A stretch of DNA of 64,000 nucleotides from a virus. The stretch spans positions 46,777 to 110,776 of the IMG/VR virus record IMGVR_UViG_3300033143_005193. One strand, given 5' to 3'. The notes below the pieces were generated by a model. The model made no database searches. It was given only the letters and a program-made list of their open reading frames with translations, and was not told the DNA's origin. The position numbers and the translations under genes are program-made. Positions 1 through 64,000 of the stretch are shown here, one piece after another. Numbering within the stretch: the first letter of the stretch is position 1; every line of letters begins with the position of its first letter.

Positions 1-712
1 TACGATTTCAGATCATAGACACACAGGCCCAAATCATACACATACGATACCAAGCCATGCCCACACAACAGGTGATTGTACTCTAACAATAGATCAAATG
101 CCGAGGCATAGACATTTTATTGCTAGTTATGCTAGTTATGAGGGTATGGGACATAATTTAGCTAAAGATGCTGGTGGTTATGGTGGTGGTTTATATACTC
201 AATATACAGGTGGTGATCCATCAACATATGAAACACAACCACATAATCACGGTAGTACTGGACTTGGAGGGTCAGGTAATACCGGAACATCAGGAACAGG
301 ATATACTGGATATAGTGGTGTTGGTAATACTGGAGCGTCGGGAACTGGTAATACTGGGCTTGGTGGTGGTGGTAATACTGGAACATCAGGAACAGGTCTA
401 ACAGGAGAAAGTGGTGCTGGTAATACCGGAGCATCAGGAAACGGATATACTGGATATAGTGGAGCCGGTAATACCGGGACATCAGGAGACGGATATACCG
501 GATATAGTGGAGCGGGTAATACCGGAGCATCAGGAACTGGTTTAACAGGAGAAAGTGGTGCTGGTAATACAGGAGCATCAGGAAACGGATATACTGGATA
601 TAGTGGAACAGATTTAACAGGATATAGTGGAACTGGTTTGACTGGAACATCAGCCACGGTAAATACTTGGCGACCAAAAGGTAGAAATTTTACAAGACAA
701 CAAAAATTATAA
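1..712 (+). CDS. Tail fibre/needle protein, C-terminal part (5' truncated), HxH motifs and G-x-T-G-x-S-G-x repeats
   Basis: Frame open from base 2 (TISDHRHTGPNHTHTIPSHAHT...MPRHRH...PHNH), then 8-aa Gly/Thr/Ser repeats. Confidence 0.7.
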   Translation, partial: TISDHRHTGPNHTHTIPSHAHTTGDCTLTIDQMPRHRHFIASYASYEGMGHNLAKDAGGYGGGLYTQYTGGDPSTYETQPHNHGSTGLGGSGNTGTSGTGYTGYSGVGNTGASGTGNTGLGGGGNTGTSGTGLTGESGAGNTGASGNGYTGYSGAGNTGTSGDGYTGYSGAGNTGASGTGLTGESGAGNTGASGNGYTGYSGTDLTGYSGTGLTGTSATVNTWRPKGRNFTRQQKL

Positions 713-721
713 AATAGGAGA

Positions 722-1072
722 ATGATTAATATGTTAAATAAGAAAAAAGATGAAAACAAAGGATTATGTCCATTTAATAATCTTAAACCATGTAATGAAA
801 AGTGTGCTTTTTTTAGATCTGGAGTGAGATATACTGAAATAAATGGTGAACCATTTCCATTTAAAGAATGTGCTATAAATATCATAGCTGATAATTTGGA
901 ATCAATGCATAATAGAACTTATATGATGCAAAAAGAAGTTGGTGAAACTAAAAATACAATAGCAATGAAAATTCTTTCGGATCTTGGTGTTGGATCTATT
1001 GAAGAAACAACAAGATTGGCTGTAAGGGTTTTGGGTCTTGATAAAAAAGAAGAAACAAAAAAATTAGAATAG
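722..1072 (+). CDS. Hypothetical protein with Cys cluster
   Basis: 116 aa ORF, AGGAG RBS, CPF-x5-C-x3-C. Confidence 0.6.
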   Translation: MINMLNKKKDENKGLCPFNNLKPCNEKCAFFRSGVRYTEINGEPFPFKECAINIIADNLESMHNRTYMMQKEVGETKNTIAMKILSDLGVGSIEETTRLAVRVLGLDKKEETKKLE

Positions 1073-1074
1073 TG

Positions 1075-1103
1075 TTTACATCCACTTAAAAATGTTTTAT
1101 ACT
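1075..1103 (+). promoter_or_regulatory. Sigma70-like promoter upstream of gp55
   Basis: TTTACA-N17-TATACT. Confidence 0.55.
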
Positions 1104-1135
1104 TATAAAAAAATAAAAGGATGGTATGAAACATC

Positions 1136-1555
1136 ATGGGTGAAGATTATGTAAATAACGAAGAATTATTAGAAGAAATTAAAAAATTCAAGAAAACTAA
1201 TAAGTATTCAGAAAGATTAGGTGAAATGATTCTTTTAATAGCTACCAATTATTCTAACCTCGGTAGTTTCAATGGCTATACCTGGAAAGATGATATGATA
1301 GGTGAAGCTGTTTTAACTTGTTTGAAATATCTTCATAATTTTAATCCTGATAAACAGATAAAACCAAATCCATTTGCTTATATAGGAACAATCGTTCATA
1401 GATCTTTTGTAAACTTTATAAAAAAACAAAAAAAACATAGATATATAAAGGATTATTGTTATAAAAATCTATCTTTATTGGATGGTAATGAATATTATTT
1501 TATGAAATCAATAAATTATGAATCAATGAAACCTGTTAGTGGGAGGAAAAAATGA
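1136..1555 (+). CDS. gp55: T4-like late transcription sigma factor gp55
   Basis: YVNNEEL...F-GYTWKDDMIGEA...NFNPDK..NPFAYI; upstream of gp47/gp46 as in T4. Confidence 0.88.
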   Translation: MGEDYVNNEELLEEIKKFKKTNKYSERLGEMILLIATNYSNLGSFNGYTWKDDMIGEAVLTCLKYLHNFNPDKQIKPNPFAYIGTIVHRSFVNFIKKQKKHRYIKDYCYKNLSLLDGNEYYFMKSINYESMKPVSGRKK

Positions 1556-1896
1556 CATTTTTTGTTTTAGGTATGTACACAATGGCAACGATTATTATGG
1601 TTATATCAGTTGTGTATAATTTTTATCTTGTCAATAAAATTAAAAAAAAGAGTAATGAAGAATTGGAAAAAATAAAATCTCTTAGAAATGAGGAACTTAA
1701 AGATATTAATAATAATAAAATAGAAATAGATGAAATTATTGAAGAAATGAAAAATAGAATAGATAAAATACAAACAGAAAATACTTCTTTTAAAGAAACT
1801 TTTAAAAAAGATATTGATAATAGTATAGTTATTGTAAATGAAAATATTAAAAATATAGAAAAAGAAATAAGCGAAATAAAATCAATGATTCAATAA
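1552..1896 (+). CDS. Membrane-anchored coiled-coil protein
   Basis: N-terminal hydrophobic helix then K/E-rich heptads. Confidence 0.55.
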   Translation: MTFFVLGMYTMATIIMVISVVYNFYLVNKIKKKSNEELEKIKSLRNEELKDINNNKIEIDEIIEEMKNRIDKIQTENTSFKETFKKDIDNSIVIVNENIKNIEKEISEIKSMIQ

Positions 1897-1913
1897 CATA
1901 GAAAGGATAATTT

Positions 1914-2909
1914 GTGAAATTTTTACTTGTTTCAGATACACATTTAGGATTATATAATGATTCCGATATATGGTTAGATGTAACTACTAATCTTTTTAAC
2001 GAAATAATAGATACTTGTGTAAAAGAAAATATAAATAAAATAATACATTTGGGTGATTTTTTTCATAATCACAAAGCCATAAACACAAAAACATTAGATG
2101 TTTCAAAGAAAATTGCTGAAAATTTAGAAGAAGAAAAAATAACAACGTACATGATAGTAGGTAATCATGATTGTTATTACAGAAATACAATAAAACCAAA
2201 CACTCTAAGCGTATTTAAAAAACACAAATATATCAAGATTATAGAAGAACCATATATTTTGGAAAATATTCTTCTCCTTCCTTGGGGTTTCTATCCAGAA
2301 CAAGAATCAAAATACTGTATGGGACATTTTGAAATATCTGGATTTCTTATGAATGATAATTTTACCTGTAAAACAGGTTTAAGTTATAAATCATTTGAGA
2401 AATTCGATAGGGTATTTTCTGGTCATTTCCATAAATCATCAACAAATTATAATATAACATATCTTGGTAATCCATTTCAACAAGATTTTCATGATTCCGA
2501 ACATATTAAAGGATATTATATATTTGACAACGAAAGCGGTGAATTAAGATTTATAGAATTTACAGATTATCCAAAATTTGTTACTATAAGAATAGAGAAT
2601 TATAAAGATACTGATGTTACTGGAAATATTATAAAAATTCTTTTCGAAAAAGATTATGGTACAAATAAAAATAATAAACTTATTGATGAATTATATAAAT
2701 TAAATCCTTTAAAGATAAAAAGCACTAGAATATTGAATAGTGAAGATGAAGAATCTCTTGAAAGAGAAGAAAATGAAGAAGAAATTGTTCTTGATAATAA
2801 AAAATTGATGTTAGAATATATTGAAAAATATGAGAAAATACCGAAAAATATTAAAAAAGTTGTATTGAAAAATATGTTTAATACAATAGTTAATAATTTA
2901 GAGGAATAA
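1914..2909 (+). CDS. gp47: Recombination endonuclease subunit (gp47, Mre11/SbcD-like)
   Basis: SDTHLG, HLGDFF, GNHD, SGHFH metallophosphoesterase motifs. Confidence 0.9.
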   Translation: MKFLLVSDTHLGLYNDSDIWLDVTTNLFNEIIDTCVKENINKIIHLGDFFHNHKAINTKTLDVSKKIAENLEEEKITTYMIVGNHDCYYRNTIKPNTLSVFKKHKYIKIIEEPYILENILLLPWGFYPEQESKYCMGHFEISGFLMNDNFTCKTGLSYKSFEKFDRVFSGHFHKSSTNYNITYLGNPFQQDFHDSEHIKGYYIFDNESGELRFIEFTDYPKFVTIRIENYKDTDVTGNIIKILFEKDYGTNKNNKLIDELYKLNPLKIKSTRILNSEDEESLEREENEEEIVLDNKKLMLEYIEKYEKIPKNIKKVVLKNMFNTIVNNLEE

Positions 2910-3056
2910 ATATGTCATCTTATAGTTTTATTAGTTATAGAGAACTGCCAAGAAAACCCCGTTCGCTTGCGGCGGGGATGAATTGGCATAATATTTTTAA
3001 AAAATAACTTGATAAACACTGAATATAATAGTATATTATACATGTAAATAGGTGGT

Positions 3057-3209
3057 GTGGATAATGAATATAGCTCAAAGGAACGGAAAAGAGAGTTAGA
3101 GAGACTTACCAGAGTCTTCTCTATTGAGGAAGAGAATATATTAACTTATTTTGATTTAATTAGACTGGCAATTAAAGAAAAATATGGTTTGGAAGAAATA
3201 GGAAAATGA
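3057..3209 (+). pseudogene. Degenerate ribbon-helix-helix regulator within the IS
   Basis: ...KRELERLTRVFSIEEENILTYFDLIRLAIKEKYGL; N-terminal strand (MNIQINIALPKEW) survives only in the second copy at ~56445-56488. Confidence 0.5.
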
Positions 3210-3609
3210 GAGAATATAAGTCAACATCACATTGTAAATATTTATGTCAGTACCACATCATTTTCTGCCCAAAATTTCGATATTCTGTTTAAAGGGAGAT
3301 ATTGAAATCAGTTTAAAAGAAATATTGGTAGATGTGGCAAATAGATACGAATATGAAATAATCCAAATGGAAGTGATACCAGACCATATTCATATATTTG
3401 TTGGCGCTAAACCAACTGTTGCTCCGATAGATATAGTAAGGATTTTTAAAAGTATTACAGCTATTGAATTGTTTAAGAAATATCCAAAGTTGAAATCTTT
3501 TTATTGGAGATGTGGTTCTCTTTGGTCAGTGGGAAAATTCATATCAACTATTGGTAATGTTTCTGCAGAAACAATCAAAAAATATATTGCAGAGCAAAAA
3601 GGGAAGTAA
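3206..3609 (+). pseudogene. tnpA: IS200-type Y1 transposase TnpA, frameshifted at ~3290
   Basis: MREYKSTSHCKYLCQYHIIFCPKFRYSV* then other frame KGDIE...DHIHIF (HUH)...IKKYIAEQ; one T missing in GTT TTA AAG. Confidence 0.85.
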
Positions 3610-3612
3610 AAT

Positions 3613-4686
3613 ATGTTGGTGCGAAGAGGCTATAAATATAGAATAATACCAACTAAAGAACAAGAGAAATCCTTGCTTCAACATGGCGGTAATACCAGAT
3701 TCTTATGGAATTATGCTCTTAAAACAAACCAAGATTATTATAAAGAAACTGGTAAATTTAAGTTTTATTATGAATTAGCTGCTTCATTACCAAAGCTTAA
3801 GGAAGAGTATCCCTTCCTTAAGAAATCATTCTCACAGTCTTTACAAATGGTTTTAAGACAATTTGATAAGGCATTGAAAGATTTTTTTAAAAAAGAGAAA
3901 GGATTCCCAACTTTTAAAAAGAAAATGTTGTTAAATGATAGCTTTACTTGCCCTCAAAAATGGCGATTGGGAAAAGGCTTTATTTTTATACCTAAGATAG
4001 GAGAAGTAAAATGGATAAAGCATAGGGCTATGAAAGGCAATCCTAAATCAATAACCATCTCACAGGATGGCAATAAATGGTATTGTTCTGTTTTATGTGA
4101 ATATGAAATAATTGAAAAAGAAAAAGGTTTTACTGATATTGTAGGTTGCGATGTTGGGTTAAAAGAATTTGCCACACTATCTAATGGAACTATTATAAGC
4201 AATCCCAAACATATAAAAAAATATGAAAAGAAGTTGGTAAAAGAACAAAGAAAACTAAGCAAGAAGAAAAAAGGAAGTAAAAACAGATTTAAACAAAGGC
4301 TTAAAGTTAGGAAGATTCAAAACAAAATAAGAAATGTTCGTAGAGATTTTCTACATAAAACATCTAATTCGATAGCCAAGAATTACGATGGAATATGTTT
4401 AGAAGATTTGAATATTAAAGGAATGATGAAAAACCACTATCTCGCTAAGTCAATCAGTGATGTTTCGTGGTCGGAATTTAATAGACAACTTGAATACAAA
4501 TGTAAGTGGAATTTTAAACATTATATTAAAATTGGAAGATTTGAACCAACAAGTAAAAAATGTTCAAATTGCGGATGTATTCAAGAAATGCCTTTGAGTA
4601 AAAGAATATTTAATTGTCCTGATTGTGGAGTGTCAATTGACAGGGATTTAAATGCATCTATAAATATCAAAAATATAGGATTTTAG
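3613..4686 (+). CDS. tnpB: RNA-guided endonuclease TnpB
   Basis: N-terminal YKYRIIPTKEQ, RuvC-I GCDVG, RuvC-II LEDL, Zn finger CSNC/CPDC, RuvC-III DRDLNAS. Confidence 0.95.
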   Translation: MLVRRGYKYRIIPTKEQEKSLLQHGGNTRFLWNYALKTNQDYYKETGKFKFYYELAASLPKLKEEYPFLKKSFSQSLQMVLRQFDKALKDFFKKEKGFPTFKKKMLLNDSFTCPQKWRLGKGFIFIPKIGEVKWIKHRAMKGNPKSITISQDGNKWYCSVLCEYEIIEKEKGFTDIVGCDVGLKEFATLSNGTIISNPKHIKKYEKKLVKEQRKLSKKKKGSKNRFKQRLKVRKIQNKIRNVRRDFLHKTSNSIAKNYDGICLEDLNIKGMMKNHYLAKSISDVSWSEFNRQLEYKCKWNFKHYIKIGRFEPTSKKCSNCGCIQEMPLSKRIFNCPDCGVSIDRDLNASINIKNIGF

Positions 4687-4817
4687 TAAACTAAGCAGAA
4701 GCCACGGGGCTTGCCCTGTGGAGTGTCACGGAATGATTTTCTATGCAATAAATATTTTTCAACAAAACAAGAAGAAAAAAATAAATCATTGATTATTGAG
4801 GAAATTGATTTAACTAT

Positions 4818-5033
4818 ATGAAAAAAATAATAATTCTTATAATATCATTGTTTTTGTTTACTGGTTGTGCTTCTACTTATGATAGAACTGAATCAATAAT
4901 GATTGGTACTGGTGTTGGTATGATATCAGGAGTATTATTATTGAGCGGACCCGGTTCTATTGTTTTAAGTGGTGCTGCTGGTGGTTTAACTGGTTACACA
5001 TATTACAAAATAAACGATAAGGAAAGGAAATAA
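4818..5033 (+). CDS. Small lipoprotein with glycine zipper
   Basis: Signal peptide with FTGC lipobox, GxxxG repeats. Confidence 0.65.
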   Translation: MKKIIILIISLFLFTGCASTYDRTESIMIGTGVGMISGVLLLSGPGSIVLSGAAGGLTGYTYYKINDKERK

Positions 5034-5036
5034 AAT

Positions 5037-5489
5037 ATGGGAAAATTTGAAGATGTTACTGATGATGTTTATGAAATGTTGAGATCTATTATTAAAGATC
5101 ATTTTCCTGAATTGGTAAACGCGGGGTTCAAGATTCTTTTTAGTACAAAGAAAAAAACATCTGGTGGTAAAATTTGTTTTGCTTGGATTCAGAAAACAAA
5201 CGAATTAATTAGACACTTAACAACCGAAGAATCCGGTAGCGAAGATGGTTATGATTATATTATATATATTGATAAACTTATATGGGATAATATAGAAGAG
5301 GCGGATAAAATTAGACTTTTGAGACATGAATTAAGACATACTCATGTTGATTTAGAATCAAATAATCCTTATAAGATAAGAGGACATAGCATAGAAGATT
5401 TTTATTCTGAAATAGAATTAAATAAAGATGATCCGAGATGGGCTCAACGTGTTTCTGTTATAGCAGAAAGTCTTTATACTAGGGAATAA
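5037..5489 (+). CDS. Putative phage metallopeptidase
   Basis: LLRHELRH (HExxH) and downstream HSIEDF. Confidence 0.7.
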   Translation: MGKFEDVTDDVYEMLRSIIKDHFPELVNAGFKILFSTKKKTSGGKICFAWIQKTNELIRHLTTEESGSEDGYDYIIYIDKLIWDNIEEADKIRLLRHELRHTHVDLESNNPYKIRGHSIEDFYSEIELNKDDPRWAQRVSVIAESLYTRE

Positions 5490-5491
5490 TA

Positions 5492-7672
5492 ATGAAAATA
5501 GAATTAAATTCCATTAAATTTAGAAATTTTTTATCATATGGTTCTAGATGGAATGAAGTTGATATTCTACCTGGAATGAATATTGTTTTAGGTAAAGATA
5601 AAGATACTGATATGAGCAATGGGGTTGGTAAGAGTGTGTTTTTAGAAACAATTCCATTTGCTTTATATGGTAAAGTAATAAGAGATATTAATAAAGCTGA
5701 TATAGTAAATTGGAAAAATAGAAGAAATTGTGAAGTTGTATTAAATTTCACTAAAGGTAATAACAAATATACAATATTAAGAGCTATTAAGCCTGATAAA
5801 TTTGAAATATATAAGAATGATGTATTATTACCGAAAATGAATGCTAATGATTATCAAGATTTTTTAACTAATGAAATCATTGGTTATAATCTTGAGACAT
5901 TTAAATCACTTATGCATACAAATATAAAGAATAATACATCCATTCTTAAAATGAAAAAGCCTGAAAAAAGAAAAATGCTTGAATATATATTTGGGCTTGA
6001 TTTGTTTACATTAGTTAATAAAGAAATAAACGATAAGATTAACTATACAGAAAATAAGATATATGATTATAACAATAAAATAGCTTTTAATGATACAAAT
6101 ATTTCAAATAGTTCATCTTTGATAGAAGATTATAAAAGAAGAATTAGAAACGTTGGTAATTCAAAAGATGAATTAGATGATTTAAAAGAAAAAATCAATA
6201 AGCTTCAAAAAAATCTCCAAGAAACAGAATATGATAAGAAAGATGTTCAATTTATTCTTGATAATTTAAATCTTGAATATAATAACAATGACATAAAAAT
6301 TAAAAATATAAATAATAAAATAAAAATAGCAAAGACTAAGAAATCTTCATCTCTTTCTTTTATAGAAAAATCCAAGAAAATGATAGAGAATGAAAGAAAG
6401 AGAAAAAAAGAAATAGAAGAAATACAAAGTAAATATGGTGATCGTGAAAACATTGAGTCTAAAATAAAAGATATCAAAAAAATAATAGAAGAGTTAGAAA
6501 AAAATAAAGAGTCACTAAAGGATAAGATAGATAAACAATCAAAAGAAGAAAATCTTCTTTCATATAAAATAAAAGAAATAGAAAAATTATTGAATAAATT
6601 GGGTGATAATAATAATTGTCCTCTTTGTGGTGCTGATCTAAAAAATAATAATCTATTAAACAAAAAGAAAGAAGAGTATAAAGTAATTATAAAGAATAAA
6701 GAAGAAATAAATGAAATATTAAAAAAACTTAAAGAAGACTTCAATACTAATAAAAAAGAAATAAAGAAAAATGAAGAAAATTTAAGAATTCATTCAAATA
6801 TATTAACTAATTTATCATATCTCGAAAAGAATGAAATGAAAAATGATGAAAATATACCATCTATTGACAAAATTAAAAGATATGATAAAGCTATTAGAAT
6901 TTTAGAGAATCTTATAAATGAAATAGAAGAAAAGAATAAGAAAATATTGACAGACATAAATCTTAAAAATGAAATTCTTAATGATATCAATAAAATAGAA
7001 AAAGGTATTGAAATTTTAGAAAGAAAAATACAAGAAGTAAACATTAAAATAGAAAACGAAGAAAATCGTAAAAAAGAACTAAATGATATGATAAAAAATG
7101 AAGAAAAGAAGATTATATCATATCGTTCAGAAAATAAAGAATATCAGAAAAAATTAAAAAAATTAATTGAAATATTAGATCATTTTAAATTCTTAAAAGA
7201 ATTATGTAAAGATGAAAATATCAAACAATATGCTATATCATCTTTTATTCCGGGAATAAATAAAAGAACAAATGAATATCTTAATACAATAGGTCATAGT
7301 TTTTATACTACAATGAATAATTGGATGGATATAACAATAAAAGGGCCTGGTAAACCAAATATTCCATATGATTCATTGTCAGGTGGTGAAAGTTGCTCGA
7401 TTGATATGGCATTAAAACTTGCTATGCTTGATTTTACCAGAATGGTATCAGAATCATATCCAGATCTTATTGTATTTGATGAATTGTTGGATACTTCTGT
7501 TGACAGTATAGGAATTACAAATATGTTAAAAATTGTTGAACAGAAACAAAAAAGAGAAAATGGTAAGTTTTTTATTATAAGCCATAGAACAGAAATAGGT
7601 GAATTATTGGAACCTGATAATGTTTATTTTGTTGAGAAGTCCAATGGCTTTTCAACTATTACGATTCGATGA
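5492..7672 (+). CDS. gp46: Recombination ATPase (gp46, Rad50/SbcC-like)
   Basis: FRNFLSYG, NGVGKS, CPLC hook, LSGGE, FDELLD, ISH. Confidence 0.92.
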   Translation: MKIELNSIKFRNFLSYGSRWNEVDILPGMNIVLGKDKDTDMSNGVGKSVFLETIPFALYGKVIRDINKADIVNWKNRRNCEVVLNFTKGNNKYTILRAIKPDKFEIYKNDVLLPKMNANDYQDFLTNEIIGYNLETFKSLMHTNIKNNTSILKMKKPEKRKMLEYIFGLDLFTLVNKEINDKINYTENKIYDYNNKIAFNDTNISNSSSLIEDYKRRIRNVGNSKDELDDLKEKINKLQKNLQETEYDKKDVQFILDNLNLEYNNNDIKIKNINNKIKIAKTKKSSSLSFIEKSKKMIENERKRKKEIEEIQSKYGDRENIESKIKDIKKIIEELEKNKESLKDKIDKQSKEENLLSYKIKEIEKLLNKLGDNNNCPLCGADLKNNNLLNKKKEEYKVIIKNKEEINEILKKLKEDFNTNKKEIKKNEENLRIHSNILTNLSYLEKNEMKNDENIPSIDKIKRYDKAIRILENLINEIEEKNKKILTDINLKNEILNDINKIEKGIEILERKIQEVNIKIENEENRKKELNDMIKNEEKKIISYRSENKEYQKKLKKLIEILDHFKFLKELCKDENIKQYAISSFIPGINKRTNEYLNTIGHSFYTTMNNWMDITIKGPGKPNIPYDSLSGGESCSIDMALKLAMLDFTRMVSESYPDLIVFDELLDTSVDSIGITNMLKIVEQKQKRENGKFFIISHRTEIGELLEPDNVYFVEKSNGFSTITIR

Positions 7673-7743
7673 ATTGTATGAATCCGTACAATGAGTTTTT
7701 TGATAATATATTATTACTAATATAAAAAGGGGAATAAAATTAA

Positions 7744-8895
7744 ATGACTGATAATGTTTTTAACGCTTTAAAAGATAAAATAAACAAGAATATAAAAGGA
7801 GCCCATGTATCAATCTTAGAGGATTCTGATATTGCTTCGAGAAGAACATGGATAAAAACACCTGCTTATGATTTGAATAGAGTTTTGTCAGGTGATCTTT
7901 TTAAAGGAATTCAAAGTAGAAATCTTGTTGCTATTGTTGGTCCTGAACACACAATGAAATCTTCTTTCATGGTTTTATGTATGGCTGAAGCTCAAAAAAA
8001 TGGTTTAAAACCAATAATTATAGATACAGAAGGTGGAATAACAAGTGATTTTTGCAAAAGATGGGGATTGGATACAAAAAATATTCTATATATTTATACA
8101 CCTTGGATACATGAAGTAAAATCTATTTTAGCTCAAATAAGAGAATCGGGTGAAGAAAATTATATCATAGGACTTGATTCCGTTGGTGGTTTAGATAAAA
8201 TTAAATCATATGAAGATGCTCTTTCTGGTGATCCAAAAGCAGATCAAGGCGCTCTTCAAAAAGAAATAAGAAGTACTTTAAAACTATTTCTCAATATATG
8301 TATCGCTCAAAATTCTATGGGGATATGTACTGGTCACTTATATGGATCACCCGGTGGTTTTTTTCCTATGCCTGATCAAATTGGTGGTGGAAAAGCTATG
8401 AAGCTCTTTCCTTCTGTAATAATAAGTCTAAAAAAGTCAAATATTGTTTCTGAAAAAAAGGTAATAGGTAGTGAAATCAAAGCAACTACATTAAAAAATA
8501 GATTATATCCACCATTTCAAGAAGCTACGGTAAAATTAAATTATATAGAGGGAATTGATCCTTTTGCTGGGTTGATTGATTTGGCCTTAAAAGCTGGTAT
8601 TATAGAAAAAAGTGGTTCTTGGTATTCTATGGGTAATGTAAAGCTTGGTCAGGGTGTTGATAATGCAATGAAAACATTAACTAATAGTGATGTTGGTGAT
8701 AAATTTCTTATAAAATTGAATTCTTGGTTATCCAAAACAGGATATTCTTCAATTAATAAAGAACTAAAAGAAGCAGCTGAAGATTTAATGAAAGACATTT
8801 CTGAAGAATCTAAAGACGTTTCTGGTGAATCTAAAGATGTTTCTGAAGAAAAAAATATAAAAAAATCTAAAATAAAAATAAATAAAGATAAATAG
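7744..8895 (+). CDS. uvsX: RecA-like recombinase UvsX
   Basis: GPEHTMKS P-loop, IIDTE, LDSVG, GGG, KNR, GSWY. Confidence 0.9.
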   Translation: MTDNVFNALKDKINKNIKGAHVSILEDSDIASRRTWIKTPAYDLNRVLSGDLFKGIQSRNLVAIVGPEHTMKSSFMVLCMAEAQKNGLKPIIIDTEGGITSDFCKRWGLDTKNILYIYTPWIHEVKSILAQIRESGEENYIIGLDSVGGLDKIKSYEDALSGDPKADQGALQKEIRSTLKLFLNICIAQNSMGICTGHLYGSPGGFFPMPDQIGGGKAMKLFPSVIISLKKSNIVSEKKVIGSEIKATTLKNRLYPPFQEATVKLNYIEGIDPFAGLIDLALKAGIIEKSGSWYSMGNVKLGQGVDNAMKTLTNSDVGDKFLIKLNSWLSKTGYSSINKELKEAAEDLMKDISEESKDVSGESKDVSEEKNIKKSKIKINKDK

Positions 8896-8923
8896 AAACG
8901 AGTGTTAAAATGGAAGTAATATA

Positions 8924-9127
8924 ATGAAAAAAGAAACATATTTAAAATTAAAAAAAATAAGCTTAGACGAAATCAATAGTTTCGTTAATATTTTAAATAT
9001 AGGTGATAAATTTTCATTAAAAAAGACGGATAATTTAAAAAAAGGTAATTATATAACTTATTTAGAAGTTATAAATATAAAAAAGAATTCTGTAGAATAC
9101 ATTATAAAAACAGAAAAATTAGAATAA
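8924..9127 (+). CDS. Hypothetical protein
   Basis: 67 aa ORF in operon. Confidence 0.45.
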   Translation: MKKETYLKLKKISLDEINSFVNILNIGDKFSLKKTDNLKKGNYITYLEVINIKKNSVEYIIKTEKLE

Positions 9128-9132
9128 GGAGA

Positions 9133-9516
9133 ATGAAAAATATGGCTATTGAGGTATTTAAAATTAAGTACACAAGACCTTTGTTAGACAAGAATATTAA
9201 TTGGACTGCTCATATTGCAGCGTATTCTTTTCAAGAAGCACAAAATTATCTTTTGAAAACAGTTGGAACTAAAGTGTATATCAATGAATATACATCTGTT
9301 TGTAGATTAGATGCTATTTCTGATGAGGTAAGGAGTAAAATTGTTGGGAAGTCTGTTCAAAACGAACCAAAAAGTCAGGATAAAAGTGTTAGTAAAACCG
9401 AAGAAACTAATAATGAAGAAAAAAGAGTTGGTAGGCCATCTGGTCCATCTAGTGTTAAAAAAGATACTAAAAGGATTTCAATAGGTAGTAATAAAACCGA
9501 AAAGAAAGAAGACTAA
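9133..9516 (+). CDS. Hypothetical protein
   Basis: 127 aa ORF, AAGGAG RBS. Confidence 0.6.
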   Translation: MKNMAIEVFKIKYTRPLLDKNINWTAHIAAYSFQEAQNYLLKTVGTKVYINEYTSVCRLDAISDEVRSKIVGKSVQNEPKSQDKSVSKTEETNNEEKRVGRPSGPSSVKKDTKRISIGSNKTEKKED

Positions 9517-9546
9517 TAATATGTGAATATTAGAAAGGAATTTGTA

Positions 9547-10014
9547 ATGAGTGAAATAAGATTTTTTAAAGGTGATAATAATTGGTTATCTAATTTTTAT
9601 CCATGTGAATTTGTCGATAAGTTTGGTAATAAATGGAAATCAGTAGAACATTATTATCAGGCAAATAAATGCGCAGATAAAAAAGATTTTGAAATGATTA
9701 TGAATGCTAAAACAGCTAAAGAAGCAAAACGTTTAGGTAAAAAGGTTAAATTAAACGAAGATTGGAATTCAATAAAGTTGACAATTATGTTCGAATGTGT
9801 TAATATGAAATTTAATCAAAATCTTTTTTTGAAAAAAATGTTACTATCTACTAATTGTGTAAAATTAATCGAAGGTAATTATTGGCATGATAATTACTGG
9901 GGAAATTGTTATTGTTCCAAATGCTATGAAATTGATGGTAAAAATTATCTCGGAAAAATCTTAATGATGGTAAGAAAAAATATAGGAAAACAATATAATG
10001 ATAGGTGCTTTTAA
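9547..10014 (+). CDS. NADAR (YbiA-like) family protein
   Basis: LSNFY, SVEHYYQA, KF-QN, LIEGN-WHDNYWG, GKN-LGKILM. Confidence 0.9.
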   Translation: MSEIRFFKGDNNWLSNFYPCEFVDKFGNKWKSVEHYYQANKCADKKDFEMIMNAKTAKEAKRLGKKVKLNEDWNSIKLTIMFECVNMKFNQNLFLKKMLLSTNCVKLIEGNYWHDNYWGNCYCSKCYEIDGKNYLGKILMMVRKNIGKQYNDRCF

Positions 10015-10834
10015 TATAGAAAACAAAATGTTTTCAAAATTATCAGAACAAATATCATTGATTGATATAACTGATAATATTAACAAAAAGGTTGATGGTA
10101 TAATATTAAAATGGATACCATTATCTCAAAATGAATTATCTATAAAACAAATTCAGTTAATAGAAAAATATGTTAAAAAAATGCCAATTATAGTTATAGA
10201 TAAATCAATGACAATTAATAGTAAAGAATATAATTGGCTCAAAAAATTTAAAGTTAAATTATATGAACCAGCTGTAAAAAATAGAGAATGTTTTAATTTT
10301 TTACCTGACTTTATTGATTTTTCTGAAATATCATTTAATAATGAAAGTAAAAAATATGATATAGCATATGAAAATGATGTTATATTGGATAATTTTGAGA
10401 AATACTATTGCTTGTTAAGTGATAAATATTCAATAAAAATTCCATGTAAAATATATAATATATCAAAGGAAAAAAAAGAAGTTTATAAAAAACTAAATAT
10501 AGATTTTGAGATACCTTTTGATTGGAAAGATGTATCAACAACTGTAGTTATTGGTACAAAAAAAGATTATAAAATAGGTAACCTAAACGTTAATTTATTT
10601 AGTAAAATTAAATATGGTTGTTTACCTTTAATACCAGAAGAACATAGATTTTTTGGTTCTTTGATGGAAACTTTAATAAAAAACCACCGTGATGTTTATT
10701 ATTATTTAGGATATGATAAAAAAATAAGATCAATATTATTGAATGATGTTTTAAAAAGATTAAAACATCATTATCCAGAATTTACAATAGAATATCAAAT
10801 AGATGAATTAACAAATTTTTTTAAAAAATCTTAA
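9998..10834 (+). CDS. Hypothetical protein (possibly glycosyltransferase-like)
   Basis: 278 aa ORF; weak GT-B-like GCLPL segment. Confidence 0.45.
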   Translation: MIGAFNIENKMFSKLSEQISLIDITDNINKKVDGIILKWIPLSQNELSIKQIQLIEKYVKKMPIIVIDKSMTINSKEYNWLKKFKVKLYEPAVKNRECFNFLPDFIDFSEISFNNESKKYDIAYENDVILDNFEKYYCLLSDKYSIKIPCKIYNISKEKKEVYKKLNIDFEIPFDWKDVSTTVVIGTKKDYKIGNLNVNLFSKIKYGCLPLIPEEHRFFGSLMETLIKNHRDVYYYLGYDKKIRSILLNDVLKRLKHHYPEFTIEYQIDELTNFFKKS

Positions 10835-10859
10835 AATATTGTGGAAAGGAATAAAAAAA

Positions 10860-11171
10860 ATGGGAAAATGTGATATAACAATTAATAAGGGACTTACAAT
10901 TAACGATGGTAATTATGAATCATTAAGACCAGATGTAAGTGTAACATTTAAAGATGTTGATGTTGAAACATTGAATTCATTCTATGAAAAAGCAGATGAT
11001 TTGGTTGGTGATTTGTTGGTATTGAATACCGCTTCCTTGAAAAATATTAAAAATGTTATAAAATATGAAAATCTTGAAAATGTTGTGAATGATATTTTAA
11101 AAAATGTTATAAAACATGAAAATCTTGAAAATGTTGTTGATGATGTTTTAAAAAATTTTGAAAAGTTATAA
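10860..11171 (+). CDS. Hypothetical protein with internal 17-aa duplication
   Basis: KNVIKYENLENVVNDIL / KNVIKHENLENVVDDVL. Confidence 0.55.
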   Translation: MGKCDITINKGLTINDGNYESLRPDVSVTFKDVDVETLNSFYEKADDLVGDLLVLNTASLKNIKNVIKYENLENVVNDILKNVIKHENLENVVDDVLKNFEKL

Positions 11172-11195
11172 AATTAATATTGTAAAAAATATAGT

Positions 11196-11858
11196 ATGAA
11201 TAAAATAAAAATCATTAAATGTGATAAAAACCCAAAAGTTCTTATAGTCACTCCTTTATTACCAAAAGATAAAATAAGCAAAGAAACAAGAAAAAGTATA
11301 AAAAAGACAAAAACATCTATATTTTGGATATCATCCTCTGGTGATAATAATATACCAACAAATGCCAGAATTGGCATAGATTGGTATAAAGAAAAATATG
11401 GTAAGTTACCACCATATTATATAATGATTGATAATGATATAATTGCCAATAAAGGAATGATTGATAAACTGGTTAGAACTTTAGATGAATGTAAAGATGA
11501 AAATGTAGCATATGCTTATGCTTCTTTTGAATTTAAAGGATATGTTAATATCAAATTTATTGCTAAAAAATTTGATGTAAAAAGACTATTGAATAATAAT
11601 TATATATCATCCAATAGTCTTATAAAAACATCTATAATTGAAAAAATAGATTTTGTTTATGATAATAAATATAAAAGGTTACTTGATTGGGCTTATTGGT
11701 TAAAACTTCTTAAAAATGGATATATAGGAATATCCTGTCCTGAAGCTCATTTTATAGCCAAATCAAGCGCTAATGATGTTTCAGCTGGATCTTCAAAAGA
11801 TTTTAATTTAAAGAGAAATAGAGTAGTAAAAGATTTTATTTTACCTATGTCAAATTAG
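11196..11858 (+). CDS. Glycosyltransferase, GT-A fold (GT2-like)
   Basis: MIDND (DxD), LDWAYWL. Confidence 0.7.
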   Translation: MNKIKIIKCDKNPKVLIVTPLLPKDKISKETRKSIKKTKTSIFWISSSGDNNIPTNARIGIDWYKEKYGKLPPYYIMIDNDIIANKGMIDKLVRTLDECKDENVAYAYASFEFKGYVNIKFIAKKFDVKRLLNNNYISSNSLIKTSIIEKIDFVYDNKYKRLLDWAYWLKLLKNGYIGISCPEAHFIAKSSANDVSAGSSKDFNLKRNRVVKDFILPMSN

Positions 11859-11985
11859 ACCAGACAAAATCATTTGAATTATTAGTCCAAACGTTAGAAT
11901 TTTCCCACTCATCTTCCATAAGATCTTCCATCAAATCTTCTGTTTCTTGAATTTCTAAAATACTATCAAGGATATCATCAAACAT
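11845..11985 (-). CDS. Small acidic protein (46 aa; not in ORF track)
   Basis: MFDDILDSILEIQETEDLMEDLMEDEWENSNVWTNNSNDFVWSNLT, AAGGA RBS. Confidence 0.5.
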   Translation of the reverse strand: MFDDILDSILEIQETEDLMEDLMEDEWENSNVWTNNSNDFVWSNLT

Positions 11986-12004
11986 TTTTCAATTCCTTTC
12001 CTTT

Positions 12005-12550
12005 TTATATTTTTATAGTTTTATATTGGTTATAATACAAATACAAAGTAATCATATCAACACATTCTTTAACATTAAAAATCTCTGTATCACATATTAT
12101 ATCAAATTCTTTTGGGTCATCAAAAGGATCTTGAATTCCGGTCATATTAGTGATTTCTCCATTCAAAGCCTTTTTATATAGACCCTTAACATCTCTTTTT
12201 ATACAAGTTTCTAAGGAAGATTTTACCCATACACCAACATAATTTTCTATACTTTTTTTATTTTCAACCCTCATTTCTTCATACGGTGTTATAACCGAAA
12301 CTATTACATTTATACCATTTCTATTTAATAAGTTACATACCCATCTTATTCTTTTGATATTATTAATTCTATCCTGTCTATTAAAACCTAAATTTGATAA
12401 ATTTTCTCTTATTTCATCACCATCCAATAATTCTACTGGTTTTTTTACGCGATCAATTAATTCTTTTGATATTGTTGTTTTTCCAGAACATGGTAAACCA
12501 AATAACCATATTGTTTTACCTGTTTTCATTAAACCATTTTGCTGTTTCAT
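12005..12550 (-). CDS. cysC: Adenylyl-sulfate kinase
   Basis: IWLFGLPCSGKTT, LLDGDEIR, RDVKGLYKKA, TGIQDP. Confidence 0.93.
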   Translation of the reverse strand: MKQQNGLMKTGKTIWLFGLPCSGKTTISKELIDRVKKPVELLDGDEIRENLSNLGFNRQDRINNIKRIRWVCNLLNRNGINVIVSVITPYEEMRVENKKSIENYVGVWVKSSLETCIKRDVKGLYKKALNGEITNMTGIQDPFDDPKEFDIICDTEIFNVKECVDMITLYLYYNQYKTIKI

Positions 12551-13454
12551 TTAAACCTTTCTCCAAATCAGTGAATTCGAATCCTTTAAAAGTGTTCATG
12601 AATTTTTTGTTATTAATAAACACATTTTTAACTTCACCTTTTCTCATTGGTTTGTAAACCAATTTTATTGTATTCTTATTATATTTATCCATTATACTTG
12701 ATAAAATATTTAAAACATTATTTATTTCATAATATTTACCAGAAGCTAATTGATATATTTCACCTTTTTTTGTTTCACTGTTAGAGAATAAATATAATGC
12801 TTTTACTAAATCTTTTACGTATATAAAATCTCTTGTTTGTTTACCATCACCATACACACAAAATTCTTTATTTTGTAATAATCTATCCATAATATATTTT
12901 GGTATTAAATTAAGTTTTTTATGAAGAGAATAGGGACCATAAACATTTGAAAATCTTAATATTGTTGTGTTCAAACCAAAAGATTTAGCAAAAGCCAAAC
13001 AATATGCTTCTCCGGCTAATTTACTGGCTGCATAAGGTGATTCTGGTTTTGCAACCATTTCTTCATGTAATAATTCTGGTTTTTCACCTAAAACAGCACC
13101 TGATGAAGCAAAAATGAATTTTTTTACATTACTCATTAATGATGCGTTTAAATAATTAAATGTACCATCTATATTATATTTCTTATCAAGTTTTGGGTTT
13201 TTCAAAGAAGGAATAACACCTGAATTTGCAGCAAGATGTATAACAACATCAACATTTTTACATAACTTCATTGCAAGAATATCATTAGATATATCATCAT
13301 TTATAAAATTAATTTTTTCGCTTTTTATATAATCATCTGTTTTAAAAAGTAAATTATCGATTACAGTTATTTTACTGGCTTTATCTTTTTTTAATATATA
13401 ATTAATTAAATTGGAACCAATAAAACCAGCACCACCAGTTATTAAATAATGCAT
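12516..13454 (-). CDS. NAD-dependent sugar epimerase/dehydratase
   Basis: TGGAGFIG, YAASK, DGKQTRDF. Confidence 0.9.
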   Translation of the reverse strand: MHYLITGGAGFIGSNLINYILKKDKASKITVIDNLLFKTDDYIKSEKINFINDDISNDILAMKLCKNVDVVIHLAANSGVIPSLKNPKLDKKYNIDGTFNYLNASLMSNVKKFIFASSGAVLGEKPELLHEEMVAKPESPYAASKLAGEAYCLAFAKSFGLNTTILRFSNVYGPYSLHKKLNLIPKYIMDRLLQNKEFCVYGDGKQTRDFIYVKDLVKALYLFSNSETKKGEIYQLASGKYYEINNVLNILSSIMDKYNKNTIKLVYKPMRKGEVKNVFINNKKFMNTFKGFEFTDLEKGLNETAKWFNENR

Positions 13455-13455
13455 T

Positions 13456-14328
13456 TTAACGCTTCCTTTTCATATTGTAAATTAAATTTATAGCCGGTTT
13501 CACATCATCTATACCAAAACCATTACCATTTAAAATGTCTTTATATACTGAAATATGAAGATCTTCAAAAACATCATCAAATCTTATTTTTTCATTATCT
13601 ATTTTTAATTCTCTATATTTTTTACCTTCAGGGGCATATTTTTTATTTGTTGATAAAAACCATTCTATCCAAGCGTTTTCCATTTTAATAAAACCTGAAG
13701 CTAAATCTTTTTCATATTTTTCTAGGGAAAACTTTTTAATATCTGTATCAAATAACCATAATAATAAATCAAAAAAATGAATACCAATATTTATCATTAT
13801 ACCACCAGATTTTTCTTCTATTCCTTTCCAAGAATAATCATACCATAAACCTCTTGGTGTTATATAAGTTAATTTTACATCATAATGTTTGTCTTTTTTT
13901 ATTCTTTTCTTTAGATTTATTAAAGAAGGATGAAGTCTAAGTTGAAGAACATTATAAATTTTTTTACCTGTTTCCTTTTCTACTATTTTTAATTGATCAA
14001 GATTCCAAGGATTTACTGATAATGGTTTTTCACAAATAACATCAGCATTGGATCTTAAACCCAATCTACAATGAGAATCATGAAGATAATTTGGGGTACA
14101 AACTACTAAGTAATCTATTCCTTCATCTTTTTTTCTTAAAAGTTCCAAATGTCTTTCGAATCTTTCAGTTTCGGTAAAAAAACTAGCTTCTGGAAAATAA
14201 CTATCTATTACACCAACAGAATCAGATATATCCATAGCAGCGACAAGTTTATTACCAGTTTCTTTTATAGCTTTCATGTGTCGTGGTGCAACATATCCAG
14301 CTGCACCTATTAATGCAAATTTTTTCAT
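13456..14328 (-). CDS. wbpB: Gfo/Idh/MocA oxidoreductase, WbpB-like sugar 3-dehydrogenase
   Basis: FALIGAAGYVAPRHMKAI, PNYLHDSH, CEKPL, NIGIHFFD. Confidence 0.88.
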   Translation of the reverse strand: MKKFALIGAAGYVAPRHMKAIKETGNKLVAAMDISDSVGVIDSYFPEASFFTETERFERHLELLRKKDEGIDYLVVCTPNYLHDSHCRLGLRSNADVICEKPLSVNPWNLDQLKIVEKETGKKIYNVLQLRLHPSLINLKKRIKKDKHYDVKLTYITPRGLWYDYSWKGIEEKSGGIMINIGIHFFDLLLWLFDTDIKKFSLEKYEKDLASGFIKMENAWIEWFLSTNKKYAPEGKKYRELKIDNEKIRFDDVFEDLHISVYKDILNGNGFGIDDVKPAINLIYNMKRKR

Positions 14329-14750
14329 TTCATTGGCCTCGCGGGATTTCCAATAACTTTTTCATTTTCTTTTATATCTTTTGTTACAACGGAACCAGCT
14401 GCAATAAAACAATTTTTTCCTAGTTTTATACCTGGCAAAATTGTTACACTACCACCAATAGTTACATTATCCTCAACAATAATTTTCATCCAATATTTTC
14501 CTTTAGATGGTGGATATTTATCATTAAGAAATGTCGTGTTTGGTCCAATAAAAACATTGTTTCCTATTTCTACACCAGATGGTATAAAAACAAATGATTG
14601 GATTTTACAATTATCACCTATTATAACATCTTTACATATTTCGACAAAATTACTTATTTTTACATTGTTTCCTATTTTACAATTATATAAGTTTATAAGG
14701 TTTTCATCATATATTATTAAATTTTCACCTATTATACAATCTTTTATCAT
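14325..14750 (-). CDS. Hexapeptide N-acetyltransferase, WbpD-like
   Basis: NCKIQSFVFIP, FLNDKYP, GNPAR. Confidence 0.8.
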   Translation of the reverse strand: MIKDCIIGENLIIYDENLINLYNCKIGNNVKISNFVEICKDVIIGDNCKIQSFVFIPSGVEIGNNVFIGPNTTFLNDKYPPSKGKYWMKIIVEDNVTIGGSVTILPGIKLGKNCFIAAGSVVTKDIKENEKVIGNPARPMK

Positions 14751-15634
14751 AGAAAACTCTCTATATGTTTATATAATTGTTTTATTCTTATGTTATCAGT
14801 ATGTTTTTCTTCTATTTCATTTCTCGCATTTTTTGACATTTCAATAGCTAATTCTCTATTAAATAATACTTTTCTTGTGTTTTTGACTATATCTGTCATA
14901 TCTTCATTGTATGTTATATAACAATCTGTTTTAAAAAGTGTTTTTTCGTTTTCATTGAGTGAATTTATTAAAGGAATTGAACCACTTGCCATGATTTCAA
15001 ATGTTTTAGCATGAATAGAATTTTTTTCAGCAGATGATAACATACAAACATATTTTCTTAATATTTCTGGATATTCACTTAAAACTCTACCATGATCTTT
15101 TAATAAATTACTTTTATACAATACTTCTATAGCTTTTTTTCTTATTTTATAAGTATTGGTGCAAGTACCAGCAAAACCAACTTTTTTTATTTTATTATCA
15201 AAATTTTCTATTGGATAAAATTCACTAGTATCAGCTGACCATGGCAACCATATTGTAGGAATACCTAATTTTATTCTATATTTTTCAGGAATATATCCTC
15301 TATAAAAAATAACATCAAAATCATTATTTTCATAAAAATCAAATCTATTTTTTTCTATTATTTTCCAAAAATCAACAGCAATAATTATTTTCAAACAAGG
15401 TAAATTCTTAAAAAAACCATTAAGAAGATCATGTTGAGAATGGCACATAATTACGTCTGGTTTGTATTTTTCATATAAATCTTTTGGTTGTACCAGAAGC
15501 TTATTATTTTTCTTATCAAAAGCTTCTATTATATTAAATTTATTACATAAAGGCCCTATTTTCCTAATAAAATCAATATTAATTCTACTGTTATAGAGAT
15601 TTTTATTTTTTTTAGTTATTAAAATAATTTTCAC
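14747..15634 (-). CDS. Glycosyltransferase (CgeB-like)
   Basis: FAG, KTFEIMASG, C-terminal HT..R. Confidence 0.7.
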   Translation of the reverse strand: MKIILITKKNKNLYNSRINIDFIRKIGPLCNKFNIIEAFDKKNNKLLVQPKDLYEKYKPDVIMCHSQHDLLNGFFKNLPCLKIIIAVDFWKIIEKNRFDFYENNDFDVIFYRGYIPEKYRIKLGIPTIWLPWSADTSEFYPIENFDNKIKKVGFAGTCTNTYKIRKKAIEVLYKSNLLKDHGRVLSEYPEILRKYVCMLSSAEKNSIHAKTFEIMASGSIPLINSLNENEKTLFKTDCYITYNEDMTDIVKNTRKVLFNRELAIEMSKNARNEIEEKHTDNIRIKQLYKHIESFL

Positions 15635-16247
15635 GTTTTATCACAGCTGGACACCCAGCAACCATTACATTATCAGGAACATCTTTTGTAACAACAGAAC
15701 CAGCAGCAATGATACTGTTTTTTCCTATTTTTATATTTGGAATAATTACACTTCCTGTAAAAATATATGAATATCTACCAACAGTTACACCACCTGCCAT
15801 TTTAACACCTGGTGCTATATTAACAAAATCATCTATAATACAATCATGTTCTATACTAACACCAGAATGTATCATACAAAAACAACCAATATCAGAATAA
15901 GGGCCAATGTTAGCAAATGGATTTATCAAAACACCTTGTCTAATAAAAGAAGATTTTGATATACTTGCTCTTATAGAAATAAATTTTGGATATATTATGC
16001 TTTTTTCTTTTTTAAAAAGATCTATATATATATATTCCTTCTTTATATTATTACCATTTGATATAAAAACTTTACAATTTTCAGTTGGTTGAAATTCTTT
16101 CAAATCATTGATTTTTATAAATCCAATAGATTTTCCTATTTTTTTCTTATTATCACTGTAAATATTAATATTTTTATAACTATTAGAATTAGTCATATCT
16201 AAAACATATTTAGCTTGAGCACCAGCACCAATTATATTAAGACTCAT
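15612..16247 (-). CDS. Sugar acetyltransferase, PglD/NeuD-like
   Basis: IIGAGAQA, IEHDC, hexapeptide repeats, GCPA. Confidence 0.85.
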   Translation of the reverse strand: MSLNIIGAGAQAKYVLDMTNSNSYKNINIYSDNKKKIGKSIGFIKINDLKEFQPTENCKVFISNGNNIKKEYIYIDLFKKEKSIIYPKFISIRASISKSSFIRQGVLINPFANIGPYSDIGCFCMIHSGVSIEHDCIIDDFVNIAPGVKMAGGVTVGRYSYIFTGSVIIPNIKIGKNSIIAAGSVVTKDVPDNVMVAGCPAVIKRENYFNN

Positions 16248-16257
16248 TCAATCCCTC

Positions 16258-17346
16258 CTAGAAAGAATTTACTACATCAATAATTCTATTAAGATCTTTT
16301 GTTGATAGATTTGGATGATTTGGTAGTCCAACAACTCTTTTACTGAAATGTTCAGCTCTCGGATGTAAAATACTATCATATTTTTTCTTAAATATAGGTT
16401 GTTTATATAATGGTTCATTATATCTATGCCTGAATCCAATACCATTTTCCTTCAAGTGTTTCAGAAAATCATCTCTTTCATCATATATTGTAATAACAGG
16501 ACACCAAAAGAAAACACATTCCTTGTTAGTTTCTATTATGTCCTTATAAAGAGGCATTACCTTTGTAGATTTTATGTTATTGTAAATATATAAGGAATTT
16601 TCAAATCTTTTTTCATTAAAAGAATCAAGTTTTTTCAACTGTTCTAATCCAATAACACCAGATACTTCATTCATTCTATAATTATATCCTAAATAAGTAT
16701 GAGTGTGTCTATCAGTCATACCATGAGATCTTATTTGTTTCAATCTTTCATACATTTCTTTACTGTTTGTAGTAATCATACCACCCTCTATAGTGGTCAT
16801 ATTTTTAGTAGCGAAAAATGAAAAACAACCAGCATTACCAAAAGAACCTACTGTTTTTCCATCAATTTTGGCCCCATGAGCTTGAGCACAATCTTCTATA
16901 ACAACAAGACCATATTTTTTAGCAATATTCATTATTTTATCCATATCACATGGCATACCAAAATAATGAACAGGCATAATAATCTTTGTATTTTCAGTTA
17001 TATGCTGTTCAATATCATCAGCGTTTATATTACATTCATCATTAACATCAACAAAAATTGGATCAGCATTTCTCATCAAAATAGGTGAAATTGTTGCAAA
17101 AAATGTCATGGACGGAACAATAACTTCATTACCCCATTCAATATTGTAATAAATAAGAGCCAAATGAATAGCAGCTGTTCCAGAATTACATGCAACAGCA
17201 TATTTTGTTCCAACATAATCGGCAAATTTCTTTTCAAATTGATCAACATATTTACCTGATGTATAATTTCCAGAAATTAATACTTCCCTAACTTTAGCGA
17301 GTTCTTCTTCATGAAGAATAGGCATAGATACTTTAATATTTTCCAT
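16258..17346 (-). CDS. DegT/DnrJ/EryC1 sugar aminotransferase (WbpE-like)
   Basis: NSGTAAIH, IEDCAQAHG, SFFATKNMTTIEGG, GYNYRM. Confidence 0.92.
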   Translation of the reverse strand: MENIKVSMPILHEEELAKVREVLISGNYTSGKYVDQFEKKFADYVGTKYAVACNSGTAAIHLALIYYNIEWGNEVIVPSMTFFATISPILMRNADPIFVDVNDECNINADDIEQHITENTKIIMPVHYFGMPCDMDKIMNIAKKYGLVVIEDCAQAHGAKIDGKTVGSFGNAGCFSFFATKNMTTIEGGMITTNSKEMYERLKQIRSHGMTDRHTHTYLGYNYRMNEVSGVIGLEQLKKLDSFNEKRFENSLYIYNNIKSTKVMPLYKDIIETNKECVFFWCPVITIYDERDDFLKHLKENGIGFRHRYNEPLYKQPIFKKKYDSILHPRAEHFSKRVVGLPNHPNLSTKDLNRIIDVVNSF

Positions 17347-18295
17347 TTTCTTCCTCCAATATATAATCAAACAATTTTTCTAAACCATCTTTCATTTTCG
17401 TTCTTTTCTTATTTTTTAAAATACCATCAATTTTTTCATTTGATATTTTTAAATCTCTAGCTTTTACTTCATTTGATTCTTGTTGAAATTCAACAGAAAT
17501 ATTTTTTCCAATTTTCTTTTTAGTTAAATTTTGAATTTTTCTAATAATTTCTCTAATAGTAAATTCATCAGGCCCTGATATATTGAATATTTCACCTGAT
17601 AAACTTCTTTCATTTTTCATAATATCATATATCTCAAGATATGTATCTATTAAATCTTCGATCCACAGAAAATTTCTTTTTTGGTTTCCATCACCAAATA
17701 CGTTTATTGGCTCGTTTCTAATAGATTTTCTAATAAAATTATGGATGGCTGAATCATATTTCATAGATGGTGAAGGACCATATATTGTAGATTGTCTTAA
17801 AATAACGGTTGGTACACCAAATGATCTATAATATGATTGACAAAAAAGCTCAGAAGATCTTTTCATAACACCATAATCGTTTACAGGTTTTATGGGATGG
17901 TTTTCATCTAATGGAAGATAAATAGGATTACCATATAAAGCAACTATAGAGGAAGAAAATAAAAATCCAGAAATATCAATATCTTTTACACCTTCTAAAA
18001 GAAGTCGAGTTGATAAAGTATTGATTTCTAGTCCTTTTTTTATATTTTTTGAACATTCTCTAACATTTGATAAAGCTGATAAATGATAAACAAAATCAAC
18101 ACCTTCCAAAAAGTTTGATATATCTTTTTCGTTTAAAACACTGCCTCTTATTACTGTAATATCTTTATTTATTTCTTGATCATTTTTTAATTTGTTATCT
18201 ATTACTTTTACATTATATCCTTTTGATAAAGCTTTTTCAGCTAATGCCATGCCTATATATCCAAGACCGCCAGTTATTCCAATTGTATTAGTCAT
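17333..18295 (-). CDS. NAD-dependent sugar epimerase/dehydratase
   Basis: TGGLGYIG, YGVMK, GDGNQKRNF. Confidence 0.85.
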   Translation of the reverse strand: MTNTIGITGGLGYIGMALAEKALSKGYNVKVIDNKLKNDQEINKDITVIRGSVLNEKDISNFLEGVDFVYHLSALSNVRECSKNIKKGLEINTLSTRLLLEGVKDIDISGFLFSSSIVALYGNPIYLPLDENHPIKPVNDYGVMKRSSELFCQSYYRSFGVPTVILRQSTIYGPSPSMKYDSAIHNFIRKSIRNEPINVFGDGNQKRNFLWIEDLIDTYLEIYDIMKNERSLSGEIFNISGPDEFTIREIIRKIQNLTKKKIGKNISVEFQQESNEVKARDLKISNEKIDGILKNKKRTKMKDGLEKLFDYILEEENGKY

Positions 18296-18615
18296 TTATT
18301 ATTACTCCTTTGTCGTCTTCTAGCTTTATCCCTTGCTTTATCTAAATTATGTTCGTAATTCATTTCTTTCAAAAAAGCTTCTTTGTCTCCGCCTTTATAT
18401 TCGAACAATTTTCTTGCAATTTTTTTACCCATAATATAGGCTTCTTGAAGAAGATCTATTATCTTTTCTCTTTTTTCTTCATCCGGTAATTCTATAACTT
18501 CATCATATATTTCTCTATGAACTTCGCAAATTGATCTAAATTTAGATGAAACAGGATCGCTTATTTTATTTTTTTCAAAATCTACTTCCTTTTTAATATT
18601 ATTCTTTTTTGTCAT
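18292..18615 (-). CDS. Hypothetical protein
   Basis: Coupled ORF in operon. Confidence 0.55.
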   Translation of the reverse strand: MTKKNNIKKEVDFEKNKISDPVSSKFRSICEVHREIYDEVIELPDEEKREKIIDLLQEAYIMGKKIARKLFEYKGGDKEAFLKEMNYEHNLDKARDKARRRQRSNNK

Positions 18616-19501
18616 AATTTTCCTCATAATATTCTATAGTATCTCTTAAACCATAATCAAAATCATTCATAAATTCAAATCCAATTTTTTTTAGTTCATC
18701 ATTGGAAATATCATCAAAATTCATAACTTCATCGGGTCTCTGTGGTTCATATTTTATAAGAGATTGTTTTTTCATAATATTATATATTTTATAAGCTAAT
18801 TCTTTTATATTTATTTTAAAATCAGAAACACAATTAAATATTTTACCGTTTGTTGAATCATTTTCAGATATTAAAAGATTGGCTTTTACTATATCCGAAA
18901 CATGAGTGAATCGTCTTTCTTGTAATCCAGATCCTTGTATTATAATTGGAATATTATTTAAAATATTTGTTGTGAATTTTGGTATTACTCCAAGCTCTGA
19001 TTGTCTTTTACCATATACATGAAAATATCTTATTATACTATAATTAAAATCTGGATAATAACACTTGAAAGCATTTAAATAAGCTTCTGCTGAATATTTT
19101 GTAACACCATAAAATGACTTAGGATTTCCATTACAGACAGACCCAGTGGAGGCATAAATAACTTTTCTGACACCCATTTTTCTTGAAGCTTCAAATACAC
19201 ACCACGATCCTCTTGAATTTGTCATAAGATCTTCCAATGGATTATTTCTACATACTAAACACTTAGAAGCAGCATTATGAAATACAGTATCAACATCTTT
19301 AAAATAAGGTAATATTTTGTCATAATTGTAGATACTTTCATTAACAAAAGTACAGGTTTTCGGATTCCACCAATCTTTTAAATTATCTTTATTACCATTT
19401 ATAAAATTGTCTATACAGATAATTTCATGTCCCTGTTTACATAGAGTTTCGCATATATGACTTCCTATAAAACCAGCACCGCCTGTTATTAAATATTTCA
19501 T
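18599..19501 (-). CDS. NAD-dependent sugar epimerase/dehydratase
   Basis: TGGAGFIGSH, YGVTK. Confidence 0.85.
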   Translation of the reverse strand: MKYLITGGAGFIGSHICETLCKQGHEIICIDNFINGNKDNLKDWWNPKTCTFVNESIYNYDKILPYFKDVDTVFHNAASKCLVCRNNPLEDLMTNSRGSWCVFEASRKMGVRKVIYASTGSVCNGNPKSFYGVTKYSAEAYLNAFKCYYPDFNYSIIRYFHVYGKRQSELGVIPKFTTNILNNIPIIIQGSGLQERRFTHVSDIVKANLLISENDSTNGKIFNCVSDFKINIKELAYKIYNIMKKQSLIKYEPQRPDEVMNFDDISNDELKKIGFEFMNDFDYGLRDTIEYYEENYDKKE

Positions 19502-20493
19502 ATTAGATCCTTATATACTTTATTCCATAATCTTTCAGAAGTTGGAATAAATCCATGTTTTTTCTCAGCCCATCTTCTGGACTTCTTTTTTTCTTCTATT
19601 ATCTTATCTCTATTATATTGAATTATTTTAATAATTTGATCTTTTAATTGTTTTTTATTGTTTGCTATGTTTAAAGCATTATTACCATATTCTTTTTTAT
19701 AAATATCATTATATAATGAATTAGTTATAACAATTTTTCCAAGTGCGGCTGCTTCAAGAGCAGTATTACCCCATTCGCCAAATTTTATTCCCTTAAAAGA
19801 AGGTTTCAATGTTTCTATTATAACATCACATTTTTTGAACTTTTTTAAATGTTCCAACCAAGGTTCTATTTTTTTATTTATATCTCTTGTTCCAATATAT
19901 TGGAACAATTTATTATATTTTTTATCATTTTCGATTTCTTTTATTATTTCTAAAATTTCCTTAGTTCCTTTAGTTTTTGGATTTGATGGAAAATGACCTA
20001 TAATAACTTTCTCATTATTATTATATTCAGGCTGTAGAAATTCTGTATCTACTGGATAATATATAAGATGTTCATTTTTCGCACCATATCCCAAAAGAGC
20101 TGGATATTGCATAATAGTAGCATCTACTATTTTATTAAAAAAAGAATTACATTTTTTTCTCGTGTTTGTGTTTATATATGGACGACCGCCATATTGAATA
20201 ACTAATTTCTTTTTTGATAAATCTATTCCTGTATCAACATAAGTACCAGCTATAAAATGAATTATTTTTGATTCAGAAGCTAAATCCTTTAATTCTTCGC
20301 TTTTAAAGGAAAGTGGTGGGTATAATGGGGATTTAATTCTATACATATTACAAAGAATTGCTTGTTCTGTATAATCAAAATGGGAAATTCCTTTAAATAT
20401 TTTAACATTTAATCCAAGTAATTCCAGGCATTTGCTGAATCTCCAACCAGTATTGGCGAGATCTTTATAAGTTACCATTAAAACATCATTCAT
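19498..20493 (-). CDS. Glycosyltransferase, GT-B fold
   Basis: HFPSN-KTKGT, WGNTALEAAALGK. Confidence 0.75.
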   Translation of the reverse strand: MNDVLMVTYKDLANTGWRFSKCLELLGLNVKIFKGISHFDYTEQAILCNMYRIKSPLYPPLSFKSEELKDLASESKIIHFIAGTYVDTGIDLSKKKLVIQYGGRPYINTNTRKKCNSFFNKIVDATIMQYPALLGYGAKNEHLIYYPVDTEFLQPEYNNNEKVIIGHFPSNPKTKGTKEILEIIKEIENDKKYNKLFQYIGTRDINKKIEPWLEHLKKFKKCDVIIETLKPSFKGIKFGEWGNTALEAAALGKIVITNSLYNDIYKKEYGNNALNIANNKKQLKDQIIKIIQYNRDKIIEEKKKSRRWAEKKHGFIPTSERLWNKVYKDLI

Positions 20494-20516
20494 GATTATT
20501 TTTGCCCATATTAAAT

Positions 20517-21428
20517 TTATCCGTTGACTTCTTTTAATCTCCTTTTACTAATTTTTATTGTAAATTCATCTTTTTTAAATATTCTGCTTTGTTCTCTATT
20601 AAATCTACTACATATATATCCATCATTCCAATAATTTATCATTTTACCAATATCAACACTTACTTTACCATGTTCTTTTATTATATCACTATATGATCTA
20701 CCAAGCATTCCACCACCAACAAAGAAAATATCATAATCATTAATCTTCTTTTTTAATTCTTCTTTTATCTTTTCATGAAAATTTATATGCCATTTTTCTT
20801 TCGGTACATCATTTACATATCCCTTTTTACCAGAAATATTTCTAACTTTATTTGCTCTTGGAATTGAAAAAACACCATAATCTATACCATATTTTTTAAA
20901 TTGATCAAAAGAATCATTTAAAGATGTAACAAAACAAACCTTTTTATTATTTTTTTTAAGATATTTAAACAATTTCATATCATTGAAAAGAAAGAACCCA
21001 ACATCAGTTTCACAATAATTAGTGTTCACTATACCAAGTTCATTATAATAATATTTCCATTTTTCTAGCAAACTTTTATTTTTACCGCCTTTTCTTTCCT
21101 TATATAAATCAAAAGATGATATGTAATTTGCCCTATTTGAAACATCTCTATACATATCCCAAACATAAGGAAATTTGTCAAAAGTTACACCTTGTTGGTA
21201 TCCTTTCCAAACACAATCAAGTTTTCCATCATATTCTTCAAAAAAATCAACATTTTGTTTTTTAAGTTCTATAAAACATTTTATAAATTTTAGATCACCA
21301 TCACCAAATCTTATCAGAGAAAATGGCTTTGATTTTTCTACATGATTTATTATATCTTGTTTTATCCATTCTGAAGTATGAATATTAGTATTTGGTATAT
21401 ATTTTGTAATTTTAGATTTCTTCATCAA
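20517..21428 (-). CDS. Putative GT-D fold glycosyltransferase (DUF1792-like)
   Basis: FSLIRFGDGD, C-terminal VDIG. Confidence 0.65.
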   Translation of the reverse strand: MMKKSKITKYIPNTNIHTSEWIKQDIINHVEKSKPFSLIRFGDGDLKFIKCFIELKKQNVDFFEEYDGKLDCVWKGYQQGVTFDKFPYVWDMYRDVSNRANYISSFDLYKERKGGKNKSLLEKWKYYYNELGIVNTNYCETDVGFFLFNDMKLFKYLKKNNKKVCFVTSLNDSFDQFKKYGIDYGVFSIPRANKVRNISGKKGYVNDVPKEKWHINFHEKIKEELKKKINDYDIFFVGGGMLGRSYSDIIKEHGKVSVDIGKMINYWNDGYICSRFNREQSRIFKKDEFTIKISKRRLKEVNG

Positions 21429-22158
21429 ATCTATATCCTTTTAATATGTCATATTTGTTAATTATTTTTTTATATACTTTATTTTTTTGATCATCTGTCC
21501 ATTTTAACCTAAATCTACTAAAATGTGGTTTATTTTTTATTACATTTGAACATGATTCTATATAATCATCGAAAACATCAACACCCAAAAACTCACACAT
21601 TTTTATTATATTTCTTTTTTTATTGTATATTAAATCTTCATGATATATTTCTAATATATTATTCTGTTCATTTTCTTCCTCATTTTTTATTTTTTGAACA
21701 ACGTCCATTATTGAACAGTACACTTCTATAAGATTATCTATGCTTTTACCTTTTCTTATTGATTCTGTTGTTATTTGATCAAATGGATTTCGAACAGAAT
21801 GAATATATTTTATTGGAAGATTTATATTTTTTTGAAAGATTTTTAATTTGTTGAAATTTCTACTTAAATTTAAAGATGTATTATTTCCGTGTTTATCACC
21901 TATAACTAATAAATCACCATCTTTCCATGTTTTTTCAATTTTATATTTATATTTTCCTCTTACTAACTTGTTTTTTTCTTTTTCACATTTTTTTAAAATA
22001 TTGTTTATAATCGTTTCTTTATTTTTATTATAACATCCATTTTTTTTAAAAATACCCAATTCATTTGAAATACGAATATTTGGATGGGCATTTAATATAA
22101 CTGATATTAAACTATGTCCGCTTCTTCCAGGGCCTATAAACAAACAAAAATAATTCAT
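21412..22158 (-). CDS. Sulfotransferase
   Basis: IGPGRSGHSL PAPS loop, LNAHP, VRNPFD, YHEDL. Confidence 0.8.
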   Translation of the reverse strand: MNYFCLFIGPGRSGHSLISVILNAHPNIRISNELGIFKKNGCYNKNKETIINNILKKCEKEKNKLVRGKYKYKIEKTWKDGDLLVIGDKHGNNTSLNLSRNFNKLKIFQKNINLPIKYIHSVRNPFDQITTESIRKGKSIDNLIEVYCSIMDVVQKIKNEEENEQNNILEIYHEDLIYNKKRNIIKMCEFLGVDVFDDYIESCSNVIKNKPHFSRFRLKWTDDQKNKVYKKIINKYDILKGYRFDEEI

Positions 22159-22955
22159 ATTACACCATTCTTTTTTAAATAATCATAAGATTTTTTTAAA
22201 TTTATTGATTTCAATCCTTTATTTGCATTTAACCATTCTCTGTTATTACTTCTCATCTGACCCCATTTAAAATTCGGATATTTTTTATTTATATCAACAT
22301 ATGCTTGATAACAAGCTTTTTGACCATGAGCTTTGCCTCTTTTTTGTAGAGGAATTTTATCTATATAATATATCCATCTATCCATAAAATCTTTTACTTT
22401 ATCATTTACAGTAAAACCCATTACACACATTAAAACAGCTCTGTTTTCCCTATATACAAATCCCTTTCTATTTATTTGTTTATCTATTCTAAATATGGTA
22501 GAAAAATCATTTTCTTTAGTTATTTTTAAAATTCGTTCAAAAGAACCAGTAACACAAGTATCTATATCTGCATGGAATAAATTATCACCTTCATCCATTT
22601 CTTTTATTAAACTATATATTGATTTTATTCTATCATCATCAGCTATATAATTCTTCCATATTTTTATTCCTGTGTTAGTCTTTTTGTTCTCTGTTATGTT
22701 TTTAAACATCATTAATTTTTCTTTACTTATACCCATTTTTCTTGATAAATCATTATAATCTATTTTACTATTTCTAATTTCTATATTTTTTCTTAATGAT
22801 GTTAATTCTTTTATTTGATCACTTTTCAGATCTTTTGTAAAGATTACCATTTCATCATCTTCACCATTAAAGTGTGTATATGATTTTATAAAAATTTTAC
22901 CCCATTCAAAATAACCATCTGTTAAATAACTGTTTATAATCACACCATACCCCAC
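22155..22955 (-). CDS. Putative GT-A nucleotide-sugar transferase
   Basis: HADID (DxD); cluster context. Confidence 0.55.
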   Translation of the reverse strand: MGYGVIINSYLTDGYFEWGKIFIKSYTHFNGEDDEMVIFTKDLKSDQIKELTSLRKNIEIRNSKIDYNDLSRKMGISKEKLMMFKNITENKKTNTGIKIWKNYIADDDRIKSIYSLIKEMDEGDNLFHADIDTCVTGSFERILKITKENDFSTIFRIDKQINRKGFVYRENRAVLMCVMGFTVNDKVKDFMDRWIYYIDKIPLQKRGKAHGQKACYQAYVDINKKYPNFKWGQMRSNNREWLNANKGLKSINLKKSYDYLKKNGVI

Positions 22956-23710
22956 TCATCAAGATATTTTCCAAGGTCTACTTTTTTTAACAAAGATATC
23001 ATTTTTCTTTTTTCTCTATCGTTAAAATATGATAATACATCTTCTTTATTTCTTTTTGTTATATTTGAATACATGTCAAAATATTCTACACCAATAAAAT
23101 TACATAACTTTTCACACGTTTCTTTATTTAAATATGTTATTTGATTTGATTTTATATTGAAAGCACCGACTTTTTTAATCTCACCAATTTCTCCTTCTTT
23201 TCTTCCTATCATATCCTCATAATATATTTTTATCTGGTTTTCATGTTTTTCCCATTTCTTTTTATATATTCTTGATTTTTCCATAGAATGTAGTATTTCG
23301 TTTACTAATTTTTTTACATCAATATTTGTTATAGGATCTATTTGTCCTTTATTATTATTTCTTGATAATCTAGAAACAGCTTTTTTGAAATGATTTTTTC
23401 TGAATAGATGTATTATCTGTAGATTATTTTTCCTAATATAAGGTTCTAATTTCCAATAATCACACTGATCATATATTAGTTTCAAATAAACATTTTCATC
23501 TTGTTCACCTAAATAATTAAGAAATTTTTTTTTATTATATGATTTATTATCTTTCATCCATCTATACATATATTGACCATTTCTTTTTTTAATTTTTCCC
23601 CTTATCATAAAAAGTTCATCATAACAAGTAATTTCTGGATGTGAATCTAAACAATTTTGTAATAAAGTAGATCCTGTTCTTTTATCACATAAAATAAAAC
23701 CTTTAAACAT
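22940..23710 (-). CDS. Sulfotransferase (Stf0-like)
   Basis: KRTGSTLL, LDSHP, IHLFRKN..AVS, YYEDM. Confidence 0.8.
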   Translation of the reverse strand: MFKGFILCDKRTGSTLLQNCLDSHPEITCYDELFMIRGKIKKRNGQYMYRWMKDNKSYNKKKFLNYLGEQDENVYLKLIYDQCDYWKLEPYIRKNNLQIIHLFRKNHFKKAVSRLSRNNNKGQIDPITNIDVKKLVNEILHSMEKSRIYKKKWEKHENQIKIYYEDMIGRKEGEIGEIKKVGAFNIKSNQITYLNKETCEKLCNFIGVEYFDMYSNITKRNKEDVLSYFNDREKRKMISLLKKVDLGKYLDEWGMV

Positions 23711-23724
23711 ATAAAAAATCTCCT

Positions 23725-24678
23725 TTAAATTTCGTCAATTAAAGCTTTAACAGAATTTTGTTTTTCCATGATAACATTTAGTGTATTAAACATTCTTACT
23801 TTACTTGAATGATATTTCTGTATAAAATTAAAAGCTTTTTCTCTTATTTTAGATGTATCCTTATTCTCCCAAATTTTCCATAATTCTTTCACAATCTCTG
23901 GATTATCATAACTATGAAATAATACATGAATATCATCAGGCAAAATTTTTTCTTGCCACTTAAATTTTCTACTTATCATAAAGGCACCACAACCTAAATA
24001 TTGAAATGGTCTTACGTCAATAAAACCACCAATATCGTAACCAGTACATAATCCTAATATACATTTAGAAGAAATAGAAACTTCTGGTGTATATTTTCTT
24101 AGATCATTTTTAGATTTAGTTTTTACAATGATTATTTTCATTATTTTACGTAATTCTTTTATAAATTCAGATCTATCTTTATGTGATGATTGTGATCCTG
24201 TAAATAATGGATGTTGAAAACTAAATTTAGGATTTTTTTGTGGTATTTTATTTAATGTTAATGAAGAATATGGCCAAAAAAAGACTGGAATATTCCAATA
24301 TGATTTAAATTTATCCAGATTTTCTAGTTGTGAAACGAAAGCAAAATCAAAAACTTCTCTTAAATCACCATCATATCTAGGTTCATCTCTTGCATCAGAA
24401 AGAGTATGAATCATTTTAATTCCTTTGGATTTAAAATCTCTAAATAATTGAAAAACATCTGGTAATTTTTTATGATGATGGAATGTTAAATGTGTGAATA
24501 TAATATTAGGCTTAAAATCGTAAACAATTTCTTTTATAGTATCTAAACTATTTTTTTTCCAATCAACACCAATAACATTATGTCCGTTTAAAGTAAAACC
24601 CTCATATGTTGTTTTAACAAACCAACTATAAGCATTATTTATATTATTACCAGTATTACCTAATATTATAATTTTCAT
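23725..24678 (-). CDS. Glycosyltransferase (CgeB-like)
   Basis: FTGS, RPFQYLGCG, C-terminal HS..R. Confidence 0.7.
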   Translation of the reverse strand: MKIIILGNTGNNINNAYSWFVKTTYEGFTLNGHNVIGVDWKKNSLDTIKEIVYDFKPNIIFTHLTFHHHKKLPDVFQLFRDFKSKGIKMIHTLSDARDEPRYDGDLREVFDFAFVSQLENLDKFKSYWNIPVFFWPYSSLTLNKIPQKNPKFSFQHPLFTGSQSSHKDRSEFIKELRKIMKIIIVKTKSKNDLRKYTPEVSISSKCILGLCTGYDIGGFIDVRPFQYLGCGAFMISRKFKWQEKILPDDIHVLFHSYDNPEIVKELWKIWENKDTSKIREKAFNFIQKYHSSKVRMFNTLNVIMEKQNSVKALIDEI

Positions 24679-25954
24679 TTTTTTCTAAAATACTCCTAAA
24701 CATTTTTCTATAATTTTCAGATTGAATTTTCCACGTCCATCCATCTTCTACTGTTTTTCTAGCATTTATACCCATTTCTATTAGCTTATCTCTATTGTTT
24801 TTAAACCAGTTTATTTTTTCAACATAAGCATTAATATTTCTATCTACCAAAAAACCATTATATCCATCTTTTATAAATTCAGGCATATTACCTATTTTAT
24901 TTGATATTATTGGTCTTCCACAAGCAGCAGCTTCCAATGCTGGATTAGGTGTTCCATCTTCATCACTTGAAACAATAAAAACATCCATATCTTGATACAA
25001 ATCAGGCATTTTATCATGTGGTAATCTGTTAGTATAATCATTCAAATGTAAACGACTATCAGCATCTGCTCTTTCTATTGCTGGTATAATAAAATCTTTT
25101 TGACCTTTTCTTGGTGATAATTTACCAACATGACCAACAACTATTTTATTTCTTTCTCTTGGAATATATTTTTTTATATTGAAAAGTTCCTCATCAACAC
25201 CATTTGGAACATAATATAAATTATCAGAAAACCCCATATTTACCAGTTCATTATACAGTAAAACAGAATTAGCATGTATATGACCAGCTAATCTCATTCT
25301 TTTTCTTATCATTTCTGGGTTTCTGTGAGCAGTAACACCTGTTACTCTTTTCTTTTTTTCAACATTGTTTATTTTTGTTATATATGAATATCCAAAAGTA
25401 AAATAAATATCATAAAATCTATTATTTATACCAGCAGTTTTTCCATCTTCAAGATAATTATAAATATCAAAATCAAATTCATCAGAAAGATATCTTATTA
25501 AATATCGTGATTTTATCCACCAAGCCCATCCTTCAACATCAGTAATAAGAAGAATTTTTGGTTTACCTGATTTTTCTTTAATAGATTTTGTTGGTATTCT
25601 ATTTTTATATCTTTTTGTACTAATGTTTTTTGTTATATTTTTCTTTTTTCTTTCTTTTTCTCTGTTTATGTATTCTCTTATTAAAATCTTTTTTCTGGAT
25701 GTTTTATTATCTCTTACAATTACACCAGCTGACATATCTTCCTCACTTATATTGATTAAAGAATTTAAATAATCAGTTATTTTTCTTAAATCTTTTATTT
25801 TTTGTTTTGCGAAAGAAATTCTTCTAAGATCTTTTTTGTTTTTTGATTCTTTCTTTTCTAAAGTTGATAAATATTCTTCTATTTTTTTTATTTCATCTTC
25901 TTTTTCTTTAATAATTTCTCTAAATTTTTTTTCTGTATATTCAAGATTTTCCAT
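24656..25954 (-). CDS. GT4-like glycosyltransferase with N-terminal coiled coil
   Basis: PNGVD, VG..RKG, DGTPNPALEAAACGRP, DGYNGFL. Confidence 0.85.
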   Translation of the reverse strand: MENLEYTEKKFREIIKEKEDEIKKIEEYLSTLEKKESKNKKDLRRISFAKQKIKDLRKITDYLNSLINISEEDMSAGVIVRDNKTSRKKILIREYINREKERKKKNITKNISTKRYKNRIPTKSIKEKSGKPKILLITDVEGWAWWIKSRYLIRYLSDEFDFDIYNYLEDGKTAGINNRFYDIYFTFGYSYITKINNVEKKKRVTGVTAHRNPEMIRKRMRLAGHIHANSVLLYNELVNMGFSDNLYYVPNGVDEELFNIKKYIPRERNKIVVGHVGKLSPRKGQKDFIIPAIERADADSRLHLNDYTNRLPHDKMPDLYQDMDVFIVSSDEDGTPNPALEAAACGRPIISNKIGNMPEFIKDGYNGFLVDRNINAYVEKINWFKNNRDKLIEMGINARKTVEDGWTWKIQSENYRKMFRSILEKNENYNIR

Positions 25955-25975
25955 AAAACAATAATTTCCATAGGA

Positions 25976-28618
25976 TTATTTTTTCCATGTTATTATAGGA
26001 ATCACAACATTATTTAATTTCTTTAAATCAATATTCTTTAGATTTTTTAATTTATCAATAACATAGCACCCTTCATCTTCTATTGTTCTTGTTGGCTTAA
26101 ATCCAAGATTTTTTAGTTTATCAACAACTGGATTGTAATAAAAATTATCGGTAGATTCGCTTCTTGGTGATTCTATATGAATTTTTTCGGCTTTTATACC
26201 AAATTTATTAGCTATATAAATTACTTTATCAGCTAATTCATTCATAGATAATGGTTCATCTAATTGATTCCATGTTCTATATTCACCATTATTTGGATAA
26301 TTTTCTATGGCCAGCATTAGACATTGAACAGAGTCATTTAATGATAAAAATCCTCTACTATGCTCACCTTTTCCAAAAATAGTTAAAGGATGACCTATAA
26401 CAGCTTGAACAATAAATCTATTGAAAACAGTACCAAAACATTCATCAGAATCAAATCTTGTATTCAATCCAGTTTCTTCTATTTCTGGTGTCCATGCACC
26501 ATAAACTACACCCTGCATTATATCAGTAGCTCTTATATCATAAAATCTACAAGCACAATCAATATAATAAGTAGAAGCAACTTTACTGTTACCACACCAT
26601 ACAGATTTACCATTTCTTCTAACATAAATTATATTATTCGGAACTTCTACACAATAAATTTTTCCATTATATTTAATTTTATTCCAAGAATTATCTTCTT
26701 TATTATTAATTTGTGTTGTTTTATTATCAGAAATATAAACACAATATTCATTTTCTTGTTCATCAATTTTATGAAGATAAGCGGAATATCCAAGTTTTAA
26801 ACAAATTTCATGAAAATCATTAGCAAGTTGAATAGATTTTGTATAATAAGCTCCTCTTAATTTTTTTGATTTATCATCTATCCAACCATCACCTTTCATC
26901 ATTGTATTAAATAAGATTTTTAATAATGGTTTTGAAAGATTTTTTATCCATTTAGGAATATATTTTTCATCACTTAATTTGAATTTTTTTAAATATTCTG
27001 ATAATTGTTTGTATCTTATAGAGAATATATTTACTCCATTAAAATCTTTATTTATTTGAATTTTTCTATTAAAAATTGATAATGAATTTTTAATTTCTTC
27101 GAAATATTGTTCTTTTTTTTGTGATATATTTATTGAATTTTTATATAAATTTCCTTCGGTTATATACCATCCAAAAAATAATAACCAATCTTCCATTGGA
27201 ATATATTTTTCTTTTTCTAATTTAAATACATCTTTTGTTAAAGTTACCATACATTCTGGTAAAACAAAATATTCAAAATCATCCCCATTCCAATTATCAA
27301 CATTTGTTTTAAGACAGATATCTTTTCCATATACATCCTTCGCTTCTGTAAGTCGCCAATTTTTTAAATCACTTCTATGAGAAGAATGTTCTAATAATTT
27401 ATGATTATCTGTTACAAGTAAATCAATATTTTTATTTTTTAATGAAATAAGATCACCATCAAAATCATATTCAAAATGATTAATTGGTAATTGATACTCT
27501 AATTCATTTTTTTCTTTATTTAAAGTAGCTACCTTTTCTTTTTTGTTCAAATTTTTAAACAACTTCCATCCATTTTCCGTAAGAATCTCTGTATCATCTG
27601 AATAACATGCATGGTAATACGAACCAGGTTTTCTTGGATAAATTGCGTTTTTTATTAATTTACCATCATATTCAAAATCAAAAACACCTTCTGGTATTCT
27701 TATTCCAACACTAGGATCATATTCACCCATACTATTACCAGACCAATAATTTTTTCCATTTCTTCTAACCATTATTATACCAGTAGGAACAGTACAACAA
27801 TACACATAATCATTATATTCTATTTTTGATATATGATCTTTTTTTACAAAAGCATCATTGTTTTTTGTCATATCATCAGTATTTTTTGGAATATAAAATG
27901 ATTGTTTATGAATCATTTTATCAGCTCTTTCTATTTTTATATCACCGTCTTCATCTTTATATACAACTCTATGATTAGGTGTCAAAAGACAATCAACTTT
28001 TTTATTTTTTATTGATATCATTTCACCATTATATTTGTATTTTTGTATTTCAGATGGATTATGATATTCTATTTTCATTTTATTTTTATCTAAACACATT
28101 ACTTTATCATTTTTAGATAATTCTTCAAAACGTTTCCATCCATCTTCTGTTAAAATTTCTGTTTCTTTATCGTAACATCCAATTGTTACTAAACTAGTAT
28201 CTGGTGAATATTCTTTTATGGCATGAAGAATGTTAAGTGTACCTAGAATGTTATTATAAGTAGTTTCATATGCTAATTCTCTATTTTTATGTGAAAATGG
28301 AGCAGCTGGTTGTTGGGCTAGATTAACAACAACATCTGGTTTATATTCTTCAAAAATTCTTTGTAATTGATAATAATCATCAATACCATCAATTCCCATT
28401 TTATAGAATATGAAATCACCATATTCTTTCATTATTTTTAATCGTTTGTTTGGTTCTTCTATTGGTAAAGCAGAAAAAGATTCCATGTAATGTTCTACAT
28501 AGAATCTTCTTCTAAAATCATCTATACAAATAACTTTATATCCTTTTTTTAATAATCTTAAAGTTAATGCATGTCCTATATAACCATCACTACCACAAAC
28601 CAAAACAGTTTTACTCAT
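25976..28618 (-). CDS. sqdB: UDP-sulfoquinovose synthase (SqdB/Agl3-like) with two inteins; ~392 aa after splicing
   Basis: GSDGYIG, AQQPAAPFS, G|SMGEY, PGSYYHA|SK, ATDIMQGVVYG, RFD-DE-FGTV-NRF--QA. Confidence 0.85.
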   Translation of the reverse strand: MSKTVLVCGSDGYIGHALTLRLLKKGYKVICIDDFRRRFYVEHYMESFSALPIEEPNKRLKIMKEYGDFIFYKMGIDGIDDYYQLQRIFEEYKPDVVVNLAQQPAAPFSHKNRELAYETTYNNILGTLNILHAIKEYSPDTSLVTIGCYDKETEILTEDGWKRFEELSKNDKVMCLDKNKMKIEYHNPSEIQKYKYNGEMISIKNKKVDCLLTPNHRVVYKDEDGDIKIERADKMIHKQSFYIPKNTDDMTKNNDAFVKKDHISKIEYNDYVYCCTVPTGIIMVRRNGKNYWSGNSMGEYDPSVGIRIPEGVFDFEYDGKLIKNAIYPRKPGSYYHACYSDDTEILTENGWKLFKNLNKKEKVATLNKEKNELEYQLPINHFEYDFDGDLISLKNKNIDLLVTDNHKLLEHSSHRSDLKNWRLTEAKDVYGKDICLKTNVDNWNGDDFEYFVLPECMVTLTKDVFKLEKEKYIPMEDWLLFFGWYITEGNLYKNSINISQKKEQYFEEIKNSLSIFNRKIQINKDFNGVNIFSIRYKQLSEYLKKFKLSDEKYIPKWIKNLSKPLLKILFNTMMKGDGWIDDKSKKLRGAYYTKSIQLANDFHEICLKLGYSAYLHKIDEQENEYCVYISDNKTTQINNKEDNSWNKIKYNGKIYCVEVPNNIIYVRRNGKSVWCGNSKVASTYYIDCACRFYDIRATDIMQGVVYGAWTPEIEETGLNTRFDSDECFGTVFNRFIVQAVIGHPLTIFGKGEHSRGFLSLNDSVQCLMLAIENYPNNGEYRTWNQLDEPLSMNELADKVIYIANKFGIKAEKIHIESPRSESTDNFYYNPVVDKLKNLGFKPTRTIEDEGCYVIDKLKNLKNIDLKKLNNVVIPIITWKK
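26588..27607 (-). mobile_element. Intein with LAGLIDADG endonuclease in SqdB (340 aa)
   Basis: CYSDDTEILT...GWYITEG...MMKGDG...VRRNGKSVWCGN|S. Confidence 0.9.
27734..28177 (-). mobile_element. Mini-intein in SqdB (148 aa)
   Basis: CYDKETEILT...TPNH...VRRNGKNYWSGN|S. Confidence 0.9.
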
Positions 28619-28622
28619 AATA

Positions 28623-29435
28623 TTATTTCCCCTTTATCACAAGCATTTCCACGGCATCTGTTTGTTTTTTTCCTTTTGTTGCCATTGATGCTTTTTTATA
28701 TTCTCTAAATTCTCTTTTATACTTAATTATTGGATAAAAATCATAAGATTCTTTAAAATCATAATAACTTAAAATCCAATTACTTTTACAGGTATTTAGT
28801 ATATTAGCTAATTTTTTATGATGATCTATGTTAAAATTATGAAAAGCATAAAGTTTTTCTGTTCCATAATAAGGAGGGTCCAAATACATCCAAGTATTTT
28901 CACCATCTATAATTGGAATAAATTCTTCATATGATAAATTAAATACTTTTATTTTTTCTAATTTTGATTGTATTCTTGGATTGTTTAACTTTCTTTTGAA
29001 CGCATCATATTTTGTGGTTTTATATTTGGCGGGATCTAAAAATATCATTTTAACTCTTTCTGACATAATACCAGAAAAAGTCTGTGTTACTAAATACATA
29101 TATTTAGCGGCTATATTGAAATCAGGAAAATCTATTTTTTTGTTAAATTTAACTAATTCTATTATTTCTTTTTTATATTCATTAAAAATATAATCTTTTT
29201 GTGGTTCTACTCTATTAAGATATTTTAAAAATTCGTCATAATATCTACAACACGAAAAAACATTAGCCATGAATGGATTAAAATCATTATAATAAACTTC
29301 AATGGGGTCTATATTACTATTAATATAAACCCACATTGCACCACCAAAAACTTCTGCATATTTTTCTATTTTTTTAGGAAAAAAACTTGATATCCATTTT
29401 GATTGTCTATATTTACCACCAACATATGGAAACAT
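28623..29435 (-). CDS. DNA adenine methyltransferase (Dam/D12 class)
   Basis: YVGGK, EVFGG, YNDFN, LDPPY. Confidence 0.9.
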   Translation of the reverse strand: MFPYVGGKYRQSKWISSFFPKKIEKYAEVFGGAMWVYINSNIDPIEVYYNDFNPFMANVFSCCRYYDEFLKYLNRVEPQKDYIFNEYKKEIIELVKFNKKIDFPDFNIAAKYMYLVTQTFSGIMSERVKMIFLDPAKYKTTKYDAFKRKLNNPRIQSKLEKIKVFNLSYEEFIPIIDGENTWMYLDPPYYGTEKLYAFHNFNIDHHKKLANILNTCKSNWILSYYDFKESYDFYPIIKYKREFREYKKASMATKGKKQTDAVEMLVIKGK

Positions 29436-29457
29436 ATTCCATTATCCTTTCTACATT

Positions 29458-30573
29458 TTAATATATTTTAATAAAATTTGATGAATAATCACTTATTGAG
29501 GATGCACCGTAAAACATATCACTCACAATCTCGTTTGCTTTTCCTTTATTCTTTACTAAAAATTCACCGAATTGAAGAGCATGTATAGCTGATTGCCAGA
29601 AACCATTACGGCCTCTTTTTTCTAATGGATTCTTTCCATTTATAAGTTCATTAAAATCTTTATCTATTTTTTCTTGTGAGAAATTATAACCAATATCAGA
29701 CCATAATTTCACAACAATATCTCTAAGTTCATCATCTGTCATTTTCTTTATTTTTGAAAGTTGTAATTGTGGTATGTTATATTTTTTAATTATGTTTGTT
29801 ACAGCAAATTTTCCATGTCTGGCTGTTTTACCTAATAATTCACCACGAATATCAGCATTTTTAATTATTTCAAAACTTCTTATATTAATAATCCATTTAT
29901 TCGATAAATTTATTGCTATACCTGTTGAAAAAATAGTTTTTGTTGGTTTCCTAATACCACTAAAATTAACTTGTTTTATTTCCATTTTATCTTTGCCAAC
30001 AACAACAACTTTAGCATTGTTACCAACTTTTTTTAATGATATACCAATTAAATTACATTTTTCTAATTGATCTGCTATATAAGCATTATATTCAATTAAT
30101 GATCCAAATGAACCAAAATTAGGTTTAAAGCTAGAAGAAACGGCCCATATATCACCAGGATTCCATTTATCGTTTTGAAGTTTTATACCTTCCAAAATTT
30201 TCATTTTATTAAATTCTCTATAAACAAGATTCATTAAACCAGTTCCTCTATAAAAATCATAGGGAGCTTTCTTGCTATAAGGTGATTTGAAAAAAGCATT
30301 AGTTGATGTTACAACGCTTTTTACCCAATCCGGTCTCCTTTCAGCAAAATCGAAAATTTCATCACCTGAAGAATCAAGATTACAGTGTAAACTATAGCTT
30401 TGGAAAAATTTATTTCTATCTAAAACATCAGATTCTGTGATATTACTTTTTTTATCTTGTCTTATACCAAAAGAAACACAATGAAGACATTCTTGTAATC
30501 GTGTTTCTTTTGAAGCTTTACCAGCAGCTTTATTTATTTTATTAACTTCAGTAATAAATTCTTTAAATTTCAT
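29458..30573 (-). CDS. Putative PD-(D/E)xK nuclease with T4-like capsid-targeting N-terminus
   Basis: MKFKEFITE; DKWNPGDIW...IGISLKK. Confidence 0.5.
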   Translation of the reverse strand: MKFKEFITEVNKINKAAGKASKETRLQECLHCVSFGIRQDKKSNITESDVLDRNKFFQSYSLHCNLDSSGDEIFDFAERRPDWVKSVVTSTNAFFKSPYSKKAPYDFYRGTGLMNLVYREFNKMKILEGIKLQNDKWNPGDIWAVSSSFKPNFGSFGSLIEYNAYIADQLEKCNLIGISLKKVGNNAKVVVVGKDKMEIKQVNFSGIRKPTKTIFSTGIAINLSNKWIINIRSFEIIKNADIRGELLGKTARHGKFAVTNIIKKYNIPQLQLSKIKKMTDDELRDIVVKLWSDIGYNFSQEKIDKDFNELINGKNPLEKRGRNGFWQSAIHALQFGEFLVKNKGKANEIVSDMFYGASSISDYSSNFIKIY

Positions 30574-30806
30574 TGTTTTCCCCCATCTTGTGATATTTTT
30601 CTTTGTATAGCTTTATCTATTTCACCAGACAATTTATTTAAACAACTTTTACAAAGCAAAACGTTTTCATTTTCATTTATACATATGTTTATGTAACAAG
30701 AATTTTGTTTTTCACAAAACGAACATACATCATCGCTTCGATAAAAACCATTTTCATTTCGCCAATTTTCTTTTAATAGGAATAACATTTTATAATTTCC
30801 TTTCAT
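30570..30806 (-). CDS. Small zinc-finger protein
   Basis: CSFC...CKSC. Confidence 0.55.
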   Translation of the reverse strand: MKGNYKMLFLLKENWRNENGFYRSDDVCSFCEKQNSCYINICINENENVLLCKSCLNKLSGEIDKAIQRKISQDGGKQ

Positions 30807-31103
30807 TTATAAAATTTTGGTTCTTTTTTCACCATCTAATTCTGGAATTCGAACATCTTTACCTTCAGCTTTTTGTTTTTTATATTCATCATAATAGTGA
30901 TTTGTGTTACCATCCCAATCACACATATCACCACGTTTATTATTAAATACCAATTTAAACGTTGGTGATTTTTGAGGAAAAATTCTAATCATTTCAGTGT
31001 TACATTTCGAACAAATGAGTATTTCTTGTGGGTTAGTTTTATGAAATACTATTAGTTCTTGGTGATATCCACATTTAGGACACTCATAATCAAATACAGG
31101 CAT
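30807..31103 (-). CDS. FmdB-like zinc ribbon protein
   Basis: MPVFDYECPKCG...CSKC. Confidence 0.75.
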   Translation of the reverse strand: MPVFDYECPKCGYHQELIVFHKTNPQEILICSKCNTEMIRIFPQKSPTFKLVFNNKRGDMCDWDGNTNHYYDEYKKQKAEGKDVRIPELDGEKRTKIL

Positions 31104-31300
31104 TACTTCTTCTCCTTTGAATATCCGCTTTGGCCCCATCCACCACCTTTTAATATAAAAGATGTTGATGATAATATTCTTTTCATTTTGATACAACAAT
31201 TATCACACTTAACAACATTTTCATTAGCTTCTTTTATATTTTTATAATATTTTTCAAATATTTTATTACATTTTGGACACTGAAATTCATAATAAGGCAT
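31103..31300 (-). CDS. FmdB-like zinc ribbon protein
   Basis: MPYYEFQCPKC...CDNC...FILKGGGW. Confidence 0.8.
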   Translation of the reverse strand: MPYYEFQCPKCNKIFEKYYKNIKEANENVVKCDNCCIKMKRILSSTSFILKGGGWGQSGYSKEKK

Positions 31301-31313
31301 TTTACATCTTCTC

Positions 31314-32150
31314 CTATACAATTTTTAGATCCTTTATAAATTTATCTAAAGATCTTATAACAAGATCGGGATTTGTTTCATTATTTGTTGGTAATATAAA
31401 AGATTTTTTATTATTAAAATTATAAACACCATTGTCTTTGAAAGATGATACATTTTCTCCCCATGAAAATACCGGTTTTCCCTGTAAATTGCTTATAAAA
31501 GTCCAAACACCGGTTGGGCATATTACCATTCTAGATGTATTTATGTGATCTATTATATATTGAAAACCAAAATCAAAATAATTTATCATTGGTGTGATAA
31601 TATTATCTTCTGGATATTCAGTTTTCATATCACCAATAATTATAGAATCATAATTATTTAAAACATGATAATGAATTTTATTTAATAATCTTTCATCTGA
31701 TTTTATATCAGGTATAAAAACAATTTTGTCCATGTTGGTTAATGGACAAGAATGACTTACTTTTATTTTTTCAAATATCTTATTATATATTGGGACGTGT
31801 TTTACATTTTTAACATAATTTAATTGATAGTTTGTGATATCTCTTTTCACACATTTTTTATCGTTTAATATAATTTGTTTCGCATATTTTACTATATTTC
31901 TGAAATTTTTTTGATTTATTCTTTTATTGTAATATCCAACCTGATCATATTCATAAACAGATAAATGTTTATATATTGGTATTTTATTACTTTCTGGTAT
32001 AAAATCGTATAAAAAAAGTCTATTATAATGAGAACTTACAAATACTTCATCATATTCTAGAGAATCACATAACCATCTTACATATGGTCTAAAATTAACA
32101 ATTTCCTGTTCCCAATCACCAACATATGGACCAATTAATAAATAATTCAT
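31314..32150 (-). CDS. Hypothetical protein (possible GT-B transferase)
   Basis: 278 aa; weak G-x-P-V-F C-terminal motif. Confidence 0.45.
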   Translation of the reverse strand: MNYLLIGPYVGDWEQEIVNFRPYVRWLCDSLEYDEVFVSSHYNRLFLYDFIPESNKIPIYKHLSVYEYDQVGYYNKRINQKNFRNIVKYAKQIILNDKKCVKRDITNYQLNYVKNVKHVPIYNKIFEKIKVSHSCPLTNMDKIVFIPDIKSDERLLNKIHYHVLNNYDSIIIGDMKTEYPEDNIITPMINYFDFGFQYIIDHINTSRMVICPTGVWTFISNLQGKPVFSWGENVSSFKDNGVYNFNNKKSFILPTNNETNPDLVIRSLDKFIKDLKIV

Positions 32151-32611
32151 TATATTATTACATTACCATTCCACTTTTTTAGTATTTCTAATTTAGATTG
32201 AAAAATTTCCTCATCCATTCTAATAACTTCAACATTATTAAGTATATCATAAAATAAAATATTGTCAAGATATATTTTTTTCACAATATTTGATAAGTTA
32301 TTGAAGTTAAATAGAATTTTGTTGTTTCTTCTGAAAAATGAAATGATATTATTACTATCATTTTTTGTATTTTCAACATAATATTTTTTTATAGTATTCT
32401 TCAAAACACTATTATATATTTTTATGTTGTTATCAACAACAAATCTATTTGTATTTGGATATTTACTAATAACATTATTAATTTTAACAGCGGTTGGTTT
32501 TAGAAAATTCATTTTTATTATATGAATTTTTCTTATTTGTAAAAATTCTTCACTGTCCCAATTTTTTTCGTCTATTTCAATATAATCTTTTCCCACTACA
32601 GTTTTTATCAT
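32150..32611 (-). CDS. Hypothetical protein
   Basis: 153 aa coupled ORF. Confidence 0.55.
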   Translation of the reverse strand: MIKTVVGKDYIEIDEKNWDSEEFLQIRKIHIIKMNFLKPTAVKINNVISKYPNTNRFVVDNNIKIYNSVLKNTIKKYYVENTKNDSNNIISFFRRNNKILFNFNNLSNIVKKIYLDNILFYDILNNVEVIRMDEEIFQSKLEILKKWNGNVII

Positions 32612-33633
32612 TTTCTACTTTCTCCAATATTTTTTAATATTCTAACCTTCGTATCAGATATTGAATTATTCACTATATAATCATATATGTTTTCTATTTT
32701 ATGTTTTATTTTTAATTCATTTATATCACTACAATCTTTATATTTTTCAGAAAATATAAAATATCTAACTCTTGTTCTTTTTTTATGTTTTGAATTTTTG
32801 AAAATTTTATATAATGTTTTGCTTCCAGCATCATCATTATCTACCGATATTATTACATTTCTATCAGTAAGGCTTAATAGCTTTTCGATAAATTCATCTT
32901 TTATACTTGATCCTAAATAAGCAGTTCCTTGATCACCTATCGTTAACGCATCTAATAATCCTTCAACAGCTATTATTGATTTTTTTCGATCAAATTTATA
33001 TTCATTGAATATAATATTACCTTTTGATAATGTTGGGTTTTTATATTTAGGAATAATACTATTACTAATAGATCTTCCTTGAAAATAATACATTAAACCA
33101 TCTTTATTATATAAAGGTAATATTATTCTATTAGAATATTCACCTTTATATGCATAAAAAACTTTAAAACCTTCCGGTATGTACCTGGAATTTTTAAAGT
33201 TTTTTAGCATCTTTTTTACGTTTTTGATAAATACAGTATTACCTTTATCATCTTCTGATATACAATCTTTTAAAATATAGCTATGATCTTCATACTCCAT
33301 CTTTTCAACAACTTTTTTCTCTCTTCTATTATTAGATAATCTTTGTATTATATAATTTGAATCATATTTTTCAAATTCTTTAATAGCATCACTTATTGAT
33401 ATACAATTTATAATACTATATAATTTCAAAAAAGATCCAGAAGAATCACAATTAAAACAATGATATATTGGTTTACCACCGTTATAATCTAAATTGAATC
33501 TTCTTTTTCTTTTATTTTTTTTACTATCACCACAAAGCGGACATCTAGCAAGGAAATGGGTTCCATCTTTAGAAGTAGAAACGTTTTCACAATTACTATA
33601 TATAAAATTAGAAACAAATTCAAGAGATAACAT
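32608..33633 (-). CDS. DNA primase (gp61-like)
   Basis: RCPLCGDS, HCFNC, FQGR, VEGLLDA, DND TOPRIM, DINE. Confidence 0.9.
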   Translation of the reverse strand: MLSLEFVSNFIYSNCENVSTSKDGTHFLARCPLCGDSKKNKRKRRFNLDYNGGKPIYHCFNCDSSGSFLKLYSIINCISISDAIKEFEKYDSNYIIQRLSNNRREKKVVEKMEYEDHSYILKDCISEDDKGNTVFIKNVKKMLKNFKNSRYIPEGFKVFYAYKGEYSNRIILPLYNKDGLMYYFQGRSISNSIIPKYKNPTLSKGNIIFNEYKFDRKKSIIAVEGLLDALTIGDQGTAYLGSSIKDEFIEKLLSLTDRNVIISVDNDDAGSKTLYKIFKNSKHKKRTRVRYFIFSEKYKDCSDINELKIKHKIENIYDYIVNNSISDTKVRILKNIGESRK

Positions 33634-33783
33634 TTTTATATTTCCTCAAAATCTATACATTCAAAATCAAATGGGGTTAATAAATCAAGTTCTTTATATG
33701 TTATGTTTTTGAAATATTTTAACTTACAACTAATTAAATTATTTTTTATTTTACAATTTACACAATTTTTACAAAAAAAGACG

Positions 33784-34104
33784 TTACTTTTTTCCATGTA
33801 ATGTTTCATTAGCGGATGCTTCTATTTTTTTTCTAATATCAGGTGGAAACAATTTAAAAAAGTTAGTAACGTCCATATCCTCAACACCCAATCCAACCAT
33901 AAGATTTACAGCTACTTCAAAATCAGTTCCACCCATTTCTTTTTTCATTTCAATAAAAAGTTTTTTCATGGCTCTTTTTAATGTATTGGAAACGGCTTGT
34001 CTTGTAATACCCAATTCCTTTCCTATTTCAGCACCAGTCATTCCTTCAAAAAGATTAGTTTTCTTTGTATCTTCTTCTTTTGTAATATAATCTCTTAAAG
34101 ACAT
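33784..34104 (-). CDS. HTH (sigma region 4-like) protein
   Basis: MTGAEIGKELGITRQAVSNTLKRAMKKL. Confidence 0.7.
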   Translation of the reverse strand: MSLRDYITKEEDTKKTNLFEGMTGAEIGKELGITRQAVSNTLKRAMKKLFIEMKKEMGGTDFEVAVNLMVGLGVEDMDVTNFFKLFPPDIRKKIEASANETLHGKK

Positions 34105-34141
34105 TATTTATTCCTCCGTTTGTTTTTATAAAATCTGATAT

Positions 34142-34149
34142 TATTTATA
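34142..34149 (-). promoter_or_regulatory. T4-type late promoter
   Basis: Intergenic TATAAATA ~40 nt upstream of ORF; gp55 present in window. Confidence 0.6.
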
Positions 34150-34162
34150 AAAAAATGAAAAT

Positions 34163-37100
34163 TTAGCTACATTTACTATAACCACAAGTACAGTTAAAAC
34201 ACCCTTCTATTGCGAGCATTTTTTGGCCACATTGGGGACAAACTTCATCACTCAATTCACCCTCAAATTTTTTACCAATATAGTATCTATTCAATAATTG
34301 AGCAATAGCATCTGGAATGCTTAATATTTGTACTGGTCTTTTATCAGTTGGTTCAAACCTAAACCAACACATTTTATCACTATTTATACCAATAAGAGTT
34401 TTTGTTATATCCTCAACAGGAACACCTCTTTGTAAAGCAATAGAAATAATTCTTCCAAGAGCTTCTGTAAAAGTATTTTGAACTTGTCCACTTTTACCTA
34501 AATGGATAAAAACTTCTAAAGGCTTGTCTTTATAATCAGAAACAGTAACATACATTTTACCATTACCAGTTTCAACGGAATATGTTTTTGAAGATAAAAT
34601 ACTCGGTCTTTTAAATCCATACATTATATTATCTTTTTTATCTTCTGTAAAGGTAACTGGTTGATTTTTCTTAGAACCATCACGATAAATAGTAATACCC
34701 TTTAATCCCTTTTGATAGGCGTATTTATATATTTCAGAAATTTCTTCTGTTGTTGTTTCTTTTGGTAAATTAACAGTAGAAGAAATAGCAGTAGAACAAT
34801 GTTCCTGTAAAGCGGCTTGTATATCTATTCTATCTTTATATTTTATTTCATGAGCAGTTATAAAAACTTCTTTTACTTCTTTTGGAATGTTATGAAGACC
34901 TTTTAACGATCCCATATTATTAGATATTTTTTCTAATAAAGCATCATTGAACCATTCTTCATTTTGAAATTTTTCTTCAAATACTGGATTTGTTATTAAG
35001 GCTTTAGATCCATCAATATAGTTTTTAGTGAAAGTCAAACCAAATGACGGTTCTATACCATATGAACAATCACAAGAAAGAGCAACAGTATTATGTGTAA
35101 CAAAACCATTAGCAACATATGTATGTGTGTTTTCAATAACTTCCAAATCATTTACATGTTTTGATTCAAAATATTCTTTATTTTTTATTAAATCCATATA
35201 TAAATCATTTTTAACAAACCAATTATAAGGATCACTATTCATAACTTCTTTATATTTTCTTAATGTTACACAACAATTTTTACTATTTGATATTTCTATT
35301 CTTTCTGGAAAATATTTTTCTTCATTTGGTGTAATTGGTACATATTCTCTACAATAAATATTATCATCATTTGATGATACATTACATTTAAATTGTTTTA
35401 ATAAATTATATGAACTAGTTTTATCTAATGTTATAGAATATGATTCATGATTTTTAATAATTTTTCTATCATCACTTTCAACAACAGAACCAATTTCTAC
35501 ATTGTTTTTGCTTAATCTTGAAATATATCCCAATCCAAGTAATATTGTATGCAGTTGATTAGCCATAATTTCAGAAATAGTTTTAAAACTAACTAGATTA
35601 TCTCTGTTTATTATACAACCATCACCCTTCCAATATCCTTTTATAAAAGAATTTATTACATCTATTGATCCATCTAAAATTATTTGTGGTATAAAAGCAT
35701 TAACATCACCTTCTTTTATGCAATTATATTTTTTAAACCAATCAAACATTTTTTTAGATGATATATCAAATTTACATTTATAATCATCTTTTCTAACAAA
35801 AACATTAAAATTAAAAGTTTTACCAAATGAATCATTTATTAAATTTCTTATGTAATCTTCATCATTTTCATTAAATGAAATATATAATTTATCATTATTC
35901 CACCATCCATTGGCCATATATAATCCTATAAATTCAGCCTTTTTAACATCCAACCAATATTCTTTATCAATTATAAAATTTTTCTTTAAGATAACATTAT
36001 CATTTAATGATAAATCATTTATTTTTTTCCATATATATCCATTACCTTCAGATAAAACACGAACTTTATGATCATATGTTCCTTCTAATGAATATCCGTT
36101 TTCTGTTGTTATTTTTACTGTATTAGATATTCCTTGATCAAAATATGATTTTAAATGACATTTACCAAAATCTGATTCTGTTGATATTTCATTACTTCCG
36201 TCTTGTAAAATATCTTTATAATCAATTATTTTCTTTATACCTTTATTAGAAGAAATTAAAGTATTATCAACCAAACAACCAGTAGGTTGAGCAGTTGTGA
36301 ATTGACTATTTCTAAGTCCAAATTCCTTTACTCTTTCCATTATTTTTTGCATATGTGAATCTTTATCAGATCCAATATGTTTATCAATAATATTTTCTAC
36401 ATTATCTTTATGTTGATCATATTCGAAAAATGATCCATGTTTTTCAGCCAAAATAGTACTTTGATAAACACAAGCGGCTGTTAAGGTTCTCATAACATTT
36501 GATGCAAAGTTTTTACCTTCTATCTTATCATATCTATATCCTAATTTAAACATAGCATCAGCAAGACCCATAGGCCCTATCCCAACTGGTCTATATTTTT
36601 TAACATTTGATTCAAATCTTTTATCTGGAAAATCCATTTTATCAATAACATTATCCATATATTTCATTATTCTACAAGTTGTTTCAAAAAGACCATCATA
36701 ATTAAAATCATCTTCACCACCAACAAATTTTGATATATTTATAGCACTAAGATTACAAGCAAAAAATGGTGGCATTACTTGTTCACCACAATTTCCAGTA
36801 AAAGAATATGGTAATCTAAAAGTATGAGAATTATCATATACAGAAACATCCCATACATCTTCATATAAATCAGTTTCTTCTACGGATACTATTTGTATAT
36901 GAGTTAATTTATTCAATGTTCTTTTACATTCAGGTATATTCTCCAATAAAGCCTGTTTTCTTTTATTACTTAATTTAAAAATTCTTCTAAAATTCAAAGC
37001 ATCATATTTTAATATCTCTAATGTGTAATTATTATATTCAATATCATTATTTTCTGATGATTCGTTTATATATGTTTTTATACCATAAAAACCCAATAAT

Positions 37101-39538
37101 TCTGAAATATCAAATATAAGTTTTTTGTGTGATAATTTAAGCGATATCTTGTTTTTATGAACACGTCCATTAGATGAAAAAATACCATCTATAACGCCTT
37201 TTCTGAAATCTTCAGAAGATTTTTTCCATATAAAATTTGAAAGTCCTGTTTCTTTTTTATCAACTTCAAAACTATTAAAATATTCATGTAATCTTAAACA
37301 AGATGAATATATTTCTATATTATCGTCCTTTTCTGTTAAGTTATATTCTTCACCTGTTATTAGCTTTAATTTTTCTACTATAATATCCTTTATATCATTC
37401 TCAATATCATCTTTTGATATTATAAAACCATATTGTCTTTTATTATCTTCTATATCTGATATCCAACCATTACCTATATTACATCCAATTATAAAACCAT
37501 CTTTATATGTACCTATTTCACCGTAATATAAATTATTTTGAATTTGTTTTGGAAATAAATCACCTGGCTTCAACTCTAATGTTGTTTTCTTTTTATAATT
37601 ATTATTAATTAAAACTGGCCATTTATGTTCAGCTGTAGCATAATAAGAATGACCACTGATTAAATTTATTTTATATAATCTTTTATTTCTACCAGACAAA
37701 AAGCATTTTGCTGGTGCTAAAACATTATCAAGTGTTGGAACAAAAAATTCTTTATTTTCCAATTCTTGTATTTCAAATATACCATTTGATGTAAGAAGTT
37801 TTGTGCCTTTTCTCAATGAAGGATTAGGACATTCAATCAACATTTTATTTTTCAAAACATTATATCTATTAATCGTATCTATAAACAATACACCTGGATC
37901 TGCTGATTTATGAGCAAACTTAACAATTTCATCCCATATTAATTTTGGATCAATTTCTTTAACAACACTACCATCATATGGTGTTCTGAGTTTAAATGGT
38001 GTTCCATCTTCTAAACACTTCATAAATTCATCAGTAATAGATACTGATATATTCATATTACTCAATCTACCATCTTTTTCTTTACACCTAATAAACTCTA
38101 ATATATCTGGATGCCATACTGGTATTGAACATAAAATAGCGGCTCTTCTTACTCTACCACCGGATTTTGTTGTTTCACCAACAGCATCATAAAGTTTCAT
38201 GAATGTTATTGGTCCGCTGTTATGAGAAACAAATCCATTAGCTATAAAATTATGATAAGGAGCTTCCATTTTAACATCATATACCTTTTCAATTCCTTTA
38301 TATTCAATGCTAATTATTTCATCAAAATACACTTCTCTTGTAAGTCTATAATTTCCTTTAGCTCTACGTTTTTTATGCTCATCATTATGACATTGAATAC
38401 ATAATACTTCTAAATTACTTATTTCATTATTATATGGATTACCATCTTTATGATGAACCTCTATTCTTTTTTTTGTTTCTCCACATCTTTCACATACATG
38501 ATTTTCTCTATTCCATAAATATATGTTTTTATTTCTTGATCTTGCCGTTACTTCATTTGCATAATCCCCTCTCCACATAGGATTATTTTCACCAGAATTT
38601 ATATTTGAATAATATTCTTTTATTTCTTTTCTATTTCTATAATTTTTTCTTGCTTTACTTCTTTTTTCAAATTCTTCATTCGATCCTTTTAAAGAACATC
38701 CATTAAAAACAGAAACAACACAATTCTCACATAATCCTTTATACTTGCTTCTATTTCCTCTTAATAATCTTACTTTTCCACATCTTTTACATTCTGATAT
38801 AGGTCTTGTTTTACCATTTACACCAATTTTATCTTTTACAGAAAAATCTTCAACTTTTTTCCATTCTCCGCTTTCTGATAAAAATCTATGATTACTAGTT
38901 GCTTTTATTTTATAACCACTTTTTGTTTTTATTTCATATACAGGTCTTTTTCCATTATAAATAACGTCTTTAATTGTATTCATTCCTATACCAAAATCAT
39001 CTAGCATTGATCTTACTCTATATTTTGGATTTTTAACATTTTTATAAAAATTATACAACCATTCAAGTGTTACTTTTTGATTTTCTACAGCAAAATTTGT
39101 TTTATCATTTAATAATATTGTATCACCAGTTAAACAACTTTTGCCTTCCGCGGGTTTATCGGGCTGACCCTCAAAAATATAAGAATCTTTTTCTCTCAAA
39201 TTACCAATAGGAATACCAATCCCACTACCATATTGAAATATTTTTCTGGCAACGTTTGCGATATCATAAATACTATTCATGCTATCTTCTAAACCAACAA
39301 CAAAACATGCGGAGTATATTTTATGAGAAGTACCAGCATTCAAAAAAACTGGTGTATTTGGTCTCCATATATTACTAGATAAAAGATTAAAAATATCTTG
39401 TTTTTCTTCATCAGTATTTCCAAACTCATTAGCAACTCTTAAAAATGTATCTTTTATAGTTTCACCTTGAAATGAATACAGGTCTTTAAAAATCTTTACT
39501 GCATTGTTACTTAAACCAAATTCATTTTTTTCAGTCAT
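34163..39538 (-). CDS. nrdJ: Class II (B12-dependent) ribonucleotide reductase with three inteins; ~746 aa after splicing
   Basis: PNTP-FLNAG, SACFV, GGRVRRAA, NP|CGEQ, ACNL, PTG|T, GIEP, KGITIYRDGS, C-terminal TSCPD/Zn ribbon. Confidence 0.92.
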   Translation of the reverse strand: MTEKNEFGLSNNAVKIFKDLYSFQGETIKDTFLRVANEFGNTDEEKQDIFNLLSSNIWRPNTPVFLNAGTSHKIYSACFVVGLEDSMNSIYDIANVARKIFQYGSGIGIPIGNLREKDSYIFEGQPDKPAEGKSCLTGDTILLNDKTNFAVENQKVTLEWLYNFYKNVKNPKYRVRSMLDDFGIGMNTIKDVIYNGKRPVYEIKTKSGYKIKATSNHRFLSESGEWKKVEDFSVKDKIGVNGKTRPISECKRCGKVRLLRGNRSKYKGLCENCVVSVFNGCSLKGSNEEFEKRSKARKNYRNRKEIKEYYSNINSGENNPMWRGDYANEVTARSRNKNIYLWNRENHVCERCGETKKRIEVHHKDGNPYNNEISNLEVLCIQCHNDEHKKRRAKGNYRLTREVYFDEIISIEYKGIEKVYDVKMEAPYHNFIANGFVSHNSGPITFMKLYDAVGETTKSGGRVRRAAILCSIPVWHPDILEFIRCKEKDGRLSNMNISVSITDEFMKCLEDGTPFKLRTPYDGSVVKEIDPKLIWDEIVKFAHKSADPGVLFIDTINRYNVLKNKMLIECPNPSLRKGTKLLTSNGIFEIQELENKEFFVPTLDNVLAPAKCFLSGRNKRLYKINLISGHSYYATAEHKWPVLINNNYKKKTTLELKPGDLFPKQIQNNLYYGEIGTYKDGFIIGCNIGNGWISDIEDNKRQYGFIISKDDIENDIKDIIVEKLKLITGEEYNLTEKDDNIEIYSSCLRLHEYFNSFEVDKKETGLSNFIWKKSSEDFRKGVIDGIFSSNGRVHKNKISLKLSHKKLIFDISELLGFYGIKTYINESSENNDIEYNNYTLEILKYDALNFRRIFKLSNKRKQALLENIPECKRTLNKLTHIQIVSVEETDLYEDVWDVSVYDNSHTFRLPYSFTGNCGEQVMPPFFACNLSAINISKFVGGEDDFNYDGLFETTCRIMKYMDNVIDKMDFPDKRFESNVKKYRPVGIGPMGLADAMFKLGYRYDKIEGKNFASNVMRTLTAACVYQSTILAEKHGSFFEYDQHKDNVENIIDKHIGSDKDSHMQKIMERVKEFGLRNSQFTTAQPTGCLVDNTLISSNKGIKKIIDYKDILQDGSNEISTESDFGKCHLKSYFDQGISNTVKITTENGYSLEGTYDHKVRVLSEGNGYIWKKINDLSLNDNVILKKNFIIDKEYWLDVKKAEFIGLYMANGWWNNDKLYISFNENDEDYIRNLINDSFGKTFNFNVFVRKDDYKCKFDISSKKMFDWFKKYNCIKEGDVNAFIPQIILDGSIDVINSFIKGYWKGDGCIINRDNLVSFKTISEIMANQLHTILLGLGYISRLSKNNVEIGSVVESDDRKIIKNHESYSITLDKTSSYNLLKQFKCNVSSNDDNIYCREYVPITPNEEKYFPERIEISNSKNCCVTLRKYKEVMNSDPYNWFVKNDLYMDLIKNKEYFESKHVNDLEVIENTHTYVANGFVTHNTVALSCDCSYGIEPSFGLTFTKNYIDGSKALITNPVFEEKFQNEEWFNDALLEKISNNMGSLKGLHNIPKEVKEVFITAHEIKYKDRIDIQAALQEHCSTAISSTVNLPKETTTEEISEIYKYAYQKGLKGITIYRDGSKKNQPVTFTEDKKDNIMYGFKRPSILSSKTYSVETGNGKMYVTVSDYKDKPLEVFIHLGKSGQVQNTFTEALGRIISIALQRGVPVEDITKTLIGINSDKMCWFRFEPTDKRPVQILSIPDAIAQLLNRYYIGKKFEGELSDEVCPQCGQKMLAIEGCFNCTCGYSKCS
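35090..36277 (-). mobile_element. Intein with LAGLIDADG in NrdJ (396 aa)
   Basis: PTG|CLVDNT...GYWKGDG...FVTHN|T. Confidence 0.9.
36791..37819 (-). mobile_element. Ser1 intein with degenerate LAGLIDADG in NrdJ (343 aa)
   Basis: NP|SLRKGT...TAEH...FTGN|CGEQ; +1 residue is the catalytic Cys. Confidence 0.85.
38219..39136 (-). mobile_element. Intein with HNH endonuclease in NrdJ (306 aa)
   Basis: CLTGDT...CERC..HHKDGNPYNN..NL..LC..CH...FVSHN|S. Confidence 0.9.
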
Positions 39539-39568
39539 TATACAAATATTCTCCTATTATAAAAAATT

Positions 39569-40249
39569 TTAATTATTATAAGATATTATATCTTTCCAAT
39601 TTTTTACATCATTAAACTCCCCAACAGGATACTTTATACCGATTTTACTTGCAATCATTCTCCCACTATTAGAAGATGGTATTTCAACACCTTCAAAAAC
39701 AAAAGGAACATTACTCTTTTTAACAAAACTTGAATATGCTTGTGAAATTTTATTTAACTTTAAATTTTCTCCTATTTTTATTTTTTTACCATTTTTATCA
39801 ATTATATAAAATGAACTACCATCCTTCAATACAGCACCATCTTGTTTAAACTCTTTTAAAAGCTCTATAATAAAAAGCTCAAAATCTTTTTGACTCATTT
39901 CATCTGGTTTTTTTGATAAATAACTTCTTTCTATAACATCTACTAACATATTTTCAGGACAATCTTTATATTCAATTTTATCATCTTTACATTCACGCCA
40001 ATGACCTACTAATTGATATACACCCATTTTCTTCTTATTAAATTTTGTTCGTAAATTTCTATTTCTTATAATATTTTCTTTCTTACTATATTCACTTCTG
40101 TAAGCCGACATAATAACAAAACTTTCACTTTCCTTAATACTTGATAATACTCTTGAAAGACCGGCTTCTGTAATTAAGTTTCCATTAATACCATCAAGAC
40201 CATAATCATCAAATGGTGTCGTTTCGTTTATATATTCTTCAAATTTCAT
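39569..40249 (-). CDS. Hypothetical phage protein (possible head-internal protein)
   Basis: MKFEEYINE; TEAGLSR; SAYR. Confidence 0.6.
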   Translation of the reverse strand: MKFEEYINETTPFDDYGLDGINGNLITEAGLSRVLSSIKESESFVIMSAYRSEYSKKENIIRNRNLRTKFNKKKMGVYQLVGHWRECKDDKIEYKDCPENMLVDVIERSYLSKKPDEMSQKDFELFIIELLKEFKQDGAVLKDGSSFYIIDKNGKKIKIGENLKLNKISQAYSSFVKKSNVPFVFEGVEIPSSNSGRMIASKIGIKYPVGEFNDVKNWKDIISYNN

Positions 40250-40782
40250 TTTAAATATTTCTCCATTCTTTCATATTTTTTAAAACAATCATATACTTTC
40301 AGATCTTTTATTTCAAATATATCTTTTAACCATGTAATGTTTATATTATCATCACTTTCCATTACAAAACTATCACTTGATGCGATAGAATTAATATCAG
40401 AACTCATAATTTTTTTATTTGGTGTATCAATTTTTACTGGTATATATGGATCATCTTCTTTTATTCCATTTTTTCCCTTTAATATTTCCTTGGCCCATTT
40501 ACTTAAAATTATTTTTGTTTTTCTATCTACTTTTTTTACATTTATTGACAAAAAATTTTTATATCTTCTTATTCTTATCCATCCATTATTAAGTAAAGAA
40601 ATCAATATTTGTTCTCTAGCTTTACCTTCTGTACCAATTTTTTCATTATACATATCATGAATATATTCTATTATTTCTTTTGTCATTCCAAAAGCTTTTG
40701 GATTTTTTATTATTTCTGATATATGATTACTACCACAATATATTACTTCCCCTTTTGGACTTATAAAGAACGCATAATTCAC
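40246..40782 (-). CDS. Hypothetical protein
   Basis: FISPKG...GWIRIR. Confidence 0.6.
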   Translation of the reverse strand: MNYAFFISPKGEVIYCGSNHISEIIKNPKAFGMTKEIIEYIHDMYNEKIGTEGKAREQILISLLNNGWIRIRRYKNFLSINVKKVDRKTKIILSKWAKEILKGKNGIKEDDPYIPVKIDTPNKKIMSSDINSIASSDSFVMESDDNINITWLKDIFEIKDLKVYDCFKKYERMEKYLK

Positions 40783-40794
40783 TTGAAATCACTC

Positions 40795-41598
40795 CTATGT
40801 ATTTTTATTTAATTTTGCTCTCAATGGTTTTATTTCAAAATCATAACAATGCCCTTTCAAACTAGAAAAAGATAATGGACCAACTTTCACACCAAGATTT
40901 TCAGCAATATATTCCATTAAAAGAGTGATACCACCAAGATTCTCCGGCCAAGCGGCATATAAATCCCATGATCTAAAATAAGCATGAGCACATAAATACC
41001 AATCATTTTCATGTTTTTTAATATGTGTATCTACCCCACGCAAACATGAATTTGTTTGTCTTTCAGATTCATCTTTATATGGTATATCATATGCAAATAA
41101 ACTTTCTGGATAACCAACTGTAATATAACAATGATTGTTACCAAAACCCTTTTCTTTATAATGTTTTATAATCCATTCAAGTTGACTTGGAACCAATAAT
41201 CTATTACCATCATATTTTATAATAAAATTAGCCAATGGTTCATCTACCATTCTTAATCTTGGCATTCTATATAAACCACCATTTATCCATGTAGCATAAC
41301 GGTAATGTTCATTATCTTCTAAATTAACACCATCCATTAAATAATTTACAAAGTATTCTTCTATTTTTTCATCGGTTGTAACGGGCGGAACACCAGCGGG
41401 AAATGTTGGAGCCAACGGTCTAATTGTAGGCATATGAATTGTACCGGAAATAAAATCAAATTCCAGTCTTGAAGAACCTTCATAACTACCAGTATGAATC
41501 GGATTCATTCTACCATGTTGCTCTAATTCATAAAGCATTGAAAAATATACATTATCTAGTGTATTTCCTTCAACAAAAATAGATTTAAATTTTTTCAT
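40795..41598 (-). CDS. Thymidylate synthase-superfamily protein (divergent)
   Basis: YRYA, SCLR (catalytic Cys), FRSWD, WPENL, GHCY. Confidence 0.75.
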   Translation of the reverse strand: MKKFKSIFVEGNTLDNVYFSMLYELEQHGRMNPIHTGSYEGSSRLEFDFISGTIHMPTIRPLAPTFPAGVPPVTTDEKIEEYFVNYLMDGVNLEDNEHYRYATWINGGLYRMPRLRMVDEPLANFIIKYDGNRLLVPSQLEWIIKHYKEKGFGNNHCYITVGYPESLFAYDIPYKDESERQTNSCLRGVDTHIKKHENDWYLCAHAYFRSWDLYAAWPENLGGITLLMEYIAENLGVKVGPLSFSSLKGHCYDFEIKPLRAKLNKNT

Positions 41599-41804
41599 AT
41601 ATCGAATCTCCCATAATAAACAATTTCTTTTCCTTCACTATCAACTTTTACAACGGAAAATTTTGGATTTATTTCATCAACATATTTTACAGCACCATCA
41701 AAATCTTCAAAAATAACAGAAGAACCATAACCATAAGGAATTTGATATTCCTTTTCAAATTCATCTCTATCTTTAATACTTAATGCACAATACAAAGGTT
41801 TCAT
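41595..41804 (-). CDS. Hypothetical protein
   Basis: 69 aa, GGAG RBS. Confidence 0.5.
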   Translation of the reverse strand: MKPLYCALSIKDRDEFEKEYQIPYGYGSSVIFEDFDGAVKYVDEINPKFSVVKVDSEGKEIVYYGRFDI

Positions 41805-41815
41805 TTTAATTCTCC

Positions 41816-42706
41816 TTAATAGAGTCTTAAAAGTTTATATTCTAGTTTATTAAAATCATCCATAAAACCGCGCATACCATACTTTTCAAAAAAATAATAC
41901 ATATTTTTTGGGTCTGGAAGAATATATTCATCATATTTGTCTTTTATTGATTTTTGGATTGTTTTTGGTATGCAATTGAAATCAATCAGAATTTTATTTC
42001 TTTTGAAGTTTTCATTTAAATTATTATCAGATAACCATTTCTCATATCCTTCTTTAATTATTTTTTCAGCGGTTTTTGGACCAAGACCGGGTTTTCTTTT
42101 TCCTTCTGTTTGTTTTGTAAGTCCCCAATCTGAAGAAGTTTTGACATTAAAAATATTATCTTTGGATTGACCCATAAGACATTGTTCTAATAAAAACCTT
42201 TTAGGATCATCACATTTTTCAAATGATCTCTTATTAGGATTCCATAATTTTACCTTATCTGAACATAATTGTAAATAGTCACGATCATTAGAATTTATAA
42301 TGATATAATCATTATCTATATATCGTGATAAAACGGCTATAATATCATCAGCTTCAGCTTTCTTTACTTTAAGAACTTTTAAAGGCAGGTATTCTGAAAT
42401 TTCAGTTCTTAAAACATCCATTTCATAAAAAAAAGTATCCCAATCAATTTCTACTTGTTTTGATCTATTAGTTAATCTATTTTCTTTATATCTTTTATAA
42501 AAAATTTTACGCCAAGAATCTTTACTATCAACAGCAACAATTATTTCATTTACTGTATTATCTTTATTTAAAGGTTCCAATAAAGAAGTGGTCACCAAAT
42601 ATCGCCACATAGCATATTCTGGTAAACCACTTGCAGCATTTACATCACCTGTAAAAAAACAACGAAAGCATAAATTATTATAATCGAACAAAACAGTTTT
42701 AGACAT
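41816..42706 (-). CDS. rnh: T4-like RNase H / 5'-3' exonuclease
   Basis: SWRK..Y..YK-NR, EADDIIA, DRDYLQL, KDNI, GLGPKT. Confidence 0.85.
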   Translation of the reverse strand: MSKTVLFDYNNLCFRCFFTGDVNAASGLPEYAMWRYLVTTSLLEPLNKDNTVNEIIVAVDSKDSWRKIFYKRYKENRLTNRSKQVEIDWDTFFYEMDVLRTEISEYLPLKVLKVKKAEADDIIAVLSRYIDNDYIIINSNDRDYLQLCSDKVKLWNPNKRSFEKCDDPKRFLLEQCLMGQSKDNIFNVKTSSDWGLTKQTEGKRKPGLGPKTAEKIIKEGYEKWLSDNNLNENFKRNKILIDFNCIPKTIQKSIKDKYDEYILPDPKNMYYFFEKYGMRGFMDDFNKLEYKLLRLY

Positions 42707-42722
42707 TATAAAAAATCCTTTC

Positions 42723-43016
42723 TTATTTTACTTTTCTTAATTCACCAGATTTTACATGTTGAATCCAAAATGGCTTATTATATCTTGTTTTTGCCATATA
42801 TTGTTGAACTTTACTACCTGATGTAAAACGAAGTCTTCTTCTTCCAAAATTAAAATTTTGATAAAAATCCTTATCATCTACATTGAAAACAGGTAACCCC
42901 ATTTTTACACCATCTGCTTTAACATCAGGAACGTCCGTATCAAACTCAACTTGTTTAACTTCATGATCCTTTTCTATACTTGTTTTACTTTCAATATCAC
43001 CTACAAAATCACCCAT
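42723..43016 (-). CDS. Hypothetical protein
   Basis: ORF with GGAG RBS. Confidence 0.55.
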   Translation of the reverse strand: MGDFVGDIESKTSIEKDHEVKQVEFDTDVPDVKADGVKMGLPVFNVDDKDFYQNFNFGRRRLRFTSGSKVQQYMAKTRYNKPFWIQHVKSGELRKVK

Positions 43017-43020
43017 AAAA

Positions 43021-43296
43021 TCACTCCTTTTCTTCACTATCTTTTTTAATTTCAATCACACCTTTAAAAGCCAAATCTGTTAAACTTTTTCTAATTTTCT
43101 TATAATTTAATCTTTCATTGGCGTTCATAGAAAAATATTTCATCATAAGAAAAGATTTAACACCTTTTAAATCAAAAATTTCAATAATTTCTTTAAAATC
43201 ATCACTTAAATTTAATTCATCTTTATGTAAGAGACAATCTAATAAATAAGATATTATTAAATTCGAAAACTCTTCTGGTGTTAAATTAACTTTCAT
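43021..43296 (-). CDS. Hypothetical protein
   Basis: 91 aa coupled ORF. Confidence 0.5.
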   Translation of the reverse strand: MKVNLTPEEFSNLIISYLLDCLLHKDELNLSDDFKEIIEIFDLKGVKSFLMMKYFSMNANERLNYKKIRKSLTDLAFKGVIEIKKDSEEKE

Positions 43297-43851
43297 TTAT
43301 TTTACCTTTATTTTATTTAACTTCTTAATAGTGTTTATATTTATAACTTCGAAAAATTTTTTCATATTAAAAAAAACTATTGTATCCAAATTATCTTGTT
43401 TATCAAACTTTATAAACATTGTTGGTATATCAGAAATTTCTGGTGATATTTTTTTAATATAAGAGTAACATTTTTCATTTATTCCAACTATTTCAGTTTT
43501 ATTCTTTTTACGATATATAAGCATTGGAAATTTATTAGACTTTAATGCATCATTACAACATTGTGACCAAAAATCCTTTATATTAAAATTTTTAACATTA
43601 GTAAAATGTTGCCAAAATGAAGTTTTAGGATATCCTATTTTACATTCTACACTAAAAACATCTGTAAAAACAGTAGCTTCTTTTGTTATAGCTCTTATAT
43701 CACCAGATAAATCCATACATTCTTCATGAATTGTACTTAAAGATCCACTTCCTGGCATTCTCCAAAAACAGAACGGTTTTTCTTTTCCAGTTAACCACTT
43801 TGTTAAAAATTTTGATACATATCTTTCAAAAGGGCCACCTTTACTACTCAT
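43297..43851 (-). CDS. Holliday junction resolvase-like PD-(D/E)xK nuclease
   Basis: KG..FER, SGS, GDI, VECK. Confidence 0.7.
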   Translation of the reverse strand: MSSKGGPFERYVSKFLTKWLTGKEKPFCFWRMPGSGSLSTIHEECMDLSGDIRAITKEATVFTDVFSVECKIGYPKTSFWQHFTNVKNFNIKDFWSQCCNDALKSNKFPMLIYRKKNKTEIVGINEKCYSYIKKISPEISDIPTMFIKFDKQDNLDTIVFFNMKKFFEVININTIKKLNKIKVK

Positions 43852-43855
43852 ATGA

Positions 43856-44206
43856 TTATAGATCCTTCATATTATTTATTTCATTATTAACATAATTCCA
43901 GTCACCATCAAATTTTATCGCTCTATCATCTATATATGCTTCAGCAATAGGTTTTTTACCAGTTATTTTATCAAAATAAATATCATGTTTTTTCAACCAA
44001 TTATACATTTGATTTACAACTTCATGTGGTTCTAAATATCCATCATTTATTCTGGCTGATGATATAATTATATAATAATCTTTCTTTAAATTATTTATAA
44101 AATCTCTAACACCTTCAACTGGTTCATCATATATTTCACCATTACACCAACCTTTAGAATATTTATGTATGACACCATCAAAATCAAAACAAATAGCTTT
44201 CTTCAT
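43856..44206 (-). CDS. HAD-superfamily phosphatase
   Basis: CFDFDGVI, SSAR, KP, YIDDRA. Confidence 0.8.
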   Translation of the reverse strand: MKKAICFDFDGVIHKYSKGWCNGEIYDEPVEGVRDFINNLKKDYYIIISSARINDGYLEPHEVVNQMYNWLKKHDIYFDKITGKKPIAEAYIDDRAIKFDGDWNYVNNEINNMKDL

Positions 44207-44238
44207 ATTTATATAATCCTCGCCAATATTTTTATTTA

Positions 44239-44267
44239 ATTATAACACTTTTTTAGTATTATGTAAA
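44239..44267 (-). promoter_or_regulatory. Sigma70-like promoter
   Basis: TTTACA-N17-TATAAT. Confidence 0.6.
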
Positions 44268-44268
44268 T

Positions 44269-44304
44269 AAAAAAAATCCCCAGCGAAAAAAATTCACTGG
44301 GGAT
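44269..44304 (-). terminator. Rho-independent terminator after Hsp20
   Basis: ATCCCCAGTGAA/TTCGCTGGGGAT hairpin followed by T run. Confidence 0.75.
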
Positions 44305-44326
44305 CTCAATTACTTATAATATTTTA

Positions 44327-44695
44327 TTATTCAATTTCTATTTTTGTACCTCTTTTTTCATTTTTATCAAGAACAATAGACAATACACCATTCTTCAAAG
44401 AAGCACTAGTACAAACATGTTCATTTATATTTAGTCTTTCTTTAATTTTTACTGTTTTTCCGTTATTCCTTTTAATTTCACCACTAATCATCAAAGATGG
44501 GCCAATAGTTTCAATATTAATATCTTCTTTAGTAAACCCAGGCACATCTAATTCATAAACATATTGCCCATCATCATTTTCATATACATTATAAGATGGA
44601 TATTTTTTCAAAAATTTATCAGCGATACTATTAAAACCAGTATCCAAATCATTGAAAAAATCATTAAACAAATCGACAACAGGATAATACGACAT
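44327..44695 (-). CDS. Small heat-shock protein (Hsp20)
   Basis: PSYNV, DVPGFTKEDI, ASLKNGVL. Confidence 0.88.
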   Translation of the reverse strand: MSYYPVVDLFNDFFNDLDTGFNSIADKFLKKYPSYNVYENDDGQYVYELDVPGFTKEDINIETIGPSLMISGEIKRNNGKTVKIKERLNINEHVCTSASLKNGVLSIVLDKNEKRGTKIEIE

Positions 44696-44766
44696 TAATA
44701 ATACCTCCTTTGTTTAAAATTTGTTTTTTGATAAAAAGATAACCTCTGATGTTTAAAAGTCAAGTC

Positions 44767-45741
44767 TTAAAGATCCTCAAGTTCTTTCAACAGATCCTCT
44801 TCACTGTAATCATCTTCATCTGTTTCGTGGTTTTCATCATTTTCCTTTACATTCACTTTTTCTGTAGTTTCGTGATTTTCATCATCATTATCTTCCATAA
44901 AAACGTCTTCTTCAATATCATCGTCATTTTTCGATGTTAAACCAGATCCTTTATGTACTCTCCATTCATCTTCAACCAATTCCCAAACCATAGCATCTTT
45001 CAACGTCTTTTTAATAATAGCATCATCTTTATCAAAAGATTTCAAATAATCATTAAGATTAATAGTTTGTTCCATAATCTTTTCGATTTCTTTTTCTGTT
45101 CCAAGTGGTTCGGGTTTTCTTGAAAATTTTGAAGAAGAATAATCCGGCCAAACTTTATTATTTTCATCCTTTTTAGTAGCATAAACCTTCAAAATAAAAT
45201 TATACCCATCCTTACCTGGATCAAAAATAGCATATCCAATACCATCATTTCTATCAATTATTTCTTCTTTAATAAGTTTCTCAACTTTTTCAGGAAATTC
45301 ATAAATTCTTACAGTTTTAGAAACTTTATTTTCATCATCTTTATCAACATCTCTTGGATCATCTATGATATAAAAATTTGCAGCAAATTTCGTTTTTCTC
45401 TTAAAATCATAAGCCATTCTCTTTTCAGCTTGAGTTCCTTGATAAAGTTTAGAAGCAACGGAACAAAAAGGACAGAAATTTTTAAAATCATCCGTTTTAG
45501 AACATTTAAAAAACGCCCAAGATTCACCGATTTTAAACATATGATAGAAATACTTCACATAAAAATTACTTTCGTTATCAGGCAAAAATCTACCAACATA
45601 AGTTTTTGGATTTTCTACTGTTCCCTTTTCAGGTCGCCAAATAGGTAAACGAGTAAAATCATTTGATTTTTGTGTATCCTTTTCCTCAATTTTTTGTTCT
45701 TGAAACATCTTAAATTTATCAACATTTATCCATTTAGACAT
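44767..45741 (-). CDS. gp32: Single-stranded DNA-binding protein (gp32-like)
   Basis: RFLP, CPFC, DP..GYNF.LK, PDYSSSKF, acidic tail. Confidence 0.85.
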   Translation of the reverse strand: MSKWINVDKFKMFQEQKIEEKDTQKSNDFTRLPIWRPEKGTVENPKTYVGRFLPDNESNFYVKYFYHMFKIGESWAFFKCSKTDDFKNFCPFCSVASKLYQGTQAEKRMAYDFKRKTKFAANFYIIDDPRDVDKDDENKVSKTVRIYEFPEKVEKLIKEEIIDRNDGIGYAIFDPGKDGYNFILKVYATKKDENNKVWPDYSSSKFSRKPEPLGTEKEIEKIMEQTINLNDYLKSFDKDDAIIKKTLKDAMVWELVEDEWRVHKGSGLTSKNDDDIEEDVFMEDNDDENHETTEKVNVKENDENHETDEDDYSEEDLLKELEDL

Positions 45742-45742
45742 A

Positions 45743-45886
45743 TTATTCATTCTCCTTTCTTTCAATATACTCCTTAAGCAATTTAACAATAGCATATTGT
45801 ATCAACATATTTTTTTCTTCTTCTGTCATTTCCAATGTTAATGTAGAAGTACCATCATCATTTTCAATAACATCTAAAACTTCCAT
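45743..45886 (-). CDS. Small hypothetical protein (47 aa; not in ORF track)
   Basis: MEVLDVIENDDGTSTLTLEMTEEEK..., AAGGA RBS. Confidence 0.5.
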   Translation of the reverse strand: MEVLDVIENDDGTSTLTLEMTEEEKNMLIQYAIVKLLKEYIERKENE

Positions 45887-45926
45887 AATATTTTCCTTTC
45901 TTTTTAGATTTTATCATAACATTATC

Positions 45927-46112
45927 TTAAAATAATGTAAATTCATTCAATCTTTTATCTCCCTTTTCTTTTTCATTTAATGTATCATTTATCCAAAGCT
46001 TTTTACCTTCCGGCACATCATTTTTCAAAATTTCACCATCTTTTTTACTATCAAGAAGATCACCACTTTTTTCTTTATCTTTTATTATTTTACCTTTATG
46101 TTCTATTGACAT
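45927..46112 (-). CDS. Hypothetical protein
   Basis: 61 aa, GGAGG RBS. Confidence 0.5.
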   Translation of the reverse strand: MSIEHKGKIIKDKEKSGDLLDSKKDGEILKNDVPEGKKLWINDTLNEKEKGDKRLNEFTLF

Positions 46113-46815
46113 TTATATAATCTCCTCCAAATGTATGGTTTTCATTTATATAATAATCGTTCATATTTCTATACCCCAAATCTCTAGCTGTAAAATATTC
46201 ATTTATAATTGTTTTATAATTACTAACATTGGTTGTATTATTAACTCTGCTATATTGAATATTAGCGAATGAATCAAAAACATTACCAACCTCTTTTATA
46301 TCAATATCATCCGTACCAAAGAAAACAACAGAAAAATTCTTATTTTTCTTTCTTTCTTTTATCATTTCATTTATTTTTTTAGCACCATCATCACCTATAA
46401 ATTCAACAGAAGCATTTTCATAACCATCTGTCATTATTATCAAAAGCGCTGAATGATTACTGTTTTCATCTTTCAACTCTTTAATGTTATCAAGAATATT
46501 TATACCAACACCAACTGCATCATAAAGAGCTGTAGTACCAGAACATATATACTCATTCAATTCTTCAACATTATTAACATTAATCTCTTTAAAAACAACC
46601 TCAACACGAGAACTAAAATTAATTAAAGTAACATATGTATCTTGTGTTTTTGATTTGTTTTTAAGCTCCTGAATGTTTTCATTAAAATTATTTAATGATT
46701 CTTCAGCAATAGAAGACATAGAACCACTATGATCCAAAATAAAAACAACATGATTAACAATTTTATTTTCATTTTTATCAATTGTATTATCAATTAAATC
46801 ACTAAAAATATCCAT
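46096..46815 (-). CDS. vWA domain protein
   Basis: ILDHSGSM, TALYDA, TDGYENAS. Confidence 0.85.
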   Translation of the reverse strand: MDIFSDLIDNTIDKNENKIVNHVVFILDHSGSMSSIAEESLNNFNENIQELKNKSKTQDTYVTLINFSSRVEVVFKEINVNNVEELNEYICSGTTALYDAVGVGINILDNIKELKDENSNHSALLIIMTDGYENASVEFIGDDGAKKINEMIKERKKNKNFSVVFFGTDDIDIKEVGNVFDSFANIQYSRVNNTTNVSNYKTIINEYFTARDLGYRNMNDYYINENHTFGGDYINVNRT

Positions 46816-47441
46816 TATTTTCCCCCTATTAATCCTTTTTTAGTAAATAAATTTTCAACAAAATCATTTATTTCCTGTAAAATATATACAATATTTCTAT
46901 ATTGTTCTGATATATATGGTATTACAGCCATATCATTATCATTTAATTTTAGATAACCTTTCATTATCAACCAACAAACAGTAAATTTATCTATTTTATC
47001 TTTTATGTATAAATTAATAATTGTATGATTTCCTTTACCATCAATCTTATTACAGAATCCTATTAAAGTTTTTACTTCAATTTTTTTCATATAAAGAGAT
47101 ATAAAAGATACTGATTTTTCTATACGTTTTTTATTTACCTCCATTTCTCTTTTAGCTATATTAGATCTTCTTATATAAAGATTAAGAACCTTTTCATCGA
47201 AAAATTTATTATAACTAAAACTTTTATATATTTCAAAACCACATAAAAAATAATTATATGGATCTATGTTATTCCATTTTGTATTAAAATATCTTGTTAT
47301 TTTTCTCAATGATTCTCTTGTTAAAGAAGTCATTCTTTTATTAAAATGGTTTTCGAAATTTTTCGGCATACGAAAACCAGCTCCTTTATAAGAAGACTGG
47401 GCTTTTCTAAAATAATAGTAGATTTTTTTTACATCATACAT
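46815..47441 (-). CDS. Hypothetical protein (possibly gp59-like helicase loader)
   Basis: 208 aa basic helical protein near gp32; positional inference only. Confidence 0.4.
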   Translation of the reverse strand: MYDVKKIYYYFRKAQSSYKGAGFRMPKNFENHFNKRMTSLTRESLRKITRYFNTKWNNIDPYNYFLCGFEIYKSFSYNKFFDEKVLNLYIRRSNIAKREMEVNKKRIEKSVSFISLYMKKIEVKTLIGFCNKIDGKGNHTIINLYIKDKIDKFTVCWLIMKGYLKLNDNDMAVIPYISEQYRNIVYILQEINDFVENLFTKKGLIGGK

Positions 47442-47496
47442 ATTTCACTCCAAATTTTTTACTCTATATTATTACTTTTTGATTAGAAAGTAAACT

Positions 47497-49716
47497 TTAA
47501 GGTAATTTTTTCCCAAAAAGACTTAAATAACTATTTATATACTTTTTCAAATTATCGTTTTCTTCCCACCATAATTGGTCTTTCACTTTCTGATAATCCT
47601 TTTTCCAAACCCTTGATCTAAGGTCCACATCAGAAGCTAATTCTTCTATTTTAGATATCATATATTCTTCTGTTTCACATTTTATTGTAACATTAGAATA
47701 TGGAACAGCATTTGAATACACACCAGGAATACCACATGCAACATACTCCAATTGTTTTATATTACTATTATGTGAAATTATACCATTTGCCATATAATAT
47801 TGTCCATCAGGTACTTGTATATCATATACATCTTTTACATTATAAGATATTTCAATTATTTCATCATTTAAACACCATTTTTTAAAAGCATTTGAATGCT
47901 TTTTATTACATATGTTTTCTAATTTTTTTATTTTCTCTGCAGATAAAAAATTTATTTCTTTGTAGAAAACATCACAAGCTTCTCTATTAAGAATTAATGT
48001 ATAGTAAAATTTATCATATAATTTATTCTTAACAGTTATAACTTTCGATAATATATTAAACCCTAATAAAATAAATTGAATTTGTTTGGCTAAATTTTCA
48101 TGTTTTGTTGTAAACGAACAATTACTCCTTGATATTATACCATTAGATTCAAATAATCCTCTAATAAATTCTTTAATAACAGATTTTGGTGATTTTAATA
48201 TAACATCTGGTACATTTAAATTTTTACAATTCGCTCCACTAAATCCTATTTTTTTTGATAAAAACCATCTTAAATTTCTGCTATTGAAAACAACATCTAT
48301 TTTTTTTCCATTTTTATAACCATCAGATTCATTTTTTTTAACTTTTTCAACAACAAAAGTTGGTTCATATAAACCAATTTCTCTGGAGAATTTTTTTAAA
48401 TCATCAATAACATCTTTATATTTTGAATTACATGAAATACCAATATCACCACTTCCATTTCCGATATAACCATTACCTAAAATATATCCTATAAATCTAC
48501 CCCATCTTTCATTTATTTTAATTTTAGGTAAAAGATCTTCATTTAACAATTTAGAATCAAAATTATCTAATTTTTTTGTCAAAAATAAAGGAGCAGATAA
48601 ATATTGATAATTATTCTTAAATTCAAAAAATGATATATCAACTTTATCATTAATATTTAAATCAGATAAACATTTAAATTCATTATTACTTCTTATACGA
48701 TGGTTAAACGTTCCTTCTAACTTAAAACCTAATTTTGTTTTTATTTTAATAGTTTTTTTATTGTTATATTTTACTATTTGACTAACCTTTTTATAATCAT
48801 TTTCTTGCCATATATAATCACCTATTTGTATATCTTTTATTTCTTTTATACCATTTATTGTAACAATATTTGTATCGCCAGCCAAGCATTTACAATCATT
48901 AAAATCACATTTAAGCAAAGGAGCAATACCAATATCAGCATCAATATCTTTTAATGTTTTTGGATATTGAAATATTTTAACCCAAGGATAAACCTTTATT
49001 TTATCCTTATAATCTAATAATTCATAAGGAAACGCGCCTAATAAACACCAATCATATTTATCTGTTGTTTTGATAATAAATTCAATAAGTTTCTTTCCAA
49101 AATCACCACCACTTTTATTATTTTGAGAAAAATGATTTTGTGATCCAGCCCATAAAATTCTTGGCTTTTTTTCTCTAGGTTCATTAAGATGTTTTGGATA
49201 AATTTCACCCCAAACAAATTTAGATAGGTGGTTTGGAACTACTGCTATCTTTTTGTTATATTTTGATAAATGATTTTTTAATGGTAAAGTAGAAACAACA
49301 ATAGCATCTGATAATTCTAAAAGTCTTTTTATATTATCACTGTTTTCTTTATAATATTTACTCGCATAATTCCATTCTGGAATATCGAACAACAAATCAT
49401 CTACTTCATATATTATTGGTATTTTTACATATTTTCTAACTTCTCTTATTATATGATTATACAATGAAAGGTGATATTTTTCAGCAGCCCTTTGAAACTG
49501 AACAAAGGTAAAATTTTTATAAAACAATGGATCATAAACAAAATTACTTAAATATGTTCCACCAGCGGTGACCCTATCTTTATAAGAAAAATGATTTAAT
49601 AGAAGATAAGGATATATAACCCTTATTGTACCACATCCTTGAATATCACCCAAATAACCTAAAAAATTAATTTTTGCCGGTAAATCAATAATCTTTAACT
49701 TTTTTGTTTTCTTCAT
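47497..49716 (-). CDS. GT-B glycosyltransferase with intein; ~365 aa after splicing
   Basis: YEVDD, WAGS..H, DIGIAPL..FN..K|SNIK.LEY..CGIP. Confidence 0.85.
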   Translation of the reverse strand: MKKTKKLKIIDLPAKINFLGYLGDIQGCGTIRVIYPYLLLNHFSYKDRVTAGGTYLSNFVYDPLFYKNFTFVQFQRAAEKYHLSLYNHIIREVRKYVKIPIIYEVDDLLFDIPEWNYASKYYKENSDNIKRLLELSDAIVVSTLPLKNHLSKYNKKIAVVPNHLSKFVWGEIYPKHLNEPREKKPRILWAGSQNHFSQNNKSGGDFGKKLIEFIIKTTDKYDWCLLGAFPYELLDYKDKIKVYPWVKIFQYPKTLKDIDADIGIAPLLKCDFNDCKCLAGDTNIVTINGIKEIKDIQIGDYIWQENDYKKVSQIVKYNNKKTIKIKTKLGFKLEGTFNHRIRSNNEFKCLSDLNINDKVDISFFEFKNNYQYLSAPLFLTKKLDNFDSKLLNEDLLPKIKINERWGRFIGYILGNGYIGNGSGDIGISCNSKYKDVIDDLKKFSREIGLYEPTFVVEKVKKNESDGYKNGKKIDVVFNSRNLRWFLSKKIGFSGANCKNLNVPDVILKSPKSVIKEFIRGLFESNGIISRSNCSFTTKHENLAKQIQFILLGFNILSKVITVKNKLYDKFYYTLILNREACDVFYKEINFLSAEKIKKLENICNKKHSNAFKKWCLNDEIIEISYNVKDVYDIQVPDGQYYMANGIISHNSNIKQLEYVACGIPGVYSNAVPYSNVTIKCETEEYMISKIEELASDVDLRSRVWKKDYQKVKDQLWWEENDNLKKYINSYLSLFGKKLP
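47767..48888 (-). mobile_element. Intein with LAGLIDADG-like domain in glycosyltransferase (374 aa)
   Basis: CLAGDT...TFNH...FIGYILGNG...FIRGLFESNG...IISHN|S. Confidence 0.9.
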
Positions 49717-49737
49717 TTAAACAAATTGCCTCATATT

Positions 49738-50238
49738 TTATTTTACAGATTCAGATATAATATCTTCTATACCAATACTTTTCATTTTTTCTTGCAAAAA
49801 TTGCGAAATAGTTGGTTGATATGGCATTCTTTTTGGATACATTTTAATTTCACTTGGAAGTTTATCGCCCTTTTTATTATTACATGGCTTACAAGAAGTT
49901 ACACAATTTTCGAAGATTGATTTACCACCACGAGATTTTGGCACCAAGTGATCTATTGTAAGCCTCACATTAGTAGCACCACAATAAACACATTTAAATC
50001 CATCACGAATCATAACATTTTTCTTACTAAAAGGAACCTTCGTTTTGAACAGTGTTCTAATAAATTTAATAAGTCTCAAAACAATAGGCACACGAATAGC
50101 TTTATTAATTGTTCTAACTACCTTTTCTTGGTATTTAACAACTTCAGCTTTTCCTTTTGCAAGAATACACATAGCCTTTTTCCAGCTAACGATGTTTAAG
50201 AAAGAATAATCCGCGTTTAAAACTATAACCCTATCCAT
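49738..50238 (-). CDS. HNH endonuclease
   Basis: RDGFKCVYCG, TIDHLVPKSRGG, CKPCNNKKG. Confidence 0.9.
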   Translation of the reverse strand: MDRVIVLNADYSFLNIVSWKKAMCILAKGKAEVVKYQEKVVRTINKAIRVPIVLRLIKFIRTLFKTKVPFSKKNVMIRDGFKCVYCGATNVRLTIDHLVPKSRGGKSIFENCVTSCKPCNNKKGDKLPSEIKMYPKRMPYQPTISQFLQEKMKSIGIEDIISESVK

Positions 50239-50253
50239 TTTTTAAAACCTTCC

Positions 50254-50502
50254 TTATTGTTTTTTAATTCCTTTTGCTAAAATTTTAGCAATACTTTCTG
50301 TATCTTTTAATTTATTTAACATTATTCTATAATCTTTTTCACAATCTTCTTTTGTATATACTTCATTATATCCTCTTACATTTAATGTTACTTCTTTTAT
50401 ACCTCTTTCACAAAAAATACAAACATGCTCATTAAGATCTTTATTTTTTAAAATAGATAAATTTGGTGGAAAAAAACCACCGCAAGTTACACATTTAGGC
50501 AT
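50254..50502 (-). CDS. Small zinc-binding hypothetical protein
   Basis: CVTC...CIFC. Confidence 0.55.
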   Translation of the reverse strand: MPKCVTCGGFFPPNLSILKNKDLNEHVCIFCERGIKEVTLNVRGYNEVYTKEDCEKDYRIMLNKLKDTESIAKILAKGIKKQ

Positions 50503-50505
50503 CTT

Positions 50506-52323
50506 TTAATCATCTCCCATTTTTTTATTTAACTCATCGTAACTTATAATATTAATATTATATTCTCTTGCTTTTTTCATTTTTCCAGTATTTGAATTCA
50601 TATCATTTGTAACCAAAAAATCCAAATCTTTTGTTACACTATTTAAAACAAAACCACCATTTCTTTTAATTCTCTCTATCAATTCTTTTCTGTTAACATT
50701 TGATTTTCCTGTAAGACAAAACTTCAACCCATTAAGATTACCGGTTTCTTTAATAAATTTCATTCCAATGGATTTTAAATATTTCCATATTTCATAACAT
50801 TCTATTCTACTAGCTAGAATTTTATCCGCCAATAACTCACCTATTCCATCTATATCCAACAACTCATCTTTAGTTATATCAAAAAATCTATCAAAATTTT
50901 CATCAAGCTCAAAATTATCAGATATAGATTTTGACATAATAGAACCAATACCAGGAAGCTGAAAAGCAGTAATAAGCCTGTCTGGTGTTGTTTTTAACGT
51001 TTTTTTAATTTCATTTAAAATAACATCAGATTTCTTTTTACCAAAACCCTGTATTCCCAAAATATATTTATCATCGATTTCATACAATTTTTTTATACTA
51101 TCTATATTCAACCTACGAATTGTACTTAAATCAATGTTTTCGCTACCTAATGATCTCAGAAAATATGAGATTCTTTTATAAACCATACTATTACATTTGT
51201 CATTTGTACATATTAAATCAACACCTTGAAACATTAATGGAGAATTACAAGATGGACATGGTGGTATAGAAAAACTATCATCTGATTTTTTAACCACATC
51301 TACAATATATGGAATGACATCACCAGAACGGGTTACTTTTACAACAGAACCTCTTCCTATATTATTATTCATTATATATTCAGCATTAAACCCAGTAGTT
51401 TTTGATATTGTAACGCCTTGTATTTCTACTGGTTCTATGTTCACAACAGGAATAACTCTTCCGGTTCTTGAAGTACTCCAAATAACGTTTTTAACTACAC
51501 ATTCAATACCTTCTTCGTTTACTTTAAATGCTACTTTATTTTTCGGAAACGAAACATTTTCTCTTTCATAAATCAATGGTGAAATTACCAAACCATCTAT
51601 ATCATAAAAATCCTTATATTTATTCTTATAATAAGATAACATTTCTACAAGTTTTTCAACTTTATCTTTTTCTGGATCAAAAATAAAATAATTAACTATA
51701 TCAAAACCAATTCTTCTAAGAAATTTAAGTTTTTCAACTTCATTATCAAAAAGTTCTTCACTATCTATAATTTCATAAAAATAAGGAACAATATATTTCA
51801 AATCACTATTTACCAGATCACGATTTAATAAACCAGCAACACCGTTCCGTCTGTTCTTAAAACCAAGAACCTTATAACTATCACCTAACATCATGGCTTC
51901 GGCTCTTAAATGAAGAAAACCTTTATATTTTATTTTTGGACAAAAAATCTTTGCCTTTTCTGTTACATCTTCACCATAAAAACCATCACCGCGCTTTGCA
52001 GCAAAAGATACTTCTCCATCAATATACTCAACATAAAGACTTATACTATCAAGTTTTTCAGTACAAATAACAGGACCATTGATCTTCTCTAACCAATCTT
52101 TTACTGTATCAATTTTTACTTTATTTAATGATCCTATTACATAAGGTAAACCAACTTTTTCATTTTTAACCGAATATCCAACTTCTTTAAAATAAGGATG
52201 ATCTGGATAAAGTTTTCTCGCCTTTTCTTTTATTTCATCATATTTTTCATCACTTATAGATGAATCACCTTCTATATAATATTTTCTATCAAATTCTTTT
52301 AGTTTTTCTATTATACTATTCAT
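50506..52323 (-). CDS. ligA: NAD-dependent DNA ligase
   Basis: EKLDSIS, RGDG..GEDVT, DGLVI, RSGDVIP, Zn finger, HhH, BRCT. Confidence 0.9.
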   Translation of the reverse strand: MNSIIEKLKEFDRKYYIEGDSSISDEKYDEIKEKARKLYPDHPYFKEVGYSVKNEKVGLPYVIGSLNKVKIDTVKDWLEKINGPVICTEKLDSISLYVEYIDGEVSFAAKRGDGFYGEDVTEKAKIFCPKIKYKGFLHLRAEAMMLGDSYKVLGFKNRRNGVAGLLNRDLVNSDLKYIVPYFYEIIDSEELFDNEVEKLKFLRRIGFDIVNYFIFDPEKDKVEKLVEMLSYYKNKYKDFYDIDGLVISPLIYERENVSFPKNKVAFKVNEEGIECVVKNVIWSTSRTGRVIPVVNIEPVEIQGVTISKTTGFNAEYIMNNNIGRGSVVKVTRSGDVIPYIVDVVKKSDDSFSIPPCPSCNSPLMFQGVDLICTNDKCNSMVYKRISYFLRSLGSENIDLSTIRRLNIDSIKKLYEIDDKYILGIQGFGKKKSDVILNEIKKTLKTTPDRLITAFQLPGIGSIMSKSISDNFELDENFDRFFDITKDELLDIDGIGELLADKILASRIECYEIWKYLKSIGMKFIKETGNLNGLKFCLTGKSNVNRKELIERIKRNGGFVLNSVTKDLDFLVTNDMNSNTGKMKKAREYNINIISYDELNKKMGDD

Positions 52324-52339
52324 TTATATCACCATGATT

Positions 52340-52603
52340 TCAAGATATATTATTTTCTAATTCTATACTTTCATAAATTCTATCTATCATTTCTTTTATA
52401 TCAATTGGAACAACTGACATATTTGCATTAACAAAATTATAAGCCTGTTTTCTATTATGATTAACAATAAAATCATACAAAGTGTTTGATTTATCTTTCA
52501 TTAATACTTTAATCATTGTAATCCAGAACGAATCATAATCAAATTCTTTTGGAATATCCTTAACTTGTAAGACTGGTTGTTTCAACATATTAAAAATCAC
52601 CAT
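52340..52603 (-). CDS. Hypothetical protein
   Basis: 87 aa ORF. Confidence 0.5.
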   Translation of the reverse strand: MVIFNMLKQPVLQVKDIPKEFDYDSFWITMIKVLMKDKSNTLYDFIVNHNRKQAYNFVNANMSVVPIDIKEMIDRIYESIELENNIS

Positions 52604-52615
52604 TAACCTTAAAAT

Positions 52616-53326
52616 TTAAGATTCATTTTCATCTTCATCATCATACATTTCTCTTTTATGATAAATGTTATCTATTTCTTTATAAAGAACTGATTTTACT
52701 ATTTTTAAATCCCCAACTCTCATGTTATCTAATTGATCATCATTCATAAGACGATTAACACACATATCAACAACATTTTTTCTATCATCACTACCATTTA
52801 ATTTTCCATTTAATGAATAAGATCTGGAAGTAGCTTCAACACAATCACATATCATTAAAATAGATGATTCTAATGATTGTGGTTTCACACACTTATATCT
52901 AAATGCTGTATCTGTTTTTGAACGCGATTTAGTATAAAAATGCCTCAATACTGTATCACCATGATGTTGTGATACTATATCTAAAACTTTTCTTGGTAAA
53001 TTTGGTATTTGAAGAAGATATAAAACACTATCACCAACATGACGTGTTATGACATTATAAGAAATTAAAGGATCTAAATCATCATGAATATTTTTTTCAC
53101 TTTGATTCTCTGAAAAATATTCAGGATTATTCATTTTTCCAATATCATGATACATTGCAGCAATTAAAAGAGAATCAGGATCATCACATTTTAACTTATC
53201 AATTATAGCATCACACATATTATATACTTGTTGACAGTGTTTAAATGTACCTGGTGCTTTTTCCTTAAAGAGCGTCAATAATGGATATTTCGTATCAATA
53301 ATTTCTTTAAATTCTTCATTTTCCAT
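52616..53326 (-). CDS. Stand-alone HD (HDIG) phosphodiesterase, PgpH-like catalytic domain
   Basis: APGTFKH, YHDIGK..NP.YFSENQ, QHHG, FRY, DCVEATSRS. Confidence 0.8.
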   Translation of the reverse strand: MENEEFKEIIDTKYPLLTLFKEKAPGTFKHCQQVYNMCDAIIDKLKCDDPDSLLIAAMYHDIGKMNNPEYFSENQSEKNIHDDLDPLISYNVITRHVGDSVLYLLQIPNLPRKVLDIVSQHHGDTVLRHFYTKSRSKTDTAFRYKCVKPQSLESSILMICDCVEATSRSYSLNGKLNGSDDRKNVVDMCVNRLMNDDQLDNMRVGDLKIVKSVLYKEIDNIYHKREMYDDEDENES

Positions 53327-53478
53327 AATATAAAATCCTTCATAATAAGGTTTTATTTATTATAAAACATGTAAAGTAAAATGTAAATGTAAAAAATTGA
53401 TATTGATTGATAAAATAGAATTATTATAGAAATTTGATATGATATTTGAATAGGAATTATGATAGGAAATACTTTATT

Positions 53479-53627
53479 AATACCATACAACCAAGGTAAA
53501 ACAAAACCAAATATGAAAATAACATAACAAACTAAATGGATAAAAAATACTTTATCATAAGTGAAAATTTTGTAATACCATACAACCAAGGTAAAACAAA
53601 ACCAAATATGAAAATAACATAACAAAC
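53479..53627. repeat. ~54 bp direct repeat (period 95 bp) in a disrupted small membrane-protein gene
   Basis: AATACCATACAACCAAGGTAAAACAAAACCAAATATGAAAATAACATAACAAAC at 53479 and 53574. Confidence 0.8.
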
Positions 53628-53658
53628 CAAAAGAATAGAATATATTTTTATTTTTTCC

Positions 53659-53904
53659 TTAATCAATATATCCCTCTTTTTTCATAAAAAGAATAACTTC
53701 TGTTATTTCTTCTTCAGTTGGTTCAAAATTCTCAAATAAAGGATATGCCTCTCTCGCTATTTTAAAAACCTTTCCTTCCATAATACCATTGTCAACTAAT
53801 GAATTAAATAGATCAATGATATATAAAAATGTTTTTTGGATTCTGTTTAATTCAATCTTTTCACTTCCATCTATCTTCAAATCTTTTAAAATATCTTCAA
53901 ACAT
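53659..53904 (-). CDS. Hypothetical acidic protein
   Basis: 81 aa ORF. Confidence 0.55.
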   Translation of the reverse strand: MFEDILKDLKIDGSEKIELNRIQKTFLYIIDLFNSLVDNGIMEGKVFKIAREAYPLFENFEPTEEEITEVILFMKKEGYID

Positions 53905-53918
53905 TTTATTTCCCTTTC

Positions 53919-53951
53919 AAATGGAAGGTGGTTTTATACACCTTCCATTTT
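53919..53951. terminator. Hairpin terminator after DUF2828 gene
   Basis: AATGGAAGGTG-loop-CACCTTCCATT. Confidence 0.7.
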
Positions 53952-53952
53952 A

Positions 53953-55392
53953 TTAAAACATATTAAATACTTCTTCATCAGTAGATTTTTCATTTTTCTG
54001 ACCAGCAAGTTTAATTGGCTTATATCGTTCTGAATTTACAACTTCCATCATTACACTTCTTGGATCTGCAATATCACCACTTAAAACAGACTTAAAAATA
54101 GATGGTGAGCATCCAGAAACAATACAAACACCCCTATCGTCATATTTTACTGGTAAATTATTTTTTCTTGCGTTAACATTCCAAAAAATAATAGATGGAA
54201 TTTCATAACCAAATTTATTATATCTTCTCTTTATCATATCCAAAGATGAATCATCTGGATAATTAACACAACAATCAAATTGCATATCAGATATAATCAT
54301 AATAGTATCTGGCATTTGATCTTCTGGTACATTACCTCTTTCAGCTGATTTCAAAATAAGATCAAAAATAGCTTCAATATTTGTATTCATTCCCCATTCG
54401 GCTTTTTCAAGTTGTCTACACCTATCATAAAAAGAACCCCTCAAATATTGAAGTTTCGGACTACGGCTAAATGTTAAAAAACCATCCTTAAAAATACCTT
54501 CATTTCTTTCAGAAATATAAATACCTAAAGAAACAGAAACATCAATAGGTTTTGGGTTACCGAGGCAGTACATTGATCCACTTGTATCACAAACAGGTAA
54601 AATTCTTTTTGTATTACCTTCCAAAAAATTAGGCAAATTTTCCCATTGTGCTTCTACAGCGTTTTTATCTTCATTTCTTTGGTAAGCTTGATACAATTGA
54701 TAAGGAAATAGATCACCAGCATTAATGCTTTTCTTACCTTTTTTAACTTGTTCAATATATGATGAAAATCGAGCATTATCATTACGAAGAAAGGCCCTAC
54801 GATATTTATTCATAGCTATCGATGGAACATTATCGTATTTGATATTACTCCAATCTTTTGCACACATTTGTTGTTCAACAACTTTAGTTAAAGCAACAAT
54901 TTTTTTACGATATTCCTTTGGTGTTAAATCAAGAAATTTACGAACTTTTTCAGCAAACGGACCCTTTCTTGGCAACCACTTCGCAAGCAATCCATTTCCA
55001 TCATCAAGACCCTGTCTAATTAAAGACAAAACCTTCGAACTTCTCAAATGAAAAACATCTTTCCATCTTCCATATTCTGGAATAAGATTCAGATTTTCAT
55101 AAAGATGGTCTCTATATTCCAATGTATCATCAAGATACTTTGAACAAACATTAAAAACCCGCCTTTCACCCATACCACCACGAATATCACGAGCGAAAAA
55201 AAGAATCTTCAGGGCAGTCAATGGATCTTCAGCCATTGCCTTAGAAAAATTAGCAATAATTTGATCATCACTCCATGAACGACATGAACCAGCAATAGCA
55301 AAAAAATCGAGACACGCATCAAAACTTGAAGAATTTGATGGCATCTCGTTTTCAGTGAAAGTATCTTTGGTTTTCATTTGATTCATTAACAT
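53953..55392 (-). CDS. DUF2828 family protein (TROVE/Ro60-like repeats plus vWA)
   Basis: TEN, CLDFF, RDIRGGMGER, YGRWKD, AKWLPR, VEQQMC, VCDTSGSM, ISDMQFD, IFWNV. Confidence 0.85.
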   Translation of the reverse strand: MLMNQMKTKDTFTENEMPSNSSSFDACLDFFAIAGSCRSWSDDQIIANFSKAMAEDPLTALKILFFARDIRGGMGERRVFNVCSKYLDDTLEYRDHLYENLNLIPEYGRWKDVFHLRSSKVLSLIRQGLDDGNGLLAKWLPRKGPFAEKVRKFLDLTPKEYRKKIVALTKVVEQQMCAKDWSNIKYDNVPSIAMNKYRRAFLRNDNARFSSYIEQVKKGKKSINAGDLFPYQLYQAYQRNEDKNAVEAQWENLPNFLEGNTKRILPVCDTSGSMYCLGNPKPIDVSVSLGIYISERNEGIFKDGFLTFSRSPKLQYLRGSFYDRCRQLEKAEWGMNTNIEAIFDLILKSAERGNVPEDQMPDTIMIISDMQFDCCVNYPDDSSLDMIKRRYNKFGYEIPSIIFWNVNARKNNLPVKYDDRGVCIVSGCSPSIFKSVLSGDIADPRSVMMEVVNSERYKPIKLAGQKNEKSTDEEVFNMF

Positions 55393-55409
55393 TTTATTTT
55401 TTCTCCTTT

Positions 55410-55683
55410 CGGATTACATTATCCAATGTATTTAATTGCTGTTAGTAATCCTTGTAAATGATTTTAAACAAAATAAAAACGGATTGCTATTGGTCAATAA
55501 TTAGACTTTATTTTTCACATAAATAATTAATTAGTTTGCTGTTTGCAATCCTTTTAAAACTAATATTGAATCATAATTTTATAAAACCTTTTACAAACAC
55601 AATTTTTCTTTTAAAAGTCCCGGATTACATTATTTGTATTGATTAACAAGATCAATTAAATTTAATTGCTGTTAGTAATCCTT
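55410..55683 (-). ncRNA. Three copies of a structured ACAGCAA RNA motif (55621-55683, 55480-55553, 55410-55453)
   Basis: AAGGATTRC-WA-ACAGCAA...variable hairpin...GYAATCCG with compensatory A-T/G-C change in the closing stem. Confidence 0.7.
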
Positions 55684-55689
55684 ATAAAT

Positions 55690-55917
55690 CTATAGAAAAT
55701 AAACTATACAATCATAATCTTCATCAAATTCAAAACCAATATCTAATAACATATCATAATCTTCATCAATAAGATCTTCTGGTTTAAGATTAGTAATAAT
55801 AGTATCTATATCACATTCAATAGATTCATTATTTTTAAAATATTTTGATAAAATTTCAAATCCCTTTGATAAGGAAGCCATAACATTCATTTTTATTTTC
55901 TCCACTTCATATTTCAT
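55690..55917 (-). CDS. Hypothetical acidic protein
   Basis: 75 aa ORF. Confidence 0.5.
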   Translation of the reverse strand: MKYEVEKIKMNVMASLSKGFEILSKYFKNNESIECDIDTIITNLKPEDLIDEDYDMLLDIGFEFDEDYDCIVYFL

Positions 55918-55930
55918 TATTCAAACATCA

Positions 55931-56004
55931 TGGAAGCCCTGTCCAGAATCGAACTGGAATGTTATGGTTCAAAGCCATATATTCTACCATTGAATTACAG
56001 GGCT
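55931..56004 (-). tRNA. tRNA-Gln(TTG)
   Basis: Cloverleaf, loop CT-TTG-AA, CCA. Confidence 0.9.
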
Positions 56005-56019
56005 ATTATAAATCATATT

Positions 56020-56256
56020 TTATTTAAAGTAAATATTATTTTTTTCTTTAATTAATTTTACTAAAACATCACCGTGACAAGGTTTTGGCTTACACCAACA
56101 ACCAAGAGTCTTGCCTTCTAATTCCATAAGACGCTCCATTAAATAAGGGTTATTTCTTATATAGTTTTCGTATTGTTCAATAACTTCTTCTCTGTTACCA
56201 TCAATACCAATTTTAAATGGATTCCCCCATATTGATGGGTGTCCTATATAAACATC
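56020..56256 (-). pseudogene. DUF4326 gene, native N-terminus replaced by IS remnant
   Basis: DVYIGHPSIWGNPF...LGCWCKPKPCHGDVL directly after the IS right end. Confidence 0.75.
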
Positions 56257-56517
56257 GTGACACTCCACAGGACAAGCCCCGTGGCTTCTGCTTAGTTTAC
56301 TAAACATTCTTTTTCTTGCTTCAACGACAGTTTCAACAAACCATCTCCACAAGCGTGAATTCCGCTGTGCCCCAGCGTACTTAATCAAGGCATTTCTTGA
56401 ATACATCCGCAATAGAGAAGACTCTGGCAAGTCTCTCTAACTCTCATTTCCATTCCTTTGGTAAAGCTATATTTATTTGAATATTCATTATCTACACCCC
56501 CTATTTACATGTATAAC
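56257..56517 (-). mobile_element. Non-autonomous remnant of the IS at 2939-4729 retaining omegaRNA scaffold and right end
   Basis: Similarity to ~3036-3127, 4568-4594 and 4682-4729, plus ~80 nt (AAGTACGCTGGGGCACAGCGGAATTCACGCTTGTGGAG...) absent from copy 1. Confidence 0.85.
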
Positions 56518-56535
56518 TTTCTTTTGATATATTAA

Positions 56536-56697
56536 CTACTTTAGTTGGAAATTTTCTTTTCTTCTTTTCCTCTTTTTTAATTTTCTCGTTCTCCTTATTT
56601 TTTCTGGATCTCTTTCTTTAAACTTTTTTCTACTACCAATTTTTTCGAAATTATAATTATCATCAATTTCTTGATAATAATTTTCGTAATAATTCAT
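56536..56697 (-). CDS. Small basic protein
   Basis: MNYYENYYQEIDDNYNFEKI...KKRKRRK. Confidence 0.5.
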   Translation of the reverse strand: MNYYENYYQEIDDNYNFEKIGSRKKFKERDPEKIRRTRKLKKRKRRKENFQLK

Positions 56698-56715
56698 TTT
56701 TACCCCTCTTTTCAC

Positions 56716-56803
56716 TGGAGGAAGGGACAGGATTCGAACCTGCGGAACATTTATGTCCTCTTGTTTAGCAAACAAGTCCAATAAACCACTCTGGCACCCT
56801 TCC
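56716..56803 (-). tRNA. tRNA-Ser(GCT)
   Basis: Cloverleaf, long variable arm, CCA. Confidence 0.9.
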
Positions 56804-57195
56804 TTTTTTAATTTTCTTCAAAAACAAGTTCGAAATACTTAATTAGATTCATTGGAAAAACTTTAATAACATTACCTTCCCAAAAAGAAACAAATTCATC
56901 CCTGTTGCCCGTTGGAGAAGATGTTATATCTTTTCCAATATATTCTTCACCATTTTCTACAATACCAATGTCAGCTGATATATAATCATCTTTATGGTAA
57001 ATTCTCTTTAAATATTAATTGTGTTCCATCTAATGCACTATAAGCAATAAATTTATTAAGAAATGTATGAATCACAAATGAAAATTTTTTTGGTAATTTA
57101 ATTATTTTAACTCCAGATGGAGTATATAAAATACCATTACTTGAACAACCAAATAAACCATAAATAAATTTATATTTCATAATTTTTTATCCTTT

Positions 57196-57591
57196 CTATA
57201 TTATCACTAAACAATTAGGATCTTTTCCAAATTTCAAAAATTTTTTTATTGTATCTTCTGTACCACCTTTTCTATCAGGTGAAACACAAGCAATTAAAAC
57301 ATCAGCATCTCTTGCAACCAATGTATTTCTTTCATAAAAAGCCTTCATATATTCATACTTAGAAGATCCTTTAGGTATTGGTTTCGGACGATAGATAATC
57401 AAACCGCCATTTTTTTCGGTAAGTTTTAAAACAAAAGCAAATTCTTCCGCAAACCTATCACCGCCTTTAGGACAACCACCAGAAACGATTATATCACCCT
57501 TTTCATACCATTTTTTAAATTCGTTCCAAACAGCTAATTTATCTTCTCTACTGTCTCTTTTTCTTGAACCAATAATTCCTATCTTTTTCAT
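57196..57591 (-). CDS. SLOG-family (DprA/YspA-like) protein
   Basis: IGIIGSR, IVSGGCPKGGD, RN, GGT..TI. Confidence 0.75.
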   Translation of the reverse strand: MKKIGIIGSRKRDSREDKLAVWNEFKKWYEKGDIIVSGGCPKGGDRFAEEFAFVLKLTEKNGGLIIYRPKPIPKGSSKYEYMKAFYERNTLVARDADVLIACVSPDRKGGTEDTIKKFLKFGKDPNCLVII

Positions 57592-57611
57592 TATGACTCC
57601 TTAAAATTATA

Positions 57612-57738
57612 TAGAATGTGGCGAACAATTTTCTTACACAGAAATTTTATCCGCTGGCCCCACCCAATAGGCATCCCTTTTTGTATCATGATGTTGGGTG
57701 TTCTACATGACTTTTGTTAGGATTTTTTTTCACATTCC
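57612..57738. ncRNA. Candidate structured ncRNA (rod-like)
   Basis: Nested inverted pairs GAATGTG/CACATTC, ATCC/GGAT, CACCCAA/TTGGGTG, CATC/GATG in a GC-richer intergenic island. Confidence 0.4.
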
Positions 57739-57767
57739 ATATTAGAGTAATTCTTTAAGTAAAATTT

Positions 57768-57843
57768 TGGTTGCGGGAGAGGGAATCGAACCCTCATATA
57801 TGGCTTATGAGACCATCGAGTTGACCAACTACTCTATCCCGCT
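57768..57843 (-). tRNA. tRNA-Met(CAT), initiator-like 1:72 mismatch
   Basis: Loop CT-CAT-AA, CCA. Confidence 0.85.
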
Positions 57844-57849
57844 ATCTTT

Positions 57850-57924
57850 TGGGGTGGGAAACGGGGAACGATCCCGTAACGCGAAGGCCACAACTTCGCA
57901 TGATACCATTTCAACATTCCCACC
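57850..57924 (-). tRNA. tRNA-His(GTG)
   Basis: Loop TT-GTG-GC, G-1, CCA. Confidence 0.85.
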
Positions 57925-57937
57925 ATAATAATCAAAT

Positions 57938-58301
57938 TGGTGGAGGTGACCGGTGTCGAACCGGTGTCCAAAAACAACTTAACTTCGATATCTACATCCA
58001 TAGTTTATTGTTTATTTTTTCTCATAATATCATACACAATAAACAAAGTAAATATTATGATATCCTTCAATTATATTCATTTATGACACAAAGGAAAAAT
58101 CATCATAAATATATTTCCCTAATCGACGTCCCTTGAAAACCGGGAAAATTTAATCAAGGGACGGAATTATGCCGCTTTGGCTAATTCAGTGTAATAATCA
58201 TCTGCGATTATATTTAGCGTATTATGGTTTAACGTGTTCATAATACAATCCACGAGATGCAATCCCAGCTTCGTTGTCCTTGTCGAGTCCTTTTCACCCC
58301 C
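57938..58301 (-). ncRNA. ssrA: tmRNA, tag (A)ADDYYTELAKAA*
   Basis: 5' GGGGGTGAAAAGGACTCGAC, 3' GGTTCGACACCGGTCACCTCCACCA, G3-U pair, tag ORF ending AA. Confidence 0.92.
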
Positions 58302-58316
58302 ATATTTATCATTTAA

Positions 58317-59027
58317 TTATTTTAACACCTTCTTCATATCTATCCACCATTGACCTGATTCATAAGAACAAGTAGCCAATGAAATCCATTTACAACCATC
58401 TACATAGGTATTTATATAAACATGAAAATGCCCAGAAAACCAATAAGAGGGTTTGTATTTTTCCAATACAATATCCAACGCAACACATGATGGATCATTT
58501 ATTCTGTTACGCTTATAATCAATAAATTTAAAAAATCTTTTTGGTATTGTATGAGAAACAACTATATCAACATTAACATTTTCAGGCAATTTATCTATAT
58601 CTTTTTGAGATATAATTTCCTGTGACCACCAAGAATTACCTTCTATTCTATATTGTTTATCAGTAGATTCAGCACCACCGACAAATAATACATTATAACC
58701 ATTTACATTTATTATTGTTCCAAAAGGACAATAATAAACACCTTCTTGTAATTCTGTAATTTTATCATATTTATCTAAATCATCCCAATTTTCATGATTA
58801 CCAGGGCACCAATAAATCTTTGTTAATTTATCGTTTTGTTTATTTTTTACACCATATTGATCAAATTTAGTATTTTTACTAATAAAATTCAATTTATTAT
58901 GATAATGAGGCCACCAGCCCCAATCACCACATTGTAAAATAATATCAGGTTTCTTTTTATTTATAAGAGTGTTTAACGGACCCCAATCAGCATGAATATC
59001 ACCACATATCAATACTTTTTTCATCAT
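58317..59027 (-). CDS. Calcineurin-like metallophosphoesterase
   Basis: GDIH, CGDWG, GNHE, SHT, SGHFH. Confidence 0.88.
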   Translation of the reverse strand: MMKKVLICGDIHADWGPLNTLINKKKPDIILQCGDWGWWPHYHNKLNFISKNTKFDQYGVKNKQNDKLTKIYWCPGNHENWDDLDKYDKITELQEGVYYCPFGTIINVNGYNVLFVGGAESTDKQYRIEGNSWWSQEIISQKDIDKLPENVNVDIVVSHTIPKRFFKFIDYKRNRINDPSCVALDIVLEKYKPSYWFSGHFHVYINTYVDGCKWISLATCSYESGQWWIDMKKVLK

Positions 59028-59048
59028 ATTATCCTAAAATATTTCTTT

Positions 59049-59133
59049 TGGTAGGGGAGAAGGGATTCGAACCCTTATGACTTTCGTAACCGGGTCTAAG
59101 CCGGTCCCCTGCTACCATTTCGGGTACTCCCCC
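59049..59133 (-). tRNA. tRNA-Leu(TAG)
   Basis: Loop CT-TAG-AC, long variable arm, CCA. Confidence 0.9.
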
Positions 59134-59138
59134 AAAAT

Positions 59139-59303
59139 TTATTTCTCATTTTTTCCTTTTTCAAAAGCATCATTTAACATATTAACAATTGCTTTACACA
59201 AAGCAACGTGACCAACAGGTAGTGTAAATATTTCAATTCCATCACAAAATATACCATATCCAGTATATTTCTCAGATTCATCATAACTATATACTTTTTC
59301 CAT
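59139..59303 (-). CDS. Small protein, paralog of 59374-59580 (not in ORF track)
   Basis: SEKYTG...FTLP..H..L....LNDAF vs SEKYSG...FTIP..H..L....LNGAF. Confidence 0.55.
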   Translation of the reverse strand: MEKVYSYDESEKYTGYGIFCDGIEIFTLPVGHVALCKAIVNMLNDAFEKGKNEK

Positions 59304-59373
59304 TTATTCACCCTTTAAACTATTCATAATTTTATAATATTTGATTTATTATTAATTTTACAATTAATTATTT

Positions 59374-59580
59374 CTATTTTTTACTCATTTTTTCTCTATA
59401 AATATACCCCTCAAAAAAAGCTCCATTCAAAGCACCAATAAATGTTTTATACAAAAAACTATGAGATAAAGGAATAGTAAACAAAACAAAATCATCATAA
59501 ATTATATCCACACCTGAATATTTTTCTGATAATTTAGCTTTATATGGCTTTGGTATATTTTTAATTTCTTGTATATCCAT
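59374..59580 (-). CDS. Small hypothetical protein
   Basis: Paralog of 59139-59303. Confidence 0.55.
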   Translation of the reverse strand: MDIQEIKNIPKPYKAKLSEKYSGVDIIYDDFVLFTIPLSHSFLYKTFIGALNGAFFEGYIYREKMSKK

Positions 59581-59582
59581 TT

Positions 59583-60038
59583 TTACCACCAACAATAAAT
59601 CGAATATTCTTTGTTTTTATCTAAAATACCATTTTCATAAAAATAATTGACAATGGAATAAGTAACAAATTTATCAAGATCACCGTCTTCAAGTTTTTCC
59701 ATTACTTTTATATCATTGGAATCCATTTTATCTGGATAAAAATTAACAAGATTGCCATTAAATATTTCCATATCATCAGCTATGGAATAATCATTACCCA
59801 AATTAAAAAAACTATTAACATAGTCATTCCAATCTTCCATTTCTATCATATTAAACGTTTTTTCTTGAAATTTTAGATCTGGAAGAGTTTTAATCAATGT
59901 CAAATCTTTTCCGCCAATTCTTGTATAAGAATTCCCACCATCAACAAATGTTCCGTTTTCACAATTACATTGTTGAAAATCATGGCGGGATTTAGAAATC
60001 AAAATTTTACCACATTTCAAACATTTTACTTTTGACAT
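59583..60038 (-). CDS. Hypothetical protein with N-terminal Zn-binding domain
   Basis: CLKCG..SKSRHDFQQCNC..FVDGG. Confidence 0.65.
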   Translation of the reverse strand: MSKVKCLKCGKILISKSRHDFQQCNCENGTFVDGGNSYTRIGGKDLTLIKTLPDLKFQEKTFNMIEMEDWNDYVNSFFNLGNDYSIADDMEIFNGNLVNFYPDKMDSNDIKVMEKLEDGDLDKFVTYSIVNYFYENGILDKNKEYSIYCWW

Positions 60039-60053
60039 TATTTTTTATCCTTT

Positions 60054-60224
60054 TTAGTTAACATATCGTTCTGTATGAAAAAATTTATCACAAAATTTTA
60101 AATGTTCTTTTATATGATTGATAATACTTTTATTTAATTGAGTGACATATTTTGATAAAAACTCACTAGTGTATTCATCACAATAAGGATCATCAAAACC
60201 TTCTAATAAATGAATTAATAACAT
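60054..60224 (-). CDS. Small hypothetical protein
   Basis: AAGGA RBS; between tRNAs. Confidence 0.4.
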   Translation of the reverse strand: MLLIHLLEGFDDPYCDEYTSEFLSKYVTQLNKSIINHIKEHLKFCDKFFHTERYVN

Positions 60225-60241
60225 AAAAATTCCTTTTAAAT

Positions 60242-60319
60242 TGGTAGGGAATATGGGTGTCGAACCCATCCTGTCATGCTTTTGAAGCATGTGCCTCTGC
60301 CATCGTGGGCTAATTCCCC
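60242..60319 (-). tRNA. tRNA-Leu(CAA), short variable loop
   Basis: Loop TT-CAA-AA, CCA. Confidence 0.85.
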
Positions 60320-60331
60320 AAAATTGTTTTA

Positions 60332-60407
60332 TGGTGGAACCCCACCGAGTCGAACGGTGTTCTTCCGGGCTTCAACCGGACGCTATGACCCCATCAGCTA
60401 GAGTTCC
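60332..60407 (-). tRNA. tRNA-Phe(GAA)
   Basis: Loop TT-GAA-GC, CCA. Confidence 0.85.
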
Positions 60408-60412
60408 ATTTT

Positions 60413-60490
60413 TGGTAGGGGATATGGGTGTCGAACCCATCCTTTAATGGTTTTAAACCATTTGCCTCTGCCATCGTGGGCTAATCCCCC
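60413..60490 (-). tRNA. tRNA-Leu(TAA), short variable loop
   Basis: Loop TT-TAA-AA, CCA. Confidence 0.85.
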
Positions 60491-60493
60491 AAA

Positions 60494-60922
60494 TTAAGTA
60501 TGATCAATAATTTCAATATCAGAACAATTTATCATTTTACCAATTTTTCCATTTATAATGGAAACACAATATTCCCATTTCAAAGGTGTAACAAAAATAT
60601 CATAATTTTTGAAGCATTTTGGTAAAACGAATTCAATTCTAAAATATTTTGGATGATTATAATATACATCAATTTTATCAGCATCAAGATCGTTCAAACA
60701 AGTTTTCCCATCATAAATAAATGGTGTAAATGAAATAACAGGACCCTCATAATCTTTACAACAAATAGAACCGTTTAAAACATCAAGATATTTATAATCA
60801 TGAAAATAAAAACAAAAATCAACTCTATAATCATTTTCAAAGACATCAATTCCAGACAAAATTTCATCAATAGAAACATTTGAATTATGAATATAATCAA
60901 TTAAATGAATTTTATATGACAT
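60494..60922 (-). CDS. Hypothetical protein
   Basis: GAGG RBS; fills gap between tRNAs. Confidence 0.55.
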   Translation of the reverse strand: MSYKIHLIDYIHNSNVSIDEILSGIDVFENDYRVDFCFYFHDYKYLDVLNGSICCKDYEGPVISFTPFIYDGKTCLNDLDADKIDVYYNHPKYFRIEFVLPKCFKNYDIFVTPLKWEYCVSIINGKIGKMINCSDIEIIDHT

Positions 60923-60936
60923 TTTAACCTCTTTTT

Positions 60937-61011
60937 TGGCTCTAAGGGTAGGATTCGAACCTACATCTTTATGATTAACAGTCATACGCTCTACCGTTAA
61001 GCTACCTTAGA
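60937..61011 (-). tRNA. tRNA-Asn(GTT)
   Basis: Loop CT-GTT-AA, CCA. Confidence 0.92.
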
Positions 61012-61020
61012 AAAAACAGA

Positions 61021-61095
61021 TGGTAGTGGGTGAAGGAATCGAACCTTCATCTTTCGGTTATCGGCCGAAAATCCTACCTATTGGAAGAACCCACT
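61021..61095 (-). tRNA. tRNA-Ile(GAT)
   Basis: Loop CC-GAT-AA (C33), CCA. Confidence 0.85.
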
Positions 61096-61151
61096 ATTAA
61101 ATCAATGATACACAACATCATTATAATAAAACATTTTTTACACTTTGTAAA

Positions 61152-61230
61152 TGGCGACCCTGGACGGATTTGAACCGACGATCTCTTGGCTGACAACCAA
61201 GCGCATTAAACCAAACTATGCTACAGGGCC
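61152..61230 (-). tRNA. tRNA-Asp(GTC)
   Basis: Loop TT-GTC-AG, CCA. Confidence 0.9.
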
Positions 61231-61242
61231 AAACATAAAATT

Positions 61243-61318
61243 TGGTAGGGAATAAGGGAATCGAACCCTTCTAAATCTGCTTGTAAGGCAGACATCCACC
61301 CCAGTTGATTTATTCCCT
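61243..61318 (-). tRNA. tRNA-Val(TAC)
   Basis: Loop CT-TAC-AA, CCA. Confidence 0.85.
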
Positions 61319-61357
61319 ATAATATCAAATATCATAAAACTTGTAAATTATCAAAAT

Positions 61358-61432
61358 TGGAACCCCCACAGGGAATCGAACCCTGATCAACGGCTTAGAA
61401 GGCCACCACTCTATCCTTTGAGCTATGGGGGC
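61358..61432 (-). tRNA. tRNA-Arg(TCT)
   Basis: Loop CT-TCT-AA, CCA. Confidence 0.9.
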
Positions 61433-61484
61433 AAAATTGTTATTTAATAAAATTCAACATATCAAATAATACAAAAAATGTAAC

Positions 61485-61561
61485 TGGAGCCCCTAATGAG
61501 ATTCGAACTCATATAAAACCTTGATCCGTAGTCAAGCGCTGATCCGTTCAGCTATAGGGGC
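61485..61561 (-). tRNA. tRNA-Arg(ACG)
   Basis: Loop CT-ACG-GA, CCA. Confidence 0.9.
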
Positions 61562-61567
61562 TTAAAA

Positions 61568-61654
61568 TGGCGGAAGGGACAGGATTCGAACCTGCAACCG
61601 TTTTACCGGCCCGAGTTTTCAAGACTCGTTGCTCACCATACTAGCGACCCTTCC
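61568..61654 (-). tRNA. tRNA-Ser(TGA)
   Basis: Loop CT-TGA-AA, long variable arm, CCA. Confidence 0.9.
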
Positions 61655-61682
61655 ATAAATTATATACTACACAATAAAAAAG

Positions 61683-61753
61683 TGGATCTACGGGGAATCG
61701 AACCCCGTGACGGATACCGTGCAAAGGTTTCCCGTAACCCCATTACTAGACCC
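61683..61753 (-). tRNA. tRNA-Ala(TGC), atypical D arm, CCA not encoded
   Basis: G3-U70 pair, loop TT-TGC-AC, canonical T arm. Confidence 0.7.
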
Positions 61754-61764
61754 AAATATTTTAT

Positions 61765-61843
61765 TGGTCGGGAAGGTAGGATTCGAACCTACGAAGTGCC
61801 CCGCGTCCAAGGCGGGTAGCCTAAACCACTAGCTCACTTCCCG
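61765..61843 (-). tRNA. tRNA-Pro(TGG)
   Basis: Loop CT-TGG-AC, CCA. Confidence 0.9.
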
Positions 61844-61850
61844 ATATTTT

Positions 61851-62498
61851 TTAGTTAAAATCCTTATACTTCAATTTAGTAATAATTCTTTTTCTGTTTC
61901 TTGTAAAAAGAGGAACTTTTGGAGTACCAACCAAACCTTCTGCGATAAAATCACCCCATTGAGAATTAAAACCCTCTTTTACAATTTTGATAGCATCATA
62001 AATACTACCAATCAAAACAACAGGAACAACAGGAATATCTAATTGTTTTCCAATTTTTACAACATCTTCCCTTTTTAACCACCATTCACCTATTTTAACA
62101 TCAAAAAGAACAAACTTTTCTTCTTTTGAATATTTTCCACCAGCTTGAATTTTGTTACCGTATCCTTCACCATACAAACAAATTTCTACATTATTTTTAT
62201 CCGATACAGTAAAAACTTTCTTGAAATCCTCAATCATAGGCAGAAATTTTGATTGAAGATGTTTTACCAAACCAACAGGCATTTGAGCTCTATCAGTTTT
62301 ACCACCAAAAGTGATATTTTCACCATCAAACATAATTCTAATATTAGTTCCATCAACCTTTTCAGTCCAAATCCAATCGTTATCTTTAAGATAGAAAAAT
62401 TCTGGCAAAGTCCATTTACCTTCAATAATTTTACCCTTTAATGGACCTTTTTCTTGATGCCTTTTAAAGATTGTTTGGATTTTATGATATTCTTTCAT
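61851..62498 (-). CDS. RNA ligase (Rnl2-like nucleotidyltransferase domain)
   Basis: TEKVDGTN, YGEGYG, FVLFDV, EGLV, KLK. Confidence 0.8.
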   Translation of the reverse strand: MKEYHKIQTIFKRHQEKGPLKGKIIEGKWTLPEFFYLKDNDWIWTEKVDGTNIRIMFDGENITFGGKTDRAQMPVGLVKHLQSKFLPMIEDFKKVFTVSDKNNVEICLYGEGYGNKIQAGGKYSKEEKFVLFDVKIGEWWLKREDVVKIGKQLDIPVVPVVLIGSIYDAIKIVKEGFNSQWGDFIAEGLVGTPKVPLFTRNRKRIITKLKYKDFN

Positions 62499-62543
62499 AA
62501 TACACCTCATTTTCAAAATAATCAAAAATAATGGACTGAAAAA

Positions 62544-62618
62544 TGGAGCGGGTAAACGGACTTGAACCGTTACCTATAGCTTGGAAGGCTAATATGCTAC
62601 CATTAACACCATACCCGC
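62544..62618 (-). tRNA. tRNA-Gly(TCC)
   Basis: Loop CT-TCC-AA, CCA. Confidence 0.9.
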
Positions 62619-62627
62619 TAAAATTCA

Positions 62628-62701
62628 TGGTAGCCCCGGGTGGAATCGAACCACCATTAGAGCGTTATAAGCACCCCCTTCTACCATTGAAGTACGAGGC
62701 C
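62628..62701 (-). tRNA. tRNA-Ile(TAT)
   Basis: Loop CT-TAT-AA, A73, CCA. Confidence 0.8.
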
Positions 62702-62717
62702 AAAATCATATTAAAAT

Positions 62718-62793
62718 TGGTGATCCCGGCCGGATTCGAACCGGCAACTACAACCTTGAAAGGGTTGTGACCTAACCATTAGTCCACGGGACC
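62718..62793 (-). tRNA. tRNA-Glu(TTC)
   Basis: Loop CT-TTC-AA, CCA. Confidence 0.9.
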
Positions 62794-62803
62794 AAATTAA
62801 AAG

Positions 62804-62885
62804 AGCCGGCGGAGGGATTCGAACCCCCGATGCCTTACGGTCCTGCTTACAAGGCAGGTGCAATCAACCACTATGCGACACCGGC
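62804..62885 (-). tRNA. tRNA-Thr(TGT), enlarged variable arm, CCA not encoded
   Basis: GCCGGTG acceptor, loop CT-TGT-AA. Confidence 0.8.
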
Positions 62886-62895
62886 TAATTTCTTT

Positions 62896-63147
62896 TCAAA
62901 CAATATTACCATGTTTTTGAAGGATTGTCAACCAATCCTTTCTATTAATAGTGGCTCTACTTACAGGAATTTCATTACCAGAAGTAAAATATTCATCAAT
63001 TTCTCTTATGATACCACTCAAAGAATCGATAATTTCCCCCTGAAATTGTAAATCACGTTTCAATACATTTACTTGATCTTGCAAACCATTTTTTTCATTC
63101 ATCAACCACGCAATTTCAACCTCAAGAGATTTACGACCTTTTTTCAT
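62896..63147 (-). CDS. Hypothetical coiled-coil protein
   Basis: 83 aa, AAGGA RBS. Confidence 0.55.
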   Translation of the reverse strand: MKKGRKSLEVEIAWLMNEKNGLQDQVNVLKRDLQFQGEIIDSLSGIIREIDEYFTSGNEIPVSRATINRKDWLTILQKHGNIV

Positions 63148-63176
63148 AATAACTTTCCTTTTTTAAAGTTTACTAA

Positions 63177-63266
63177 TGGTGAGGGGTGAAGGAATCGAAC
63201 CTATCGTCACCCACCCGCAAATTTAACGACAACTGATTTACAGTCAGTCAGCAGGGACAACCCCCA
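63177..63266 (-). tRNA. Atypical tRNA-Tyr(GTA) lacking a D arm
   Basis: Loop CT-GTA-AA, T arm, ACCA end; short 5' linker, long variable region. Confidence 0.65.
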
Positions 63267-63311
63267 GACTAACGTTTATTTTATTATACAATACAAAAAA
63301 TGTAAACTTTA

Positions 63312-63385
63312 TGGCAGGCCATAGAGGATTCAAACCCCTATCAATCGGGTTGGAGCCGATTATGTTATCTTTACACCAATGACCT
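63312..63385 (-). tRNA. tRNA-Trp(CCA)
   Basis: Loop CT-CCA-AC, CCA end. Confidence 0.85.
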
Positions 63386-63624
63386 ATAATATTTAACTCA
63401 TTAAAACAAAAAAACTTCCAAGAAATTAATCCCGGAAGCCTTTTGTAAATACTATATGTTTACAAAAGACTACCGCATGAATATACCTCTTGTATTTTTA
63501 CAATACAGTAACTGCGACTGAATAATATTATAGATTTTAATGGTTAAATTTTTCATGTTACCAATATTTAGCATTTTTTTCTTTTTTTTCAATATACACT
63601 TATATAAAACAAATGTACATTGAA

Positions 63625-63967
63625 AAAAACCACTTTTTTTTCGTAAAAAGTGGGAAAAAACGTCACTTTCTCGACGAAAGTAAGAAAACACACTTTTTTT
63701 CGTAAAAGTTAAAAAAACGTCACTTTTTCACGAAAGTAAGAAAACGTCACTTTTTTTCGTAAAAGTGAGAAAACGTCTGGTTTTATGGTAAAAAAACCAG
63801 AAAACCGGGTAACGTGGTGAACGTTTTACTGATGTGAAAACGTTCAAAAAAACAGATGATTTTTTTCGCAAAAACATCAAAACGTTACTTTTTTTTCGCG
63901 AAAGTAAGAAAACGTCACTTTTTTTCGCAAAAAGTGAGAAAACGTCACTTTTTCACGCAAAAGTGAT
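63625..63967. repeat. Imperfect ~28-32 bp palindromic tandem repeats (about 8-9 units)
   Basis: AAAACGTCACTTTTT(T)(C/T)CG(T/C)AAAAGT(G/A)AG units in a non-coding tract. Confidence 0.85.
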
Positions 63968-64000
63968 AACGCCCTATGATTTAAGCGATAGGGGCTCGCT

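Follow-up and report, generated by a model that had tools for sequence, protein, structure and literature searches.

Two sister copies of an IS200/IS605-type element, which lie 52 kb apart in the genome of a large tailed phage, retain complementary parts of a TnpB system. The copy at locus 1 has an open tnpB and lacks a complete omegaRNA. The copy at locus 2, a short remnant that we will call the stump, has a complete omegaRNA scaffold and lacks nearly all of tnpB. This reciprocal anatomy had been pointed out in an initial annotation of the DNA, and comparison with related elements bore it out. In our reading, the complementarity came about as a side effect of recent decay and was not maintained by selection. 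The explanation that we favor, with modest confidence, is independent recent decay of two sister copies, parts of which possibly still form a trans-acting TnpB complex.

The DNA that we analyzed (the window) is the final 64 kb of a 110,776-nt IMG/VR virus record with a CheckV completeness of 46%. The 110-kb record contains one tnpB and two right ends of the element. Because 46% of the genome is in hand, “only tnpB” and “only omegaRNA” are statements about these 110 kb. For comparison, we used relatives of the element from IMG/VR (7), from genome-bin contigs (5), and from metagenomes (80 loci). A distant blastn comparison to a phage collection gave only weak similarity for tnpB. In a search of sequencing runs, the best run contained 22% of the sampled words, all of them from the conserved part of the omegaRNA, and RNA runs contained 4%. 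The features of the two loci are listed in Table 1.

Table 1. Features of the two element copies and their surroundings (positions are those of the window).
Feature	Position	Strand	Remarks
TAM GTTAT at left end of full copy	2934-2938	+	homology to relatives begins here
Full IS200/IS605-type copy (locus 1)	2939-4729	+	1791 nt, left to right end; from alignment to relatives L003-L011; several lesions
Left-end subterminal hairpin	2957-2977	+	conserved and covarying among relatives; absent from the stump
Promoter-like site TTGATA-17-TATATT	3009-3037	+	consensus match only, 10/12; equivalent TTGACA box kept in relatives
RHH-like gene remnant	3057-3209	+	N-terminal strand lost via 10-nt and 4-nt deletions
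tnpA, Y1 HUH transposase	3206-3609	+	Pfam Y1_Tnp, E = 2e-27; frameshifted
tnpB	3613-4686	+	open frame, 357 aa; catalytic core intact; C-terminal 26 aa gone
79-nt deletion junction	4681-4682	+	1-2 nt of microhomology
Residual right end	4682-4729	+	3' part of helix 5, helix 6 (TnpA hairpin), 3' half of pseudoknot
DUF4326 gene, 3' part	56020-56256	-	Pfam DUF4326, E = 7e-27; interrupted by the stump
Predicted 16-nt guide GATGTTTATATAGGAC	56241-56256	-	directly after the right end; first bases of the interrupted DUF4326 coding sequence
Sister-copy remnant (stump, locus 2)	56257-56512	-	256 nt; three microhomology deletions (TTATA, ATTG, GA)
Complete omegaRNA module	56257-56386	-	130 nt; scaffold 56377-56257 (121 nt), ending at the right end
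tnpB island, zinc-finger region	56387-56409	-	23 nt between two deletion junctions
RHH-like gene 5' segment	56410-56512	-	103 nt, carries a stop; homologous to 3040-3134 of the full copy
TAM GTTAT at original insertion junction of stump	56513-56517	-	retained

In full, the element has a left end, a promoter-like site, an RHH-like gene, tnpA, tnpB, and a right end whose last bases are GTCAC. Several features place it among the IS200/IS605 elements. There is a Y1 HUH gene, whose HUH motif and C-terminal tyrosine could be aligned even though a 1-nt deletion breaks tnpA (one T is lost at 3288-3290, which reads TTT instead of the TTTT of relatives). The full copy has subterminal hairpins at both ends, the motif on the 5' side is fixed, and there is no target duplication. 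The flanks of the right end all differ among the insertions of the element. The RHH-like gene is a third small gene of this phage-borne IS605-type family and lies between the left-end promoter and tnpA, with its stop overlapping the tnpA start (ATGA; see L005:334-495 and L003:2432-2593). Relatives have an ORF of 53-54 amino acids at this position, with a match to Pfam RHH_1 that is just below the cut-off (E = 7e-4). The gene is broken in both of the window's copies.

The full copy seems to split a tiny ORF, which would read MSSYSFISY before the insertion and GMIFYAINIF... after it (flanks 2912-2938 and 4730-4792, + strand). In L124, a syntenic relative, the element is absent from locus 1 and a different stretch of 269 nt is found instead.

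The TnpB from locus 1 matches three Pfam domains (HTH_OrfB_IS605, OrfB_IS605, and Cas12f1-like_TNB). As the initial annotation had claimed, it keeps the RuvC triad and the zinc finger: when aligned to relatives and to the structures of ISDra2 TnpB (phmmer E = 1.5e-55 to the sequences of 8H1J and 8BF8), D180, E264, D345, and the four cysteines of the CxxC...CxxC motif are in place. The protein is cut short by a 79-nt deletion, which starts just past the codons for ...NIKNIG; the stop follows one codon later. This C-terminus corresponds to about residue 373 of ISDra2 TnpB.

At the deletion, the full copy reads from ...ATATAGGAT directly into TTTAGTAAAC, so the tnpB does run straight into the right end, as had been noted. 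All of the relatives with a complete 3' end (seven of seven from IMG/VR, three from genome bins, and about 45 from metagenomes) have ~79 additional bases there. On alignment, the deletion is unique among the more than 50 relatives that were compared. Besides the 79-nt deletion, the full copy has deletions of 10 nt, 4 nt, and 1 nt (in the T run), for four lesions. In TnpB elements, the omegaRNA overlaps the 3' end of tnpB and extends into the right end. Every relative with a complete 3' end has such a cis omegaRNA; at the window's tnpB it is deleted, and the cognate scaffold is found in the record only in the stump (56257-56386). The deletion takes helices 1, 3, and 4 of the scaffold along with the 5' halves of helix 5 and of the pseudoknot (see below), so the cis omegaRNA of locus 1 is predicted to be dead. 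Consistent with this, an nhmmer profile of the scaffold matches at positions 2-130 in the relatives with a complete 3' end and only at positions 83-130 in the full copy.

The stump carries the 79-nt segment, and its right end is that of the full copy apart from 1 mismatch in 48 nt; both the segment and the shared right end had been noted before, as had the ATTG junction, which we confirmed in the sequence. The location of this copy also stood, with a correction to its extent: the last five bases of the originally annotated 56257-56517 are the TAM and not part of the element. Missing from the stump are the outer ~100 nt of the left end (with the hairpin and the promoter), tnpA, and most of tnpB, including 84 nt of its 3' end. 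The proposed loss of the left-end hairpin was supported by the relatives, which place the hairpin outside of what the stump retains. The two copies share derived bases (for example, TTATACATG instead of the relatives' TTGTATATG), and are therefore sisters. They differ at ~4% of roughly 160 shared nucleotides. Every lesion in either copy is an indel at 1-5 nt of microhomology.

Could these deletions be artefacts of assembly? A metagenome contig that holds two copies of one repeat is a natural place for such errors, and the single-T loss in tnpA is in a homopolymer run. However, the junctions share just 1-5 nt, which is far below the k-mers of assemblers, so spanning reads must exist. Also, the copies differ at several positions (the ~4% mentioned above), so they are not a collapsed repeat, and an independent contig (from run X1, discussed below) confirms the outer boundaries of the stump locus. 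We consider it extremely unlikely that one or both deletions arose during assembly.

The initial annotation described both copies as immobile. This holds for the stump, whose left end is gone. The full copy has kept both ends, and if TnpA were supplied in trans, it could be moved. We also considered whether the stump might be a mobile MITE or PATE with a left end of its own (TTAT/ACATG). This was rejected, as the left end in relatives is ~100 nt further out. Membership among the PATEs requires two hairpin ends, and the left-end hairpin is absent from the stump. What the stump does have are the features of a stand-alone omegaRNA: a complete conserved scaffold with an adjoining guide, and a compatible effector, in that one tnpB of the same family is present in the 110-kb record.

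To describe the omegaRNA of this family, we aligned 36 distinct sequences. The resulting model has five nested helices and a pseudoknot, which joins the loop of helix 1 with a run of four bases (-6 to -3 relative to the guide). In this alignment, 99.2% of the cells form standard pairs, and compensatory changes occur in 16 pairs. Across 500 shuffles, the values of the real alignment were never reached on any measure, and if the partners are slid by 1-3 columns, then pairing falls to 34-50%. The scaffold comprises the last 121-123 nt before the right end. We looked for convincing covariation in the 84 nt upstream of the scaffold and found none. RNAalifold had suggested a long-range pairing between the 3' tail and the region that is deleted in the stump; this was rejected because its pairs are broken. 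In the pseudoknot that replaced it, between the helix-1 loop and the 3' tail, 100% of the cells are paired. Relatives share 90-93% identity with the window in the scaffold and 83-88% in TnpB.

The stump's omegaRNA fits this model throughout. It matches the nhmmer profile at positions 2-130 (score 138.9), and its row of the alignment pairs in all six helices, including the pseudoknot; substitutions in its stems keep the pairing. A minimum free energy fold of the single sequence reproduces the helices (z = -2.0). In a search against Rfam 15, neither locus was matched by any family, and the window yielded only tRNAs and one tmRNA.

In TnpB systems, the guide is the DNA directly past the right end (PMC8612924, PMC10097598). 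For the stump, as had been proposed, this flanking DNA gives a 16-nt guide directly after the right end. The TAM that had been predicted (TTAT) is also supported: GTTAT is found at 24 of 30 distinct left ends, or at 28 of 30 if a register shift of one base is allowed.

The gene in which the stump lies belongs to the DUF4326 family. If the stump is excised in silico, then the flanks join as ...KVVNISKESY followed directly by DVYIGHPSIWGNPF, like the uninterrupted homologues; by alignment, the joined flanks are a normal DUF4326 N-terminus as in other phages. We found two relatives with an empty site. In a 7-kb contig from run X1, which stems from a near-identical relative, position 56518 is joined to 56256, which skips exactly 261 nt, and ATTGT replaces GTTAT. 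In L114, which is a syntenic phage at ~80% identity, the DUF4326 site is empty and has GTTGT in place of the TAM; the L114 record (55.8 kb) contains no tnpB. A search of IMG/VR for the X1-type empty-site junction gave no match. The mismatches between the X1 contig and the window are unevenly placed: 0 in the 133 nt upstream (56518-56650), 2 in the 5 nt of the TAM, and 4 in the 107 nt downstream (56150-56256).

The window's TTAT (a Tyr codon) corresponds to TTGT (a Cys codon) in both of the relatives with an empty site (see L114:2528-2536). This difference could be due to TAM escape, to co-conversion, or to chance. Escape from the TAM is a weakened explanation, as TTGT is also found in the relative at 80% identity and may simply be ancestral.

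The DUF4326 reading frame has some other unusual aspects. In both the window (56513-56600, - strand) and L114 (2440-2540), the frame lacks an ATG, GTG, or TTG near the conserved N-terminus and overlaps the stop of a small, lysine-rich ORF upstream, which may indicate a frameshift fusion or an unusual start. Also, an open frame (56020-56430, - strand) runs from inside the stump across the right end into DUF4326 and has an in-frame ATG near 56306-56308. DUF4326 might therefore still be produced, with a new N-terminus on the protein.

How could the stump be transcribed? A scan for promoters before the stump found that candidate sites were no more common than expected by chance. The window's 22 tRNA genes and its tmRNA are all on the - strand, at ~55.9-63.4 kb, which is also the strand of the stump. 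Transcription of the stump would be accounted for most simply by read-through within the tRNA/DUF4326 unit.

To ask if tnpB is still under selection, we compared pairwise and three-taxon distances and counted private substitutions. The window's TnpB has 5 private non-synonymous changes, which is no excess over relatives from intact elements. The pairwise omega is ~0.07-0.09 for tnpB; for tnpA, in spite of its frameshift, it is ~0.05. With a broken gene that looks as constrained as tnpB, the substitution patterns cannot separate selection from recent decay, and the dN/dS check suggested in the initial annotation does not decide the matter. The low omega of tnpA means that the lesions must be recent. 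Constraint on tnpB is equally explained if the 79-nt deletion was the latest event and TnpB was useful until then.

Some aspects of the two loci sit awkwardly with random decay. The breakpoint of the stump's deletion at the 3' end of tnpB and that of the 79-nt deletion are ~4 nt apart, exactly at the border between what is essential in the protein and in the RNA (the module border as defined for ISDra2), which is a striking coincidence if the deletions were random. All four indels in the full copy miss the 1068-nt core of tnpB (p ~0.03 if random), a hint that this gene was constrained until recently. And the stump has kept exactly the guide module, that is, the TAM, the full scaffold, the pseudoknot, the right end, and the guide. 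These coincidences fit a selected split as well, though they were noticed post hoc.

The selected split would be a working selfish homing unit that is maintained by selection at the level of the element. The omegaRNA from the stump, loaded onto TnpB made at the other locus, would cut uninterrupted DUF4326 alleles and force their conversion. Loss of the cis omegaRNA may even raise the output of TnpB, because TnpB otherwise cuts its own mRNA to obtain the guide; that TnpB processes its own mRNA into omegaRNA is described in PMC10278001. There are possible targets: TTAT plus the first 14 bases of the guide are found in seven other IMG/VR phages, in DUF4326 genes that are uninterrupted, owing to conservation of the YDVYIG motif. 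However, the two closest relatives with an empty site carry TTGT rather than TTAT, and no cleavable allele is documented in the clade. Furthermore, the arrangement is found in a single genome: we searched IMG/VR for the junction of the 79-nt deletion and for the junction in the stump, and neither occurred elsewhere. Intact-looking frames are expected here without selection, given the result for tnpA, and the stump lacks an above-chance promoter. We think that a split unit of this kind is unlikely, though less so than domestication by the phage.

Another point in favor of a split unit is that omegaRNA modules without tnpB recur, beside complete elements, in several relatives (L031:431-555, L042:685-813, L060/L075, and L076). 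But the omegaRNA itself served as the query that found these modules, and their recurrence is therefore subject to ascertainment bias.

Some arrangements in the relatives are also of note. In L042 (640-860), an omegaRNA without tnpB and its right end lie directly behind GTTAT, and the GTCAC of this right end abuts the left end of a complete copy, an arrangement that recalls the RE-LE joint of an excised circle, or else a tandem dimer. L060 (2697-2974) and L075 (2050-2317) each have a PATE-like mini-element 40 bases past a complete element. The mini-element comprises TTAT, a left-end hairpin, a TTGACT promoter box, the last ~30 nt of tnpB, and the omegaRNA, within whose scaffold the contigs stop. 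L004 (2560-2640 and 4197-4260) has a 5'-truncated copy, which lacks the left end, the RHH-like gene, and the start of tnpA. It is flanked by a direct repeat of ~50 bp of the neighboring DNA, which could be a trace of imprecise recombinational repair.

The initial annotation had also raised the possibility that the pair is a domesticated RNA-guided nuclease. Put to use by the phage as a weapon or a regulator, the pair would act on the YDVYIG-coding motif in the DUF4326 genes of competing AT-rich phages, or else on the phage's own DUF4326. It is true that the guide covers a conserved motif with an identical reading in several unrelated phages, that the stump can no longer be moved by TnpA, and that the stump shares the strand of the tRNA/tmRNA array, which is probably well transcribed. 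But the guide is simply the flank of an insertion, as in any TnpB element, and neither transposon end has been lost from the full copy. TnpB also retains its catalytic residues, in contrast to the TldR repressors (PMC10705468). The look at related phages that the initial annotation had asked for speaks against domestication too: X1 and L114 lack the insertion in DUF4326, and L124 lacks the one at locus 1, so neither insertion is conserved. And within the genome of the phage itself, the guide has a single near match (28573-28592), which lacks a TAM and has a mismatch in the seed. Overall, domestication is very unlikely, and that claim of the initial annotation is not sustained.

In its most specific form, domestication would amount to a two-locus, CRISPR-like weapon, with a nuclease that has been freed from its own guide and a fixed guide RNA gene in the tRNA operon. 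We give this very little credence. Similarly improbable is the mode of action that goes with it, in which a guide to the YDVYIG-coding motif would lead to the cutting of TTAT-bearing DUF4326 alleles of co-infecting rivals.

The near match at 28573-28592 is in an SDR gene, and we rejected it as a target, since it reflects a chance resemblance at a GxDGYIGH Rossmann motif. The gene itself (25976-28618, - strand) encodes an SDR/epimerase-like protein of 880 amino acids with GSDGYIGH near its N-terminus. By eye, it appears to have two intein-like inserts, each of which starts with Cys and ends with ...GNS.

Returning to independent decay, we propose the following course of events. Two sister copies of an IS200/IS605-type element with an RHH-like gene, tnpA, tnpB, and omegaRNA would have inserted next to GTTAT in this phage's lineage, and later both copies would have decayed independently through small deletions at microhomologies. 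Copy 1 appears to sit in a short ORF or a spacer; its 79-nt deletion would have killed its own guide RNA and spared the core of TnpB. Copy 2, in the DUF4326 gene, was apparently cut to 256 nt and would by happenstance have kept the scaffold, right end, TAM, and guide. Nothing in the evidence supports selection for the split, and nothing supports domestication.

Even so, the remaining parts might work together. TnpB (residues 1-357) would be made from the element's own promoter. The omegaRNA would be cut from a minus-strand transcript through the tRNA array and the DUF4326 gene and then be bound by TnpB. The complex would cut DNA with TTAT and the 16-nt guide sequence, which corresponds to the insertion-free allele of DUF4326. 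In a mixed infection, such cutting would favor the retention or copying of the stump. This would be the ordinary selfish homing role of a TnpB, but with the guide provided in trans.

Several studies bear on whether this could occur. Stand-alone omegaRNAs have been shown to work in trans (Altae-Tran et al. 2021, as summarized in PMC10691335). For ISDra2, a TnpB without residues 376-408 is still active and cuts DNA, although it is slightly less stable; an omegaRNA without -231 to -117 is also active, so a scaffold of 116 nt suffices; and a pseudoknot joins -5..-3 to -103..-105 (PMC10097598). The natural truncation of the phage's TnpB ends ~2 residues short of the ISDra2 delta-CTD construct, and the natural trimming of its RNA from the 5' side leaves 121 nt, as compared to 116 nt. 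Because trans-acting omegaRNAs have been published and both the tail of ISDra2 TnpB and the 5' region of its omegaRNA are dispensable, use of the stump's omegaRNA by TnpB in trans would be plausible, and we hold to this tentatively.

More broadly, the phage system resembles ISDra2 (Karvelis 2021; Nakagawa 2023) in its set of domains, the D-E-D triad, the zinc finger, and a 5-mer TAM by the left end. Also as in ISDra2, the omegaRNA overlaps the 3' end of tnpB, about 120 nt of scaffold are required, and a pseudoknot links the 5' region to the tail. The systems differ in the TAM (GTTAT instead of TTGAT) and in the extra RHH-like gene of the phage element. The truncations of ISDra2 were engineered, separately and on one locus, whereas those in the phage are natural.

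The stump can be compared to two kinds of protein-free omegaRNAs. Like the stand-alone omegaRNAs of OMEGA systems, it is a scaffold without an effector gene that shares a genome with a compatible effector. However, the OMEGA examples are described as evidently mobilized copies that add guides to effectors that keep their own. In contrast, the stump is immobile. The one tnpB in the record is without its own guide, and any activity would have to come entirely through the orphan. The omegaRNAs on PATEs have also been proposed to rely on TnpB in trans (Meers et al., PMC10055086). Like a PATE, the stump is a protein-free derivative of an IS200/IS605 element that keeps an omegaRNA and a right end, and the same element family does include a PATE-like element with a left end, a promoter, and an omegaRNA (L060/L075). 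But a PATE has two ends and can be moved by TnpA; the stump, lacking the left-end hairpin, is not a PATE.

Two other systems are similar in part. In phage T4, trans homing has been described for a defunct homing endonuclease (mobE / I-TevIII, PMC2790892). There too, a disabled mobile insert in a phage is kept moving by a nuclease that is encoded elsewhere in the genome. In T4, recognition is via the protein; here, it would be via RNA from the insert. TldRs are nuclease-dead, TnpB-like repressors that have lost their catalytic residues (Wiegand et al., PMC10705468). TldRs are, like the pair considered here, TnpB derivatives apart from the transposon role that have a guide RNA with a fixed target. 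Unlike the phage pair, with its intact nuclease site and its arrangement that is not conserved, TldRs are conserved beside their target genes across taxa.

That an orphan omegaRNA can arise from the decay of an IS605-type element is a known kind of process. What is new here, on the face of the sequence, is that the single tnpB found in the 110-kb record has lost its own guide. As it stands, this phage provides a tidy example of IS605-type decay that leaves an orphan omegaRNA. The analysis also establishes, with good support, the omegaRNA structure and the TAM of a phage-borne TnpB family with an extra RHH-like gene. The natural separation of the protein and RNA modules falls at the border that structural work on ISDra2 had established with engineered truncations. 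If the pair works, then it would be a natural TnpB that is wholly dependent on a guide RNA encoded elsewhere in the genome. This bears on how effectors and guides came to have genes of their own on the route to Cas12, as well as on the persistence of element remnants in phages through homing. And if the weapon reading were true, then the phage would hold a natural intermediate between TnpB, whose guide is inside the gene, and Cas12, whose guide is encoded apart.
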